From: a virus
Taxonomy: Duplodnaviria > Caudoviricetes
IMG/VR virus record: IMGVR_UViG_3300009182_000072
Coordinates: 1-58,640 of that record
Reading direction: 5' to 3' (one strand)
Length of the DNA stretch: 58,640 bases
Part shown: in pieces, positions 1-58,640 of the stretch
Numbering within the stretch: the first letter of the stretch is position 1
Layout: each line of letters begins with the position of its first letter
The notes under the pieces: generated by a model
Database searches by the model: none
What the model was told of the DNA's origin: nothing
What the model saw: only the letters and a program-made list of their open reading frames with translations
Made by a program: the position numbers and the translations under genes

Positions 1-2
1 AT

Positions 3-29
3 GAATTAAAGTAAAGGGAAAAACGCTAA
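3..29 (-). promoter_or_regulatory. -35 half of a leftward early promoter (the -10 box lies outside the window)
   Basis: Reverse complement reads TTAGC-N5-TCCC-TTTACTTTAATTC, the same layout as the promoter at 13871-13913. Confidence 0.6.
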
Positions 30-197
30 GTGACTTACATTCAGTTAGCGGGACTCCTACCCTATGTCCCTATAGACTGGGTTTAATTGCTAGACATGTT
101 TTCTCTCTATCTACAGGAAAAACCCTAATGAATCTGTTTTCACATCTCCCAAAAATAGTCCCGCAGAAAATTTTTTGTAGAAAAGGTCGATAGGTGC

Positions 198-226
198 TTT
201 ACTTTAATTCGGATCTGGGGTATAAT
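198..226 (+). promoter_or_regulatory. sigma70-like early promoter
   Basis: TTTACT(198-203)-17 nt-TATAAT(221-226); motif recurs in the window. Confidence 0.8.
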
Positions 227-232
227 TCTTAC

Positions 233-448
233 ATGATGAACGAAAAGGAACTGATGATGACACGTACTGAAGAACAAGAAGCTATCGATGCCAAATACAA
301 CGAACTGTGCTCTGCCCTAACTGCTTTTGACTACAAGTTGAGAGAGTTGGCTCGTATGGTAGATCTGGATGATATCAAGGACATCTACCTTAAATCACTA
401 CCCTTGCACGACCTCCTAGACGAGATCGATGAAGTACTGGAGAAGTAA
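233..448 (+). CDS. hypothetical protein (probably leaderless, ATG 233)
   Basis: ORF; ATG lies 7 nt after the -10 box; the GTG start at 194 is upstream of the promoter. Confidence 0.7.
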   Translation: MMNEKELMMTRTEEQEAIDAKYNELCSALTAFDYKLRELARMVDLDDIKDIYLKSLPLHDLLDEIDEVLEK

Positions 449-449
449 T

Positions 450-677
450 ATGAAACAAATCTACGAAATTCGCTCGATGTTTAAAGATCCTGTACTAGAC
501 CAAATTGTCGTGTGGGGTTCCTATGATACTGAGAAGCAAGCAAGGCGAGCATTAGTGGATCTCTCCACTCGTAACTACGCAAATGCTAACGAGATTCGTT
601 CGCTTGGCCTAGAGTTGGTTCAGTACATACCTTTTGCGCTGGATCGCATTTCCGCTTTAGATATGGAGCTAGTATGA
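450..677 (+). CDS. hypothetical protein
   Basis: ORF with GGAG SD at 439-442; tight operon packing. Confidence 0.7.
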   Translation: MKQIYEIRSMFKDPVLDQIVVWGSYDTEKQARRALVDLSTRNYANANEIRSLGLELVQYIPFALDRISALDMELV

Positions 678-775
678 GTGATGCAGTATTTTACGGTTTT
701 CTCTTGGCTGTGATGTTTTTGTTATTTGGACATCCCATTATTGCATTGATTGTTTTTCTCTTGGCGATACTATGA
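674..775 (+). CDS. small hydrophobic membrane peptide (33 aa, not in ORF track)
   Basis: MSDAVFYGFLLAVMFLLFGHPIIALIVFLLAIL; ATGA overlaps with both neighbours. Confidence 0.65.
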   Translation: MSDAVFYGFLLAVMFLLFGHPIIALIVFLLAIL

Positions 776-1185
776 AACAAATTATTTTTGGTGGTAGAGT
801 GATGGATGGTTACTACATCGAATTCAAGAACGATAAAGTAAAGGTCATATCAACTAAACAAACTGGCATTAAAGAGATGTCCCTGCCCATGAGTGGTAGT
901 TCTAAGTATCCTGGTTTAGTCTTTACTGTTGGTTCTGATAAGATCAGAGCAGATATTCATCGGGTTATAGCTGAGAATTTAATTCCTTTCCCCAGACCAA
1001 AGTGTATACCTAAATCAAAGTGGGATTCTACTTCAAATTTGGTGAAGGATCATATCAAGTCTCTTTACTTTGTTAACCATATCGATCATGACAAGTATAA
1101 CTTTCATCCTACAAATCTAGAGTGGGTCACTAGCAAGGGTAATGCTAATGCGTATCAGAAGCATAAAAAAGGAATTACAAAATGA
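772..1185 (+). CDS. HNH endonuclease (free-standing homing-type)
   Basis: IHRVIAE...VNHIDHDKYNFHPTNLEWVT HNH motif. Confidence 0.85.
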   Translation: MKQIIFGGRVMDGYYIEFKNDKVKVISTKQTGIKEMSLPMSGSSKYPGLVFTVGSDKIRADIHRVIAENLIPFPRPKCIPKSKWDSTSNLVKDHIKSLYFVNHIDHDKYNFHPTNLEWVTSKGNANAYQKHKKGITK

Positions 1186-1532
1186 GTCTTGATGTTGATT
1201 TAATGGTGATGCAACCTACCTCTGTATACAGTAGGAACATCACACACAATTTGGCTATAATGGCCAGTGAGGTTGATATATCTTACATGGCTGGAACAGT
1301 GACTTTGTATACTGTTCTTTGGCGACCAGAAGAACTTCAGTTTACCCGAGCACGAGAAATCGCAGAGTTACTGGATGAAGGGTGGAATATCCTACTCTCT
1401 GATCCAGAGTATTATAAAACATTTGACCCAGAGAATGGTTGGGGTTCGTATGAAGGATTGGTTGACTTTGTTTATACGTATCGTAACGCATGCAGGGAAA
1501 ATCCCGATGCAGAATTGAGGATATCAAGATGA
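1182..1532 (+). CDS. hypothetical phage protein
   Basis: ORF with AGGA SD and ATGA coupling. Confidence 0.75.
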   Translation: MSLDVDLMVMQPTSVYSRNITHNLAIMASEVDISYMAGTVTLYTVLWRPEELQFTRAREIAELLDEGWNILLSDPEYYKTFDPENGWGSYEGLVDFVYTYRNACRENPDAELRISR

Positions 1533-1825
1533 AGAAAATTTATAAATCTCGCTACGTAAATGCGCTTAAGAAAGCAGCGAAAATCAATCGCTACCTAAAG
1601 AAGGGATACCATGTGTTTCATGGTGGTAGCCTAGTTGTAGGTGGTAAGTTTATACTCCGAGGTGATGAGTTACTCTTCAAGAGTAGCGATACCTACTACA
1701 CTGTGTACTATCAAAATAGCCCAGACTGGGATCATGGTTACTGGACTAACATAGATATATGGAACAAACAATTTACTGATTCATTTGAAGTTTATCAACC
1801 AAGTGCAAAGGTCACGCTATGTTAG
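1529..1825 (+). CDS. hypothetical protein
   Basis: ATG 1529 with GAGG SD, coupled to the previous stop. Confidence 0.7.
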   Translation: MKKIYKSRYVNALKKAAKINRYLKKGYHVFHGGSLVVGGKFILRGDELLFKSSDTYYTVYYQNSPDWDHGYWTNIDIWNKQFTDSFEVYQPSAKVTLC

Positions 1826-2043
1826 AAATTTTTATTCCCGTTCTAGTTATCTGTATGAATGGTAAATGTGAATTCATGCAAGCGCATGTTCACTACACCA
1901 CCGAAGATGCTTGTAGACAACAAGTTGATGTTCAAATACAACATATGCAAGGATTGGCCAACCAGGGAGGAAAAGAGATTACCATCATTGAAGGTACTTG
2001 TATAACTGCTAAGGTTAAACCCATAAAAGGAATTGAGGCATGA
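1819..2043 (+). CDS. hypothetical small Cys-containing protein with hydrophobic N-terminus
   Basis: ORF in operon; IFIPVLVIC N-terminus; four Cys. Confidence 0.7.
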   Translation: MLEIFIPVLVICMNGKCEFMQAHVHYTTEDACRQQVDVQIQHMQGLANQGGKEITIIEGTCITAKVKPIKGIEA

Positions 2044-2044
2044 T

Positions 2045-2173
2045 ATGTTTAGACATGATACTGTAATGGCTGTTCGTGAGATGCTTGAGCGACACTGGGA
2101 TGTGTATGAGATTGCATCTAAGCTGAAACTTGACATTTCTCTGGTTCAAGCTATAATTGACTTATTGACATGA
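2045..2173 (+). CDS. small HTH-like protein (42 aa, not in ORF track)
   Basis: MFRHDTVMAVREMLERHWDVYEIASKLKLDISLVQAIIDLLT; GAGG SD; exactly fills the gap. Confidence 0.6.
   Translation: MFRHDTVMAVREMLERHWDVYEIASKLKLDISLVQAIIDLLT
2130..2157 (+). promoter_or_regulatory. possible internal sigma70 promoter
   Basis: TTGACA(2130-2135)-16 nt-TATAAT(2152-2157), consensus hexamers. Confidence 0.45.
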
Positions 2174-2394
2174 AGAAAACGATTTGGAAAATTCGTCTCC
2201 GACCAGATGGTGAATGGGAGAATGTCTACTGTGGTGAAGAACCAACAACTGTCACCGATCCTAAAAAGATTGCAATGCTCGAGGAAGTTAAACGTCTCGA
2301 GGAATTCAAAGAATACCTGATTGAACAAGCACTTGAGATTAAAGGTTTTGCAGAAGCAAACGAAGTGATATCTCGAATCAAAAATAAAACTTGA
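2170..2394 (+). CDS. hypothetical protein
   Basis: ORF with ATGA coupling. Confidence 0.7.
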   Translation: MKKTIWKIRLRPDGEWENVYCGEEPTTVTDPKKIAMLEEVKRLEEFKEYLIEQALEIKGFAEANEVISRIKNKT

Positions 2395-2419
2395 CTTTTA
2401 TCTTACTTTGGAGTATAAT
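2391..2419 (+). promoter_or_regulatory. sigma70-like early promoter
   Basis: TTGACT(2391-2396)-17 nt-TATAAT(2414-2419). Confidence 0.85.
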
Positions 2420-2425
2420 TATATT

Positions 2426-2644
2426 ATGACTAATGATGAACTAATTGCAATATCCAATGGCGTTGATACTTACATGTCAACACTCATGCATGTATATGAA
2501 ATAACTCCACTATCACTAACAGCAATTTTGCTGGCACGTTGCATGGTTTTAAACAAACAAACAGGATCGGTTGAGGACTTCCTAAAATTGGTCAACACAA
2601 TTGTTCAGGATCCTCCGATGGAAATACAGAGAAAGGTACACTAA
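2426..2644 (+). CDS. hypothetical protein (probably leaderless, ATG 2426)
   Basis: ATG 7 nt after the -10 box; no SD. Confidence 0.7.
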   Translation: MTNDELIAISNGVDTYMSTLMHVYEITPLSLTAILLARCMVLNKQTGSVEDFLKLVNTIVQDPPMEIQRKVH

Positions 2645-3501
2645 TGAGAATCGCAATATGTTCGGATGTCCATTTGGAATTCGGACCAATTACACTGCAG
2701 AATGATAATGGGGCTGACGTGCTTGTGCTGTCGGGTGACATCTGCACAGCCAAAGATCTTGAAGTTACAGACAGTATCCTGTCCAGTGCCAAGACCGATC
2801 GCTTTATGGAATTCTTTGGTACTTGCAGCAAGAACTTCCCGCATGTGGTTTACGTCATGGGTAATCATGAGCACTATCATGGTGACTACGCTACTTCAAT
2901 TCATACTCTAAAAGCAGCATTGAAGTCATACGAAAACATCCATGTTCTTGACAAAGAATTCTGGGATCATGGTGATTATCGTTTCATGGGTGGTACACTA
3001 TGGACTGACATGAATGGTGAAGATGAACGAACCATGAGTTATGTTCATGATCGTATGAATGACTTCCGTATCTGTGCGAATAGCAATCGGGTTGTGAACT
3101 ACAGATCGTTTGAAGAAGGTAAAGCAAAGTTTCATGAGCGACCAGCTAAACTTAGTCCACAAGATGCTCTTGAAGACCACAAAGCAATGATGCGTTTCCT
3201 TGAGGATACTTACAAGGATACACCTCCATGGATGAATGTCATTGTTTGCGGTCATCATGCTCCAAGCAAACTTTCTGAGCATCCTCGTTACAAGAGTGAG
3301 TACCTGATGAATGGTGCTTACAATTCTAACTTGGATCAGTTTATCTTGGATCATCCAGGTATTAAACTTTGGACTCATGGTCACACTCATGAAGATTTTG
3401 ACTACATGATTGGCAGTACTCGTATTGTTTGTAATCCTCGTGGTTACATCGATTACGAAGAACGTGCAGATCGCTTTATGCTTAAGACTGTTGAAGTATG
3501 A
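2644..3501 (+). CDS. calcineurin-like metallophosphoesterase
   Basis: SDVH, GDI, GNHEHY, HH and GHTH motifs. Confidence 0.9.
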   Translation: MRIAICSDVHLEFGPITLQNDNGADVLVLSGDICTAKDLEVTDSILSSAKTDRFMEFFGTCSKNFPHVVYVMGNHEHYHGDYATSIHTLKAALKSYENIHVLDKEFWDHGDYRFMGGTLWTDMNGEDERTMSYVHDRMNDFRICANSNRVVNYRSFEEGKAKFHERPAKLSPQDALEDHKAMMRFLEDTYKDTPPWMNVIVCGHHAPSKLSEHPRYKSEYLMNGAYNSNLDQFILDHPGIKLWTHGHTHEDFDYMIGSTRIVCNPRGYIDYEERADRFMLKTVEV

Positions 3502-3833
3502 GTGAGTATCGCCCAGATAAATGGTTAGTCGTTAAGATTACTGGAAAGGATACTCCACCAGTCCATAAAGTTTTTGCTTGCTGGTATGGTGGTTATCTTG
3601 GTTCAGATTCTTGGAAACTAAACAGTGGCATTACCAAGGCTACTCTTGAAGGATATGTTTATTCCTTTGAGGGTAGTTCTGGTTCTGTATATGAATGTCA
3701 TAAAGATTATTATGGCACAAACGGCTATGGTGCAGATGTTCTTTCTAACATTATTGCCAGGGCTGGAATGAATGGCGTTACTATTGAACTTATGCCCGAA
3801 AATACTAACTGGATGGAGATAAACTATGAGTGA
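3498..3833 (+). CDS. hypothetical phage protein
   Basis: ORF with ATGA coupling. Confidence 0.75.
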   Translation: MSEYRPDKWLVVKITGKDTPPVHKVFACWYGGYLGSDSWKLNSGITKATLEGYVYSFEGSSGSVYECHKDYYGTNGYGADVLSNIIARAGMNGVTIELMPENTNWMEINYE

Positions 3834-4023
3834 ACCTACACACTGGACACTTACGCTTGAAGAAGCAGACGATGGCAGTGGAGACTTAGTTCTTCCATTG
3901 ACTGATGAAATTATGGCATCCGCTGGTTGGAAAACTGGCGATACCTTAATCTGGACCGATCTACACAATGGATCATGGTCTCTTAAAAAGAAAGATGTCG
4001 ATGATGGAACCGAATCAGTGTGA
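3826..4023 (+). CDS. AbrB/MazE/SpoVT-like DNA-binding protein
   Basis: GDLVLPLTDEIMASAGWKTGDTLIW swapped-hairpin pattern; GGAG SD. Confidence 0.6.
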   Translation: MSEPTHWTLTLEEADDGSGDLVLPLTDEIMASAGWKTGDTLIWTDLHNGSWSLKKKDVDDGTESV

Positions 4024-4147
4024 GTATGCTGAGACCGCACTTGAGCATTACATGATGAAGTGTTATTCTCTTGAAGAAGAGAACCATCTCTTAAAGAAAC
4101 AAATCGAGAAACTACTACAATTATTGGAGGGAACTGAACATGCCTAA
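4001..4147 (+). CDS. small coiled-coil hypothetical protein (48 aa, not in ORF track)
   Basis: MMEPNQCEYAETALEHYMMKCYSLEEENHLLKKQIEKLLQLLEGTEHA fills the gap. Confidence 0.55.
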   Translation: MMEPNQCEYAETALEHYMMKCYSLEEENHLLKKQIEKLLQLLEGTEHA

Positions 4148-4433
4148 GTTTACATTTATTGCAGAACATGAAAGTGGTCAGAAAGTAACTTACGAGTGCC
4201 AACATGATTTTATTGATCATGTGCTTGAAGATTTTAATTTGTTTCTTCGTGGAACAGGTTTCTATCCACAGGGTGATCGTCTAGAGTATGTCTCTGATGA
4301 CTTTGGAAACTATGAAGAAGACTATGAAGAACTTCATGATGAACATTCAGAACACTACTGGGATACTGAACGAAATAAATCAGTTGAATCCCTTGATGAG
4401 TGGACACGAACAATTCGAGGAGAACATGAATGA
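4140..4433 (+). CDS. acidic hypothetical protein
   Basis: ORF with GGAGG SD. Confidence 0.75.
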   Translation: MPKFTFIAEHESGQKVTYECQHDFIDHVLEDFNLFLRGTGFYPQGDRLEYVSDDFGNYEEDYEELHDEHSEHYWDTERNKSVESLDEWTRTIRGEHE

Positions 4434-4807
4434 GTAAAGTATTCACTGATGTTTCAGTGTTTCTCAATGCATGTGGTCAACACACACCGCATCAACCAGA
4501 TCCAAAGGTTTCTGACCTTGCCGAACTCTACAAGAAACTCATCAAAGAAGAAGTAGAAGAATTCTGGGAAGCAGAAGCTACAAGTGATGATGCTGAACAG
4601 CTTGATGCATGTTTCGATATGATCTGGGTTATCGTTGGATACATGAAGGCACGTGGTTGGGATTGTTCTGCTGCATGGGATGAAGGTGCAAAGTCTAATC
4701 TTTCAAAAATTGACCCTACTACTGGTATGGTTATTCGTCGTGAAGACGGCAAAATCCTTAAACCAGAGGGCTGGAAGCCACCAGACTTTACCAAATTTAT
4801 CGCTTGA
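4430..4807 (+). CDS. MazG-like/PRA-PH all-alpha NTP pyrophosphohydrolase
   Basis: LIKEEVEEF...EQLDACFD...SNLSK...GKILKPEGWKPPD. Confidence 0.8.
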   Translation: MSKVFTDVSVFLNACGQHTPHQPDPKVSDLAELYKKLIKEEVEEFWEAEATSDDAEQLDACFDMIWVIVGYMKARGWDCSAAWDEGAKSNLSKIDPTTGMVIRREDGKILKPEGWKPPDFTKFIA

Positions 4808-4832
4808 CTTTAATTCAGTTTTGAGGTATAAT
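4804..4832 (+). promoter_or_regulatory. sigma70-like early promoter
   Basis: TTGACT(4804-4809)-17 nt-TATAAT(4827-4832). Confidence 0.85.
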
Positions 4833-4838
4833 TATATT

Positions 4839-5372
4839 ATGAAAAACGATATTACACTCTACTTAGACATGGATGGTGTGCTTTGCAATTTTGACAAAGC
4901 GTACAAATCCCTACGCACTCATGCTGAAGATGGAAACCGATTCCGTGCAGCTGTCATGGAATTCAATATTTTTGAAGAACTTGAATTCATGCCAGATACC
5001 ATGGAGTTGATGAACTACGTAACGAAACTTGATGGAGTTAACATTGAGATTCTTACTTCAGTAGGAACATTCGATGAAGTCCGAGGAAATGCAGCTAAAC
5101 GCCAAAAGAACAAATGGCTTGACAGCAGAAACTTTCCTTACAAACCAAACTTCGTTCGTACGAAATCTGAAAAAGCTAACTACGCTACACCAAATAGCAT
5201 CTTGATTGATGACTCGATTGGTTGCATTGAACCATTCAACGCCAGTGGTGGTCATGGTATTCTACATACAAATTCCACACATACTGTTCAAATACTACAT
5301 GATGTCATTCGTGGTATTCGTGGATTGAACATGCTGAAATTTGGTTATGACTCAATGGGAACTTATGCTTGA
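4839..5372 (+). CDS. HAD-family 5'(3')-deoxyribonucleotidase-like protein (probably leaderless, ATG 4839)
   Basis: YLDMDGVL motif I, ILTS motif II, K, LIDD motif IV. Confidence 0.85.
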   Translation: MKNDITLYLDMDGVLCNFDKAYKSLRTHAEDGNRFRAAVMEFNIFEELEFMPDTMELMNYVTKLDGVNIEILTSVGTFDEVRGNAAKRQKNKWLDSRNFPYKPNFVRTKSEKANYATPNSILIDDSIGCIEPFNASGGHGILHTNSTHTVQILHDVIRGIRGLNMLKFGYDSMGTYA

Positions 5373-5649
5373 TATTTTTGCACCAACTTTACAATGGATA
5401 CGTGATGACTACTCTTCTAATCGTATTCGCTTTGTTGCCGAGTTTCTTGCTTGGATTATTAGTATTGGGTGTAGCATTACAATGGCATCTACCGTACCAA
5501 ATCCTCCCCTCTTGGCTCTTTATCCTGTGTGGATTACTGGCTGTGCTATCTATGCTTGGGCTAGTTATACTAGGAAATCTTTTGGCATGCTTGCTAACTA
5601 CTTACTACTAGTAAGTATTGATTGTTTTGGATTGTGGAGAATGTTATGA
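5365..5649 (+). CDS. small membrane protein (about 3 TM)
   Basis: Hydrophobic segments; ATG 5365 after GGGA. Confidence 0.7.
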   Translation: MLDIFAPTLQWIRDDYSSNRIRFVAEFLAWIISIGCSITMASTVPNPPLLALYPVWITGCAIYAWASYTRKSFGMLANYLLLVSIDCFGLWRML

Positions 5650-5903
5650 GTCAAGTTTTAACAACAAACACTTATTACGGTGCTGTTCCACCAGCACCTA
5701 TACCTGTTCCACCCCAACCTGCTCCATCTATTACGATGCCTGAGCCGATCAGTTATGAATTTCAGGTAGTTGAGTTTATTGACAAAAATAAAATTATCAA
5801 AGTTGCATTGCAAGTTAAACGTAACACGCATGATCAATATGGTAATATTAAAATCCATGGAACTTGGCAAGATGTACCACGTGTAAAGGTTGAAGAACTA
5901 TGA
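5646..5903 (+). CDS. hypothetical protein with Pro-rich N-terminus
   Basis: GGAG SD and ATGA coupling. Confidence 0.7.
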   Translation: MSQVLTTNTYYGAVPPAPIPVPPQPAPSITMPEPISYEFQVVEFIDKNKIIKVALQVKRNTHDQYGNIKIHGTWQDVPRVKVEEL

Positions 5904-6442
5904 ATATCTTTTATCTACATAATGACCCACGCACTTGTGCAGAAATGCATGTCGATAAACACTGCATAAAGATGATCCTCGAATATGCTCAATTACTTTC
6001 TACTGCTCATCGTGTTCTTGATGGTATTCAAATTGTTGGTTTATCTAAATCTGGAAGAAAACAGACACGGTATGAACTTTCTGACAATCGTGATGGCATA
6101 TTGTATAGTGCTACTCATATCAATCACCCTTCCGCTGTTTGGGTAAGAAAAACAGTTCAGAATTATATGTGGCTCGCTGAATTGCTCGAGATGCTTTGCA
6201 GTGAATACACGTATCGTTATGGTCGTGTTCATAAAGTTGAAGATACTGGTTTGATGCAGTTGCTAAAGAATGAATTCCCAAAGAATATCCCTACAGGTAA
6301 CTTTACTGAGCCAACCCCAGCCATGCCTGACAACTACAAAGTAGCAGGTGATTCTATTCAGTCTTACAAAAATTATTACCTTGGTGACAAAACTCGCATG
6401 TTCTCTTGGAAAAATCGTCAACAACCAAGTTGGATTCAATGA
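5900..6442 (+). CDS. pyrimidine-dimer DNA glycosylase/endonuclease V-like protein
   Basis: MNIFYL...DKHCIKMILEYAQLLSTAH...THINHPSAVW family signature. Confidence 0.7.
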   Translation: MNIFYLHNDPRTCAEMHVDKHCIKMILEYAQLLSTAHRVLDGIQIVGLSKSGRKQTRYELSDNRDGILYSATHINHPSAVWVRKTVQNYMWLAELLEMLCSEYTYRYGRVHKVEDTGLMQLLKNEFPKNIPTGNFTEPTPAMPDNYKVAGDSIQSYKNYYLGDKTRMFSWKNRQQPSWIQ

Positions 6443-6987
6443 AGATAATTTCATACTATACTGCACTATATGAACCAGAAGCAGCAAATCTTATAAAGTC
6501 TCTTAATAAGTTTCCAGATATTAAGTATGAAGTAGAACAGCGAGAAGAAAGTGGTAACTGGGAACGTAACACTCATTATAAAGCAATATACATAAAAGAG
6601 AAACTTACTGAACCAGTTATCTGGACAGATGCTGATTCTGTTTTAAGGCAGTATCCTGTATTATTTGAAACGATAGATTGTGATTTTGCTGCTCACTGGT
6701 TTAAAGATGATGAACTAATTTCTGCAACAACCTACTGGAATAATACTCCAAAGGCGCATGAACTACTTGATAGTTGGGTTAGACTAAATCGTTTGTTTCC
6801 TGAAAATTGGGATCAGGTTAATCTGCAAAATGCACTTAATGGTATTGATGATATTTCAGTCTATCGATTACCACCAGAATATAATTGTATATTTGATTTA
6901 AGTCGAGAATACTACGGTGAACTAAAACCTGTGTTTGAACACTTCCAAGCAAGTCGTAAGTACAAAGCCAGACTAAATAGAGTGTAA
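6439..6987 (+). CDS. putative nucleotide-diphospho-sugar transferase (GT-A-like)
   Basis: WTDADS DxD motif, WDQ..L, EYNCI, HF. Confidence 0.7.
   Translation: MKIISYYTALYEPEAANLIKSLNKFPDIKYEVEQREESGNWERNTHYKAIYIKEKLTEPVIWTDADSVLRQYPVLFETIDCDFAAHWFKDDELISATTYWNNTPKAHELLDSWVRLNRLFPENWDQVNLQNALNGIDDISVYRLPPEYNCIFDLSREYYGELKPVFEHFQASRKYKARLNRV
6973..6979 (+). promoter_or_regulatory. putative late promoter (CTAAATA)
   Basis: Variant of the T4 gp55 TATAAATA box that recurs before structural genes. Confidence 0.5.
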
Positions 6988-6996
6988 GGAGATATT

Positions 6997-7242
6997 ATGC
7001 CAACATATTTGTTTAGAAATACTGATACAGGTGAAGTGTTTGAAAAGATCATGAAGATATCCGAACTTGATCAATACAAAGAAGCAAACCCCACTCACGA
7101 AAGATATTACGATGGAGTAGCACCAGCGTTTGCTGGAGACCACATAACAATCAAGAAGGACACGGGATTCAAGGAGGTTCTACAAAGAGTCCATGAGAAA
7201 ACACCAGGAAGCCAATTAAATAGACTATCATCGCAACTATAA
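6997..7242 (+). CDS. FmdB-like small protein typical of T4-like phages
   Basis: MPTYLFRNTDTGEVFE N-terminus; AAGGAG SD; lies before phoH. Confidence 0.7.
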   Translation: MPTYLFRNTDTGEVFEKIMKISELDQYKEANPTHERYYDGVAPAFAGDHITIKKDTGFKEVLQRVHEKTPGSQLNRLSSQL

Positions 7243-7255
7243 GAAAGAGAAACTA

Positions 7256-8020
7256 ATGGCAACTCGTTCAGCTAAAAAAGTAGTAGAAATAAATTATGAT
7301 GAACGTGAGACTAAACCAGTGTCTTCTAATCAACTAAAATTAAGATTAGATAATTTAAGAACTTTCCAACCACTAACAGAAAACCAAAAATTATTCTTTG
7401 ATGCGTATAAACAAGGTGATTACTTTGTAGCATTACATGGTGTAGCTGGTACTGGTAAAACCTTTATTGCACTTTATAAAGCAATAGAAGAAGTACTGGA
7501 TAAATCAAATCCTTTTAATAAAATTATTGTTGTTCGTTCAGCAGTGCAAGGTCGTGAGATTGGTCACCTTCCAGGTGATGTAAACGAAAAGATGGAAATC
7601 TATGAACAACCTTATCGTCAGATCTGCCATCAGTTGTTTGATCGTAAAGACGCATGGGATCGTTTAGAAGAACAAGGTTATATCCAGTTTATTTCTACTT
7701 CCTTTATTCGTGGTATGTCTTTTGATAATGCAATCATTATTGTTGATGAGATGCAGAATTTAACATTTGAAGAAATTGATACAGTTATGACTCGTGTTGG
7801 TCACATGTCTAAAATTCTTTGGTGTGGAGACTATCGTCAGACTGATCTAAATAAACTAAAGAACGACGTTACTGGTATTTTGAAATTCTTTGATATTGCT
7901 CAACACATGAAGTCATTTACTCGGATTGAGTTTACTGTAGATGACATTGTTCGTTCTTCACTGGTTAAAGATTATATCTTGGCTAAATTAAAATTCGAAG
8001 ATTATGAGGATAAACGATGA
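7256..8020 (+). CDS. phoH: PhoH-family ATPase
   Basis: GVAGTGKT Walker A, RSAV, GHLPG, RGMSF, DEMQN, GDYRQTD, DIVRS. Confidence 0.95.
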   Translation: MATRSAKKVVEINYDERETKPVSSNQLKLRLDNLRTFQPLTENQKLFFDAYKQGDYFVALHGVAGTGKTFIALYKAIEEVLDKSNPFNKIIVVRSAVQGREIGHLPGDVNEKMEIYEQPYRQICHQLFDRKDAWDRLEEQGYIQFISTSFIRGMSFDNAIIIVDEMQNLTFEEIDTVMTRVGHMSKILWCGDYRQTDLNKLKNDVTGILKFFDIAQHMKSFTRIEFTVDDIVRSSLVKDYILAKLKFEDYEDKR

Positions 8021-8637
8021 TTACAACAGAACAATTTGCACAATTATTTCCACGCAACCCAGAACCAGAGTTGTGGGCAGAATCTATGCAAGAAGTATTT
8101 CCAACTTATGAGATTAATACACCACAACGTGTTTCTGCATTCTTGGCACAGTGTGGTCATGAGTCTGGTGGTTGGACTACCTTCCAAGAAAACTTAAACT
8201 ATTCTGCACAGGGATTGTGTACCACGTTCAAGAAGTATTTTCCTACACTTGAATCTGCAACACCTTATGCACGTCAACCAGAAAAGATTGCTAATCGTGT
8301 TTATGCAAATCGTATGGGTAATGGACCAGAAGAATCTGGCGATGGTTGGAAGTATCGTGGTCGTGGACCAATTCAGTTGACTGGTAAGAGCAACTATATG
8401 CAATTTGCGCAAGACATGTTTGATGACTGGGAAAATCTTTTCAATAATCCAGACTGGGTTACTGAAGACAAAGACTTTGCACTGATGTCAGCTATCTGGT
8501 TCTGGAATAAAAACAAACTTAATGTTCAAGCAGATGCTGGTGACCTTAAGCTAATGACCAAGAAAATTAATGGTGGTTATCTTGGACTTGATGATCGTAT
8601 TGCACATTATAATGAATGTATAAACCTGTTAGGCTAA
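8017..8637 (+). CDS. glycoside hydrolase family 19 lysozyme/endolysin
   Basis: FLAQCGHESGG, ENLNYS, YRGRGPIQLTGKSNY, SAIWFW, INGG. Confidence 0.9.
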   Translation: MITTEQFAQLFPRNPEPELWAESMQEVFPTYEINTPQRVSAFLAQCGHESGGWTTFQENLNYSAQGLCTTFKKYFPTLESATPYARQPEKIANRVYANRMGNGPEESGDGWKYRGRGPIQLTGKSNYMQFAQDMFDDWENLFNNPDWVTEDKDFALMSAIWFWNKNKLNVQADAGDLKLMTKKINGGYLGLDDRIAHYNECINLLG

Positions 8638-9291
8638 ATGAAAACTTTTATTGATCATGATTTCCCTAAACTCCAACGTGACACTTCCCCCGATGGCACA
8701 CGAGTCTATAAAACACCGACGGGTCGAGCCTATCCAAGCGTCACTACCGTTACAGGACTCCACACAGCAAAAGGAATCGCCGAGTGGAGACGAAGAGTCG
8801 GAAATGAAGAAGCTAACAGAATCAGTTCCCGAGCAAGTGCCAGAGGTACAAGAATCCACTCTCTCTGCGAAGCATATCTCCGCAATGAACGATGTGAACC
8901 TGATATCTTCGATAAAGAGTTATTTGGAAGCATATCACAGTGGCTCGAAGACATAGATAATATACATGCCATTGAAGAACCACTGTACTCAGATTATCTT
9001 GAAGTAGCTGGTACTGTTGATTGCATTGCTGAGTTTCAGGGTAAGTTATCAGTTATCGATTTTAAGACTTCTAGTAAGCCAAAAGATCGTGATGATATCT
9101 ACAACTACTTTATGCAGTGTGCTGCATATTCAGTGGCATTTGAAGAGAGAACAGGTATTCCTATTGGGAGACTTGTGATCATAATGGCAGTTGATAATGA
9201 TGATCCAAGATTGTTCATTGAAAAACGTGACAACTGGATTGGTGGATTTCGTAAACTAAGATTAGATTATAAAAATTTAAAAGGAGTATAA
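8638..9291 (+). CDS. PD-(D/E)XK exonuclease
   Basis: YPSVTT, RGTRIH, AGTVDCI, IDFKTS, Q..AY motifs; usual neighbour of phoH in T4-like phages. Confidence 0.85.
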   Translation: MKTFIDHDFPKLQRDTSPDGTRVYKTPTGRAYPSVTTVTGLHTAKGIAEWRRRVGNEEANRISSRASARGTRIHSLCEAYLRNERCEPDIFDKELFGSISQWLEDIDNIHAIEEPLYSDYLEVAGTVDCIAEFQGKLSVIDFKTSSKPKDRDDIYNYFMQCAAYSVAFEERTGIPIGRLVIIMAVDNDDPRLFIEKRDNWIGGFRKLRLDYKNLKGV

Positions 9292-9292
9292 T

Positions 9293-10135
9293 ATGGCACT
9301 AACAGTCCCAGACGTAAATAATATTGTTCTAGCAAACATTGGTGGGATGCCACAAATTCCAGCAACCACAACAACAGTGGAAGGTAGAACTGTTACACCA
9401 CAAATTTCTACATTGTGTGCACTTGGTCAGGCAATTGCACATCTTTGGGATGCAATTAAATCGGCTCTTAATGCCTTTATGAATGGAATTGATAATTTAA
9501 TTCTCAATCCTTTAAAAGCATTTGCCACAGCTTGTTTGAATGCTATCAATGCTGTATTGACTAAAATAGCTGCTCTCTTAAACGCTGCCAGTACTGCTTT
9601 GCGTGCTGCACTGCAAGCTGTTATTAATGCGTTTAATGCTGCTATTACTGCAATAACAAATATCATCTCTCACATTGGAAGATTGTTGGGTGAAAAACTT
9701 CAGCAACTCTTGGCTTCTTTCACACAGTGTGCTCCACCACAAGTTGGCGCAAAGACTTATAACAAAAGTGATCTCGCAAGTAGTTTAGATCAAAAGCAAC
9801 CTATTATTGATATACAAACTAAATCAGATCTTATCAATACAATATTGGATGATACTAATACAAGTGATGATGAAAAAATTGCTCTATTGAATAGCGCATC
9901 TGGAACTATAACTACACACTCTGGCACGTTAGATGCTGCTGTTGCACATGATGAAGCCAACTTGGCAGAATCCCAACTACAGGCTCAAGGTATTGGTAAG
10001 ATGACTACTTTGGCGAATGCACTAAATAACCCAGTGACTGCTGATTTTGCTACTTCAATTATTAATCCAGCAAGTAGCGATATGATTTCAGGTCTTGCTA
10101 CAGTAATGAATACAAAACCTGTAGTTTTTGTTTAA
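9293..10135 (+). CDS. Ala-rich amphipathic-helix hypothetical protein
   Basis: 280 aa ORF with AAGGAG SD. Confidence 0.75.
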   Translation: MALTVPDVNNIVLANIGGMPQIPATTTTVEGRTVTPQISTLCALGQAIAHLWDAIKSALNAFMNGIDNLILNPLKAFATACLNAINAVLTKIAALLNAASTALRAALQAVINAFNAAITAITNIISHIGRLLGEKLQQLLASFTQCAPPQVGAKTYNKSDLASSLDQKQPIIDIQTKSDLINTILDDTNTSDDEKIALLNSASGTITTHSGTLDAAVAHDEANLAESQLQAQGIGKMTTLANALNNPVTADFATSIINPASSDMISGLATVMNTKPVVFV

Positions 10136-10153
10136 TTTGTGAAAGGTATTTAA

Positions 10154-10474
10154 ATGATTCCATTATTTGACTATGGTTCTATTAAAGAAGAACATAAATT
10201 AGCTGCAGAAGAATGCGCTAAGATGATTGAACCACATCAATCATATGTAGCTAATCAGATTCGTGAAAGATTTAAGATTGTGGAGCCAGAAAGAATGGAT
10301 CCCGAGAGTAGCGAATTCTATAGAACAGCAAAAGAATTTGGTTTGCATGTAGCAATGCAAGGTCATATGGTTGGACCAGATGGGGTTCAAATACCAATGG
10401 TTATAGTTTGTGCTGAACTACCAAAGTTTGATGAATTTTTGCAGTACTACAAAAAGTTGAACTGCAAAGATTAA
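10154..10474 (+). CDS. hypothetical protein
   Basis: ORF with AAGGT SD. Confidence 0.75.
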   Translation: MIPLFDYGSIKEEHKLAAEECAKMIEPHQSYVANQIRERFKIVEPERMDPESSEFYRTAKEFGLHVAMQGHMVGPDGVQIPMVIVCAELPKFDEFLQYYKKLNCKD

Positions 10475-10485
10475 TACGGTATAAT
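10457..10485 (+). promoter_or_regulatory. sigma70-like promoter upstream of the tmRNA
   Basis: TTGAAC(10457-10462)-17 nt ending GG-TATAAT(10480-10485). Confidence 0.7.
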
Positions 10486-10491
10486 TATGTG

Positions 10492-10800
10492 TAAGTGAAT
10501 GGTTGTTTGAAATTAACCGAAAGGTGTTGCGGACGGGAGTTCGATTCTCCCCACCTCCACCAGAAACATACTAGGTCGTTGAGTTAAAAAGTCGCATGTG
10601 ATGCGCTCAGATTAAAATAGTATGTTTCTGATGGGGGTGACCAGGTTTCGACGTGGCAATAAGTACGAAGATGGACAACTCGAGACAGATACTCGTTAAA
10701 AGTAAACAAAAGTAAACGCAAACGACTCACAGTTCGCATTGGCAGCCTAAACGCTGACTAGGGTTTCGGTAGGTTTCCTCGTAACAGAATAACCTACCAC
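10492..10800 (+). ncRNA. ssrA: circularly permuted (two-piece) tmRNA
   Basis: Acceptor piece GGACGGGAGTTCGATTCTCCCCACCTCCACCA ends at 10562; intervening 13-bp stem 10561-10573/10618-10630; coding piece starts GGGGGTGACCAGGTTTCGAC at 10633; tag frame 10718-10750 = ANDSQFALAA*; G3-U70 pair. Outer ends are estimates. Confidence 0.93.
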
Positions 10801-10825
10801 TTTTAACTTTTAAGGGAATTTACAG

Positions 10826-11269
10826 ATGAAGAAAATGATTTTTGTAGCTGCATTAATGGCAGCAGTTTCTGCGCAAGCAGTTGAGTTGGGTATCAATGCA
10901 AGTCGTGATAATGGTAACTCCAATCGTGATGGCGGTGGCTTGACCATCTCTGAAAGTTTCGGTACAACTGGTATCGTAGCTGGTTGGGATCGTTACTCAA
11001 GTGGTACTGAATTGAACAAGTATAGCTTGATGGGCACTTATGATGTTGCTAATTTTGGTAAAGCAGTTGTAGCTGTTAAAGCTGGTGTTGCTTATGTAGA
11101 CCAAAAGAATTCAACTGATGGTTATGCTGGTTTGGTTGGTGTAGGCGTATCATACCCAGTTGCTAAGAAAGTTTCTTTAACTGCAGATTATCGTTATCAA
11201 GCAGGTCAAAGTCGCATTTCTAGTCTAGATGGTGGTGCTGTTTCTGCTGGCTTGAAGTACTCGTTCTAA
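10826..11269 (+). CDS. outer-membrane beta-barrel protein (OmpA-TM/Ail/Lom-like)
   Basis: Sec signal peptide ending AQA, alternating amphipathic strands, C-terminal LKYSF beta-signal. Confidence 0.85.
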   Translation: MKKMIFVAALMAAVSAQAVELGINASRDNGNSNRDGGGLTISESFGTTGIVAGWDRYSSGTELNKYSLMGTYDVANFGKAVVAVKAGVAYVDQKNSTDGYAGLVGVGVSYPVAKKVSLTADYRYQAGQSRISSLDGGAVSAGLKYSF

Positions 11270-11275
11270 TGTTTT

Positions 11276-11776
11276 ATGCTAGGTGTAATACTAGGTAATG
11301 GACCAAGCAAACACTGTTTTGACAGAAATGGTGATTTTGTAATTGGTTGCAACATTCCTGGTGATGCATTTAGCGTTGATGCTACAGTAATCGCTGACGA
11401 AGAAATTGTTTGGATTTTAAAATCAACTCCAAACATTATTCAATGTCCGATTATTGTTAGCACCAAAGCATGGGAAAAGATGAAAGAATTGCGGATTGAT
11501 GATCAGTTTACAATTCTTCATGTTTTCAAACCAAAGGAATGGTATAACGCAGCCCACTATGCTGCGGACTTTCTTTTAGAATTTAGTGCATGTGATGGCA
11601 TAAATATATGGGGATGTGATTCTATATTTCAAGATAACATAGCATCAACCACTGATCAGTTTGTCAAAAAAGAAAACACTGCCGATATGAAGTTTATTAG
11701 AAATTGGCGCAGAATCTGGGATGACATCTTTGATCAAAATCCGAATGTTAATTTTAATGCAATGAGGGTGGATTAA
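11276..11776 (+). CDS. hypothetical protein, glycosyltransferase/MAF-like
   Basis: ILGNGPS, IGCN and IWGCD motifs. Confidence 0.55.
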   Translation: MLGVILGNGPSKHCFDRNGDFVIGCNIPGDAFSVDATVIADEEIVWILKSTPNIIQCPIIVSTKAWEKMKELRIDDQFTILHVFKPKEWYNAAHYAADFLLEFSACDGINIWGCDSIFQDNIASTTDQFVKKENTADMKFIRNWRRIWDDIFDQNPNVNFNAMRVD

Positions 11777-11958
11777 TGAAAACTTTATTTACAATTTTAG
11801 TAATGGCTCTAGCAACAACTGTTTTTGCAGCAGAAAAGAAACCAGAAGCACCAAAGAAAGTTGAAAAGTGCGTTCCTAGCAAAGAAGTAGTTTGCGATAA
11901 AAATCTTCAAGGAAAAACTCGTCCAAAGCCAAAGAAGCAGATAGAAACTACTAAATAG
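11776..11958 (+). CDS. small secreted Lys-rich protein
   Basis: Signal peptide MKTLFTILVMALATTVFA; two Cys. Confidence 0.7.
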   Translation: MKTLFTILVMALATTVFAAEKKPEAPKKVEKCVPSKEVVCDKNLQGKTRPKPKKQIETTK

Positions 11959-12020
11959 TATACACAGTGGGTTGATGGATCCCAATAAAACCATCTTTTT
12001 TTAACACACACACAAAGGAG
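11951..12020 (+). promoter_or_regulatory. late promoter plus candidate structured leader (pseudoknot, U7, CA repeat, SD)
   Basis: CTAAATA 11951-11957; TGGG/CCCA and GATGG/CCATC interleaved stems; T7; (CA)5; AAGGAG. Confidence 0.5.
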
Positions 12021-12026
12021 AAAATT

Positions 12027-12302
12027 ATGGCAAACCTTACGCCATTTGAAATCCGTCTTGAACTTCTCAAGATGGCAAAAGACATGCTTTCCGAGGAATA
12101 CTATGGTAAGCGTGAAGTAATTAGCAACGACTGGCAAACTAAAGTCGAATCTGCTAAAATCAATGGTGGCACGATTCCTGATCATCCAGGATTCCCTGCT
12201 TACCCAGTAGAAAGCGACATCATTGCAAAGGCGCAAGTCTTGAATGGTTTCGTTTCAAACATCCCCCAAGATACAAAGACTACTAGCAAGAAGTCAACCT
12301 GA
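12027..12302 (+). CDS. hypothetical phage protein (TPFEIRLELLKMA)
   Basis: Strong SD; flanked by a promoter and a hairpin. Confidence 0.85.
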   Translation: MANLTPFEIRLELLKMAKDMLSEEYYGKREVISNDWQTKVESAKINGGTIPDHPGFPAYPVESDIIAKAQVLNGFVSNIPQDTKTTSKKST

Positions 12303-12312
12303 TACGGGATTG

Positions 12313-12336
12313 AAAGAGAGCATCCGCTCTCTTTCT
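12313..12336 (+). terminator. stem-loop, putative terminator or attenuator
   Basis: GAAAGAGAGC-ATCC-GCTCTCTTTC, 10-bp perfect stem. Confidence 0.6.
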
Positions 12337-12356
12337 TAACTAATTAAGGAGATACT

Positions 12357-12953
12357 ATGCGAGTGTATTTATACATACTCATACTCATATCAACAATTGT
12401 TGCAATTACATTTGCTGCAACTGCATATCCACAAAATTTTAAATTATTTGACATCCGATACTCTGAACTAACAAAAGAAGCGAAACAACAAGTAGCATGT
12501 TTAGCTGAGAACATCTATTATGAAGCTGGTTATGAACCAGAAGATGGAAAACTAGCTGTTGCTCTAGTCACATTGAATAGGACACAAAGTCCAAAATTCC
12601 CAAACAATATTTGTGGTGTTGTAAAACAGAAAACCAACTCCACTTGCCAGTTTACATGGTTCTGTGAACCAATGAGGTTAAATAAGAATAACATCGCTTA
12701 TGAAAAAGCCATGGAAGTTGCTTTGTTTGCTTATGCAAACTATGAAGTTATAGATGATATAACAAAGGGTGCTCTATATTATCATGCTGACTACGTTAAC
12801 CCAAGATGGAAACTTCAACGAACAACCATAATCGGTCGACATATTTTTTATAAAGAAGGTGGTATACACAATGATGGAAAAACTAAACCTGTCTCTAAAA
12901 GAGGACAGTTCGAGGCACTCGTTCTTTCTCTTGATGGAGGAAGTAACTCTTAA
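12357..12953 (+). CDS. SleB-like cell wall hydrolase (Hydrolase_2) with N-terminal TM/signal
   Basis: CLAENIYYEA, AVALVTLNR, CQFTW, GALYYHADYVNPRW, IGRHIFYK. Confidence 0.9.
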   Translation: MRVYLYILILISTIVAITFAATAYPQNFKLFDIRYSELTKEAKQQVACLAENIYYEAGYEPEDGKLAVALVTLNRTQSPKFPNNICGVVKQKTNSTCQFTWFCEPMRLNKNNIAYEKAMEVALFAYANYEVIDDITKGALYYHADYVNPRWKLQRTTIIGRHIFYKEGGIHNDGKTKPVSKRGQFEALVLSLDGGSNS

Positions 12954-13428
12954 TACTTGTAAGCAAGCAGTTGAGTGGATTCTTGAAGCAAATTTTGCTG
13001 AAGAAACTCCAGAGATGCTTAATTTAATTATTACTAGTCCAGGTGGCGATCTTAATGCTGCGTTTGCATTAGTTGATGTAATGCGTGGCTCTTCAATACC
13101 AATACGAACAGTTGGTCTTGGACAGGTTGCTTCTGCTGGTCTGATGATTTTTATTGCAGGTACAAATGGTCAGCGAATTCTTACACCGAATACTTCTATT
13201 CTATCACACCAATATTCATGGGGTGCGTTTGGTAAAGAGCATGAACTGTTTGCGCAGATTAAAGAATTTGATCTAACTACAAAACGTATGGTATCTCACT
13301 ATAAGAAATGTACTGGTCTTAAAGAAGAACAGATTCGTGAATATCTACTTCCTCCACAAGACATCTGGCTCAGTTCTGCTGAAGCCAAAAAATTAGGATT
13401 ATGCGATGACGTTAAAGATCTTAAGTAA
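12871..13428 (+). CDS. clpP: ClpP-family serine protease
   Basis: IITSPGGD, GQVASAG (Ser), SHQ (His), QDIWL (Asp), EAKKLGLCD. Confidence 0.9.
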   Translation: MMEKLNLSLKEDSSRHSFFLLMEEVTLNTCKQAVEWILEANFAEETPEMLNLIITSPGGDLNAAFALVDVMRGSSIPIRTVGLGQVASAGLMIFIAGTNGQRILTPNTSILSHQYSWGAFGKEHELFAQIKEFDLTTKRMVSHYKKCTGLKEEQIREYLLPPQDIWLSSAEAKKLGLCDDVKDLK

Positions 13429-13597
13429 TTACGTAAAGTATTCTGGCATTTGGATTAGTATTACACTAAATCCATTTCACTGGCGTCTCGCCTTTGAGTT
13501 TATGCAACCCGATGAACTCAATCCAAATATGCGAGGCATTTTTATATCACTCTTACCAATTTCATTGAGAGTGGTTGTCGACGATGGTTCATGGTAG
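13406..13597 (+). CDS. hypothetical protein
   Basis: ORF fills the gap in the operon. Confidence 0.6.
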   Translation: MTLKILSNYVKYSGIWISITLNPFHWRLAFEFMQPDELNPNMRGIFISLLPISLRVVVDDGSW

Positions 13598-13605
13598 GAG
13601 AAAAT

Positions 13606-13851
13606 ATGAACAATAAAGAAAGTTTAGCATTTATCATTGGAGTTGTTTTAATTGCAGTTACGGCTATTGGTTGTGCAACTTATTACAATTACCACAAGAC
13701 TAACTCAATGCAGTCTAACATTGAGTCAGCTATTGTTAAAGGGATTGATCCTCTTGCAGTTCGTTGTGCTTATGAACATGGTGATAATGTTTGCATTGCA
13801 TATGCAATCGCCCATGGCAAGATGGAATCTCAGACTACAGTCAAAAAATAG
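13606..13851 (+). CDS. membrane-anchored hypothetical protein
   Basis: AGGAG SD; N-terminal TM helix. Confidence 0.75.
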   Translation: MNNKESLAFIIGVVLIAVTAIGCATYYNYHKTNSMQSNIESAIVKGIDPLAVRCAYEHGDNVCIAYAIAHGKMESQTTVKK

Positions 13852-13884
13852 TCCTACAAAAGTGAGGGGATTAGCAGAAATCCC

Positions 13885-13913
13885 TTTACTTTAATTCAGA
13901 CTTCAGGTATAAT
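13885..13913 (+). promoter_or_regulatory. sigma70-like early promoter
   Basis: TTTACT(13885-13890)-17 nt-TATAAT(13908-13913). Confidence 0.85.
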
Positions 13914-13942
13914 TATATTATAGTGACTGAATAGGATTTGTT

Positions 13943-14287
13943 ATGCAGATGATACATACTGGACCAGCCAAATCAAAGAAACCCAAGCCTAACGCTAAAC
14001 AGCGAGAGTTGCAGAGCGAGTGGGAACGAATGCTCAAGAAGTATGCCACAAAGAAGGTTGTTCAAAAAGAGCAATCACTCAGTGATGTGTACTCACTTGG
14101 AAAATCTGCTCGTCGTGAGACGCCTAGGATTCCAAGTCTTCCCTTTACTGGTGGACCATGTGCATTAAAGCCACCTCCAGTCTACACAGGTTCTCTAATC
14201 AAAGGTATTGGTACTATGCATAAGTCAAATGCAGTGCCGATCTTTTCTGATCAAGAAGCCATTGACATTGCAACAATGAGGAGATGA
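13943..14287 (+). CDS. basic hypothetical protein of T4-like phages
   Basis: AGGA SD; GIGTMHKSNAVPIF C-terminal motif. Confidence 0.75.
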   Translation: MQMIHTGPAKSKKPKPNAKQRELQSEWERMLKKYATKKVVQKEQSLSDVYSLGKSARRETPRIPSLPFTGGPCALKPPPVYTGSLIKGIGTMHKSNAVPIFSDQEAIDIATMRR

Positions 14288-14288
14288 T

Positions 14289-14477
14289 ATGAGTGAATTC
14301 TGTGTTAAGTGTGCTGAGAAAGAAGCTGAGATAGAACTTCTGCGTAAGAAGTACCATCAGGAAGCTGTATGTATGAAAAATAAAATTACCCACCTGACTA
14401 GAGAAAATGAAGCACTCATCCTTGATGTTGCATTTTATGGCGGTAATATGATAAACTTGTCTTGCAATGATAAATAA
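14289..14477 (+). CDS. small coiled-coil hypothetical protein
   Basis: GAGGAG SD. Confidence 0.7.
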   Translation: MSEFCVKCAEKEAEIELLRKKYHQEAVCMKNKITHLTRENEALILDVAFYGGNMINLSCNDK

Positions 14478-14485
14478 GGTATAAT
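14457..14485 (+). promoter_or_regulatory. sigma70-like promoter with a late box (ATAAATA) in its spacer
   Basis: TTGTCT(14457-14462)-17 nt-TATAAT(14480-14485); ATAAATA at 14470-14476. Confidence 0.7.
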
Positions 14486-14491
14486 TACATT

Positions 14492-14758
14492 ATGAATACA
14501 AACTACACAAAAATCGTTTCGTTCGCAACTGATCGTAACACCCAAGGTATCCATGACACACACCACGAACTTCTTGTGGAGCGCATGCGTCTGGATAAAT
14601 TCTTCAGCATGTATCTTGATAAATTTGAGCGCAAGATGGATCCTGAGAAAACCAACACACCTATCTGGCATCTCTATAAAAAGAAAATGCGTGAGTATGG
14701 TGAACTTCAACAAGCAATCAAAGCAGCAGAATACTACCTGAAGAAATCATATGTTTAA
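14492..14758 (+). CDS. hypothetical protein (probably leaderless)
   Basis: ATG 7 nt after the -10 box. Confidence 0.75.
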   Translation: MNTNYTKIVSFATDRNTQGIHDTHHELLVERMRLDKFFSMYLDKFERKMDPEKTNTPIWHLYKKKMREYGELQQAIKAAEYYLKKSYV

Positions 14759-14966
14759 GAACTCAAATGAATTTTCTTTGCTTATCGAACAGATCGTTAA
14801 GGAAAAACGCATCAATCACATGGATGCAGTTCTGGAGTATTGTAAGCAGAACTACCTTGAACCAGAAGATGTAAAGTCTCTCATCAACAAATCCCTCAAG
14901 GAAAAGATCGAGATGAACTTTCGTGAGATGAATTATTTACCTAAACAAGCACAGCTAGATGTATAA
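14751..14966 (+). CDS. 33: late transcription co-activator gp33
   Basis: FSLLIEQIVKEKRINHMDAVLEYC...LINKSLKEKIE; 33-59-32 synteny. Confidence 0.85.
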   Translation: MFKNSNEFSLLIEQIVKEKRINHMDAVLEYCKQNYLEPEDVKSLINKSLKEKIEMNFREMNYLPKQAQLDV

Positions 14967-15580
14967 TGGACGGATTTAAAGCATTTAAGTATTACATTTC
15001 TATCAAGTTACATTTCTCAAAAGATTCTTTCGATGTGTTTAAAAACAGGGGTGCTGTACAAGGAACTCGTGAAGCATTCCACGCACGCAATGATAGATAT
15101 ATGTTTGAGAAGTTAGCTCGTAAGTTTCCTGTTGACAAAGACCTTATTCAATTTTTCGTTGCAAATTTCGCATACGGTAATGAGAATATTGTTTATGCCT
15201 CAGAAGAAGCTGAGACTTACCTGATGGCTTGGCAAAAACGTAAACAATCCATGACGAAAATCTTTGCAGATGACTGCAATAAAATTTTAATGGATGCTTA
15301 CAAACGCAAGATTAAACAAGAATCGATTTTAAATTTTACTTTAAATCAATATCCAAGTATACTTAACTTATACCTTGGAAAACAAATTGGGATTGAAACC
15401 CTTAGGATTATAGATGACTTCGAGAATTTACTTGGTGCGTGGAAACAACACAGTTCTATGTTATTACTGTGGGAAAACGAGATACGCAAAGTTGAGAAAG
15501 TTAGAGGATTTGTTAAGTACGATCAAGAAAAAGTCTTAACAGTTTTTAATCAATTTAAAGAAGAGATAGCAGAGTTGTAA
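14966..15580 (+). CDS. 59: helicase loader gp59
   Basis: YISIKLHF...YMFEKLARK...FFVANF; synteny. Confidence 0.85.
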   Translation: MDGFKAFKYYISIKLHFSKDSFDVFKNRGAVQGTREAFHARNDRYMFEKLARKFPVDKDLIQFFVANFAYGNENIVYASEEAETYLMAWQKRKQSMTKIFADDCNKILMDAYKRKIKQESILNFTLNQYPSILNLYLGKQIGIETLRIIDDFENLLGAWKQHSSMLLLWENEIRKVEKVRGFVKYDQEKVLTVFNQFKEEIAEL

Positions 15581-15581
15581 T

Positions 15582-15791
15582 ATGGGTAAGACCTATCATA
15601 AAAATTCAAAGAAATTTGAAGAAGATTTTTCTGGTCAGCGTTCTGGAAAATCCACTGGTAAAAAAAGTGGCGGTATGAAAACGCTAAATAGTTATGTTGA
15701 TGAAGACTATGATGATCCATTTGTCGATGAGGTAGATGGAATAACTGATCAGATCTTTATTCAACATATAAAACAAGACGATACTAATTAA
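15582..15791 (+). CDS. small hypothetical protein, basic N-terminus and acidic C-terminus
   Basis: ORF between genes 59 and 32. Confidence 0.6.
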   Translation: MGKTYHKNSKKFEEDFSGQRSGKSTGKKSGGMKTLNSYVDEDYDDPFVDEVDGITDQIFIQHIKQDDTN

Positions 15792-15814
15792 TACTTTAAT
15801 ACGAAGGAAATACA

Positions 15815-16729
15815 ATGGATATTCAAACACTCCGCAAAATGCGCAATTCTGACTTTGGTGCAATCTCAAATGCATTCGAAAAAGTCGCAAATCCCCAAAC
15901 TGAAACCAAGTCATACGCTGACGATCGCTTCTGGAAACTTGAAGGCGACAAAGCAGGTAATGGCACAGCCACACTCCGCTTCCTACCACGTGTAGAAGGT
16001 GATGAGTTGCCTTGGGTACGTTTGTTTTCTCATGGCTTCCAAGGACCAACTGGTAAGTGGTACATTGAGAACTCCCTAACAACTCTTGGTGAAAACGATC
16101 CTGTCGGTGAGTTGAATACCCAACTTTGGAACTCTGGTTCTGAAGCAAACAAAGAGATTGCTCGTAAACAAAAACGTCGCCTATCTTTCATTGCCAATGT
16201 CTTGGTCGTATCTGATCCAAAGCATCCTGAGAATGAAGGTAAAGTTGTTCTGTTCAAATTCGGTAAAAAGATTTTTGATAAGATCATGGACAAGGCACGT
16301 CCAACTTATGATGATGAAAAACCTGTAAATGTTTTTGATCTTTGGGAAGGTGCAAACTTCAAACTGCGCATGCGTAAGAAAGATGGTTACACCAACTATG
16401 ATGAGTCTTCATTCCAGGATCCCGCACCTGTTTCTGAAGATGAAGACAAGTTGTTGGCTGTTGTAAATGCACAACACAAGTTGTCCGAGTTTACTGATCG
16501 CAAGAACTTTAAATCTTATGATGAACTAAAGAAGAAACTTGAAGAAGTTCTTTCTGGTGATGCGTTCTCTTCAAAGTCTGCTGCTGAGATTGCTGAAGAA
16601 GAAGATCGTCCAGTGGCTGCTGCTCCACAGATTAAATCTGCGCCAGCACCTAAGTCAAAGGAAGTCTCCCTTGAAGATGACGATGAAGATGTAATGTCTT
16701 ACTTTAAGAAAATCGCTCACGAAAATTGA
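15815..16729 (+). CDS. 32: single-stranded DNA-binding protein gp32
   Basis: DDRFWK...GNGTATLRFLP...HGFQGPTGKWYIENSLTT...FGKKIFDKI; acidic tail. Confidence 0.97.
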   Translation: MDIQTLRKMRNSDFGAISNAFEKVANPQTETKSYADDRFWKLEGDKAGNGTATLRFLPRVEGDELPWVRLFSHGFQGPTGKWYIENSLTTLGENDPVGELNTQLWNSGSEANKEIARKQKRRLSFIANVLVVSDPKHPENEGKVVLFKFGKKIFDKIMDKARPTYDDEKPVNVFDLWEGANFKLRMRKKDGYTNYDESSFQDPAPVSEDEDKLLAVVNAQHKLSEFTDRKNFKSYDELKKKLEEVLSGDAFSSKSAAEIAEEEDRPVAAAPQIKSAPAPKSKEVSLEDDDEDVMSYFKKIAHEN

Positions 16730-16746
16730 TCGATCGTTAGCCAAAG

Positions 16747-16772
16747 AAAAGCCACCCTTGCGGTGGCTTTTT
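16747..16772. terminator. bidirectional rho-independent terminator
   Basis: AAAAGCCACC-CTTGC-GGTGGCTTTTT between convergent operons. Confidence 0.9.
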
Positions 16773-16777
16773 CACAT

Positions 16778-19657
16778 TTAGTACGCACCAAGTCTGCTTG
16801 CGTAGTATTTGTTTAGTGTTCCTTCTTCATTTCTGAATGGAGACTTAGCATGAGATGATGTTTGGCTATTGTTATTAACTGTTGTTGGAGCATTAACAAC
16901 AGAAGTTCCACCACCTTTCGATGATAGATCATCTCTAGAATTTGCGACATCGCCAGTTTTAGCTTCAATGGCATTACCAGTTCCCGCTGGTGCAGGTGCA
17001 CCTTGAGCAGCTTCTAAATCTACTCCAAACAGTTTTGCACCACCAGCTATCATTGCACTTAATGCATTAGGTGGAGGTTTTTTACCACCTTCAGTTATTG
17101 GTGTTGCTTTACCTGGAGCATTAGGTTGAGTTCCAGCAGCAGTAGCATTATAATTCTGTGCACTCGGATCAACAGTTTGTCCACCGCCAGGAATAGGTGT
17201 TGCAGATTTTTCAACTATTGGTGACGCAGCGTCACCAGCTGCTGTTGCAGATTTTTCAACTATTGGTGACGCAGCATCACCAGCTGCTGTTTCAGATTTT
17301 CTCCCCAATTGTTTATTGTATTGATCCATTATTTCTGCGGGATACTTATTTCCCATAGAAGTAGACATACCAATTACTGCCATCTGTTTGGCAGATAATG
17401 GTTGTCCAGGAACTACATCTTCACCAGCAATTTTTGTAGTTACAGTAGATGTTGTTCCTGCTGCTGGTGCTGCTCCCGTTGCTGCTGGTGCTGCTCCCGT
17501 TGCTGCTGGTGCTGCTCCCGTTGCTGCTGGTTGTCCAGATACTGGATTATCATTCTCTGGTGGTACTGCTTTCGTAGTTCCCCCAGCTGCATCAGTAGAT
17601 GGAGTATCAGCTGGTGCTTCAGAATCTTTCTTAAATGGGTAGAATGGACCAATAGAAACTTTCTTACCGATAATTGGTATAGTGAATCCCATCTCTGGGA
17701 TACCGATACCTTCAAGCATACCAATTATGCTGTCACCAATCCCTGAGAAGAAATCAATAACTGGATCAAACACATGAACAATTCCACTAAACGTATCCAT
17801 TATGATCTTACCCAATTTCATAATTGAGTCAATTGGATGCATAATAAAATTCTGAATTGTTTGTGGAATAAACAAAATAGCATCAACCAAATCACTAAAC
17901 AGATCTTCGAATGAGAATGAGTCTAGGAATTTTTCTACTGCAGTGAATCCTAGTGCTCCAGCGATCCAAGAAATTGCACCTTTAATCATATCAGCGACAC
18001 CACCAACAAGAGAATTAAACAATCCTTTTATTGCTCCACCAATTGCACCTATTAAACCACCTTCTTCCCAACCCTTTAGTGCACCTTTTATAGTATCCCA
18101 TACAGCCATAACAACCATTAGTGGATATGCGATCTTTGACACTATGCCAGACACTGCACGGAATAAAGTGCCAAACATTTCTAGTTTGGAACCAATACCA
18201 GTGAAGAATTCCATAAAGGTACCAATACCATTCTTGACAAAACTTATTGCCTTTGATATTGGTCCACTGGCTTCAGCAAGTGCTGTAAACCCTGCGGTAA
18301 TTGGCTCTAAGAAACCAGTTACTGCACTTTTTATTGTAGATACTACTTTACCAAGTAATGATCCTTCACCAAATAGATTTTTAAAGAATCCTACTGCGCT
18401 TTCAAACATTGAAGCAAATTTACTAACAACTGAAGAGAATATACCTTTGATCCCCTCAATAAACCCAGTGAAAGTTTCTTGAACTACTTTTAATATTTTA
18501 CCAAACGATGGAAAAATCTCTCCAAGTGCGGTAAGTCCTTTACCAAACATCTCACCGAATAGTTTAACAGTTTTAACCCATGCGCTTACTAACCCAGCGA
18601 TAGTACCTGCTGCAACAGCTAGTCCAATTCCTAGTGGACCAAGAGAGTCTCCAAGATCATCTTTCTTTTCTGCTTTAAATTTATCTTTACCACCAGTATT
18701 TTCAGCAATACGTTTTAGAAGTTCAGTTTGATCATCTTCTCTTTTAATTGCTTCTTGTTGAAGTTCATCAGTTTGTATTTTTGGATTATCTGAATTGCCT
18801 ACTATTGCAGAAATTGGACTAGTGCCCATTGGTGCTTTATTTTTAGCACTCATTGGTGCTTTATTTTTTTCTTTTTTAGCTTCTTCTAATTGTGGGTTGT
18901 TTGTATTTGCCAGTACTGCAGAAACTGGGGTAGTTCCCATTGGTGTTTTATTTTTAGCACTCATTGGTGCTTTATTCTTTTCTTTTTTAGCTTCTTCTAC
19001 TTGTGGTTGCACTCTATAGTCAAGTTTAGATATCTCTTGAACATTAGTTCTGCGTGTATCTAAAAGTTTTTTACCATTCGCAGTTTTACCTAACTGTTCT
19101 TCAGAGATTCCAAGTTTAGTGAATTTGCTAATTTCTTTTTCATTTTTAGAAACAATCTTTTCATGGTCTTTAATAGTTTGAAGTTTATTTCTGGCTTCTT
19201 GTTCAGAGGATCCATGTAGTTTCATATCCCCTTTGATAAAAGTTTTATCAGCTTCTCTTCTATTAAGAGCAGAATCTAACATCCCACCAGTACCTTTCTT
19301 GACAATACCCATGGTGTCAAGAATATTACGAACTGAACCAAATTTAGAATCGAATTTAGATTTAAGATTATCACCAAATGACTTTGGTTGTTTATCAGCA
19401 ATTACTTTAGCGATATCTTTAGCAGATTCTCTGGTTATCTTAACCAGTTCTTTAATATTCGCATTTAATTCTTTATCTGATTTCTCTTGTTCACCAACAA
19501 CCTTTTTATCTTCATCACGAATTTCTTCTGTAAGATCATTTAATTTTTTAGATGATGTTTCAATAGCTTCTGCAGTTTTATTAGCTGCTCTCTGTGCTTC
19601 CAGAATTCTCTTAAACTCAGAATATTCTATCTTTGGTTTTGGGGTATTATCATCCAT
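16778..19657 (-). CDS. tape measure / baseplate hub protein (gp29-like)
   Basis: 959 aa; coiled-coil N-terminus, long amphipathic Gly/Ala/Phe repeats, NAPTTVNNN C-terminus; follows genes 26/51. Confidence 0.7.
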   Translation of the reverse strand: MDDNTPKPKIEYSEFKRILEAQRAANKTAEAIETSSKKLNDLTEEIRDEDKKVVGEQEKSDKELNANIKELVKITRESAKDIAKVIADKQPKSFGDNLKSKFDSKFGSVRNILDTMGIVKKGTGGMLDSALNRREADKTFIKGDMKLHGSSEQEARNKLQTIKDHEKIVSKNEKEISKFTKLGISEEQLGKTANGKKLLDTRRTNVQEISKLDYRVQPQVEEAKKEKNKAPMSAKNKTPMGTTPVSAVLANTNNPQLEEAKKEKNKAPMSAKNKAPMGTSPISAIVGNSDNPKIQTDELQQEAIKREDDQTELLKRIAENTGGKDKFKAEKKDDLGDSLGPLGIGLAVAAGTIAGLVSAWVKTVKLFGEMFGKGLTALGEIFPSFGKILKVVQETFTGFIEGIKGIFSSVVSKFASMFESAVGFFKNLFGEGSLLGKVVSTIKSAVTGFLEPITAGFTALAEASGPISKAISFVKNGIGTFMEFFTGIGSKLEMFGTLFRAVSGIVSKIAYPLMVVMAVWDTIKGALKGWEEGGLIGAIGGAIKGLFNSLVGGVADMIKGAISWIAGALGFTAVEKFLDSFSFEDLFSDLVDAILFIPQTIQNFIMHPIDSIMKLGKIIMDTFSGIVHVFDPVIDFFSGIGDSIIGMLEGIGIPEMGFTIPIIGKKVSIGPFYPFKKDSEAPADTPSTDAAGGTTKAVPPENDNPVSGQPAATGAAPAATGAAPAATGAAPAAGTTSTVTTKIAGEDVVPGQPLSAKQMAVIGMSTSMGNKYPAEIMDQYNKQLGRKSETAAGDAASPIVEKSATAAGDAASPIVEKSATPIPGGGQTVDPSAQNYNATAAGTQPNAPGKATPITEGGKKPPPNALSAMIAGGAKLFGVDLEAAQGAPAPAGTGNAIEAKTGDVANSRDDLSSKGGGTSVVNAPTTVNNNSQTSSHAKSPFRNEEGTLNKYYASRLGAY
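17198..17300. repeat. 45-bp tandem repeat (about 2.3 copies; AAGDAASPIVEKSAT)
   Basis: Units at 17198-17242 and 17243-17287 plus a partial copy. Confidence 0.9.
17460..17531. repeat. 21-bp perfect tandem repeat (3.4 copies; TGAAPAA)
   Basis: GCTGCTGGTGCTGCTCCCGTT x3 plus a partial copy. Confidence 0.95.
18806..19006. repeat. duplication with 111-bp period (EEAKKEKNKAPMSAKNK.PMGT)
   Basis: 18806-18895 versus 18917-19006. Confidence 0.9.
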
Positions 19658-19835
19658 TTTTCTTGCTTTCTAACCTTTGTTTTTCTTCTTCTAAGTGTTG
19701 AATCAGCATAGTAATATAGATTTCTCTCTCAAAAGGAATCATAGATTCCAATTCTTCCAATGAATACTTATGATATTGTATCAATGAAAAGTTTGTTTTA
19801 TAATGATTGAATAAAGAATCATGAGAGAGATTCAT
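19650..19835 (-). CDS. 51: small gp51-like baseplate hub assembly protein (possibly expressed as a -1 frameshift extension of gp26)
   Basis: YKTNFSLIQYHKYSLEELESMIPFEREIYITML signature; synteny. Confidence 0.8.
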   Translation of the reverse strand: MNLSHDSLFNHYKTNFSLIQYHKYSLEELESMIPFEREIYITMLIQHLEEEKQRLESKKNG

Positions 19836-20548
19836 TAAAAAAAACTGTCAAGTCCCTCCAAGACTTTATCATGCGCAAGAGAACACACAGGGCAAGTGTA
19901 TTTAACTGGCTGTCTTAATCTTGGCATGGTCTCAAAGAATTTTTGAATCTTATTAAACTGATTCGATGTAAGATTCTCAAGAAATTCAACAACATCTTTT
20001 TTATTCTGTTCTTTGGTATGGAATATCTCATCTCCATTATAGATAATGTCAATAGAAGATGATATGATATTGAACACACTATCAACGTCACTGGTGTTTA
20101 CGTTTTCTAATTGTTTGATAACATTGATTGTAGGATACTTCATAATGACACCAACGTCGTCAAATAATTTAATATTTTTGTCATGACCTTCTGGAATCTC
20201 TACATTGATCTGCGTTAGGTCAAAACTAATTTTTACTCTAGCCTTTTCATCATCGCAAACATCGCATGGGAACAGTAAGTCAACATTCTCACCAACAGAC
20301 TTTGCTCGTATTTGAGTAAAGAGATACTCAATATCAAACATAGCAAGTGTATCTGGATTTACTTTATCAAGCATGCAAGATTTGATAATGTTCTTTAGCG
20401 TATCAATCATTACATTTTGATCTTCACTGTGCTGTGCGATCAACAATGCTTTTTCTTCTTTAACTAAGAATGGTCTGAATTTAACATTCTCTTTAGTTGA
20501 AGGAATTGTTACGTTATACGTAGGGGTTGTGTTAAATGGTAAAGCCAT
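19835..20548 (-). CDS. 26: baseplate hub assembly protein gp26
   Basis: MALP...FRPFLVKEEK...FDIEYLF..IRAKSVGE; two CxxC; ends GLDSFF. Confidence 0.9.
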   Translation of the reverse strand: MALPFNTTPTYNVTIPSTKENVKFRPFLVKEEKALLIAQHSEDQNVMIDTLKNIIKSCMLDKVNPDTLAMFDIEYLFTQIRAKSVGENVDLLFPCDVCDDEKARVKISFDLTQINVEIPEGHDKNIKLFDDVGVIMKYPTINVIKQLENVNTSDVDSVFNIISSSIDIIYNGDEIFHTKEQNKKDVVEFLENLTSNQFNKIQKFFETMPRLRQPVKYTCPVCSLAHDKVLEGLDSFF

Positions 20549-20549
20549 A

Positions 20550-20978
20550 TTATGATTCTCCTTTGTTCATATTTTGTATCATTTTCGCTAACTCACTGGT
20601 GCTACCAACAAAGATAGCATTGTTAGTAATCTTAGATGCATCTTTATTCTTTGGTGCATCTAATTTGGCTTTTTGTTGATGTAAGTCCATGAGTTGTTGG
20701 TTTACATCAGCCAATTGTTTCATCAAATTACCCACGACTTCAAAAGCACGTGGGTGTTCAGATTGTTTGGCAACTTCTAGAGCATGCATCAATGCATTCT
20801 GGCCAGTTGTCAATAAGTCACGAAGGTTTTTACGAGTATCCTCATAATCATTTTCAATTTTTGTTTCTGCTGTTAGGATTATTTCACCAGTTTCAGAATC
20901 AATAATTTCACCTTCACTAGAAGTCTTAGTTATGACTGGTGTGTCAAAGACTTCTGATAATCTATCATCAATTTTCAT
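20550..20978 (-). CDS. 16: terminase small subunit gp16
   Basis: SEHPRAFEV...LMDLHQ...NNAIFVGSTSEL. Confidence 0.8.
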   Translation of the reverse strand: MKIDDRLSEVFDTPVITKTSSEGEIIDSETGEIILTAETKIENDYEDTRKNLRDLLTTGQNALMHALEVAKQSEHPRAFEVVGNLMKQLADVNQQLMDLHQQKAKLDAPKNKDASKITNNAIFVGSTSELAKMIQNMNKGES

Positions 20979-20979
20979 A

Positions 20980-21495
20980 TTAATCGTTTCTTGTATTTCT
21001 TGCAGGTGGATCAGATGGATCTAATCCGAATCCTCCACCGAAACCAGTTGCTGTGGGCATTGGTTTTGGGGTACTGAATACTGGCGTTGGTGCTGGTGTA
21101 CTGAATACTGGCGTTGGTGCTGGTGCACTAAAACTGGTTGGTGAACTGAATGTTGCTGCTGGCGCAGAAACGCTAGGTGCTGTAAAGTTGCTTGATGGTA
21201 AGGATATTCCACCATTATTTGCTCCATTTAGTTTTTCTTGTGTGCGACCGAATGCTGCGATACCTAGAACTGCACCCATGGCAATATGGAATAAACCAGC
21301 ACCTTGTAGTGATAGTGGACTCCACTGAGTGATTGGGGTATGAGTTGCTGTTTGTAGTAAACTCCATAAGATTGGAAATACGATCATATCCATGGTACAT
21401 ACTAACATGTACATCCAACCCATCATCGGACGCCACTTACTGTTCATCCAATCTTCTTTGTTTAGTTCGCTTTCGCTTTTAATTTCTTCTGCCAT
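20980..21495 (-). CDS. putative 3TM (GTA-type) holin with Pro/Ser/Thr-rich tail
   Basis: WRPMMGW...TM...LGIAAFGRTQEK; AAGGA SD before ATG 21495. Confidence 0.65.
   Translation of the reverse strand: MAEEIKSESELNKEDWMNSKWRPMMGWMYMLVCTMDMIVFPILWSLLQTATHTPITQWSPLSLQGAGLFHIAMGAVLGIAAFGRTQEKLNGANNGGISLPSSNFTAPSVSAPAATFSSPTSFSAPAPTPVFSTPAPTPVFSTPKPMPTATGFGGGFGLDPSDPPARNTRND
21070..21126. repeat. 27-bp tandem repeat (PAPTPVFST x2)
   Basis: GTACTGAATACTGGCGTTGGTGCTGGT duplicated. Confidence 0.85.
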
Positions 21496-21505
21496 TTTAT
21501 GTTCC

Positions 21506-22201
21506 TTATCCATGACCGATCATAATGTCACCATTTGAATCTTCAAAACTATTTACGTCAGAAGATACAACTGCATTATTAACAAAACTACCAGCTGGTA
21601 CTCCTTGTGTTCTTCTACCTGTATGTCCTCTTGCAATTTCTAATTTGTTAGATTGTTGTGTTGGAGTAGGTTCTGATCTATTTAATACTTCTGAACGCCA
21701 GTATTTATATGCAAAACTAACACTCAGCTTCATTATATCTTTCTGATCATAACCCATTTGAACTGGACTAACAGTTTTTGGGTAAACTTCATAAAGACCA
21801 ACTATGTATTTTGGTTGATTGTTTAAATCTTCAACGAAAATCTTAACTACATCAGCAGTGTAGTTATTGTAGTAATTAAAATTTCTTGTATTAACATCTT
21901 GAACACTTTGAATCCATTCATCAAAGATACCTTTGATAACCATGTTTCCATCAACATAAAAACTCAAAGTGATTGGATCATAATTCATTTCAAACGGCAT
22001 CTCTCGAATTTCACCGAATGTTCTGATTGGCGTTGTATTTACGTTCAATCCAGGTAGCTGTACTGCTTCACAAAACAGTAACATCTTTCTGTATTGATTT
22101 TGTGAATAAGTTGTTCCTGGAAGCGTTAACTGAACCGTATAACGATTCGATCTTGCTAAACCAGATTGACCTACTTGAGATACAAAATTTGATATTTTCA
22201 T
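21506..22201 (-). CDS. 54: baseplate tail-tube initiator gp54 (gp19 fold)
   Basis: ARSNRY...CEAVQLPG...ITLSFYVD...VYPKTV...LSVSFAYKYW. Confidence 0.7.
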   Translation of the reverse strand: MKISNFVSQVGQSGLARSNRYTVQLTLPGTTYSQNQYRKMLLFCEAVQLPGLNVNTTPIRTFGEIREMPFEMNYDPITLSFYVDGNMVIKGIFDEWIQSVQDVNTRNFNYYNNYTADVVKIFVEDLNNQPKYIVGLYEVYPKTVSPVQMGYDQKDIMKLSVSFAYKYWRSEVLNRSEPTPTQQSNKLEIARGHTGRRTQGVPAGSFVNNAVVSSDVNSFEDSNGDIMIGHG

Positions 22202-22800
22202 ATTCTAGCCTGAGAGTCTTTCCATACATTTTCTTTTGTAGATTTAGAAAATCTTTCTACTGGTAGTAACATTGCAGTTGCCCAGTCATTGGAATCAATT
22301 TTCTTAAAAGCTGTTTTAACATGGGGTAATAGATAGTGTTTAATACAAGGTTCTGCTAACTTAAATTTAGATACCCCTGCGATCAATGACCATGAATACT
22401 TTATTCTAGTAGTACTATCCATCTTATCATTGTTCTTGAATACCATTAAACGATCTAATAAGCGAATACGTAATTGGTAAGGAAGATAGTGCATATTTAA
22501 ACCCATGAACCCACCAGGAACTGAAGCATACGGGAATACTAGAGGAAATTTATCGTAGTACGGTAGAGTTTCTTTTAGTTTCGGATCATATCCAAACATG
22601 TAAAGATTGCCTGGAATAATACGTGCTTTTTGCTCATTAGGATGTTCACGCATTAACTGCTGTGGCGTGATTCTCTGCCTACCAAGAAGCAGTACTTGTT
22701 GAGAGTACCATCCACGAGATTTTGTTGCTGCAGTTTTGAGGTCGTATTTATTACGCTCAAAGATATCGTGTATGGTAGGATTTTTAGGTTGAGTAGCCAT
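22198..22800 (-). CDS. 2: DNA end protector gp2
   Basis: YDPKLKETLPYYDKFPLV, GLNMHYLP, CIKHYL, VWKDS. Confidence 0.92.
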   Translation of the reverse strand: MATQPKNPTIHDIFERNKYDLKTAATKSRGWYSQQVLLLGRQRITPQQLMREHPNEQKARIIPGNLYMFGYDPKLKETLPYYDKFPLVFPYASVPGGFMGLNMHYLPYQLRIRLLDRLMVFKNNDKMDSTTRIKYSWSLIAGVSKFKLAEPCIKHYLLPHVKTAFKKIDSNDWATAMLLPVERFSKSTKENVWKDSQARI

Positions 22801-22805
22801 TCAAT

Positions 22806-22812
22806 TATTTAG
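22806..22812 (-). promoter_or_regulatory. late promoter CTAAATA, 5 nt before the gene 2 ATG
   Basis: TATTTAG on the + strand. Confidence 0.65.
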
Positions 22813-22813
22813 G

Positions 22814-23251
22814 TCATTTAATACCAAGTTCATGCTCGGTTATAATCTTAAATTCCCATCCACGATCCTTTGCATACTCAGTGGCAGCTTTCCATTTAGC
22901 TTGATTCTTGATAAAGGTCATTGATTCAGTTAGATAACGCTGAGTTTGACGACCAGGATATACTGGTGGGATTGTTTGGGCAGCTGGTTTTACCTCTACA
23001 AGATAGGTTCGGAGCAAACCTTCTTTGTTCCTAATTTGAATTTGAAAGTCTACAAAATAACGATGAATCTTATCATCGGTTGGACATCTGTAGGGAACAA
23101 CAGTTTCTTCTGATTTCCATTTAACGACCGATGGGTTTTTATCACACCATGAGGCGAATTTAGTCTCCCAGGAACTACGCATAATTATACACGTAGGGTC
23201 TCCTGAGTATTTTTCTGGAAATGCAGGTACGAATCGTCTTTTATGGAACAT
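22814..23251 (-). CDS. 4: head completion nuclease gp4
   Basis: RSSWE, WKSEE, HRYFVDF, EVKP, NQAKWKAA, ITE. Confidence 0.92.
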   Translation of the reverse strand: MFHKRRFVPAFPEKYSGDPTCIIMRSSWETKFASWCDKNPSVVKWKSEETVVPYRCPTDDKIHRYFVDFQIQIRNKEGLLRTYLVEVKPAAQTIPPVYPGRQTQRYLTESMTFIKNQAKWKAATEYAKDRGWEFKIITEHELGIK

Positions 23252-23280
23252 AAATACTATAAAGAATAAATAACCACTTT

Positions 23281-23309
23281 TATTTAGACGTAAGTAGTTC
23301 GCCTAAATA
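23281..23309. promoter_or_regulatory. divergent pair of late promoters
   Basis: TATTTAG 23281-23287 (minus) and CTAAATA 23303-23309 (plus) between divergent late operons. Confidence 0.7.
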
Positions 23310-23341
23310 ATAATGTAAGCCACCCACAAAACAGAGAACTT

Positions 23342-24397
23342 ATGGCAGATACAAAGCAAAAACCTACTACGCCTCCATTTGAGACTACTCCATCACAAAA
23401 ATTTAATGCTCGAGAATTCGGGATTGGGGGACTTTCATACCCAAGTGACTTGTTTAGCAATCAACGAGTATACGGTGGAAATTATGTACTGTTTAACATC
23501 AATGTTAATAATGATTCTAGATTATTGACATCTGGTTCAGTTACACCTATGGATACTCAAGCAGATCGTAATCGTGGTACATTAGCTGGACAGAAAGTTA
23601 CAAAGGGTGAAGGCATGGCTGCCGCTACAGGTATTGGCGCAATCAGTGGAGGTGCCATAGGTGGTAATTTAAAAGGTGGTGCTGTTGGTGCAGCAATCGG
23701 TTTAGGTGCTGGAGCAATTGTAAGCGATGCTACTGGAGGTTCAGATCTATCACGCCAGCAGAAAACTATTAAAGGTGGTATTATGCTTCATGTGCCAAAC
23801 CAACTAAGCATCAATTATAGTATGGAGTGGGCTGCAGAAGATACTTTTGCTTTTCAAGCAGCAGCAATGGCAAGCAGAGAAGTAGCAAAGGCAGTAGGTA
23901 GCGGAGAAAATTCTGCCAAGTCTGTTGCAAAAAGTATCGCAACAAATCTCGCATTGTCAAAGACACCTATTAGTGGTGCTCTTTCTGCAACTTCTGGTAT
24001 GGCAGCAAACCCGATGAAGGAACAAGTTTTTAAGAATGTAAACTTTAGAAAATTTACGTTCGATTATACATTTTCTCCTCGTACTGCCGCTGAAGCGTCA
24101 ACTGTGAAACAAATTATACAGACATTTAAATTACACATGCATCCAGAGTATAAAGATGCGCATAATTTTGTGTTTATTTATCCATCTGAGTTTGACATAA
24201 CTTACTATACTGGCGGTACTGAAAATAAAAATTTACATCGTCATCCATCTTGCGTACTTGAAAGTATGAATGTAAATTATACTCCAAATGGTGCATTCAA
24301 TACTTTTGAGGGTGGTATGCCAACCCAGATTAATGTCACATTGTCGTTCTTAGAATTGGCAATCTTGACTAAAGCACAGATAGGGAATAATTACTAA
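23342..24397 (+). CDS. 48: baseplate tail-tube cap gp48
   Basis: LSYPSDL, NPMKEQVFKNVNFRKFTFDYTFSPR, YPSEF, VNYTPNG, LSFLE. Confidence 0.85.
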   Translation: MADTKQKPTTPPFETTPSQKFNAREFGIGGLSYPSDLFSNQRVYGGNYVLFNINVNNDSRLLTSGSVTPMDTQADRNRGTLAGQKVTKGEGMAAATGIGAISGGAIGGNLKGGAVGAAIGLGAGAIVSDATGGSDLSRQQKTIKGGIMLHVPNQLSINYSMEWAAEDTFAFQAAAMASREVAKAVGSGENSAKSVAKSIATNLALSKTPISGALSATSGMAANPMKEQVFKNVNFRKFTFDYTFSPRTAAEASTVKQIIQTFKLHMHPEYKDAHNFVFIYPSEFDITYYTGGTENKNLHRHPSCVLESMNVNYTPNGAFNTFEGGMPTQINVTLSFLELAILTKAQIGNNY

Positions 24398-24891
24398 TGA
24401 GTTACTTTAATACTCTCCCAGAAATATATTATAACTTCGTTCTAAATGGAACTGAGAAACTTTTTGTTGTTCGAGACATTACTGCAAATGTAAGACCACT
24501 AAAAAACACTCTAGATAATATAACAGTATACGATCTGTATGATATTGTTGATGGTGAAACACCAGAAATTATATCACATAAATTTTATGGATCTCCAAAG
24601 TATCATTGGGCAATAATGATTGCTAATCAGCGTTATGATTATCTAAATGAATGGCCATTACCCTATGATAGATTAGTTCAATATTGTGTTGATAAATACG
24701 GTGACATTTATGACACACATCATTACGAGAACGAGAATGGGTTTGTTGTAAATAGTGATTATCCTGCAGCAACTCCGATAGACAATATTACGTATGAGGA
24801 CAGAATTAATGAATCAAAGAGAACTATCAAATTAGTTTCTCTTCAAATTATACAACAAATGACTTCAGAATTTGAGAGATTAATGGCATAA
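24397..24891 (+). CDS. 53: baseplate wedge gp53 (LysM-like)
   Basis: YFNTLP, DGETPEIISHKFYG..YHWAIMIAN, EWP, NESKRTIK. Confidence 0.9.
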   Translation: MSYFNTLPEIYYNFVLNGTEKLFVVRDITANVRPLKNTLDNITVYDLYDIVDGETPEIISHKFYGSPKYHWAIMIANQRYDYLNEWPLPYDRLVQYCVDKYGDIYDTHHYENENGFVVNSDYPAATPIDNITYEDRINESKRTIKLVSLQIIQQMTSEFERLMA

Positions 24892-24893
24892 TT

Positions 24894-26249
24894 ATGTTTG
24901 AATTTTTAACTGAAATTTTAGGTGGGGAATCAAGAGGATTTGGCTCTGATAAAATTAGACATGCTGGAGATATTAATGTCGAGCAAATTAAGATAACATC
25001 TCTTAAGAGTGGTAAATCATTTAATGTAACAAATCAATTGCTGACGATTCAAATATATGAAGATATGTTTGCACCATTTATTTCTGGTTCTTTAATCTTT
25101 AGGGAATCTCTTGACTTTATTACCAACTTTCCTTTTATTGGAGAAGAGGTAGTAGATTTAAGAATTTTTACCCCTGGATACAATATAAATCGACGAGCCG
25201 ATGTAATAAATGCAAGGTTTTATATCTACAAAATATCTGATCGTGAAAAGTTGGCAGATAGAAATATGGTTTATCAACTTCACTTTGTTTCTGTTGAAGC
25301 TGTGACTGATCTTAATACAAAAATATCAAAGGCATTCGAAGGGAATATACGAGAGATAGTTCCATCTATAGTTGATACTTGGCTGCAGGGACCAACGCAA
25401 GATTTTAAGAAAAAGATGTTGTGCACTTTAGTTAGAAATAAAACAAAATATGTTTCTAATTTTTGGTCACCAGTTAAGAATTTAAATTATCTCGCAGAAC
25501 GTGCCCTTGATGCTTTAGGGAATCCAACATATATCTTTTTTGAAAATAGATATGGGTTTAATTTTATTTCTTTAGATGAGCTAAATTTTAAAAATCCTAT
25601 AGCAGGTTTCATAAACAATCAAGTCCAAGATAATGTAAAAGAAGGTGGTAGTGATGGTGGAGGATCTTCAAAAGATTTGAATAGTCAATATAAAACTATT
25701 AGAGACTTTCAAGTTATATCAAGTCAAAATTACATGGATAATGTTATGGGTGGAGCCTATGGTTCTAGTATAATGTTTTTTGATATAACTAAAAAGAAAT
25801 ATAAAAGACTTTCATATAAAGCACCTTCAAAATTTGGTCCTTTCGAGAAACACTTAAACTTAAGTCCTCTATATACATCAAAATTGCTTGCTACAAATAA
25901 AGGTGTTTTGTTTAATGATGTTGTACACTCAAAAATGTTTGGTGATCAATGGGATGATGTTACTAGTGTAACCATGAGACTTGAACGTATGTCCAGATTA
26001 AAATTAGCAGAGGCATTCAAAATTAATATTGTAGTTGCAGGAAAAACTGACTATACAGTTGGTCAAAAGGTTAGAATAAAAAGTTATAAAAGTGCTCCTG
26101 TGCGAGAACAAGATGGTGATGATGAAAACGTAGATTATACTATATCTGGATTTTATTTAATAGCTACCATCAATCATGTAATTGACCGAAAAAGTCACGA
26201 GTGTCATATGCAATTGATCAAAGATTCTTATCATGGGATAACTAACTAA
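24894..26249 (+). CDS. baseplate hub gp27-like protein
   Basis: IYEDMF...GEE, FFENRYGFNFISL, SGFYLI..INH; lies between 53 and 5. Confidence 0.7.
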   Translation: MFEFLTEILGGESRGFGSDKIRHAGDINVEQIKITSLKSGKSFNVTNQLLTIQIYEDMFAPFISGSLIFRESLDFITNFPFIGEEVVDLRIFTPGYNINRRADVINARFYIYKISDREKLADRNMVYQLHFVSVEAVTDLNTKISKAFEGNIREIVPSIVDTWLQGPTQDFKKKMLCTLVRNKTKYVSNFWSPVKNLNYLAERALDALGNPTYIFFENRYGFNFISLDELNFKNPIAGFINNQVQDNVKEGGSDGGGSSKDLNSQYKTIRDFQVISSQNYMDNVMGGAYGSSIMFFDITKKKYKRLSYKAPSKFGPFEKHLNLSPLYTSKLLATNKGVLFNDVVHSKMFGDQWDDVTSVTMRLERMSRLKLAEAFKINIVVAGKTDYTVGQKVRIKSYKSAPVREQDGDDENVDYTISGFYLIATINHVIDRKSHECHMQLIKDSYHGITN

Positions 26250-29200
26250 TGTTTAAAAAGTTTTATACTGGATGCGTAGAGGATAGAGATGATCCTCTAA
26301 AGGTTGGACGTTGTAAAGTTCGTGTCGTTGGTCTTCATACTGAAGACAAAACTGAACTTGCAACAAAGGATTTACCATGGGCTCAACCAGTCTTACCTAT
26401 TACTGAAGCAGGAACTTCTGGTGTTGGAAAAGCACCAGTTGGACCAGTTCCTGGTACATGGGTATTGGTTATGTTCATGGATGTGGACGAACAGATTCCA
26501 ATTATGATGGGAACTCTTACTGGAGTTTCTCAAAAGGAAGATGCCTTTGAGGGTAATAATATACAACAGCCATTAGTTGTTAATAATTATCAATTAGATG
26601 GTATTCTATCCCCAGCAGCTAATGCCCCAGTTCCACCACCAGCATCTACAGCAGCTGCAGGTTCAACAGATAAACTTCCACCTGGTAAAGTTGTAAGTAC
26701 AGAAAAGGTTCTTGGACCACTTGCTAAACTTGTTAAAACTGGTGATGCTGTTGCGGGTAGTTATGATACTTATACAAAATCAGCAAATAGCCCACAAGGA
26801 ACTTCTGCTATAGCTACTGGTGATGGTAATGTCAAATTGTCTAAGATGACAATTAAAGACATTATGGAGAAACAATCATTACCAGCTGGAAGCCCAGATA
26901 AACTTTCTTCAGTTGGTAAATACCAAATTGATCCAGTAACTTTAAAGAATGCAGTTCAATCACTTAATATTGATGTCAACCAATCATTCAGTGAGGCAAC
27001 TCAAGATCTTATTTGTCAAGAATATATTATCGCTCGTAAACGTCCGAAATTATTCGCATACTTTAAAGGCAAATCTAAAACTGATGACACGTTATTAAAA
27101 GGTGCTGGTGAGGCACTTGCTGCAGAGTTTCCTACATATGAAGATCCATATAATCTTGGATTCCCATTCGGTGGTGAAAAGGGTAACTATTATAAAAATG
27201 GTAATAAAGTTACTACTACTTGGTATACTGTTCAGAAAAATTTAATGCGTGAGTGGGAGTTTCGTAATGATCCAAAGAATCCTTCACCAACAGCTTCAAT
27301 TGCCGATGGCGACAAAGTTGAAAAGGGATCTGACTTTTCTGGTGTGAGAAAAGCATTACCTCCAGATGACTCAGATAAAACTCCACCAGAATCTTCTGCA
27401 GCAGCAGGTACTGATGTACCAAATGATAATCCAAACCCAGATGCTGCAGGTGATTTAGGAAACTTAGCAGATCTTGGTAGTGCATTTAGCCCAGCAGCAT
27501 TAACTGCTGTTGGTGATTTAAATAATCTTGGCTTAAAAGATCTTGGTAAACTAGGTGAACTTGGTGCAGTAATTGGTGAATTGGGCGCAGCTGGTCTTGC
27601 TAATCTAGATGCATCTTTACTATCAGTAATAACTAGTGTTCAAAATGAATTTGCAAATTTAACTAAATCAGTTAATCTAGATGGCGATATTAATAAAGTT
27701 TTAACAAGCACTGGAAATTCTAACAGCACTCTTTCTGAATTTGGAAATTCATTGAATGAAATTTCCTCAACCCTTGGTATTGATAATCCAAGTGGTACTG
27801 TTAGTGGATTAGTTGCTAACCTTGGACTTGCTTCAGCTGATCCAAAACTAATTATTAAAGAATTAGAAAAAATTTCTGGTTCTACTGCAGGACAAGCCAG
27901 AGCGTTAATGGTTAAATTAGAAGGTGAGCCATCTAAACCACAACCAGTTCCTATAGGTGAACTTAGACCAGATGGAACTATTAGTAATGGTAGTGATGTA
28001 GATTCAACAAAAGGATTCCAAGATCCTAATGGTGTATATCCAAAGTATAAAGAAGAGCAAGATACAAACCGACTTGCTTCTGGTAATAATCTTGGCAGAA
28101 CAATTGTTACTGAAAAACAAGCTGATTTAAAATCAGGAATTAGAATTGCCAATGGTGGAACTTGGAATTCGCCACCAGTTCCTTATGCTGGTGTATATCC
28201 ATATAATCATGTAACGCAATATGAGTGTGGACATGTATTGGAGTTTGATAATACACCAGAAGCAGAGCGTATTAATATTCATCACAAAGTTGGCACATTC
28301 ATTGAGATGGATGCTTCAGGAACTCAGGTTAATAGAATCATGGGTGATGGATATGAGATTATTGATCGAAATGGATTTATCTATATTAAAGGTGCATGCA
28401 ACTTAACAGTTGATGGTGCGTTAAATGTTCGTACCGATAACGTATTCAATCTTGAAATTTCTGGCGCAGCTAATATCAATGTATATAATGATGCTAATAT
28501 CAATGTCAGTGGTTCAACTAATATGGCTGTTGGTGGTGAGTTTAATCTTAAAGCAAATAAGATCAACTTGGAATCTGCTGGACAATTTAACATGATTTCT
28601 AAAACTGGATTTAATATAGAAGCTGGTGCGGATTTACATATTAAGACTGAAGGTAGTGCGTTTATTGGTGCTGACGGTAACATCAATAATAAATCTGGTG
28701 GTGGAATATTAATGCTAAGTGGTACTGATACAAATATTAAATCTGTTGGTCTGCTGAATATTCAAAGTACAGATAATATGAATCTTAAATCTGATCATCA
28801 AATGTATATTCAAAGTGAAGAAACTTTAAATATTAAATCTCGTGCAGATGCAGCTTTTGGTTCAAATGATGCATTAAGTATTATTTCTGGTGGACGAGTT
28901 GCAATTGACGGCGAAACATTAAAGATGCAGAATGGTCTTGCAGCTACACCAAATTCAGCAGACCCAGCTAAAACTGCAAAACCAGCAAGAGATGCGATAA
29001 GAACTGATTTAGAATTACCAATTGAAACACGTGGAACTTCTGGTGTTTCTCAGATTGCTGCTGCACCATTGGTAACTCGTAGTTCTGAAGTAGCGTTTGA
29101 AACACCAACTCAAAGTCCAGGTTCTGATTTAGCAGCATATAAAGCAGATAGAGTTGCTCAAAATCAAACATCAAAATCTGCAGATTCTGCAACTACGTTT

Positions 29201-29836
29201 GTTAAAGATACAGTTAAACCAACTGCTACCTCTGCAGCAACTGGTAAATCATCTGATGTCAGTACCATATTGAATATGTCAACTGATGCATTCAATGCTG
29301 GTATGAGATTATCAAAGAACTTTACTCTTGGTGATTTAACCATGGGTGGTGTACGTATTCCAAGAAGATCTTATCAGATGGCTGATGGTGAGATGCTTGC
29401 TCCGCAAGATATTGTTGCTAATCTAAAACGTCTCTGCGATAATATACTTGAGCCAATTGCTGAACTATATGGAAGAGATTCTTTCGTAATTACAAGTGGA
29501 TTTAGACGACCATCCCAGGGACCAAATGATGGTGGCGATTTGAATATTAAACTTGCGAATGGAACTTATCAGAAAGAAGGTGGAGATCATCCTGCTGGGC
29601 GTGCTGCCGATATTTCCTTCAAAGGTGGTAAAGCAGATACTCATAAGAAAGCTGGTGAGATTGTTAAGAAATTAGGTTCTTGGAATCAGGTTATTATGGA
29701 ATATGACAGAGGTGGTCAGGCATTCTGGATTCACTGTTCATACAGACAAACAGGGAATCAGGGTCATATGTTTACCATGAATAACCACCAAACTGTGGCA
29801 GGAACTTATCCTAAAAATGGATTTGCACTAGTATAA
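26249..29836 (+). CDS. 5: baseplate spike gp5: OB-fold, lysozyme-like domain, beta-helix, C-terminal peptidase M15
   Basis: GCVEDRDDPLKVGRCKVR; VGKYQIDPVTL; YPYNHV...GHVLEFDNTP..ERI; ITSGFR...HPAGRAAD...WIH. Confidence 0.92.
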   Translation: MFKKFYTGCVEDRDDPLKVGRCKVRVVGLHTEDKTELATKDLPWAQPVLPITEAGTSGVGKAPVGPVPGTWVLVMFMDVDEQIPIMMGTLTGVSQKEDAFEGNNIQQPLVVNNYQLDGILSPAANAPVPPPASTAAAGSTDKLPPGKVVSTEKVLGPLAKLVKTGDAVAGSYDTYTKSANSPQGTSAIATGDGNVKLSKMTIKDIMEKQSLPAGSPDKLSSVGKYQIDPVTLKNAVQSLNIDVNQSFSEATQDLICQEYIIARKRPKLFAYFKGKSKTDDTLLKGAGEALAAEFPTYEDPYNLGFPFGGEKGNYYKNGNKVTTTWYTVQKNLMREWEFRNDPKNPSPTASIADGDKVEKGSDFSGVRKALPPDDSDKTPPESSAAAGTDVPNDNPNPDAAGDLGNLADLGSAFSPAALTAVGDLNNLGLKDLGKLGELGAVIGELGAAGLANLDASLLSVITSVQNEFANLTKSVNLDGDINKVLTSTGNSNSTLSEFGNSLNEISSTLGIDNPSGTVSGLVANLGLASADPKLIIKELEKISGSTAGQARALMVKLEGEPSKPQPVPIGELRPDGTISNGSDVDSTKGFQDPNGVYPKYKEEQDTNRLASGNNLGRTIVTEKQADLKSGIRIANGGTWNSPPVPYAGVYPYNHVTQYECGHVLEFDNTPEAERINIHHKVGTFIEMDASGTQVNRIMGDGYEIIDRNGFIYIKGACNLTVDGALNVRTDNVFNLEISGAANINVYNDANINVSGSTNMAVGGEFNLKANKINLESAGQFNMISKTGFNIEAGADLHIKTEGSAFIGADGNINNKSGGGILMLSGTDTNIKSVGLLNIQSTDNMNLKSDHQMYIQSEETLNIKSRADAAFGSNDALSIISGGRVAIDGETLKMQNGLAATPNSADPAKTAKPARDAIRTDLELPIETRGTSGVSQIAAAPLVTRSSEVAFETPTQSPGSDLAAYKADRVAQNQTSKSADSATTFVKDTVKPTATSAATGKSSDVSTILNMSTDAFNAGMRLSKNFTLGDLTMGGVRIPRRSYQMADGEMLAPQDIVANLKRLCDNILEPIAELYGRDSFVITSGFRRPSQGPNDGGDLNIKLANGTYQKEGGDHPAGRAADISFKGGKADTHKKAGEIVKKLGSWNQVIMEYDRGGQAFWIHCSYRQTGNQGHMFTMNNHQTVAGTYPKNGFALV

Positions 29837-29850
29837 TTGCAGCACAATTC

Positions 29851-29857
29851 CTAAATA
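29851..29857 (+). promoter_or_regulatory. late promoter CTAAATA, 5 nt before the gene 25 ATG
   Basis: Same motif and spacing as before gene 2. Confidence 0.65.
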
Positions 29858-29862
29858 ATAAT

Positions 29863-30255
29863 ATGGCACACAATTCCCGAACATTCGTTGATATAGATTT
29901 AAATTTTATGGCTCATCCTGTCACTAAAGATGTGACAGTTAAGACTAATGAGCAAGCTATTAAATCCTCAATCCGAAATTTGATTTTAACGTCAAATTAC
30001 GAAAAACCATTTCACCCAGAGATCGGTTCACAGATAAATTCACTATTGTTTGAACCAGCTACTCCAATGCTACCCATTATGCTTAGGAAAGCAATAGAGT
30101 TTACAATTTATAACTTTGAACCAAGAGTTAGTCTTACAAATGTAGAGGCAATTGTATCTGAAGATGAAAACTCTATTGATGTAACCGTAGAGTTTGTAAT
30201 AATTAATACGAGTACCCCAGTGGCACTTGATCTAATACTTTATAGAACGAGATAA
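29863..30255 (+). CDS. 25: baseplate wedge gp25
   Basis: DIDLNF, AIKSSIRNLILT...EKPF.PEIGS..LLFE, FEPRV. Confidence 0.95.
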   Translation: MAHNSRTFVDIDLNFMAHPVTKDVTVKTNEQAIKSSIRNLILTSNYEKPFHPEIGSQINSLLFEPATPMLPIMLRKAIEFTIYNFEPRVSLTNVEAIVSEDENSIDVTVEFVIINTSTPVALDLILYRTR

Positions 30256-30258
30256 GAT

Positions 30259-32106
30259 ATGGCTATAGATAGCAAAAGAATTCAGGTCAGCGAATTAGAT
30301 TTTGACCAAATTAAAAGTAATCTAAAGAATTTCTTAAAGGGTCAAAATCAGTTTACTGATTATGATTTTGAAGGTTCAGGATTATCTGTTCTTCTAGATG
30401 TTCTTGCATACAATACTCACTATAACGCATTGTATACAAACTTAGCTGTAAACGAAATGTTTTTGGATTCAGCAAGTAAACGTGCAAGCGTAGTATCTCT
30501 TGCTAAAACTTTGGGTTATACTCCATCTTCAGTTAGATCTGCCAGAGCCATTGTTAATATGGCAGTAAGCAATCCAAATCAATCTCCATCGACATTGACA
30601 CTACCACAGTATAGTCCTTTCAGTACTGTTATTGGTAATTTAAATTATACATTCTATACTATATCTGAATATACAATTATTCCTGTAAATGGTACATATA
30701 CTTTCACTAACATAGAGTTAGTTGAAGGTAGTCCACTTTCTTTTTATTATACTGTTGCCACTGGTCAACAGTATATCATCCCAAATCAAAACGCTGATAT
30801 TTCAACTCTAAAGGTTCGTGTCCAAGAGTCATCAATATCAGATACCTTTACTACTTTTACTCCAGCAACTTCTTTAGTTCAACTAGCTTCAGATAGTAAT
30901 GTTTACTTTATTAAAGAAATTGATGGTGGATTATATGAACTTGTGTTTGGTGACACAATTATATCTGCTGGGCTAACCAATGGTAATGTCATTCACTTAG
31001 ACTATTTTGTTTCTGGTGGAGAAGTTGGTAATGGTGCACGTGAGTTTAGATATAATGGCATTTCTTTAATTGGTGGAAGTCCAATAGTTACTACTGTTGA
31101 TATTGGTGCAGGTGGTGTTGCTATTGAATCTATTGATAGTATTAAGTATAATGCACCAAGATTGTATGCTGCTCAAAATCGTGCAGTAACTCCTGATGAC
31201 TATAAAGCATTGATTTATGCTGCGTTCAATTATATTCAAGCAGTTTCTGTTTGGGGTGGTGAAGATAATACACCACCAGTTTATGGTAAGACTTACATTT
31301 GCGTAAAACCATATAACGCAAATAAGCTAACACTACAACAAAAATCTGATATAAAAACTACTTTGTTGGCATCCAGAAGTGTAGTATCAATTACACCAGA
31401 GATTGTTGATCCAGATTTCCTTAATATTGCATTGGATGTAACTGTTTATTACAATGATAGAAAAACTATTAGAACTGCATCTGAGATTGCAACAATCGTA
31501 ACGAATACTATTTTTAATTACGATAATGCTAAACTCCAAAGATTTGATGGAGTATTTCGTTTCTCAGAACTTAGTCGTTTGATTGATACTTCAGAACAAG
31601 CAATCGTAAGCAACATAACAACTGTATTGATGCGCAGAAAAGTAGCACCACGCTATAATGTTTCTGCAGAGTATACGCTAAATCTGATTAACCCAGTTTA
31701 TTCAGCTGGTGTGCCTGAAGGTGCTATTTCTTCAACTGGTTTCTATATCTATGGCAGTGAAGAAATCCACTATATTGAAGATGATGGAGTTGGTAATATT
31801 AGACTTTATTATAATGTAGTATCAACAAGCGCAACTGGTAGTACTAAATTTATTGTAAACCCAACTATCGGTACAATTGATTATGCCAATGGGTTGTTCA
31901 ATGTCAAGAACTTAAACATTACTGGTTTGGCTGATGTTGATTGGGAAATTACCTTTAAGCCACAATCAAATGATATTGTTTCTGCGTATACTCAAATTGC
32001 TGAAATTGCACGTGACCATTTAACTGTTATTGCAATTCCTGATAAAACTGCAAATGGTGACCTACGTGGTGGAAAGAATTATACATTTACTTCTAGCAGA
32101 AACTAA
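30259..32106 (+). CDS. 6: baseplate wedge gp6
   Basis: LDFDQIK, DYDFEGSGLSVLLDVLAYNTHY, AQNRAVT..DY, WGGED. Confidence 0.95.
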   Translation: MAIDSKRIQVSELDFDQIKSNLKNFLKGQNQFTDYDFEGSGLSVLLDVLAYNTHYNALYTNLAVNEMFLDSASKRASVVSLAKTLGYTPSSVRSARAIVNMAVSNPNQSPSTLTLPQYSPFSTVIGNLNYTFYTISEYTIIPVNGTYTFTNIELVEGSPLSFYYTVATGQQYIIPNQNADISTLKVRVQESSISDTFTTFTPATSLVQLASDSNVYFIKEIDGGLYELVFGDTIISAGLTNGNVIHLDYFVSGGEVGNGAREFRYNGISLIGGSPIVTTVDIGAGGVAIESIDSIKYNAPRLYAAQNRAVTPDDYKALIYAAFNYIQAVSVWGGEDNTPPVYGKTYICVKPYNANKLTLQQKSDIKTTLLASRSVVSITPEIVDPDFLNIALDVTVYYNDRKTIRTASEIATIVTNTIFNYDNAKLQRFDGVFRFSELSRLIDTSEQAIVSNITTVLMRRKVAPRYNVSAEYTLNLINPVYSAGVPEGAISSTGFYIYGSEEIHYIEDDGVGNIRLYYNVVSTSATGSTKFIVNPTIGTIDYANGLFNVKNLNITGLADVDWEITFKPQSNDIVSAYTQIAEIARDHLTVIAIPDKTANGDLRGGKNYTFTSSRN

Positions 32107-34316
32107 TGATTACCCGACCAAAAATCGCATCAGTACTTCCTTCTCAGGTTCCTGAGTTTGTAAGGGAAGACTATGGAACATTCATCGAATTCATAAAAGC
32201 ATATTATGAGTTTTTGGATCTAAATTATGATTCCCAATTTACAACACTGAGAGATTTAGATAATACTCTAGATTCATTCATTGAATACTTCAAGAATGAA
32301 GTTGCACATAATATTCCGTATACAGTTGTCAATGAAAGATTCTTATTAAGTAAGATGAAAGATCAGTACCTAGCAAAAGGTTCTGAAGCATCTTTTAAAC
32401 TACTGTTCAAAATTTTATTCAATAAAGAAGTTGTAGTTGATTATCCATCTAAACAAATTCTTCGTGCATCTGATGGCAAATGGAATCAAGACGTTTCCGT
32501 ATTTGTATATGTAAATGCTGGAAGCCCAGATGATGTTGTTGGTAAGATTGTTGATGTTGTAACTGCAACAAAGATTCTTCGTATTCAGGTTGATAAAAGA
32601 CAGTATGTTGAAATTGAAGTAGACAATGCTGTTCAAATCTCTGAACACATTTACGAATTGTTTATTGATCGTAGATTCTTTGGTAATATTAGTATTGGTG
32701 ATAAACTTCGTTACAGTGATGTATTTGATGCAACTGTTTTAGCAACTACATCAAAAGTTGAAGTTCAGCGTGCTGGTAAAAAATTCAAAGTTGGTGACTT
32801 ATATGAAGTTAAAAATGGACAGGGCGCAGGTTCTGTTTTAAAGGTTACTCGTGTAAGCGATGTTGGCGGTATTCAAGCACTTGAATTTGTTAAGTATGGA
32901 ATTGGATATACTACAGACTTTACTGCAACACTATTACCATATGGTGGGGTTTCTGCAACAAGTGCTGGTTCCACTGGTTTAGTTATTACAACACTCCCAA
33001 CTGTTCCATCTCCGCCATATCCAGGCACATCAATTGCATTCTCAGAAACTACAAATGGTTTCTTTGAACAAGGTACTATCAATACTACAAACTATAACGT
33101 AACCGCATATTGGGATGGTACTTATGTAGGTGAGACTGTTCGTGAATTCTTCGTTGATAACAAATATACAATTCTAGATGCAGATGAACCTGCAGTTATT
33201 AAAGTTACGCTAAATTCTCTGGCAAAATATCCAGGATACTATACAACAAATGATGGTTTCTTAGATGATGCTATTTTTATTCAAGATAGTAAATATTATC
33301 AGGCATTTGCTTATGTGCTTAAGATTGATGAGCGTCTAGATACATATCGTTCAGCAGTTAAAACATTGCTACATCCAGCTGGTATGGCACTGTTTGGTGA
33401 GTTTGATATTAGAAATGAATTTGACACTGGAACTACATTAGAATTCGCATTGAAGTATTTGGTAGTTGCTTTACAAGATGAACTGCAATCTACTGATGCT
33501 ATTTCTACTAAAGGTGTTACCAAAGCAATTGCTACTCAATACTTAAATGATGGGGTAACAGCGGACATTAATTCGGTAACTATAAGTTCTGAGACTGGTA
33601 CAAATAGTACTAGAACAGTACCTTATCTAGTTACATCAAAGGCTATATCTACTCATAAGTTGTATGATGGTGTGACTTCGGATACTAGTTCAGTTACAAT
33701 GAGTTCTGAGACTGGTACAAATAGTACAAGAACAGTACCTTATGCTAATATATCCAAACCTTTGGCAACTCACTTTTTAAATGATGGTACTACAGCAGAT
33801 ACTAGTTCTGTTACTCCATCAGAAGCAACAATATCTTATGGGTATAGTTCATTAACTAGAAATGGTATTAGTGTATTAACTAATACTAAGACATTAAACT
33901 CTCAGGTATATAATCATTATTTGTATGATGGTACAACATTAGATAGTGATTTATTTACGTTAAGTGATACCACAGGATCTAATAGTACAAGAACAGTACC
34001 TTATGCTGATATATCTAAGGCTATTGCTACACATTATTTAAACGATGGAGTTACTGCTGACACAAGTTCAGTGACAATGAGTTCTGAAACTGGTACTGAC
34101 AGCACAAGAACTGTTCCCTTTGTTGTCCTAAATAAATCATTGGCTACTCATTATTTAAATAATGGGATAACAGCAGATACGAGTTCAGTTACAGCAACTG
34201 GTAGTGGTGGTGGGATTTGGTTAAATTCATATAATGACCCATATCCAGCTAGCAGTTCATATTTTGCAAATGACAGTGGAAACTACATAGTAGGCGAATC
34301 TACTTTCACGGGATAA
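32106..34316 (+). CDS. 7: baseplate wedge initiator gp7 with C-terminal repeats
   Basis: QVPEFVRE, KGSEASFKLLF, ASDGKW, IQDSKYYQAFAY, LLHPAG. Confidence 0.85.
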   Translation: MITRPKIASVLPSQVPEFVREDYGTFIEFIKAYYEFLDLNYDSQFTTLRDLDNTLDSFIEYFKNEVAHNIPYTVVNERFLLSKMKDQYLAKGSEASFKLLFKILFNKEVVVDYPSKQILRASDGKWNQDVSVFVYVNAGSPDDVVGKIVDVVTATKILRIQVDKRQYVEIEVDNAVQISEHIYELFIDRRFFGNISIGDKLRYSDVFDATVLATTSKVEVQRAGKKFKVGDLYEVKNGQGAGSVLKVTRVSDVGGIQALEFVKYGIGYTTDFTATLLPYGGVSATSAGSTGLVITTLPTVPSPPYPGTSIAFSETTNGFFEQGTINTTNYNVTAYWDGTYVGETVREFFVDNKYTILDADEPAVIKVTLNSLAKYPGYYTTNDGFLDDAIFIQDSKYYQAFAYVLKIDERLDTYRSAVKTLLHPAGMALFGEFDIRNEFDTGTTLEFALKYLVVALQDELQSTDAISTKGVTKAIATQYLNDGVTADINSVTISSETGTNSTRTVPYLVTSKAISTHKLYDGVTSDTSSVTMSSETGTNSTRTVPYANISKPLATHFLNDGTTADTSSVTPSEATISYGYSSLTRNGISVLTNTKTLNSQVYNHYLYDGTTLDSDLFTLSDTTGSNSTRTVPYADISKAIATHYLNDGVTADTSSVTMSSETGTDSTRTVPFVVLNKSLATHYLNNGITADTSSVTATGSGGGIWLNSYNDPYPASSSYFANDSGNYIVGESTFTG
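33520..34200 (+). repeat. about 120-bp degenerate coding repeat, about 6 copies (HYLNDGVTADTSSVTMSSETGTNSTRTVPY)
   Basis: Repeated peptide in the gp7 C-terminus. Confidence 0.85.
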
Positions 34317-34335
34317 TTAATAAAAGGAGAATTTT

Positions 34336-34797
34336 ATGAATTTACAAGAAAACTTAGGAATCACAGGCGAGTTAACTATTTCTGTATTTGACAGAGATGG
34401 TAATTTAAAAGAAGCAAAGAAAGTACCCAATTTGGTTGTTACAGTTGGTAAGACTTATATTGCTGCTCGTATGGTTGGAACTGCGCAGTCAGTAATGAAT
34501 ACTATGGCGATCGGTACTGGTACTGGTACTCCAGCAGTTGGTGACACCGCATTGGGAACATCAGCTGGTCGTGTTGCTACTAGTTCATTCACTGCTTCTA
34601 CCAATACTGTTACTGCAACAGCAACTTTCCCAGCTGGTACTGGTACTGGCGCAATTACTGAAGCTGGTATTTTTAATCCAACTACTGCTGGTGGTACTGA
34701 TGGAACAAACTCAATGTTATGTCGTACAACTTTCCCAGTTGTTAATAAAGCAGCTGGTGATTCTATCGCAATCACTTGGGTTATTACAGTAAGTTAA
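34336..34797 (+). CDS. tail/baseplate structural protein
   Basis: NLVVTVG...MAIGTG...ITEAGIF...FPVVNK...ITWVIT; AAGGAG SD. Confidence 0.75.
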   Translation: MNLQENLGITGELTISVFDRDGNLKEAKKVPNLVVTVGKTYIAARMVGTAQSVMNTMAIGTGTGTPAVGDTALGTSAGRVATSSFTASTNTVTATATFPAGTGTGAITEAGIFNPTTAGGTDGTNSMLCRTTFPVVNKAAGDSIAITWVITVS

Positions 34798-34811
34798 TTT
34801 TCGGATAAAAC

Positions 34812-37800
34812 ATGGCTACATCTTCTTTAATGAAGACCACTCTGCATAATTCTATTGCAGATGGTCTATACAATGAGATTACATCTAGATACTCAAGATA
34901 TTATTATTTCTTGGGTAGAACTCTTACATGGGAAGATGAGCTAACTCCACCAACACCTACTGATAGTTTTGCATATGAATTACAAACTCGTAATGAAATT
35001 ATTACGGCTAAAGAAATTAAGCCAACTGATATTGCTTATGTAGTATTAAGACATAATTGGGTTAGTGGAACTACATATGATCAATATGATGATCAATACT
35101 CTACTGAAGTTCAGGGTATTAACTTAACATCTGGTGGTTATAGTTATGGTTCAGCACCGAATGTTTATATTGGATCTCAGGGTGCGGTTACTTGGGTTGC
35201 TAATACATCATATGTTTATGGTACTATGGTTAAAGTTCAAGTATCAGCAAATGTTCAAAGAACTTATCTTGTAACAAATACTGGTGTTTCTGGAACTACT
35301 GCACCAACACATACTACTGGTACTGTTTTGAATGGTACTGGAACTTTGATGCTACAGTACTTTGCGCATAATGATGCAAATGGTTCTGGTGCAACTGCAG
35401 AAGCAACTGTTCTTGATGGGCAGATAATTGATATTTCATTAACAAATCGTGGTTCTGGTTATACATCTGCTCCAACAGTTGTAATTATTGGTGGTAATGG
35501 AACAGCTGCGGTAGCAACTGCTACAGTTACAATTGCACCTTCTGGAACTCAAAAATTAGAAGATGCTGTATTTTATGTAGTTACTGATGAGTATAATGTT
35601 TATCAGTGTTTAGATAATAACAATGGTAGTCCATCAACAGTAAAACCAACTGGCACTTCTTATGATACAATAGGAACAATGGATGGTTATCTGTGGAAAT
35701 TCCTTTATAACATTCCGATTGCATTAAGAAATAAATTCTTAACTGATGTTTACATGCCAGTTGTTACTGCGCTTCGTTCTCAATTTTATTCTGCTGGCAC
35801 ATTAAAAACTATTCGTCTTGATCAGTCTGGTTCTGGATATACTTCTGGATCAATTACTGTTCAGGGTGATGGTTATGCTACTGATGAAGAAATTTATTTA
35901 ACAGGAAAAGCACTATCTTCTGGTGGCTCTGGATATACATCTGCAACCATTAGTATTTCTCCTCCATTCGATGGCGTTTCTACATGGTCTGCAAGTAGCA
36001 CAGCTATTGTTAATCAGAAATTAACATATCAAAATAATGTATATCGTGTTGCAATTTCTGGTGTTACTGGATCTAGTGGACCAATACATCGTCATAATAC
36101 TATTGCAAATGGAACATCGGCACTTGAGTATATTGGTACTACAGCAACAGCTGAGGCTGTTATTACTAATAGCACAGTTACTGTTGGTTCTTTCACTATC
36201 GGTAAAATATATACAATAGCCAGTATGGGTACTACTACTAGTACTCAATGGAATACTATTGCTGGAACCAGTGCAATAACTTATACTGTTGGTAGTGTAT
36301 TTACCGCTGCTATTGCTGGTACTGGATTGGGAACTGGTACTGCTACATTTAAAACCATTACAGATTTAACATTGTATGGAATGATAAATAAAATTCAAGT
36401 TGTTGGTGGTGGTTCTGGATATACTTCTCCTCCTATTGTTAATTTTAGTGGCGGTAGTGGAACTGGCGCAGCAGCTGTTGCTGTTTTACAGAATGGGTCA
36501 ATTATACGTGTTGGTGTAACAGATCCAGGATATGACTATACATCTGCACCAACTATTACCTTTGGTACAATTTGGACAGGATTGACTTCACTAACAAATA
36601 TTGGTGATCAGATTTATTATTCAAATCGTTTATACACTGTGGCCAGTACTGGTTATACAGGTTCTGTTGCACCTATCCATGTTTCTGGAACTATAACAAA
36701 CTCACCAGCTTTTGCGTTTTCTACTGCGTTGACTTTAAATAGTACAGTTTATGTTTCTGGTAGATTATATAAAGTAACTACTGCAGGAACCACTTCTGTT
36801 GGAACAACTCCAACACATACTACTGGAACTGTGACAAATGGAACTGCTGCATTATTATATCTTGGTGCACCCGCAACATTAACATATGCTGGAACACAGG
36901 CTACTGCAACAACTTCTCTTAAATATGGTGCTGGTTATTCTGCATATCCTGCTATTACGTTTTCATCTCTTTCTGGTACTGGTGCCGCAGCTAACTTTAC
37001 TGGTGTAAAAACTGAGGCTAGTCTAATACCAATTTTTGCTGCAGATACTTCTGGGCAACAATGGCAAACAAGTACTGTATATACTGCAGGATTAAAACTC
37101 TGGTACAGCAATAGATTATATACAGTTACTGCAGGTGGTACTAGTGGAACTGTTGCACCATCTCATACATCTGGTACAATTTCAAATGGTACTACTACAC
37201 TATATTTTGAAGGTTTGTTTGGAGAATTAGTTGGTGTTCAGGTAGATGATCCAGGTGTTGGATATACATACGCTAACTTAAATGTAACTGGTGATGGTTC
37301 TGGAGCATCTATCTCTGCTGATCTATCTCCAGGTGATGTAAATACTCTACAAGCAAATATTGAATTACTTACTGTGGATGGTAAAATTACAAATTGCCCA
37401 ATTATTTCTGGTGGTTACGGATATGGCGCAGTAAATATAACTATAACTGGTGATGGGACTGGAGCAGCTGCTACAGCTGTTTTGAATAATGGTTCAATTG
37501 AGAAAATAACTATTACTAATCAAGGTTCTGGTTATCGTTGGGCGACAGTCACTATTACTGGTTCTGGATTTGGTGCCAGAGCAAGAGCAATCATTGGTCC
37601 ATACGGTGGTTACGGAAAAGAAGCACTTAACAATTTATTTGCTAAAACGCTAATGTTCTATAGTAACATATCCCAAGATAGAAATCAGGGTTTTGATGTT
37701 AATAATGATTATCGTCAACTTGGTATCATTAAATCACCACGTCAATATGGGAATACTAATCCATTAGTTGCAGTTCTTGCGTCGGCATGTTGGGTTATTA

Positions 37801-38099
37801 GTGGAACTGCAAATACAACACTGTTCCCAGTAGATTCTACTATTACTGATGACGCAGCTAAGAGATTTAGGATTGTTACAAATACTGGCACATCATTACT
37901 AGTTCAATCGCTTGATAATGCTGCTATTGTTTCTGGAACTAATTTTTCAAACACTAATGGAGATTTATTCACTGCATCTACAGTCACTCCACCAACAATA
38001 GATAAATACTCAGGTGACTTATTGTTTATTGATAACAAGCAAGCATTCACCCCAACTGCAGACGAGACAGTTACCCTTAGAACAGTTATTAAGTTCTAA
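34812..38099 (+). CDS. 8: baseplate wedge gp8 expanded with inserted carbohydrate-binding-like modules
   Basis: YYYFLGR, NWVSGTTYDQYDD, FYVVTDEYNVYQCLDNN, DGYLWKFLY, YRQLGII, SGDLLFIDN. Confidence 0.88.
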   Translation: MATSSLMKTTLHNSIADGLYNEITSRYSRYYYFLGRTLTWEDELTPPTPTDSFAYELQTRNEIITAKEIKPTDIAYVVLRHNWVSGTTYDQYDDQYSTEVQGINLTSGGYSYGSAPNVYIGSQGAVTWVANTSYVYGTMVKVQVSANVQRTYLVTNTGVSGTTAPTHTTGTVLNGTGTLMLQYFAHNDANGSGATAEATVLDGQIIDISLTNRGSGYTSAPTVVIIGGNGTAAVATATVTIAPSGTQKLEDAVFYVVTDEYNVYQCLDNNNGSPSTVKPTGTSYDTIGTMDGYLWKFLYNIPIALRNKFLTDVYMPVVTALRSQFYSAGTLKTIRLDQSGSGYTSGSITVQGDGYATDEEIYLTGKALSSGGSGYTSATISISPPFDGVSTWSASSTAIVNQKLTYQNNVYRVAISGVTGSSGPIHRHNTIANGTSALEYIGTTATAEAVITNSTVTVGSFTIGKIYTIASMGTTTSTQWNTIAGTSAITYTVGSVFTAAIAGTGLGTGTATFKTITDLTLYGMINKIQVVGGGSGYTSPPIVNFSGGSGTGAAAVAVLQNGSIIRVGVTDPGYDYTSAPTITFGTIWTGLTSLTNIGDQIYYSNRLYTVASTGYTGSVAPIHVSGTITNSPAFAFSTALTLNSTVYVSGRLYKVTTAGTTSVGTTPTHTTGTVTNGTAALLYLGAPATLTYAGTQATATTSLKYGAGYSAYPAITFSSLSGTGAAANFTGVKTEASLIPIFAADTSGQQWQTSTVYTAGLKLWYSNRLYTVTAGGTSGTVAPSHTSGTISNGTTTLYFEGLFGELVGVQVDDPGVGYTYANLNVTGDGSGASISADLSPGDVNTLQANIELLTVDGKITNCPIISGGYGYGAVNITITGDGTGAAATAVLNNGSIEKITITNQGSGYRWATVTITGSGFGARARAIIGPYGGYGKEALNNLFAKTLMFYSNISQDRNQGFDVNNDYRQLGIIKSPRQYGNTNPLVAVLASACWVISGTANTTLFPVDSTITDDAAKRFRIVTNTGTSLLVQSLDNAAIVSGTNFSNTNGDLFTASTVTPPTIDKYSGDLLFIDNKQAFTPTADETVTLRTVIKF

Positions 38100-38135
38100 T
38101 AAATAATAGAGATTACTTACAGGACATAGTTCACA

Positions 38136-41100
38136 ATGTTAGACTTTAATACCGAACCATATAATGATGATTTTGACGAAAATAATAAATTTCACAGAAT
38201 TTTATTTCGTCCAAGTTATGCTGTTCAAGCTAGAGAATTAACTCAACTTCAGTCTATCCTGCAGAATCAGATTAAGCGTCATGGAGATCATGTATTCAAA
38301 CAGGGTGCTATGGTTATCCCTGGTCAGATCTCACTAGATACAAAACTTAGTTATGTAAAATTAGAAGTATTTAACTCTGCTGGTGATGTAACTGAAACTT
38401 TTATTGCTAATTTAGCTGGCAAGACTTTAGTTGGTGAGAGCGGATTAACTGCTCAAATTATTGCAATATCAAATGCAGATGGTTCAGATCCAACTACACT
38501 ATTTGTTCGTTATACTTCTAGTGCTGACGATACTACAACAAAGGTATTTGCTGATGGTGAAATTCTAACTACATCAGATGATGCGTATACAGTAACTGCC
38601 TTAGCTTCTGACGCTACTGGTACTGGTTCAGCTGCAACTATCGAACGTGGTGTTTACTATGTTAATGGGTTCTTCGTTCTATGCGATACTCAAACTATTG
38701 TTCTAGACAAATATACAAATACACCTTCATATAGAGTTGGTTTAACTATTGATGAGCAGAAAGTTACACCAGAAGATACTGGGTATGAGTCACTTCTTGA
38801 TAATGCACAAAACAGTTATAACTATGCTGCTCCAGGTGCACATCGTTACTATATCGATTTAATTCTTACTAAGTTAGCACCAGATTCTACTGATGACGTT
38901 GATTTCATTGAACTTCTTTCTGTAAATGAAGGACAGGTTAAACGTGAAGTTACTAAAACAGCTTATGCTGAAATTGAGAAAACCCTTGCTCGTCGTACAT
39001 ATGACGAGTCTGGTAACTATACTACAAAACCATTTAAGATTGATATTCGTGAACATAGAAATAACAATCGTGGAACTTGGGTCGCCAACAAAGCATATTT
39101 GATTGGTGATGTAGTTACATATGACACTAACATCTATGTTGCCAAGAATTCTTCAACTTCTGTAAATATTCCACCAACACATACTACTGGAACATCATAT
39201 GATGGTGCTTCTTCAACTGGTATTAATTGGGAATATAATTTAAACCCATTCTACAATCGTGGTATCTATAGACCAGAGGATGGTGGAGATGAAGCCAACC
39301 TAGCAGTTGGTATGGAACCAGGTAAAGCATATGTTCAGGGTTATGAGATCGAAAAGATCGCAACTGAATATGTTACTGTTCCAAAGGCACGTGATTTTGT
39401 GCAAACTAGCAATACATATTTAACTGCTCCAATGGGCAACTTTGTATATATTGCAAATACAAATTCGTTGCCGCCATTTGATTCAACAAGTGGTATGCCA
39501 ACAATTACCCTTTATAATAGATTCACTTCTTCTGTTGGTGTTGCTCCGAGTGGTGCAACTGCAGTTGGTACTGCACGTGTTCGTGGTATTGAATGGGATA
39601 GTGGCACACTTGGTTCTATAAGTGCTGTTTATAAACTTTACCTATTTGACGTAACAATGTCAAATGGATATGATTTCAATAGAGATGTAAAATCATTATA
39701 CTATAGCCGTTCTGATACTAATTTAAACTTTACTGCTGATATAAATTCACTTGTTACTCAGTTGGTCGGTTCTGCAACAACTTATTCTTCATACCCAACT
39801 AAGGGTGCTTCAACTACTTTAATTGGTATTGGTTCAGCATGGCAGGGTGGAACTTCAGCTAGCCCAGCACTTAAGGTTGGTGATTATATTCGCATCGGTC
39901 CAAATACTTCTACGAATGTTCGTAGAGTTACAACTATTACAAATAATGGAACTATTGTAGTAGATTCCTCAGTCACTGCTGATGGCGATATTATTTACTT
40001 GATATCAACTAAAATCCAAGAACCACAAAACAATAAACTGATTTATCCGCTTCCAAATTACGCAATCAAATCTGTTCGTGATGCTACTTCAGCAAAACAG
40101 ATTATCTATTATGGAATGCAGTATCTAAGTGGTACTTCAACGTCAATTTCTGGCGGTGCATGTACGCTAACTATCAACACAACTGCTGGTGTTTTTGCAG
40201 ATTCTGCTGAAACTGATAACTATATCGTTGTATGGTATGATGCTACTTCTGGCGGTACAGTTGTTCTACCAAATTCTATTAGTGCTGGTGGTTCTTCATC
40301 TATTACGTTCACTCTACCATCTTCATACGCATCTTCTAACTTTATTGTCATGGCCACAATTAAGAAGATTGGTTCTGATGGCGGTGAGAAAACAAAGACA
40401 CTACAAACTGTTACTCAAACATATACAACACAAGCTGCTACAACTAAAGCAATTCTATCTCTTGGTAAAGCAGACGTATTGAGAATCAAATCTATTTACA
40501 TGGATACTGGTTCTTTTGCTTCACCATCTGGAACATACACTGTTGATATTTTTGATCGTTATGATTTTGATAATGGTCAACGAGATACTCACTATGATCT
40601 TGGTCGTTTGATTTTAAAGAGTTCATTTGCTCCTCCATCTGCACCAATCTCTGTAACTTTTGAATATTTCTCGCATTCATCTGGTGATTATTTTACAGTA
40701 AATTCATATCCATCAACTATTTCTCGTAAAGATATTCCACCGTACAATGGTGTTTCTCTACGTGACGTATTAGATTTTCGTCCACGTATTAGTGATGCTG
40801 GAACAACATTCTCTGGATCTGGTTCATCTTTTGCGATGACACCTAAACGTGGTCAGGATATTACTGTTTCATATTCTTACTACCTTTCTCGTAAAGATAA
40901 AATTGCAATTTCTCCAGATGGTTCATTCTTTGATGTTACTGGAGTTTCTTCATTAAGTCCATCAGAACCAGTTGATCCTGCTACTGGAATGGTTCTTTAT
41001 AAACTTACTCTTGAGCCATATACTTTTGGAACTTCAAACGCCAACATCATTATCGATCAGGTAGATAATAAACGATATACAATGCGTGATATCGGTAAAC

Positions 41101-44100
41101 TTGAAAAGCGTATTGATAATCTAGAGTACTATACTTCTCTAACATTATTAGAACAAGAAACTAAAGGTCTTACTATCACAGACACTACTGGTCTTGATAG
41201 ATTTAAAAATGGTTTTATTGTTGATGCATTCACTGGTCATAATGTTGGTAATGTGTTATCTCCAGATTACCTATGTTCAGTTGATATGCAGAATGGTGAA
41301 TTGCGTCCATTCTATGTAATGGACAATGTAAACCTTGTTGAGAGTTTGTCAAACGATGGAGATCGTACAACTGCTGGGTATAAAGTTTATGGTGATGTAA
41401 TTACACTACCATTAAATTCTACCACACCACATGTACCATTGGTTACTCAACAATATGCTTCTCGTCTAGAGAATATTAACCCATTCGCTATCTTTACATT
41501 CCTTGGCGATATTCGTTTGAACCCATCTTCAGATGACTGGTTTGAAGTTGCCCGTGCTCCAGATATCGTTCGTAATGTGGAAGGTAACTTTAATACTATT
41601 GCTGCGCTTGCAACTCAAGCTGGAATTCTCGGAACTATCTGGAATGCATGGCAAGTTAATTGGATCGGTCAACCAGTTCCAACTGGTGGATCTTTAATTC
41701 AGTATACAACTGGTTCAAACTGGGCAAATGATCGTGCGCTTGGTGAAGGTGCTACTTACATTAACGTAGATGAATTTAATCAGCGTTTTGGTACTGCTGG
41801 CGCTGGCGGTCCAGCACGTCAGGTTTATGTTTCAACTAGCGCACAAACTGGAACTAGATCTAGAACTGGTGTTAAATCAACTCTTGCAGTTCAAATGGAA
41901 CGTCAGGTTGTTGATGATAAAGTTATCTCAACAGCGTTAATTCCTTATATCCGTAGTCGTAATATTCTGGTTCAGGTTAAGAAACTAAAACCAAATACTA
42001 CTTTCTATCCATATTTTGATAACACTAGCGTATCAGATTACTGCACACCATCTTCATACTTCACATATACTCTACCTTCTGCGACTTCAACAGATTTTGA
42101 AACTGCAAAGAACTCTGGTAGTTTAGCAAATTCAACTGCTCGTATTATCAATAACATCTCTGGTGTATTAACCGCAGACGATGCTGGCAATATGTGTTTG
42201 AATGTTGGTGATGTAATTACTGGTGCTTCTTCAGCTGCAACTGGTGTTGTAGTTGGTAAAGAGTATGATATGGAAAGTGGAGTTAGAAAACTCCATGTAA
42301 TGAATATCAAGGGTACATTCACTCTTAATGAACAAATCTCTGGTTCAATCTCTGGTGCTGTTGGAACATTAACTGCCAAAGAAAATAACAAGTCTCAGGG
42401 TGCTGCTCTTGTAACTAATTCTATTGGTGATCTAAACTTTATCTATCATATTCCAAATACCAGTTCTATTAACTTTAGAACTGGTACTCGTGAATTTAAA
42501 CTACTTGACGTAAGCACTGTTACTGGTCAACAGTCATCTTCTGCTAAGACTCAATATGAAGCAACTGGTATTCTAGAGACAAAGCAACAGACTGTTCTTT
42601 CTATTCGTAATGCTCATATTATTCAAGAGATCGTTGCTGAGAATGATACTGTTTCTCGTACTATTGAGCGTGTTGCACGTGATACTGGTTGGTATGATCC
42701 ACTTGCTCAAACATTCTTGGTTCAAAATCCAGGTGGTGCTTTCTTAAGTAAAGTTGATATTTTCTTTGCAACTAGAGATAGTCAACTTCCTGTAACATTA
42801 CAAATTCGTGATGTTGTAAATGGATATCCAGGTAAGCGTGTTCTACCTTTCTCAGAAGTTACATTGAACCCATCTCAGGTTAATATCTCTTCAACTACTG
42901 TTGCGATGACTGATGGTTCTGGATCTAACTATCCAAAGTATGATACACCAACTACTTTCACTTTCCCATCTCCTGTTTATGTTCAGGATGGTGAAGAGTA
43001 TTGTATCGTTCTAGCATCTGACTCAAACAACTACAAAGTTTGGATTAGTCAGATGGGTGATATTATCCCAGCTTCTTCAAGAACTATTTCTGAACAACCA
43101 TATGCTGGTGTTCTCTTTAAGTCACAGAATGCATCAACTTGGACAGCAAACCAAGATCAAGATTTAAAGTTTACGGTTTATCGTGCAAACTTTGACACGC
43201 TAGTAACTGGTAGCGTTGTATTTACAAATGACGTATTACCTACTCCAGTTATTGACACAGATCCTTTTGAAACTGTATCTGGAACTAACAAAATTCGTGT
43301 GTGGCATCGTGACCATGGTTTATTTACAGGTTCTAAAGTTCAATTTGATAATACTGATACCACAGTTTACGCTGGTGAAGCATCTTCTGGTGGTACTATT
43401 ACTACTTCAACTTCTAGCACTACAGTTACTGGTACTGGAACATTGTTTATAACTGACTTTACTGCTTCTGGTGCTGCTTTATTCCGAGCATCTGATGGTA
43501 AGTGTATCGGTATCGTTGACCATGTAACAAATGATACTACATTGGTATTGAAAGCCAATGCCTCAGTTACAATCGGTACTGGAGTTGCTTATAAGTATGC
43601 ACTTCCAATCAATGGAATTCCTGTTACTGAAATTTATCATGATACTCTTGGTGCTGCTATTACTCAAACTATTAGTGATGTTGATCTAGATTCATACTGT
43701 ATTACTGTTACTACAAGCGCATCAACTACTGGTTATACTGGTGGAGATATGGTTCGTGCTGGTTATAACGTAATCTATGACGTAGTTCAACCAAGTATTC
43801 AATACCAAAACTTCCCAGATACTAATTGTGATTTTACATTCAAAGGAACTTCTGGTAAGTCTGTTGATGGTAGCGAAAGTCCGTATGTTCTTGGAACTTA
43901 TTCTGGAGTTACACCGAATGATAGTAACTATCTAAATGCTCCTGGAGTTATTGCTTCCACAATCAATCAGTCTACTTTTGTTGGCTCTAAGACTGCTTTC
44001 TTGCAAGCAACTATCTCGTCATCAAATAGTTCTGTTACACCAATTATTGATACTCATAGAACATCGCTAATTACTGTTTCTAATAAGCTGAATAATCCAT

Positions 44101-45230
44101 CTCAAGATAATGTCAATGTGGCTAATCTTGATGATAGAACTCTCTTCACTGGTGCAACTGGTGCATATAGTTTTGCAAATGCTGGATCTGCATGGACAGC
44201 AAATACTGCTAAAGTTGTTGGTGATCAAGTAAACTATGCTGGTAATTTATATACTGTAACTCAGGCTGGCACAACTGGAAATGTAGCACCAACTCATACT
44301 GTAGGTAGTGTTTCAAATACACCATTAAATAGTACATTATCTGGAGTTATAATTACTGGAACTGCAGGACAATTTAGCTGTACATCAACTTCTTTATCTC
44401 TGGGGCAACCAATAACTATTACTGGAAGCTATGGTGGTACTGGTTCTATTACTAGCTACGCAACTGGTACTACATATTATATTATTACAACAAATGGTAC
44501 AACTACCTTTACATTATCTGCGAGTTTAGGTGGTTCCGCAATTACTACAACTGCAGGAACTCCAACTGGTTTAACGTACACAACTACTGGCGGAACATTA
44601 GTATTAACATACGCTGGTAACTCTTCAACTATTACTTCTACCAATGCTGCAGTTTGTGCCCTAATACAAACTGTCTCTGTTGGTAAATACGTAACAATAT
44701 CAAGTGCAACTACTGCTGGAAACAATGGTACTTACCTAGTTACTAAAGTAGCTGGTGATGGTTCTACAACTGGAACTATTACTATCCTTAAGACTAGTAC
44801 TACTACTGCCGAAGCAGCAGTAAGTGGAACCACAGTTAAACTAAGAACTTTATTCGTAGATGAAATTGCTCCAAAGGGTAGTACATCGGTTAATAAATAT
44901 ATCTCGAAAGCGATTAAATTAGAAAACCCATCTAGTTTCTTTAGAGTAAGATTATCAACTAACTGCCCAAGCGATTCAAACGTATTGGTATATTACAAGA
45001 CTAATCCAGTTGGATCTACTCAAGACTTAGAATTGGTTAACTGGACATTGAGTTCTCCAGATTATCCTATTAAGAAAGTTCAGAACGGTAATGGAACATT
45101 CTATGATGTGGATTACTCTGAAGAGAATCTAGTCCCGTTTGATTCTATCGCTGTTAAGATCGTAATGCAGTCTACTAATAGTTCTGCACCTCCAAGAATC
45201 AAAGATTTGAGAATTATTGCCTGCGCATAA
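38136..45230 (+). CDS. large VrlC/DUF4815-like baseplate or fibre structural protein
   Basis: PYNDDFD...LFRPSYAVQARELTQLQS, LARRTYDESG, RYTMRDIG, RFKNGF, DPLAQTF, LFKSQN, PRIKDLRIIA; late box ATAAATA at 38099-38105. Confidence 0.85.
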   Translation: MLDFNTEPYNDDFDENNKFHRILFRPSYAVQARELTQLQSILQNQIKRHGDHVFKQGAMVIPGQISLDTKLSYVKLEVFNSAGDVTETFIANLAGKTLVGESGLTAQIIAISNADGSDPTTLFVRYTSSADDTTTKVFADGEILTTSDDAYTVTALASDATGTGSAATIERGVYYVNGFFVLCDTQTIVLDKYTNTPSYRVGLTIDEQKVTPEDTGYESLLDNAQNSYNYAAPGAHRYYIDLILTKLAPDSTDDVDFIELLSVNEGQVKREVTKTAYAEIEKTLARRTYDESGNYTTKPFKIDIREHRNNNRGTWVANKAYLIGDVVTYDTNIYVAKNSSTSVNIPPTHTTGTSYDGASSTGINWEYNLNPFYNRGIYRPEDGGDEANLAVGMEPGKAYVQGYEIEKIATEYVTVPKARDFVQTSNTYLTAPMGNFVYIANTNSLPPFDSTSGMPTITLYNRFTSSVGVAPSGATAVGTARVRGIEWDSGTLGSISAVYKLYLFDVTMSNGYDFNRDVKSLYYSRSDTNLNFTADINSLVTQLVGSATTYSSYPTKGASTTLIGIGSAWQGGTSASPALKVGDYIRIGPNTSTNVRRVTTITNNGTIVVDSSVTADGDIIYLISTKIQEPQNNKLIYPLPNYAIKSVRDATSAKQIIYYGMQYLSGTSTSISGGACTLTINTTAGVFADSAETDNYIVVWYDATSGGTVVLPNSISAGGSSSITFTLPSSYASSNFIVMATIKKIGSDGGEKTKTLQTVTQTYTTQAATTKAILSLGKADVLRIKSIYMDTGSFASPSGTYTVDIFDRYDFDNGQRDTHYDLGRLILKSSFAPPSAPISVTFEYFSHSSGDYFTVNSYPSTISRKDIPPYNGVSLRDVLDFRPRISDAGTTFSGSGSSFAMTPKRGQDITVSYSYYLSRKDKIAISPDGSFFDVTGVSSLSPSEPVDPATGMVLYKLTLEPYTFGTSNANIIIDQVDNKRYTMRDIGKLEKRIDNLEYYTSLTLLEQETKGLTITDTTGLDRFKNGFIVDAFTGHNVGNVLSPDYLCSVDMQNGELRPFYVMDNVNLVESLSNDGDRTTAGYKVYGDVITLPLNSTTPHVPLVTQQYASRLENINPFAIFTFLGDIRLNPSSDDWFEVARAPDIVRNVEGNFNTIAALATQAGILGTIWNAWQVNWIGQPVPTGGSLIQYTTGSNWANDRALGEGATYINVDEFNQRFGTAGAGGPARQVYVSTSAQTGTRSRTGVKSTLAVQMERQVVDDKVISTALIPYIRSRNILVQVKKLKPNTTFYPYFDNTSVSDYCTPSSYFTYTLPSATSTDFETAKNSGSLANSTARIINNISGVLTADDAGNMCLNVGDVITGASSAATGVVVGKEYDMESGVRKLHVMNIKGTFTLNEQISGSISGAVGTLTAKENNKSQGAALVTNSIGDLNFIYHIPNTSSINFRTGTREFKLLDVSTVTGQQSSSAKTQYEATGILETKQQTVLSIRNAHIIQEIVAENDTVSRTIERVARDTGWYDPLAQTFLVQNPGGAFLSKVDIFFATRDSQLPVTLQIRDVVNGYPGKRVLPFSEVTLNPSQVNISSTTVAMTDGSGSNYPKYDTPTTFTFPSPVYVQDGEEYCIVLASDSNNYKVWISQMGDIIPASSRTISEQPYAGVLFKSQNASTWTANQDQDLKFTVYRANFDTLVTGSVVFTNDVLPTPVIDTDPFETVSGTNKIRVWHRDHGLFTGSKVQFDNTDTTVYAGEASSGGTITTSTSSTTVTGTGTLFITDFTASGAALFRASDGKCIGIVDHVTNDTTLVLKANASVTIGTGVAYKYALPINGIPVTEIYHDTLGAAITQTISDVDLDSYCITVTTSASTTGYTGGDMVRAGYNVIYDVVQPSIQYQNFPDTNCDFTFKGTSGKSVDGSESPYVLGTYSGVTPNDSNYLNAPGVIASTINQSTFVGSKTAFLQATISSSNSSVTPIIDTHRTSLITVSNKLNNPSQDNVNVANLDDRTLFTGATGAYSFANAGSAWTANTAKVVGDQVNYAGNLYTVTQAGTTGNVAPTHTVGSVSNTPLNSTLSGVIITGTAGQFSCTSTSLSLGQPITITGSYGGTGSITSYATGTTYYIITTNGTTTFTLSASLGGSAITTTAGTPTGLTYTTTGGTLVLTYAGNSSTITSTNAAVCALIQTVSVGKYVTISSATTAGNNGTYLVTKVAGDGSTTGTITILKTSTTTAEAAVSGTTVKLRTLFVDEIAPKGSTSVNKYISKAIKLENPSSFFRVRLSTNCPSDSNVLVYYKTNPVGSTQDLELVNWTLSSPDYPIKKVQNGNGTFYDVDYSEENLVPFDSIAVKIVMQSTNSSAPPRIKDLRIIACA

Positions 45231-45231
45231 T

Positions 45232-45462
45232 ATGTATATAAAAGTTGAAGGAAATTCGGGATTAGTTAGGGATGTTGACACTATGGCAATCCTAAATACT
45301 AATAGAGCAGACTATGATAATTATATTCGTAAAAAAGAATCCCTAATGTCCGATAAAGATCAAATAGCTAATCAGGCAATAGAAATAAATAACCTAAAAC
45401 AAGATTTGAGCGAAATCAAACACATGCTATCAGCATTATTGCAAGCCAGCACAAAAGGATAA
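45232..45462 (+). CDS. small coiled-coil protein following VrlC
   Basis: KVEGNSGLVRD..TMAILN; C-terminal heptads. Confidence 0.75.
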   Translation: MYIKVEGNSGLVRDVDTMAILNTNRADYDNYIRKKESLMSDKDQIANQAIEINNLKQDLSEIKHMLSALLQASTKG

Positions 45463-45469
45463 GTAGAAA

Positions 45470-46513
45470 ATGTCAACATTAACCTTAAGAGCGACTAAAG
45501 GTTCACCTCTTACCAATACTGAAGTCGATAATAACTTTAGTAACCTAAACACAGATAAACTGGAAGCCACCTATGCTGGTGCTATGAACAGTTTAACTGG
45601 CGGTACTTCTATTGTTACTCTTGGCACTATTGGTACTGGTGTTTGGAATGGTACTATTATTACTGGTCAATATGGTGGCACTGGCGTAGCAAATACTGGT
45701 AAAACTATTACACTTGGTGGTAACCTAACTACCTCTGGCGCATTTACTACTACGCTTACTGTATCTGCAAATACTAGCGTAACACTACCAACAACTGGTA
45801 CTCTTGCCACTCTTACTGGCACAGAATCTCTAACAAATAAGAAACTTGGTAGTTTAACTACTAATGGTCTTGTTACTACTTCTGGTGCAGATGGTACTCT
45901 TAGTGTTACAACTCTTGGTACTGGCGTAGCAACATTCTTATCTACTCCATCATCAGCAAACCTTATTTCTGTTGTTACTGATGAGACTGGTACTGGTTCT
46001 CTAGTATTCGCAACTAGCCCAACTCTAACTACTCCTACTATCGGTGTTGCAACTGCTACTAGTGTTAACAAAGTTGCTATTACTGCTCCAGCTACGTCAG
46101 CTACTTTGACTATTGCTGATGGAACTACAATATCTACTGCTGGTAATTTTAGCACTAGTGGTGCGTTTGCTCTAACATTAACTACTACTGCAGGAACTAA
46201 CGTAACCTTACCTATAAGTGGTACTCTGGTAAATACCGCAGTAACTACCCTAAGTAGTCTAGTATCTATTGGTACTATTACTACTGGTGTTTGGTCAGCT
46301 ACTGCGATTGGACCAACAAAGGGTGGTACTGGTTTAACTACTTACGCTACTGGGGATATGATTTATGCTTCCGCAGCAAACACCCTAAGTAAATTAACAG
46401 TAGGTACAGATGGACAAGTTTTAACGCTGGCAAGTGGAGTGCCTACATGGTCAACTTCTACAGCAGCATCAACTGGCAAGGCTATTGCCATGGCAATAGT
46501 TTTCGGCGCATAA
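45470..46513 (+). CDS. Thr-rich tail fibre-like structural protein
   Basis: LRATKGSPLTNTEVDNNF N-terminus; GGTG repeats; TGKAIAMAIVFG C-terminus. Confidence 0.75.
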   Translation: MSTLTLRATKGSPLTNTEVDNNFSNLNTDKLEATYAGAMNSLTGGTSIVTLGTIGTGVWNGTIITGQYGGTGVANTGKTITLGGNLTTSGAFTTTLTVSANTSVTLPTTGTLATLTGTESLTNKKLGSLTTNGLVTTSGADGTLSVTTLGTGVATFLSTPSSANLISVVTDETGTGSLVFATSPTLTTPTIGVATATSVNKVAITAPATSATLTIADGTTISTAGNFSTSGAFALTLTTTAGTNVTLPISGTLVNTAVTTLSSLVSIGTITTGVWSATAIGPTKGGTGLTTYATGDMIYASAANTLSKLTVGTDGQVLTLASGVPTWSTSTAASTGKAIAMAIVFGA

Positions 46514-46530
46514 TTTAAAGAGGAAATAAA

Positions 46531-46935
46531 ATGGCAAATCCAAATATCGTATCAGTAGCTACTATCAATGGTGCTACTACATATCAAGCATTGACAAACA
46601 CAAACGATAATGCTTTAATTACTAATGCTGCATCTAGCAGTACTATTATTAAAGTTAACAATATTTTTGTATCAAACGTAAATGGTGTTTCAGCTGCGAC
46701 TGTATCACTATCATTCCGCTCTGCTGCAAATACTGTTACTAGTGGTACACTTTCAACTGCGGCTAGTGGTACTGCATATCGTATGGTATATCAAGTTTCT
46801 GTTCCAGCTAACTCAACTCTAATGTTGTTGGATAAAGCTGGTTCAATCTACTTGACAGAAAATACTTCATTATCAATTCAGGCTGGTACAGCAAGTTATC
46901 TAGAGGTTGTTGCTTCATACGAAACAATTTCTTAA
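46531..46935 (+). CDS. structural protein
   Basis: MANPNIV...VPANSTL...IYL.E...SYE.IS; GAGG SD. Confidence 0.75.
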   Translation: MANPNIVSVATINGATTYQALTNTNDNALITNAASSSTIIKVNNIFVSNVNGVSAATVSLSFRSAANTVTSGTLSTAASGTAYRMVYQVSVPANSTLMLLDKAGSIYLTENTSLSIQAGTASYLEVVASYETIS

Positions 46936-46963
46936 TTTTAGTTTTTGAATAAGACGGGACACC

Positions 46964-49900
46964 ATGTCTAAGAGATACCCAGGAAATTTTATTACTGGAA
47001 ACCCAGTAGCACTATCACAAACATCAAATAATGGTGTATGGGATTTAAAAGATAATTATGCTGCAACGAATGCGGGCACATGGCAGGAAAATGATGGTAT
47101 CTATGAGATTCCAAATTCTCTAAGATTTAGATCTGCAACAACTCCATATCTTCAAAGAACTCCAACAGTTGCTGGTAATCAGAGAACATTTACAATATCC
47201 TATTGGCTTAAAAAGGGTAGTGCTGACACAGATAGACAAGTTGTTAGTTTTGGTAATACACTATCATTCTTAATTTACCATGGCGGCAGTAATACTCAAG
47301 AATTTGCAATGGGTTCTCAATCCCTTGGTGTTTCAAATCCATGGTACTTGTCATCTGTAGCAAAATTCCGAGACGTTGGCGGTTGGTATCACTTTGTAGT
47401 AGCAATAGACACAACACAAACTACTCCATCAAACAGAGCACTTGCATGGGTTAATGGGGTTCAAATAACTGCATGGAGAGACAACGCACCTCCATCGCAA
47501 AACTATGATACTGGTGCTAGTTCAGCAACTAGCCACTCAATTGGTCGTAGAGAAGATAATGGTTACGGTTTGTTGGATGGTTACCTAGCTGAATTTAATT
47601 GGGTAGATGGTCAAGCACTAGATCCGTCATACTTTGGTTATACAGATTCTACTACTGGTATCTGGCAACCAAAACGATATACTGGTGGTTATGGTACAAA
47701 TGGTTGCTACTTACCATTTAATCAGTACACTTCTCAAAGAATGCTTGGTAAGAATTATAACTCAAGCAATCTAATTACGTACTCAGAACAATTTGATAAT
47801 GCTGCATGGTTAAAACCAGCATCAGCAGTAGCCACAGTCGTTACTGCAAATGCTACAACCGCTCCTGATGGAAGTACTACTGCAGATTTATTAACTTTTG
47901 CTGGTGCCACAACTCACCCATGTTATCAAGAATATACTGTACCAACTTTTGTAGTAGGTGATACGTATACTGCAAGTGCTTACTTAAAGACTTCAGTTGC
48001 AGGTACATATAATTTGCAGCTAGTTTATTTCTATACTAGTGGTGGTAATCAAGATGGTTATACTCAGGTAGTATTTGATTCAAATGGTAATTTAACTTCT
48101 GCTACGCCACTTTACGGTTCTTATGCAGCATCTAAAGTACAATACGTTGGTAATGGATGGTATCGTGTTTCTGTAACTAATCAATGGTTAAATCAGGGTG
48201 GGGCATTCTCTGGAACAGTTATTCGTATGTCGATCGGACAAGGTTCTGGTGCATCTTCAATCTACGCATGGGGTGCACAATTAAACCTTGGTAATACTGC
48301 TGATACATATAAACAAACAGTTGCATCTGTTATTAATAATAGCTGGAATCCAAATGGTGGTCTAGTTGTAAGCACCAGTTTAGTTGCGAATACAGGTAAT
48401 ATCAATCACAGTAGATATCTAAGATATACTGATGCTACTTTACCAACTACCAGTGGTACAATTTATAGCGTATTTAGTGGTTATGGTACAGGCGGTGAAG
48501 GTAAGAACAGCGTTGAAATACGATATACACCTCCAACTGCAATTGCATATAATACTCTTGAAATTAAGTGGGGTGATAGTAATAATAACAATAGTGCAGG
48601 TGCTCCGCTATTTGTAAATGGCACACAAGTTGCAACTGTTAATGGTGGTCAGGGTGGTGGTAAAACGCAGATATATCAGGCTACAAGCGGTACACTTACA
48701 TCATGTGGTGTGGGTGGTGGTATTAGTGGTCAGTATGGTGCACACATAGATTATATTAAAATCAATGGTGTGTTTTTGGCAGATGCTAACCTTAATGATA
48801 TATCATTGGATTCACCTACTAATGTATTTACATCAGCAACTGATATCGGTGGGGTATTTTCTGGTAACTATTGTACGCTAAATTCATTATGGAAACGTAA
48901 TGTATCATCTTATGCTACAATTACTCATGGGGGATCTCAAGCATCTGGTACTGGTGAGTATTCAGGATCAATGGTTGTTACTAGTGGAAAGTGGTATTGG
49001 GAAGCATATCAGTATGGAGCAGCTGGTGCTCAAGGCGATTATATTGGTTTTTCTAATTATTTCACACCAGATGTTGGTAGCAATCTTAGATTATATGGAT
49101 CTAATGGACAGTGGTATAATGGTTCATGGCAAACAGCTACATGGCCAACCTATACTGATGGAGATCTTATTGGTGTTGCTGTAGATGTTGATGCTGGTAC
49201 TTCAACTTTCTATAAGAATGGTGTATCTGCTGGTTCAATTACATTTGCTGCAGGTAATCCAGTAATGCCATTCGGAAATATTGCAACTGGTTCTACTTAT
49301 ACAAATTATAATTTTGGACAACGTCAATTCCAATATACTCCACCAACTGGATATAAATCTTTAAATACTACAAACCTACAAGCACTTGGTTCAGCTTATG
49401 TTGCTACTGCTGGTATAAATCCAAGCAAATGGTTTGATACTATTGTTTATACTGGTAATAGTGCTAATACGGGAAATAAAATTAGCACATTAAATTTTGC
49501 ACCAGATTTTCTTTGGATTAAGAACAGAGGTGCCGCAATAACTCATAGCATATATGATACACGTCGTGGTGCTGGTAGACGTTTAAGTATAGCAGACAAT
49601 ACTGTAGAAAATAATTATGAATCGCAGATGACTTCATTTAATAGTGATGGTTTTACTGTTGCAACTACTAATAATGAAGTTAACGAAGCTGGTAAATCTT
49701 ATGTTGCATGGAATTGGAAAGAATCAGTTGTATCTGGTTTAAATATTATTACATATACAGGTACTGGCTCAACAACTTCTATCTCACATAATCTTGGTGT
49801 AGTTCCAAGCATGGTTATTGTTAAGGTTAGAACTGGTGGTGCAAATGACTGGTATTTTAAGCATAAGAGTCTTGCAAGTGGATATAATCTTGTAATGGAT

Positions 49901-50425
49901 TCAGTTTCCTCACCAGTTCAACCAACATCTAATGGATATATTGGAGATTTGTCTTCTTCTAGTACTATTAGTCTTGTATCTGGATCAAGTACTTCACAAA
50001 ACGTAAATGCTTCTGGGTGGACTTATGTTGCATATGTATTCGCTGAAGTTCCAGGATTTAGTAAGTTTGGTTTTTATACTGCGAATAATGCTGCTGATGG
50101 ACCATTTGTTTACCTAGGATTTAAACCAAAATATATTATGGTTAGATCAATAGCTAGTAGTGTGAATAGAGATTGGTTAGTTTGGGATTCTACTAGAACT
50201 CCATATAATAACTACAACACATCAGACCCACATGCTGGAGCGCAAGCGTTTATTACTGGCACATCATATACTGGAACACCAGGTTATAGTGATGCGATTG
50301 ATTATCTAAGCAATGGATTTAAGTTTAGAAATGCTGCTTCTCCAAATTATAATGCATCTAGTGAAACATATATTTACGCTGCTTTTGCCGAGTCACCATT
50401 TGCCCTAAATAATAGAGCAATATAA
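46964..50425 (+). CDS. fibre/adhesin A (LamG, CBM-like, SPRY, C-terminal module)
   Basis: SLRFRS, WYHFVVAIDT, DGQALDPS.FG; GKWYWE, GDLIGVAVD, FYKNG, NFGQ. Confidence 0.8.
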   Translation: MSKRYPGNFITGNPVALSQTSNNGVWDLKDNYAATNAGTWQENDGIYEIPNSLRFRSATTPYLQRTPTVAGNQRTFTISYWLKKGSADTDRQVVSFGNTLSFLIYHGGSNTQEFAMGSQSLGVSNPWYLSSVAKFRDVGGWYHFVVAIDTTQTTPSNRALAWVNGVQITAWRDNAPPSQNYDTGASSATSHSIGRREDNGYGLLDGYLAEFNWVDGQALDPSYFGYTDSTTGIWQPKRYTGGYGTNGCYLPFNQYTSQRMLGKNYNSSNLITYSEQFDNAAWLKPASAVATVVTANATTAPDGSTTADLLTFAGATTHPCYQEYTVPTFVVGDTYTASAYLKTSVAGTYNLQLVYFYTSGGNQDGYTQVVFDSNGNLTSATPLYGSYAASKVQYVGNGWYRVSVTNQWLNQGGAFSGTVIRMSIGQGSGASSIYAWGAQLNLGNTADTYKQTVASVINNSWNPNGGLVVSTSLVANTGNINHSRYLRYTDATLPTTSGTIYSVFSGYGTGGEGKNSVEIRYTPPTAIAYNTLEIKWGDSNNNNSAGAPLFVNGTQVATVNGGQGGGKTQIYQATSGTLTSCGVGGGISGQYGAHIDYIKINGVFLADANLNDISLDSPTNVFTSATDIGGVFSGNYCTLNSLWKRNVSSYATITHGGSQASGTGEYSGSMVVTSGKWYWEAYQYGAAGAQGDYIGFSNYFTPDVGSNLRLYGSNGQWYNGSWQTATWPTYTDGDLIGVAVDVDAGTSTFYKNGVSAGSITFAAGNPVMPFGNIATGSTYTNYNFGQRQFQYTPPTGYKSLNTTNLQALGSAYVATAGINPSKWFDTIVYTGNSANTGNKISTLNFAPDFLWIKNRGAAITHSIYDTRRGAGRRLSIADNTVENNYESQMTSFNSDGFTVATTNNEVNEAGKSYVAWNWKESVVSGLNIITYTGTGSTTSISHNLGVVPSMVIVKVRTGGANDWYFKHKSLASGYNLVMDSVSSPVQPTSNGYIGDLSSSSTISLVSGSSTSQNVNASGWTYVAYVFAEVPGFSKFGFYTANNAADGPFVYLGFKPKYIMVRSIASSVNRDWLVWDSTRTPYNNYNTSDPHAGAQAFITGTSYTGTPGYSDAIDYLSNGFKFRNAASPNYNASSETYIYAAFAESPFALNNRAI

Positions 50426-50436
50426 AGAGAAAAGAA

Positions 50437-50889
50437 ATGACAACTTACTACTTAAATGGAACAGCACTTCATGAAGATGCTGACTTTACAATTAATGGAA
50501 TGTCTTATCCATACTCATGGTTAGAAGGTACTTCGCCATCAGTTCGTGCATCACTGGGTATTGAGAAAACTGGCGATATCAATTTTGATACTGCATATTA
50601 CTGGGCTGTAGGAAATCCAAAAGATCTTGAAGATACACAAGATACAAAGGGTTTAAAAACTACTTGTACTGCTACTATTAAATCGCTTACAAATACTCTA
50701 TTGAAGTCAACAGATTACTACATCCTACGTCATGAAGTTGAACAAGCAGAAATTCCAGAAACAGTTGTAACATATCGTGCAGCTGTTATTGAGGAATCAG
50801 AAAGAGTAGTAACAGCTATCGCTGATGTAACTACAGTTGAAGGATTGGTTACCGTAATGGGATCAATCGTTTGGCCAGAAGCTAAATAA
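50437..50889 (+). CDS. fibre assembly chaperone-like protein
   Basis: LLKSTDYYILR...IPETVVTYRAAV...WP; late box CTAAATA at 50405-50411. Confidence 0.7.
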   Translation: MTTYYLNGTALHEDADFTINGMSYPYSWLEGTSPSVRASLGIEKTGDINFDTAYYWAVGNPKDLEDTQDTKGLKTTCTATIKSLTNTLLKSTDYYILRHEVEQAEIPETVVTYRAAVIEESERVVTAIADVTTVEGLVTVMGSIVWPEAK

Positions 50890-50915
50890 TATAGAATATA
50901 CTTTAGGGCAAACAC

Positions 50916-53900
50916 ATGACTCGTCGTAATACTGGTGGATTTATATCTGCCACTGAACAAGCTACTGACGCTAATACAGCGAATGGTATCTTTACGCTAT
51001 CCGATGCTGCCGCTGCAACAAAGGCTGGCGTATTTCCAACTGGTCGTTGGACACCTCAAGCATCTGCTAGATTTAGAAGTAGTGCATCTGCTTATCTAAG
51101 TAGAACACCATCTGTAGCTGGGAATCGCCAAAAGTTTACTGTAAGCATGTGGCTTAAACTTGGTGCAACTGGCACAAGTTCTCGTGGTGGATTATTTGGT
51201 TCTGGAAACTGCGCAACTGGCGGTGGTTCGGGTATGGGTGTTCATATTCGTGGTACTAGTGAAGGTAGTAATATTCAATTGTTCCTTGGTGGTGGAACAA
51301 CAATGTTATTAGCTTCTACTCAATATTTCCGAGATCCAAGCGCATGGTACCATTTTGTTATTGCATGGGACACAACCCAAGCAATTGCATCTAATCGTGT
51401 GCGTGTTTACGTTAATAATTTAGAAATATCCTCATGGCCTTCTAATACACAAATTTCTCAAAATTATTCTTTGGATTGGAATAATTCAGGCTCCGCAATG
51501 TATATCGGTGCATACAATGATGGTACGCCAATTTCCACATTTTTTGATGGATACATGACTGAAATCAATCATATTGATGGTCAACAATTAACTCCAGCAT
51601 CTTTTGGTACTACTGATCCAGAGACTGGTACATGGATTCCTAAAATTTATTCTGGTACTTACGGTACTAATGGTTTTTATCTACCATTTAATCAAGCTAG
51701 TTCTCTTGGATCAGATCGTTCTGGTAACGGTAATAATTTAACTCCAAATAATTTCACTACATCTGGTGGTGGTTCTGTAGCTAATGTTGTTACATTCCCA
51801 GTCGTAGGAACTACATCTTGGACTGCTCCAGCAAACGTAACTTCTGTTAACTACCTAGTAGTTGCTGGTGGTGGTGGTGGTTATATCGGTGGTGGTGGTG
51901 CTGGTGGTATGCTTACTGGTTCGCTATCTGTGACACCTGGAACTGCATATACAGTAACTGTTGGTAATGGTGGTGCTACAAATACCAATGGTACCAATTC
52001 AGTATTCAGTTCGATCACAGCAACTGGTGGTGGTGGTGGAGCAGTTGGAGGTGCAGCTAATACTGGTGGTTCTGGTGGCGGTGGTTCGTATAGCAATGGT
52101 GCTGGTGCTGCTGGTACAGGTGGTCAAGGTAATGCTGGTGGTACTGGCAGTTCAGTCAGTGGTGGCGGTGGTGGTGGTGCTGGCGCAACTGGCGGCAATG
52201 GCTCTGGAACAACTGGTGGTGCTGGTGGCGTTGGATTAGCTTCATCTATATCAGGCGTTTCAACTTATTACGCTGGTGGTGGTGGTGGTTCTTGCGGTAG
52301 TGGAACTGTGTCGGGTGGTAATGGTGGCGGTGGTTCTGGATCACAAAATAACGCAGCCATTGGCGCTGGAACAGCTAATACTGGTGGCGGTGGTGGTGGT
52401 AATCAAGCAGTAACTTCACCAAGTGGTGGTACTGGTGTTGTTATTCTTTCGTACACTTATGCTAATACCATATCAACTTATGATTCAATGGTTGATGTTC
52501 CAGGTATTCCAGCAGTAACATCTCAACAAGATGTTGGTGGTGTTCAACGTGGTAACTATGCCACACTAAATTCAGTCATTCCAGTTTATTCATCTGCAAC
52601 TACTTTTTCTAATGGAAATCTAGGATTTACTGTTACTTCTAATGGTGGTGTTACAGATTCTGCGTTTTCATCTATTGCAGTTTCATCTGGAAAATGGTAT
52701 GCAGAATGCACAGTGACGGCAACTCCATCAGCTGGTACTGCTTGGATTGGTGTATGCTCTAATGTCCCAGCTACAGCTAGAGGATTAAATGGTGCTGGTG
52801 TTCGTTCTAATGGCTATTCATATAAACAATCAACTGGTAATAAATGTGGTGCTGATAATACTGGCACTGCTTATGGCGCAACATATACAACTGGTGATAT
52901 AATCGGTATAGCATTAGATTTAGATAACAGAACTATTACATTCTATAAGAATGGAATTTCTCAAGGAGTTGCTTATACAAGCATAACTTCTACTGATGGG
53001 AACTTTGTATTTGGTGTTGATTCAGATCCAACTGCAACATTCAATTGGAATTTTGGTCAGCGTCCATTCTCCTTTACTCCACCAATAGGTTTTAAATCAA
53101 TCTGTACAACAAACTTACCAAACCCGATTATCAAACGATCAAACGATCACTTTGATATTAAAACATACACTGGCAATGGTAATCAGTTAATGGTTGGTAA
53201 TACACCTAAACAGTTGGCTTCTGCTGCAATTGGTAAGTCGTTAAGATTCAAGTCAGCAGCTAAAACTTATTTGAATAGATTTATTCCTGGTGGTGCAAAG
53301 TTCAATGGTAGTAACCAATACTTGTCATTGTCTACTCAAACTGCATTTGACTTCGGTACTGGTGACGCTACAGTTGAGTTCTTCTTTAACTCTCCAGGTA
53401 CTTCTAATAATTATCCTGGTATTGTTAGTGGTGCAAACTATAACCTTGCTGGTTCTGCTAGTATTCGATTTGATGTTACTGGACAAAAAGGTAAAGTATA
53501 CATGTATCTTAATGGTAGTGGTGCAGACCCTATTATTACAAGTACAACAACAATTGCGTACAACACATGGCACCATGTTGCCATCACTCGTACAGGAACA
53601 TCTTTAAAATTGTATCTAGATGGAGTATTGGATACCACAGTAACAATTAGTGCTGGACAAGGTTTCAATCTAGGTTATGGTGGTTTGTATATTGGTCGTG
53701 GCTTTGACGTTGATACCTCAAATGCATACTACAATGGATATATCTCCAATGTCAGATTAGTTAAAGGTGTTGTAGTTTATACTGGTAATTTTACTGTACC
53801 AACTACTGCTCTAACAGCCACACAAAGTTCTGGTACTAACATTAGTGCAATTACTGGCGTACAAACTAGCTTATTATTAATGGCACAAAATAGTTTAGCA

Positions 53901-56900
53901 AATAATTTGCAAAATAACTACGCTCAAGATACTAGCACTAATGGATTTACTGTAACCAACAATAACACAGTACTGGTATCATCATCACCAAAACTTCCTG
54001 TACTGGGTTCAGCACTTGGAAGCACAACAACTTGGACTTGGAGTGGTTGGGTAAAACGTACTACTGTTGGAACTTCACAAAGAATTCTTAGTTACGCAGA
54101 TGCAGCTGGATGGGATAGTGCTCTACTCTTTGATAGTTCTAATAAATTGCGTTTCTATGAAACTCAAAATAGTTCTTTTATTTGGGATGTTAAAACTAAT
54201 GCTGCATACTCAGAAACAACTCAATGGTATCACATAGCTTGTGTACTTGATACAACTAATGCTGTTGCATCTCAACGAGTTAAACTATATGTTAATGGTG
54301 TTCAAATAACATCTCTAGCAACTGCTACATATCCAGCTCAAAATACAACTGGTAATTATAATAATGCAACTTATAACAACTTGGTTATTGGTGGCTATTA
54401 CCCAGATCGTTCATCAGATGCACTTGATGGATACTTAGCTGAAGTCAACTTTATTGATGGTCAAGCCCTAACTCCATCATCTTTTGGAACTTTTGACGCT
54501 AACAATAACTGGGCTCCTAAAACATATACTGGTACATATGGTGTAGGTGGTTTCCGATTAGACTTTAGTGATGCTGATGCGGGTATGACAAACCCGTCAT
54601 GGGCTGTACCAAACGCAGGCATGGGTAAAGATGTTAGCGGAAATGGAAACTATTTCCAAGCTGTTGGTTTCGGTCATTGGGGTGCCACAGTTCAATCGTT
54701 TACAAGTGTTGGTACAACATCATGGACTGCTCCAGCTGGAGTTACTAGCGTTAATTACCTAGTAGTTGCTGGTGGTGGTTCTGGCGGTGGACAAGGTCCA
54801 TCTGGCGGTGGCGGTGCTGGCGGTGTTGTTACTGGAACACTTGCAGTAACTCCAGGAAATTCTTATACTGTTACTGTAGGTGCTGGCGGTATTAGTACTG
54901 GTGGTTCAGTTGATGGCAATGGTCGTCCAGGTAATAACTCTGTTTTCTCAACTGTTACTGCAATTGGCGGTGGCGGTGGTATTGCATATAGTACAGATAG
55001 CGGCACATGGGCATCATCTGGTGTTGGAAATGGTGGTTCTGGCGGTGGCGGTGGTACTGGCGGTCTTGGTACTCCTGGACAAGGAAATAATGGCGGTGCT
55101 GGTAGAAATGGATCTGGTGGGTTAAACTCTGGAGATGGTTACAATAGTGGTGCTGGCGGTGGTGCGGGTATGGCTGCTGTTGCAGTTGCTCCAAACTCTG
55201 GTGCTCCTGGTGGTGCTGGTAGATTAGTTTCTATTACTGGTTCAGATGTTTACTACGGTGGTGGTGGTGGCGGTGGTATGGATTCCGCACGTGTTGGTGG
55301 TGGTACTTCTGGTGGTATCGGTGGTGGCGGTGGAGCAAACCAAGGTAGTAATGGATCTGCTGGTACAGCAAATACTGGTGGCGGTGGCGGTGGCGGATGT
55401 AATAGAAGTGGTGCTGGTGGTGCTGGTTACTCTGGCGGTGATGGTGGATCTGGTATCGTTGTTCTTGCATACAGTGCAACTGGTGCTAGAAGAACTAAAA
55501 GCTATGATCCAGTGTATGATGCTCCAGTTGATACTACAGATTCTAGTGGTAACATTATTGGTAACTACGCAACTTGGCGCAGTGTTTCAAACGTATCAGA
55601 AGGTAATTTAACATTATTCGGTACTGGTGCTAGCGCAGCTGCGAATTTAGCATCAACCACTGGTAAATGGTATGCAGAATTTACTTGCATATATGGTACT
55701 GTGGGAGATACCAATACATTCTATATCAATGGTGGTAATGTTGCACTATATGGAACTTCTGGTAATGCTTATTACAATGGTGGTTGGAACTCATATGGAT
55801 CTAGTTACACTACTGGAGATATAATTGGATGTGCCGTAGATATGGATGCGGGATCTGTTACATTCTATAAAAACAATGTGGCGCAACCAACATTAACAAT
55901 AGCTGGTACTGCAAATGGTGCTTTGACCTTTGCGTCGGGGAATTCTGGAGCGAATTCAAACTCTGGTTATTATGCTAACTTTGGTCAACAAGGATTTACT
56001 TATACTCCACCTACTGGATTTAAAGCACTGAATACAAAGAATCTAAAAGATGTTGGTTCGTATAACCTACCAGATTCATTCGGTAACTTTGTAAATACTC
56101 CAGACTTGGTTTGGACTAAATCACGTAGTGCTGTTGATAACCATTATGCACATGATACTGTTAGAGGTGCAGGTAATCGTCAGTGCCCTAACCTAGCAAT
56201 AGGTGACGCAGTTGAAACTAAAGTAATTGGATTCCTTCCAAATGGGTTTCTTCATGGTCCAGATGTTGGTGGAAATACCTCTGGCGCAACTTATGTTGCT
56301 TGGATGTGGAATCGTGGTAAAGTACCAGGATTTGATATTGTAACTTATACTGGTAATGGTCTAGCTCAAACCATCCCACATAACCTAGGACAAACTCCAG
56401 CATTCATGGCTGTTAAGAATATTACTAACAGTACAAATAGTAACTGGATGGTTTATCATAAGAACTTAGGTGCTACATACGCTGGAAACTTTAATGGTGC
56501 AACTGCCTTTGGTACAAGTACTGGTTACTGGAATGATACTGCACCTGGTCCAACAAACTTTACAGTTGGTAATAATGCCAACGTAAGTACTACAAGTATA
56601 TCTTATGTTGCTTATCTGTGGGCAGAAGTTCCAGGATTTAGTAAGATGGGTGAGTGGACAGGTAATGTTTCTGCTGATGGTCCATTCGTTTACTGTGGAT
56701 TTAGACCAAAATATATCTTGCTTAAACAAGCACTAGGCTCAGGAAACTGGGATATTTTAGATACTGCAAGAAATCCAATAAATCCAACAACTCAAAGATT
56801 ATTAGGTGAGTCAACCGCAGCTGAGTTTGCAAATCTATCTTCAATGATTGACTTTACTGCAAATGGATTTAAAGTAAGAAATACTGATACTAGCTATAAT

Positions 56901-56969
56901 TCTTCTGGTGTTAGATATCTTTTCGTTGCTTATGCTGAGGCTCCTTTCAAGTACGCCAACGCACGATAA
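50916..56969 (+). CDS. fibre/adhesin B (three LamG, two Gly-rich, two SPRY)
   Basis: Paralogue of 46964-50425; VVAGGG...ANTGGGGGG glycine-rich domains; late box at 50882-50888. Confidence 0.8.
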   Translation: MTRRNTGGFISATEQATDANTANGIFTLSDAAAATKAGVFPTGRWTPQASARFRSSASAYLSRTPSVAGNRQKFTVSMWLKLGATGTSSRGGLFGSGNCATGGGSGMGVHIRGTSEGSNIQLFLGGGTTMLLASTQYFRDPSAWYHFVIAWDTTQAIASNRVRVYVNNLEISSWPSNTQISQNYSLDWNNSGSAMYIGAYNDGTPISTFFDGYMTEINHIDGQQLTPASFGTTDPETGTWIPKIYSGTYGTNGFYLPFNQASSLGSDRSGNGNNLTPNNFTTSGGGSVANVVTFPVVGTTSWTAPANVTSVNYLVVAGGGGGYIGGGGAGGMLTGSLSVTPGTAYTVTVGNGGATNTNGTNSVFSSITATGGGGGAVGGAANTGGSGGGGSYSNGAGAAGTGGQGNAGGTGSSVSGGGGGGAGATGGNGSGTTGGAGGVGLASSISGVSTYYAGGGGGSCGSGTVSGGNGGGGSGSQNNAAIGAGTANTGGGGGGNQAVTSPSGGTGVVILSYTYANTISTYDSMVDVPGIPAVTSQQDVGGVQRGNYATLNSVIPVYSSATTFSNGNLGFTVTSNGGVTDSAFSSIAVSSGKWYAECTVTATPSAGTAWIGVCSNVPATARGLNGAGVRSNGYSYKQSTGNKCGADNTGTAYGATYTTGDIIGIALDLDNRTITFYKNGISQGVAYTSITSTDGNFVFGVDSDPTATFNWNFGQRPFSFTPPIGFKSICTTNLPNPIIKRSNDHFDIKTYTGNGNQLMVGNTPKQLASAAIGKSLRFKSAAKTYLNRFIPGGAKFNGSNQYLSLSTQTAFDFGTGDATVEFFFNSPGTSNNYPGIVSGANYNLAGSASIRFDVTGQKGKVYMYLNGSGADPIITSTTTIAYNTWHHVAITRTGTSLKLYLDGVLDTTVTISAGQGFNLGYGGLYIGRGFDVDTSNAYYNGYISNVRLVKGVVVYTGNFTVPTTALTATQSSGTNISAITGVQTSLLLMAQNSLANNLQNNYAQDTSTNGFTVTNNNTVLVSSSPKLPVLGSALGSTTTWTWSGWVKRTTVGTSQRILSYADAAGWDSALLFDSSNKLRFYETQNSSFIWDVKTNAAYSETTQWYHIACVLDTTNAVASQRVKLYVNGVQITSLATATYPAQNTTGNYNNATYNNLVIGGYYPDRSSDALDGYLAEVNFIDGQALTPSSFGTFDANNNWAPKTYTGTYGVGGFRLDFSDADAGMTNPSWAVPNAGMGKDVSGNGNYFQAVGFGHWGATVQSFTSVGTTSWTAPAGVTSVNYLVVAGGGSGGGQGPSGGGGAGGVVTGTLAVTPGNSYTVTVGAGGISTGGSVDGNGRPGNNSVFSTVTAIGGGGGIAYSTDSGTWASSGVGNGGSGGGGGTGGLGTPGQGNNGGAGRNGSGGLNSGDGYNSGAGGGAGMAAVAVAPNSGAPGGAGRLVSITGSDVYYGGGGGGGMDSARVGGGTSGGIGGGGGANQGSNGSAGTANTGGGGGGGCNRSGAGGAGYSGGDGGSGIVVLAYSATGARRTKSYDPVYDAPVDTTDSSGNIIGNYATWRSVSNVSEGNLTLFGTGASAAANLASTTGKWYAEFTCIYGTVGDTNTFYINGGNVALYGTSGNAYYNGGWNSYGSSYTTGDIIGCAVDMDAGSVTFYKNNVAQPTLTIAGTANGALTFASGNSGANSNSGYYANFGQQGFTYTPPTGFKALNTKNLKDVGSYNLPDSFGNFVNTPDLVWTKSRSAVDNHYAHDTVRGAGNRQCPNLAIGDAVETKVIGFLPNGFLHGPDVGGNTSGATYVAWMWNRGKVPGFDIVTYTGNGLAQTIPHNLGQTPAFMAVKNITNSTNSNWMVYHKNLGATYAGNFNGATAFGTSTGYWNDTAPGPTNFTVGNNANVSTTSISYVAYLWAEVPGFSKMGEWTGNVSADGPFVYCGFRPKYILLKQALGSGNWDILDTARNPINPTTQRLLGESTAAEFANLSSMIDFTANGFKVRNTDTSYNSSGVRYLFVAYAEAPFKYANAR

Positions 56970-56998
56970 ATAATAGAATTCTTTAAGAGGAAATAACA

Positions 56999-57508
56999 AT
57001 GTTCGCTTTAGTAAAAAATGATAACAGCATTAAACTGTTTGCCCCATACACAATCTGGGAAGATAAGAATGGGACTCAACATAGTCCAGATTCTTTACTT
57101 ACCCTAACTGCATCTCAGAAACAAGATCTAGGTATCTATGATGTAGCTTATGGTAGTCGTTTAGATGATCGTTTCTATACGATCACTGAAAATGCTCCAA
57201 CCTTTGATCAAGCACTAAAAGTTGTTAAGGTAACTTACACTTCAGTAGCAAAAGATCTAGAAAATTCTGAGCTAAAGAAAGAGTGGATTGCCAATGTCAA
57301 ACAAATGGCAAACAATACTCTCGCTCAAACTGATTGGATGTTAGTTCGTAAGATTGAACGTAGTGTAAATGTACCAGCTAAAACAGTAACATATCGTGCT
57401 GCTGTTATTGCTGAGGCTACTCGTTTAACTGCAGGCATTACTGCTGCCACAGAAATTACTGAACTTATCTCATTAGTTACTTCGATGTCTTGGCCATCTG
57501 CAGAGTAA
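56999..57508 (+). CDS. fibre assembly chaperone-like protein (paralogue of 50437-50889)
   Basis: LAQTDWMLVR...VTYRAAVI.E..WP; late box ATAAATA at 56966-56972. Confidence 0.7.
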   Translation: MFALVKNDNSIKLFAPYTIWEDKNGTQHSPDSLLTLTASQKQDLGIYDVAYGSRLDDRFYTITENAPTFDQALKVVKVTYTSVAKDLENSELKKEWIANVKQMANNTLAQTDWMLVRKIERSVNVPAKTVTYRAAVIAEATRLTAGITAATEITELISLVTSMSWPSAE

Positions 57509-57528
57509 AGGTTCTTCTCGTATAGCCT

Positions 57529-57559
57529 AATACCCCACCGAGAGTGGGGTATTTATTTT
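57529..57559 (+). terminator. rho-independent terminator
   Basis: AATACCCCAC-CGAGA-GTGGGGTATT followed by a T-rich tail. Confidence 0.85.
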
Positions 57560-57603
57560 GCAGTGATGAAAACGATAAATAAAGAGTAGAATGGGAGAAT
57601 TCT

Positions 57604-57942
57604 GTGGCATCGATAGCAAATTTATACATAGACCAAGGTTCGACTTACAGTAATGTTATAACTGTAGCGTCAAGCACAGGCGCAGCTTTAAATTTAACTG
57701 GATATACCGTTGCTTCTCAGATAAGAAAGTCTTATGGTTCTTCCACTTATTATACATTTACTGCAAGTGTTTATGACGCTGCAACAGGTAAGGTTAGATT
57801 ACAACTAACATCGACACAAACTTCTGCGATTCCAGCTGGTAGATATCTTTATGATATAGAAATCACAAATACATCTACAACTGCAAAAACAAGAATCTTG
57901 GAAGGTATTGTTATAGTAACCCCAGAAATAACGCAGATTTAA
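57604..57942 (+). CDS. Ig-like/BppU-like structural protein (GTG start)
   Basis: NLYIDQG, NLTGYT..SQIRK, GRYLYDIE, RILEG; GGAG SD; late box at 57575-57581. Confidence 0.75.
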   Translation: MASIANLYIDQGSTYSNVITVASSTGAALNLTGYTVASQIRKSYGSSTYYTFTASVYDAATGKVRLQLTSTQTSAIPAGRYLYDIEITNTSTTAKTRILEGIVIVTPEITQI

Positions 57943-57944
57943 CC

Positions 57945-58205
57945 ATGGCAGATATAATTGCAGTTGTAGATGATCCAACCCAATCAATAATCACTGCCAC
58001 CACAAGTACTGGTGGTACGACTATTATAACAAATAGTAATTTGACAAATGTAGATAGTATAAGTGTAAGTTCTCTTTCAGCGATTGGTAATGTAGATACA
58101 ACAACGCTTAATAATGGGGCGATATTAATATACAAAACAACCACAAATAAGTGGACATCCACCACCACCCTCGATGGTCAAAACATGGAAGGTGGAGAAT
58201 TTTAA
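57945..58205 (+). CDS. small structural protein
   Basis: NGAILIY..TTNKW...MEGGEF; in late operon. Confidence 0.7.
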   Translation: MADIIAVVDDPTQSIITATTSTGGTTIITNSNLTNVDSISVSSLSAIGNVDTTTLNNGAILIYKTTTNKWTSTTTLDGQNMEGGEF

Positions 58206-58219
58206 TCGGAGAATAAAAA

Positions 58220-58640
58220 ATGGCATCAATAATTAGAATAAAGCGTTCTTCCACAGCAGGTAATCCTAGTACTCTTGCAGCTGGTGAATTAGCCTACTCA
58301 GCATATGCAGGAGCAGGTGGTAATCGTTTATACGTTGGTATAGGCGCAGAGACTTCAGGTAATGCTGCAAATCACTATGTGATCGGTGGTACTTACTATA
58401 CTGGTTTAATAGACGCATCAACTGCGGGTACATTAAATACTGCAGCATCGTCAATCCCAGTTCTTTCCGCAACTGGTACAATTGACAAGTGGTTAGTTGG
58501 TAATTTACAGTTAACTAGTAATACACTAAGCACTACTGATACAAATGGTAACTTAGTACTTAATCCAAATGGCACTGGCATGGTGCAAATTGCTGGTACT
58601 TGGACACTACCAAGATCAGCTGGCACTAATGGATATATCC
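58220..58640 (+). CDS. fibre-like protein, truncated by the window end (not in ORF track)
   Basis: GGAG SD; MASIIRIKRSSTAGNPSTLAAGELAYS...; open to the end of the window. Confidence 0.8.
   Translation, partial: MASIIRIKRSSTAGNPSTLAAGELAYSAYAGAGGNRLYVGIGAETSGNAANHYVIGGTYYTGLIDASTAGTLNTAASSIPVLSATGTIDKWLVGNLQLTSNTLSTTDTNGNLVLNPNGTGMVQIAGTWTLPRSAGTNGYI

What the first reader, a model, noticed from the sequence alone, without database searches (positions are those of the whole stretch)
10492..10800. Phage-encoded circularly permuted (two-piece) tmRNA with tag ANDSQFALAA
Seen: the tmRNA 3' end (T-arm GGGAG-TTCGATT-CTCCC, then CACCTCC-A-CCA ending at 10562) comes before the 5' end (GGGGGTG at 10633). 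The two form a 7-bp acceptor stem with the G3-U70 alanine identity pair and A73. The 70-nt intervening segment is closed by a perfect 13-bp stem (10561-10573/10618-10630). The tag frame GCA AAC GAC TCA CAG TTC GCA TTG GCA GCC TAA is at 10718-10750, with the stop in a hairpin loop. Inter-piece pairings are visible: TGTTGC/GCAATA and ACCGAAA/TTTCGGT. Established: permuted tmRNAs occur in alphaproteobacteria, a betaproteobacterial lineage (Dechloromonas) and marine picocyanobacteria; the phage tmRNAs I know of are mostly one-piece. Inference: this compact (about 240 nt mature) gene sits behind a phage-type promoter among phage genes, so the phage may supply its own ribosome-rescue RNA. It is invisible to the ORF track.
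Basis: partly seen in the sequence, partly recalled or inferred. Interest (0 to 1): 0.92.

Follow-up and report, generated by a model that had tools for sequence, protein, structure and literature searches.

The report
Two-piece tmRNA gene in freshwater phage
A T4-like phage from fresh water carries a real, well-conserved gene for a two-piece ribosome-rescue RNA (tmRNA), but such phage genes were already described in 2022, so this is a new relative and not a new kind of thing.

Summary
ARAGORN calls a permuted tmRNA with tag ANDSQFALAA. Rfam scores it above threshold for tmRNA_permuted (126.8 bits, cut-off 47) and beta_tmRNA (121.3 bits, cut-off 84).

The gene lies among T4-like phage genes: PhoH and a PDDEXK exonuclease upstream, gp33, gp59 and gp32 downstream. 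Relatives keep it in the same place. 53 of 56 viral contigs found by a tmRNA pattern share the flanking proteins. 68 of 80 contigs found by the exonuclease alone carry a permuted tmRNA downstream.

Across 43 distinct sequences, 93% of pair cells stay paired, against 41-52% in slid controls, and 40 of 65 pairs show compensatory changes. The tag frame is open in 43 of 43, with synonymous variation.

It is not new in kind. Buchholz et al. 2022 (PMC9004378) reported two-piece tmRNAs in phages. The nearest isolate, Melnitz, carries one in the same slot, but alpha-type with a glutamine riboswitch; this one is beta-type without it.

The promoter is sigma-70-like, not a phage-specific type. Processing, charging and host remain untested.

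The parts
10457..10485 (+). Sigma-70-type promoter, TTGAAC - 17 nt - TATAAT. The inferred transcription start is near 10492.
   Evidence: 10 of 12 matches, though the region holds no more such sites than shuffles do (5 found, 4.8 expected). The script's best hit has an exact TATAAT at the same place in 24 of 42 relatives, and 20 of 42 score at least 10 of 12. The start site is inferred.
10492..10562 (+). Acceptor piece, about 71 nt, with an inferred 5' end. It holds the P2 distal strand 10501-10506, P2a strand 10525-10531, T arm 10535-10551, acceptor 3' strand 10552-10558, discriminator A 10559 and encoded CCA 10560-10562.
   Evidence: The T arm has 4 of 5 pairs with compensatory changes. The acceptor stem, G-U and A73 are invariant in 43 of 43.
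10563..10632 (+). Intervening segment of 70 nt, presumed to be excised. Its closing stem is 10561-10573/10618-10630 and it has an inner hairpin at 10593-10605.
   Evidence: z = -6.3. The closing stem covaries in relatives while the interior is unalignable. Its length is 26-229 nt, median 68, over 75 distinct versions. Excision is inferred.
10633..10800 (+). Coding piece, about 170 nt, with an inferred 3' end. It holds the acceptor 5' strand 10633-10639, P2a strand 10652-10658, P2 distal strand 10675-10680, a small hairpin in place of PK1 at 10681-10695, the tag frame, the stop-codon hairpin 10741-10758 and the 3' hairpin 10768-10798 with a conserved loop.
   Evidence: P2a has 5 of 7 pairs and P2 distal 5 of 6 pairs with compensatory changes. 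The 3' hairpin has 7 of 8.
10718..10750 (+). Tag reading frame: resume codon GCA at 10718, peptide ANDSQFALAA, stop TAA at 10748-10750.
   Evidence: The frame is open in 43 of 43 relatives. AND... and ...LAA are kept, with synonymous third-base changes, and the two length variants differ by whole codons.
10799..10813 (+). U-rich tail (ACTTTTAACTTTTAA) after the 3' hairpin. It is a likely transcription end.
   Evidence: Read. Inferred.
8638..9291 (+). PDDEXK-type exonuclease gene, the conserved upstream neighbour that marks the slot.
   Evidence: phrog_298, E 5.2e-69. It lies upstream of the tmRNA in 87 of 92 loci that have at least 2.5 kb upstream. Melnitz has the same order.
14751..16729 (+). 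gp33-like late-transcription regulator (14751-14966), gp59 helicase loader (14966-15580) and gp32 (15815-16729), the conserved downstream edge of the slot.
   Evidence: phrog_254, phrog_269 and phrog_224. Melnitz has the order tmRNA - gp33 - gp59 - gp32.
12859..13428 (+). ClpP-like serine protease gene 2 kb downstream. A link to tag-directed proteolysis is possible but not shown.
   Evidence: PF00574, 106.4 bits against a cut-off of 20.2. Ser, His and Asp align with ClpP's catalytic positions by my reading of the alignment. It is present downstream in 19 of 26 loci that have at least 4.5 kb downstream.

Best explanation
This is a functional, phage-encoded, circularly permuted (two-piece) tmRNA gene of the betaproteobacterial type. 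It has been inherited at a fixed place in the early/replication gene region of a clade of uncultured freshwater T4-like phages related to Melnitz and the pelagimyophages.

Likely mechanism, with each step marked:
1. Host RNA polymerase transcribes one precursor from the sigma-70-like promoter through the 3' hairpin and its U-rich tail (inferred).
2. The precursor folds so that the acceptor stem continues into the closing stem of the intervening segment (shown by fold and covariation).
3. Host RNase P cuts 5' of G10633. Host 3' trimming stops at the encoded CCA at 10562, and the 70-nt segment is discarded (inferred from how two-piece tmRNAs are described: PMC11915505 introduction, PMC9004378 section 8).
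4. The pieces of about 71 nt and 170 nt stay joined by the acceptor stem, P2a and distal P2 (pairings shown by covariation).
5. Host AlaRS charges the RNA through G3-U70 and A73. Host SmpB and EF-Tu bring it to ribosomes stalled on broken mRNAs (inferred).
6. Translation resumes at GCA 10718 and adds ANDSQFALAA, a C-terminal ...LAA degron (frame shown, tagging inferred).

The likely benefit is to keep ribosomes free while host transcription is shut off and mRNA turnover is high. The nearby phage ClpP-like protease may take part in removing or recycling tagged peptides (speculative).
For: - Detection: ARAGORN calls a permuted tmRNA with this tag. RF04321 scores 126.8 bits (cut-off 47) and RF01850 121.3 bits (cut-off 84).
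- Phage context on both sides, with even G+C: PhoH, an endolysin-like gene, an exonuclease, gp33, gp59, gp32 and baseplate genes. No integrase was found in the window.
- Conserved slot: 53 of 56 pattern-found viral loci share flanking proteins. 68 of 80 loci chosen by the exonuclease alone have a permuted tmRNA downstream, and 5 of the 12 misses are contigs whose tmRNA lies beyond the fetched flank.
- Structure under selection: RNAalifold finds 52 pairs, 31 with compensatory changes. My 65-pair structure has 93.2% of cells paired, against 41-52% when slid. It has 40 pairs with double changes, against 10-20 when slid, and 0 of 500 shuffles reach it.
- Identity elements are invariant in 43 of 43.
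- Coding constraint on the tag: the frame is open in 43 of 43, third-base changes are synonymous, and indels fall in whole codons.
- Type: 19 of 20 sampled relatives score above the beta_tmRNA cut-off and 20 of 20 above tmRNA_permuted. The three bacterial genomes examined in which the beta-type gene is the only tmRNA match over cut-off have tags ANDEHFAIAA, ANDERFALAA and ANDENFALAA.
- One grouping: 87 distinct phage tmRNAs sit on one side of a branch from 14 bacterial ones (support 88/93, 86% of bootstrap trees).
- Precedent: Melnitz has a two-piece tmRNA in the same slot (PMC9004378).
Against: - There is no direct evidence of transcription ends, processing, charging or tagging. The RNA-library data are contigs that mostly come from relatives and cannot show ends.
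- No SmpB gene is in the window, though the record is estimated at only 37% complete. The RNA would depend on host SmpB of an unknown host.
- The beta_tmRNA score (121 bits) is well below that of the three beta-type bacterial genes with canonical tags (169-296 bits), so the gene is divergent.
- PK1 is reduced to a 4-bp hairpin here. The proposed 3' pseudoknot and the GAAA/UUUC contact do not vary enough to be tested.
- The closest relatives (L129/L130) have a different T loop, D-loop analogue and intervening segment. The core is therefore exchangeable, and not every variant need be equally active.
- Only 24 of 42 relatives have the TATAAT box in the same position.
Confidence: 0.85

Rival explanations
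1. The RNA acts mainly as a competitor or decoy. It would titrate host SmpB, AlaRS or EF-Tu, or replace the host's tag, and so re-programme or dampen host trans-translation without simply adding rescue capacity.
For: A tRNA-like-domain-only tmRNA of mycobacteriophage DS6A is reported to inhibit the cell's tmRNA (passages of PMC4131195 and PMC11915505). No SmpB gene is in the window. The tRNA-like core is swapped between close relatives.
Against: A decoy needs no tag frame, yet the frame is intact in 43 of 43 with synonymous variation and a canonical ...LAA end. P2, the stop-codon hairpin and the 3' hairpin are also kept by compensatory changes. The tag resembles those of bacterial beta-type tmRNAs, so re-tagging would change little.
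Confidence: 0.07
2. It is a host-derived passenger: a piece of bacterial DNA joined to the contig by misassembly, a prophage flank, or a recent capture with no role for the phage.
For: tmRNA genes are common integration sites and fragments turn up in prophages (PMC9004378 section 8). The record is an incomplete metagenomic contig.
Against: The gene keeps the same place between phage genes in 53 of 56 and 68 of 80 independent viral loci. It has T4-like genes on both sides and no G+C step. No integrase was found. In 401 genomes of the order sampled, no match exceeded 57 of 314 nt. The phage tmRNAs group apart from the bacterial ones. Freshwater DNA runs from four studies each hold at least half of the sampled words of the stretch.
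Confidence: 0.03
3. It is a phage attachment-site mimic, a tmRNA copy kept so that the phage can integrate into the host ssrA gene and restore it.
For: Integration into ssrA with restoration of the gene end is well known for islands and temperate phages (abstract of PMC4383910 in the listing; PMC9004378 section 8).
Against: Attachment sites carry only the 3' end of the target, and here the whole gene with promoter, both pieces and tag is kept under selection. The phage is T4-like and no integrase is in the window, although the record is incomplete.
Confidence: 0.02

Closest known systems
Two-piece tmRNA (ssrA) of Methylophilales phage Melnitz and related marine T4-like phages (Buchholz et al. 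2022, PMC9004378)
   Same: Both are permuted tmRNAs in a T4-like myovirus. Melnitz is the nearest isolate by gp32, at 52% identity. The slot is the same: PhoH - PDDEXK nuclease - small ORFs - tmRNA - gp33 - gp59 - gp32. Both follow an early-type promoter, neither phage has an integrase reported, and the same role is proposed.
   Different: Melnitz's gene is alpha-type (RF01849, 106.7 bits), with a 14-residue tag ANDNYVPVDYALAA, an intervening segment well over 100 nt by my reading of the alignment, and a glutamine riboswitch just downstream. The window's gene is beta-type (RF01850) with a 10-residue tag, a 70-nt segment and no riboswitch. About 4 kb of other genes, including a ClpP-like protease, separate it from gp33. 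The habitat is fresh water, not the sea.
Betaproteobacterial two-piece tmRNA (Rfam RF01850). The founding paper, Sharkady and Williams 2004, is cited in PMC9004378 but was not held, so it is known to me only by recall and citation.
   Same: The gene order is the same, as are the P2 helices, the hairpin in place of PK1, the UAAA before the resume codon, the ANDxxFALAA-type tag and the 3' hairpin with a similar loop. The promoter also lies directly upstream, as in the model consensus.
   Different: The window scores 121 bits, against 169-296 for the three beta-type bacterial genes with canonical tags. By eye in alignment A2, its intervening segment is 70 nt against roughly 20-40 nt in those three. 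The phage gene lacks the bacterial G+C-rich terminal hairpin (alignment). It is encoded by a virus and groups apart from the bacterial rows.
One-piece tmRNAs of mycobacteriophages (Bxz1, Cali and others) and Bacillus phage G (Hudson et al. 2014, PMC4131195, passages)
   Same: These are also phage-borne tmRNA genes presumed to use host SmpB.
   Different: They have the standard gene order, different hosts and different phage families.
tRNA-like-domain-only tmRNA of mycobacteriophage DS6A
   Same: It is a phage-encoded tRNA-like domain of tmRNA.
   Different: It has no tag frame and is reported to be inhibitory. The window's gene has a complete, constrained tag frame.

Membership tests
tmRNA, permuted (two-piece) form | tRNA-like domain: 7-bp acceptor stem with G3-U70, discriminator A73 and encoded CCA | tested here: met
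   10633-10639 pairs with 10552-10558, with G10635-U10556, A10559 and CCA 10560-10562. All are invariant in 43 of 43 relatives.
tmRNA, permuted (two-piece) form | T arm with a T-loop-like sequence | tested here: met
   GGGAG-UUCGAUU-CUCCC at 10535-10551. 4 of 5 pairs show compensatory changes.
tmRNA, permuted (two-piece) form | Circular permutation: the CCA-bearing 3' part lies upstream of the GGGG 5' part, with an intervening segment between them | tested here: met
   The order is 10552-10562, then the 70-nt segment, then 10633 onwards. ARAGORN's tmRNA* call and both permuted-form models agree.
tmRNA, permuted (two-piece) form | P2 helices joining the two pieces | tested here: met
   10525-10531/10652-10658 is 99.7% paired, with 5 of 7 pairs compensatory. 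10501-10506/10675-10680 is 98% paired, with 5 of 6 compensatory.
tmRNA, permuted (two-piece) form | Tag reading frame from an alanine resume codon to a stop, ending in a hydrophobic ...LAA-type degron | tested here: met
   GCA 10718 to TAA 10750 gives ANDSQFALAA. Relatives show coding constraint.
tmRNA, permuted (two-piece) form | Covariance-model score above Rfam's gathering threshold | tested here: met
   RF04321 scores 126.8 against 47. RF01850 scores 121.3 against 84.
tmRNA, permuted (two-piece) form | Pseudoknots in the mRNA-like domain | tested here: inconclusive
   PK1 is a 4-bp hairpin here, as in the beta model. That helix is misaligned in the MAFFT alignment, at 54% paired. The proposed 3' pseudoknot 10760-10763/10776-10779 is 95% paired but has no compensatory change.
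tmRNA, permuted (two-piece) form | Cleavage of the precursor into two RNAs that stay paired | not testable with these tools
   Only assembled contigs of RNA libraries were available, and they cannot show ends.
tmRNA, permuted (two-piece) form | Alanylation, SmpB binding and trans-translation | not testable with these tools
   This needs biochemistry. No SmpB gene is in the window, and the record is 37% complete.
Melnitz-type phage tmRNA locus (Buchholz 2022) | T4-like phage with the tmRNA between the PDDEXK nuclease and gp33/gp59/gp32 | tested here: met
Melnitz-type phage tmRNA locus (Buchholz 2022) | Alphaproteobacterial-type tmRNA | tested here: not met
   The window's best clan hit is beta_tmRNA. 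Melnitz's is alpha_tmRNA.
Melnitz-type phage tmRNA locus (Buchholz 2022) | Glutamine riboswitch at the 3' end of the gene | tested here: not met
   No RF01739 hit at gathering threshold in the window, nor in 20 relatives. It is present in Melnitz.

The most novel reading that the evidence does not exclude
The slot between the PDDEXK nuclease and gp33/gp59 may be a swappable ribosome-rescue cassette in this phage lineage. Marine members (Melnitz) carry an alpha-type two-piece tmRNA with a glutamine riboswitch. The freshwater clade carries a beta-type one. Even near-identical freshwater relatives have exchanged the tRNA-like core and the intervening segment while keeping the flanks (window against L130).

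If the type tracks the host's translation and SmpB machinery, the tmRNA would be both a host-range determinant and a host marker. Together with the co-inherited ClpP-like protease, it could form a phage-run tag-and-degrade pathway. That pathway might recycle amino acids or blunt mRNA-cleaving abortive-infection systems.
Probability: 0.15. Interest if true: 0.6.

Novelty: new member of a known kind. Interest (0 to 1): 0.3.

Why it matters
It shows that phage-borne two-piece tmRNAs are not confined to marine phages or to the alpha type. A large uncultured freshwater T4-like clade keeps a beta-type gene under clear selection, at the place where its marine cousin Melnitz keeps an alpha-type one. 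By my sequence pattern, 125 of 136 fetched loci carry it; the two locus sets overlap in contigs, so this is not a count of independent phages.

That gives a natural comparison for asking whether a phage's tmRNA must match its host, which was the open point in the Melnitz paper's host-transition argument. It also gives a compact RNA of about 240 nt for testing two-piece tmRNA processing. No cultured or GenBank phage in the collection searched has a similar gene, so annotation pipelines that skip permuted models will miss it.

Tried and rejected
- blastn of the tmRNA against 50,697 phage records gave no match.
- RNA evidence: one search for runs and one laying of reads. All runs were assembled contigs. 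Pieces from three RNA libraries at 90% likeness or more covered mainly 10524-10574 and 10693-10805, the conserved tmRNA parts. One X17 piece covered 10455-10511 and one X12 piece 10975-11204. Most ran on into sequence unlike the window, so they come from relatives. They show neither ends nor transcription of this gene, and uncovered parts mean nothing.
- Host: blastn of the tmRNA against 401 genomes of the order around a Herbaspirillum genome found only matches of 24-57 nt. Three genomes of 1.2-1.3 Mb had no beta-type tmRNA over cut-off, but their identity is unknown.
- The genome contigs pattern scan returned only 12 loci, mostly labelled Oxalobacteraceae, with unusual tags. They are not close to the phage gene.
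A single-gap pattern was used instead.
- Sharkady and Williams 2004 is not held.
- The 91-aa ORF 12027-12302 is not the gp33 homologue: there is no BLASTP alignment to Melnitz gp33. The gp33-like gene is 14751-14966.
- In the tree, Melnitz's alpha-type row fell inside the phage group on a very long branch of 1.36. I take this as an artefact.
- Literature: searches for 'two-piece tmRNA' with phage; 'permuted tmRNA' with phage; 'beta_tmRNA'; tmRNA with freshwater, myophage and Methylopumilus; and tmRNA with ClpP, phage genome and T4-like. None found a description of beta-type two-piece tmRNAs in freshwater phages. Supplements were closed, so Table S1 of PMC9004378 and Table S2 of PMC11915505 may list such cases.

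Full report
**Observation.**
- The T arm is GGGAG/UUCGAUU/CUCCC at 10535-10551.
- It is followed by CACCUCC (10552-10558), A (10559) and CCA (10560-10562).
- GGGGGUG starts at 10633 and pairs with 10552-10558 in seven standard pairs, including G10635-U10556.
- The 70 nt between them (10563-10632) are closed by 13 perfect pairs, 10561-10573 with 10618-10630.
- The fold of 10535-10650 recovers the T arm, the acceptor stem and this long stem, with z = -6.3 and 0 of 200 shuffles as good.
- 10718-10750 reads ANDSQFALAA, then a stop.

ARAGORN reports one gene in the whole window, a permuted tmRNA at 10470-10841 with this tag. Rfam reports two matches at gathering threshold and nothing else in 58.6 kb: tmRNA_permuted RF04321 (126.8 bits, cut-off 47) and beta_tmRNA RF01850 (121.3 bits, cut-off 84).

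**Context.** The window is a linear IMG/VR virus record of 58,640 bp, estimated to be 37% complete. G+C runs at 0.32-0.44 with no step at the gene.
- Upstream lie PhoH (7256-8020), an endolysin-like gene (8017-8637) and a PDDEXK exonuclease (8638-9291).
- Downstream lie a small beta-barrel-like outer-membrane protein (10826-11269), a cell-wall hydrolase (12357-12953) and a ClpP-like protease (12859-13428).
- Then come a gp33-like late-transcription regulator (14751-14966), the gp59 helicase loader (14966-15580) and gp32 (15815-16729).
- T4-type baseplate genes follow.
- No integrase and no SmpB gene were found in the window.

By gp32 the nearest isolates are Methylophilales phage Melnitz (52%) and Pelagibacter phage HTVC008M (51%). 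Freshwater metagenome runs from four studies each hold at least half of the sampled words of the stretch.

**Relatives and synteny.** A pattern built on the permuted junction found 56 viral contigs.
- ARAGORN calls a permuted tmRNA in 51 of them. Three of the five misses have Rfam hits, two of those cut by the locus end.
- 53 of the 56 share at least one of 17 flanking window proteins, in the same order.
- For a set not chosen by the RNA, I fetched 80 loci through the exonuclease protein. 68 carry a permuted tmRNA downstream. Five of the 12 misses are contigs where the first scan had already found the tmRNA beyond the fetched flank.
- By my pattern, 125 of the 136 loci hold the junction. The two sets overlap in contigs, so these are not independent counts.
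- In 20 of the 56 loci, picked for small size, 20 of 20 pass RF04321 and 19 of 20 pass RF01850. The miss is cut at its 5' end. None has a riboswitch.

**Selection on structure.** I aligned the window with 42 distinct relatives; nine exact duplicates were dropped.
- RNAalifold predicts 52 pairs, 31 with compensatory changes.
- A 65-pair structure that I wrote from the Rfam alignment and the sequence has 93.2% of cells paired. Sliding the partners by 1-3 columns gives 41-52%.
- It has 40 pairs with changes on both sides, against 10-20 when slid. Its covariation score is 0.31, against 0.08 at most, and 0 of 500 shuffles reach it.
- The acceptor stem, the G-U pair, A73, the CCA and the UGAU before G1 are invariant in 43 of 43.
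- The T arm, P2a (10525-10531/10652-10658), distal P2 (10501-10506/10675-10680), the closing stem of the intervening segment and the 3' hairpin (10768-10798) all covary.
- The structure was partly derived from this sequence, which favours it over the slid controls. The compensatory counts do not depend on that.

TGTTGC/GCAATA and the 7-bp ACCGAAA/TTTCGGT do not hold up as conserved helices. They are paired in 71.9% of cells, and 395 of 500 shuffles reach that. Only the GAAA/UUUC core is kept, and it barely varies.

**Selection on the tag.** The frame is open in 43 of 43.
- 41 tags have ten residues and two have thirteen.
- A-N-D at the start and L-A-A at the end are kept while third bases change: AAC/AAT, GAC/GAT, TTA/TTG/CTT/CTA, GCC/GCG/GCT.
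- Positions 4 and 5 vary freely.

This pattern fits a translated template, not a mere tRNA-like decoy.

**Transcription signals.**
- TTGAAC-17-TATAAT lies at 10457-10485. This is a sigma-70-type match, not a T4 middle or late promoter, and the region as a whole has no excess of such sites.
- The script's best hit has an exact TATAAT at the same place in 24 of 42 relatives, and 20 of 42 score at least 10 of 12.
- The Rfam beta model also includes such a promoter in its consensus.
- The 3' hairpin is followed by a U-rich run, a likely terminator. The scan missed it because the loop is long.

**Comparison with bacteria.**
- A blastn of the gene against 401 genomes of the order around a Herbaspirillum genome gave only short matches. 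The best are 33-41 nt of the T arm and acceptor strand, and the longest is 57 nt.
- In 151 genomes of that order, 4 have a beta-type tmRNA over cut-off, at 296, 251.5, 169 and 102.8 bits.
- The three strongest have no standard tmRNA match over cut-off in the same genomes. Their tags are ANDEHFAIAA, ANDERFALAA and ANDENFALAA, and their intervening segments are about 20-40 nt by eye.
- The phage gene is therefore a divergent member of the beta type, with a longer intervening segment. Across 75 distinct phage versions the segment is 26-229 nt, median 68.
- I built a tree of 102 rows with the intervening segment cut out. It holds 87 phage rows, 14 bacterial rows and Melnitz. Loci without both full pieces and exact duplicates were left out. 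The phage rows fall on one side of a branch (88/93; 86% of bootstrap trees), nearest to the three single-copy bacterial genes. The bootstrap had not settled, so this is rough.
- Three unpublished genomes (G208, G382, G029) are in the denominators only.

**What is already known.**
- Buchholz et al. 2022 (PMC9004378; abstract, section 8 and passages read) describe a two-piece tmRNA in Melnitz behind an early promoter, followed by a glutamine riboswitch.
- They count 53 two-piece forms among 133 unique tmRNAs in 18,146 phage genomes, 50 of them from aquatic phages. They also report permuted tmRNAs in 17 of 47 Melnitz-like contigs.
- I confirmed on the Melnitz record that its gene lies in the same slot, in the order PhoH - PDDEXK nuclease - two small ORFs - tmRNA - gp33 - gp59 - thyX - gp32. 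It is alpha-type (RF01849, 106.7 bits), with tag ANDNYVPVDYALAA and a glutamine riboswitch.
- Hudson et al. 2014 (PMC4131195, passages) list one-piece phage tmRNAs and the DS6A tRNA-like-domain-only form.
- The 2025 tmRNA database paper (PMC11915505, passages) counts 79 phage sequences and explains the merged permuted model.
- I found nothing in print on beta-type two-piece tmRNAs in freshwater phages. The supplementary tables that could list them were closed.
- No record among 50,697 deposited phages resembles this gene.

**Mechanism.**
- Shown: the gene order, the fold, the identity elements, the inter-piece helices, the tag frame and their conservation.
- Inferred: transcription from the sigma-70-like promoter, RNase P cleavage before G10633, and 3' trimming to the encoded CCA.
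- Also inferred: loss of the 70-nt segment, charging by host AlaRS, delivery by host SmpB and EF-Tu, tagging, and proteolysis.

A T4-like phage that shuts down host transcription could gain from making its own rescue RNA. This is the role the Melnitz authors also proposed.

**Verdict.** The gene is a real, selected, phage-encoded two-piece tmRNA: a new member of a known kind. Its modest points of interest are these:
- It is the beta type.
- It belongs to a large freshwater clade with no cultured representative in the collection searched.
- It shares a slot with the alpha-type gene of Melnitz.
- The tRNA-like core and intervening segment have been exchanged between close relatives.
- A ClpP-like protease lies nearby.

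Noticed in passing
window 12859-13428 (+): A ClpP-like serine protease gene lies in the early/replication region, 2 kb downstream of the tmRNA. It matches PF00574 at 106.4 bits, and Ser, His and Asp align with ClpP's catalytic positions. It is not in a head-gene context. The closest deposited phages are Synechococcus phage BUCT-ZZ01 (53%, annotated hypothetical) and Sinorhizobium phage Phosso. It is present downstream of the tmRNA in 19 of 26 relatives with enough flank. The listed GTG start overlaps the preceding hydrolase gene by 95 nt, so an ATG a few codons in is the more likely start.
   Followed up: partly
L130:4968-5445 and L129:1449-1926 against window 10449-10830: The closest relatives have 96% identical exonuclease and the same tag. 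Their tmRNA flanks are nearly identical to the window's, but the T arm (T loop GUGCAAAU), the D-loop analogue and the intervening segment (about 174 nt) differ. This is a mosaic, as if the tRNA-like core had been swapped by recombination. Long intervening segments of L130 and L163 share a short similar stretch of unknown meaning.
   Followed up: partly
L065/L074 (Herbaspirillum sp. alder98, G001) and L062/L073 (Duganella sp. MAG, G002): Each of these Oxalobacteraceae genomes holds a standard one-piece tmRNA (213-218 bits on RF00023). Each also holds a second, permuted beta-type tmRNA (102.8 and 111.9 bits on RF01850) whose tag does not end in the usual degron (ANEPQFVAYGT, ANESQFLAVGT). Other loci from the same scan have tags of 23-30 residues. 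The role of these second copies was not examined.
   Followed up: partly
window 10826-11269 (+): The ORF right after the tmRNA looks secreted, judging by eye from its hydrophobic N-terminus (MKKMIFVAALMAAVSAQA). It has weak matches to outer-membrane beta-barrel families, including the OmpA transmembrane domain at 23.4 bits against a cut-off of 21. It is found downstream in only 6 of 26 relatives with enough flank.
   Followed up: no
L053:4451-4868 and L060:4694-5117: Some relatives carry an extra hairpin between P2 and the tag frame, and these two have a further insertion of about 40 nt in it. The region that replaces PK1 is therefore variable in length.
   Followed up: no
window 772-1185 (+): A small ORF has an HNH endonuclease motif (PF13392, 29 bits). 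It may be a homing endonuclease in the early region.
   Followed up: no
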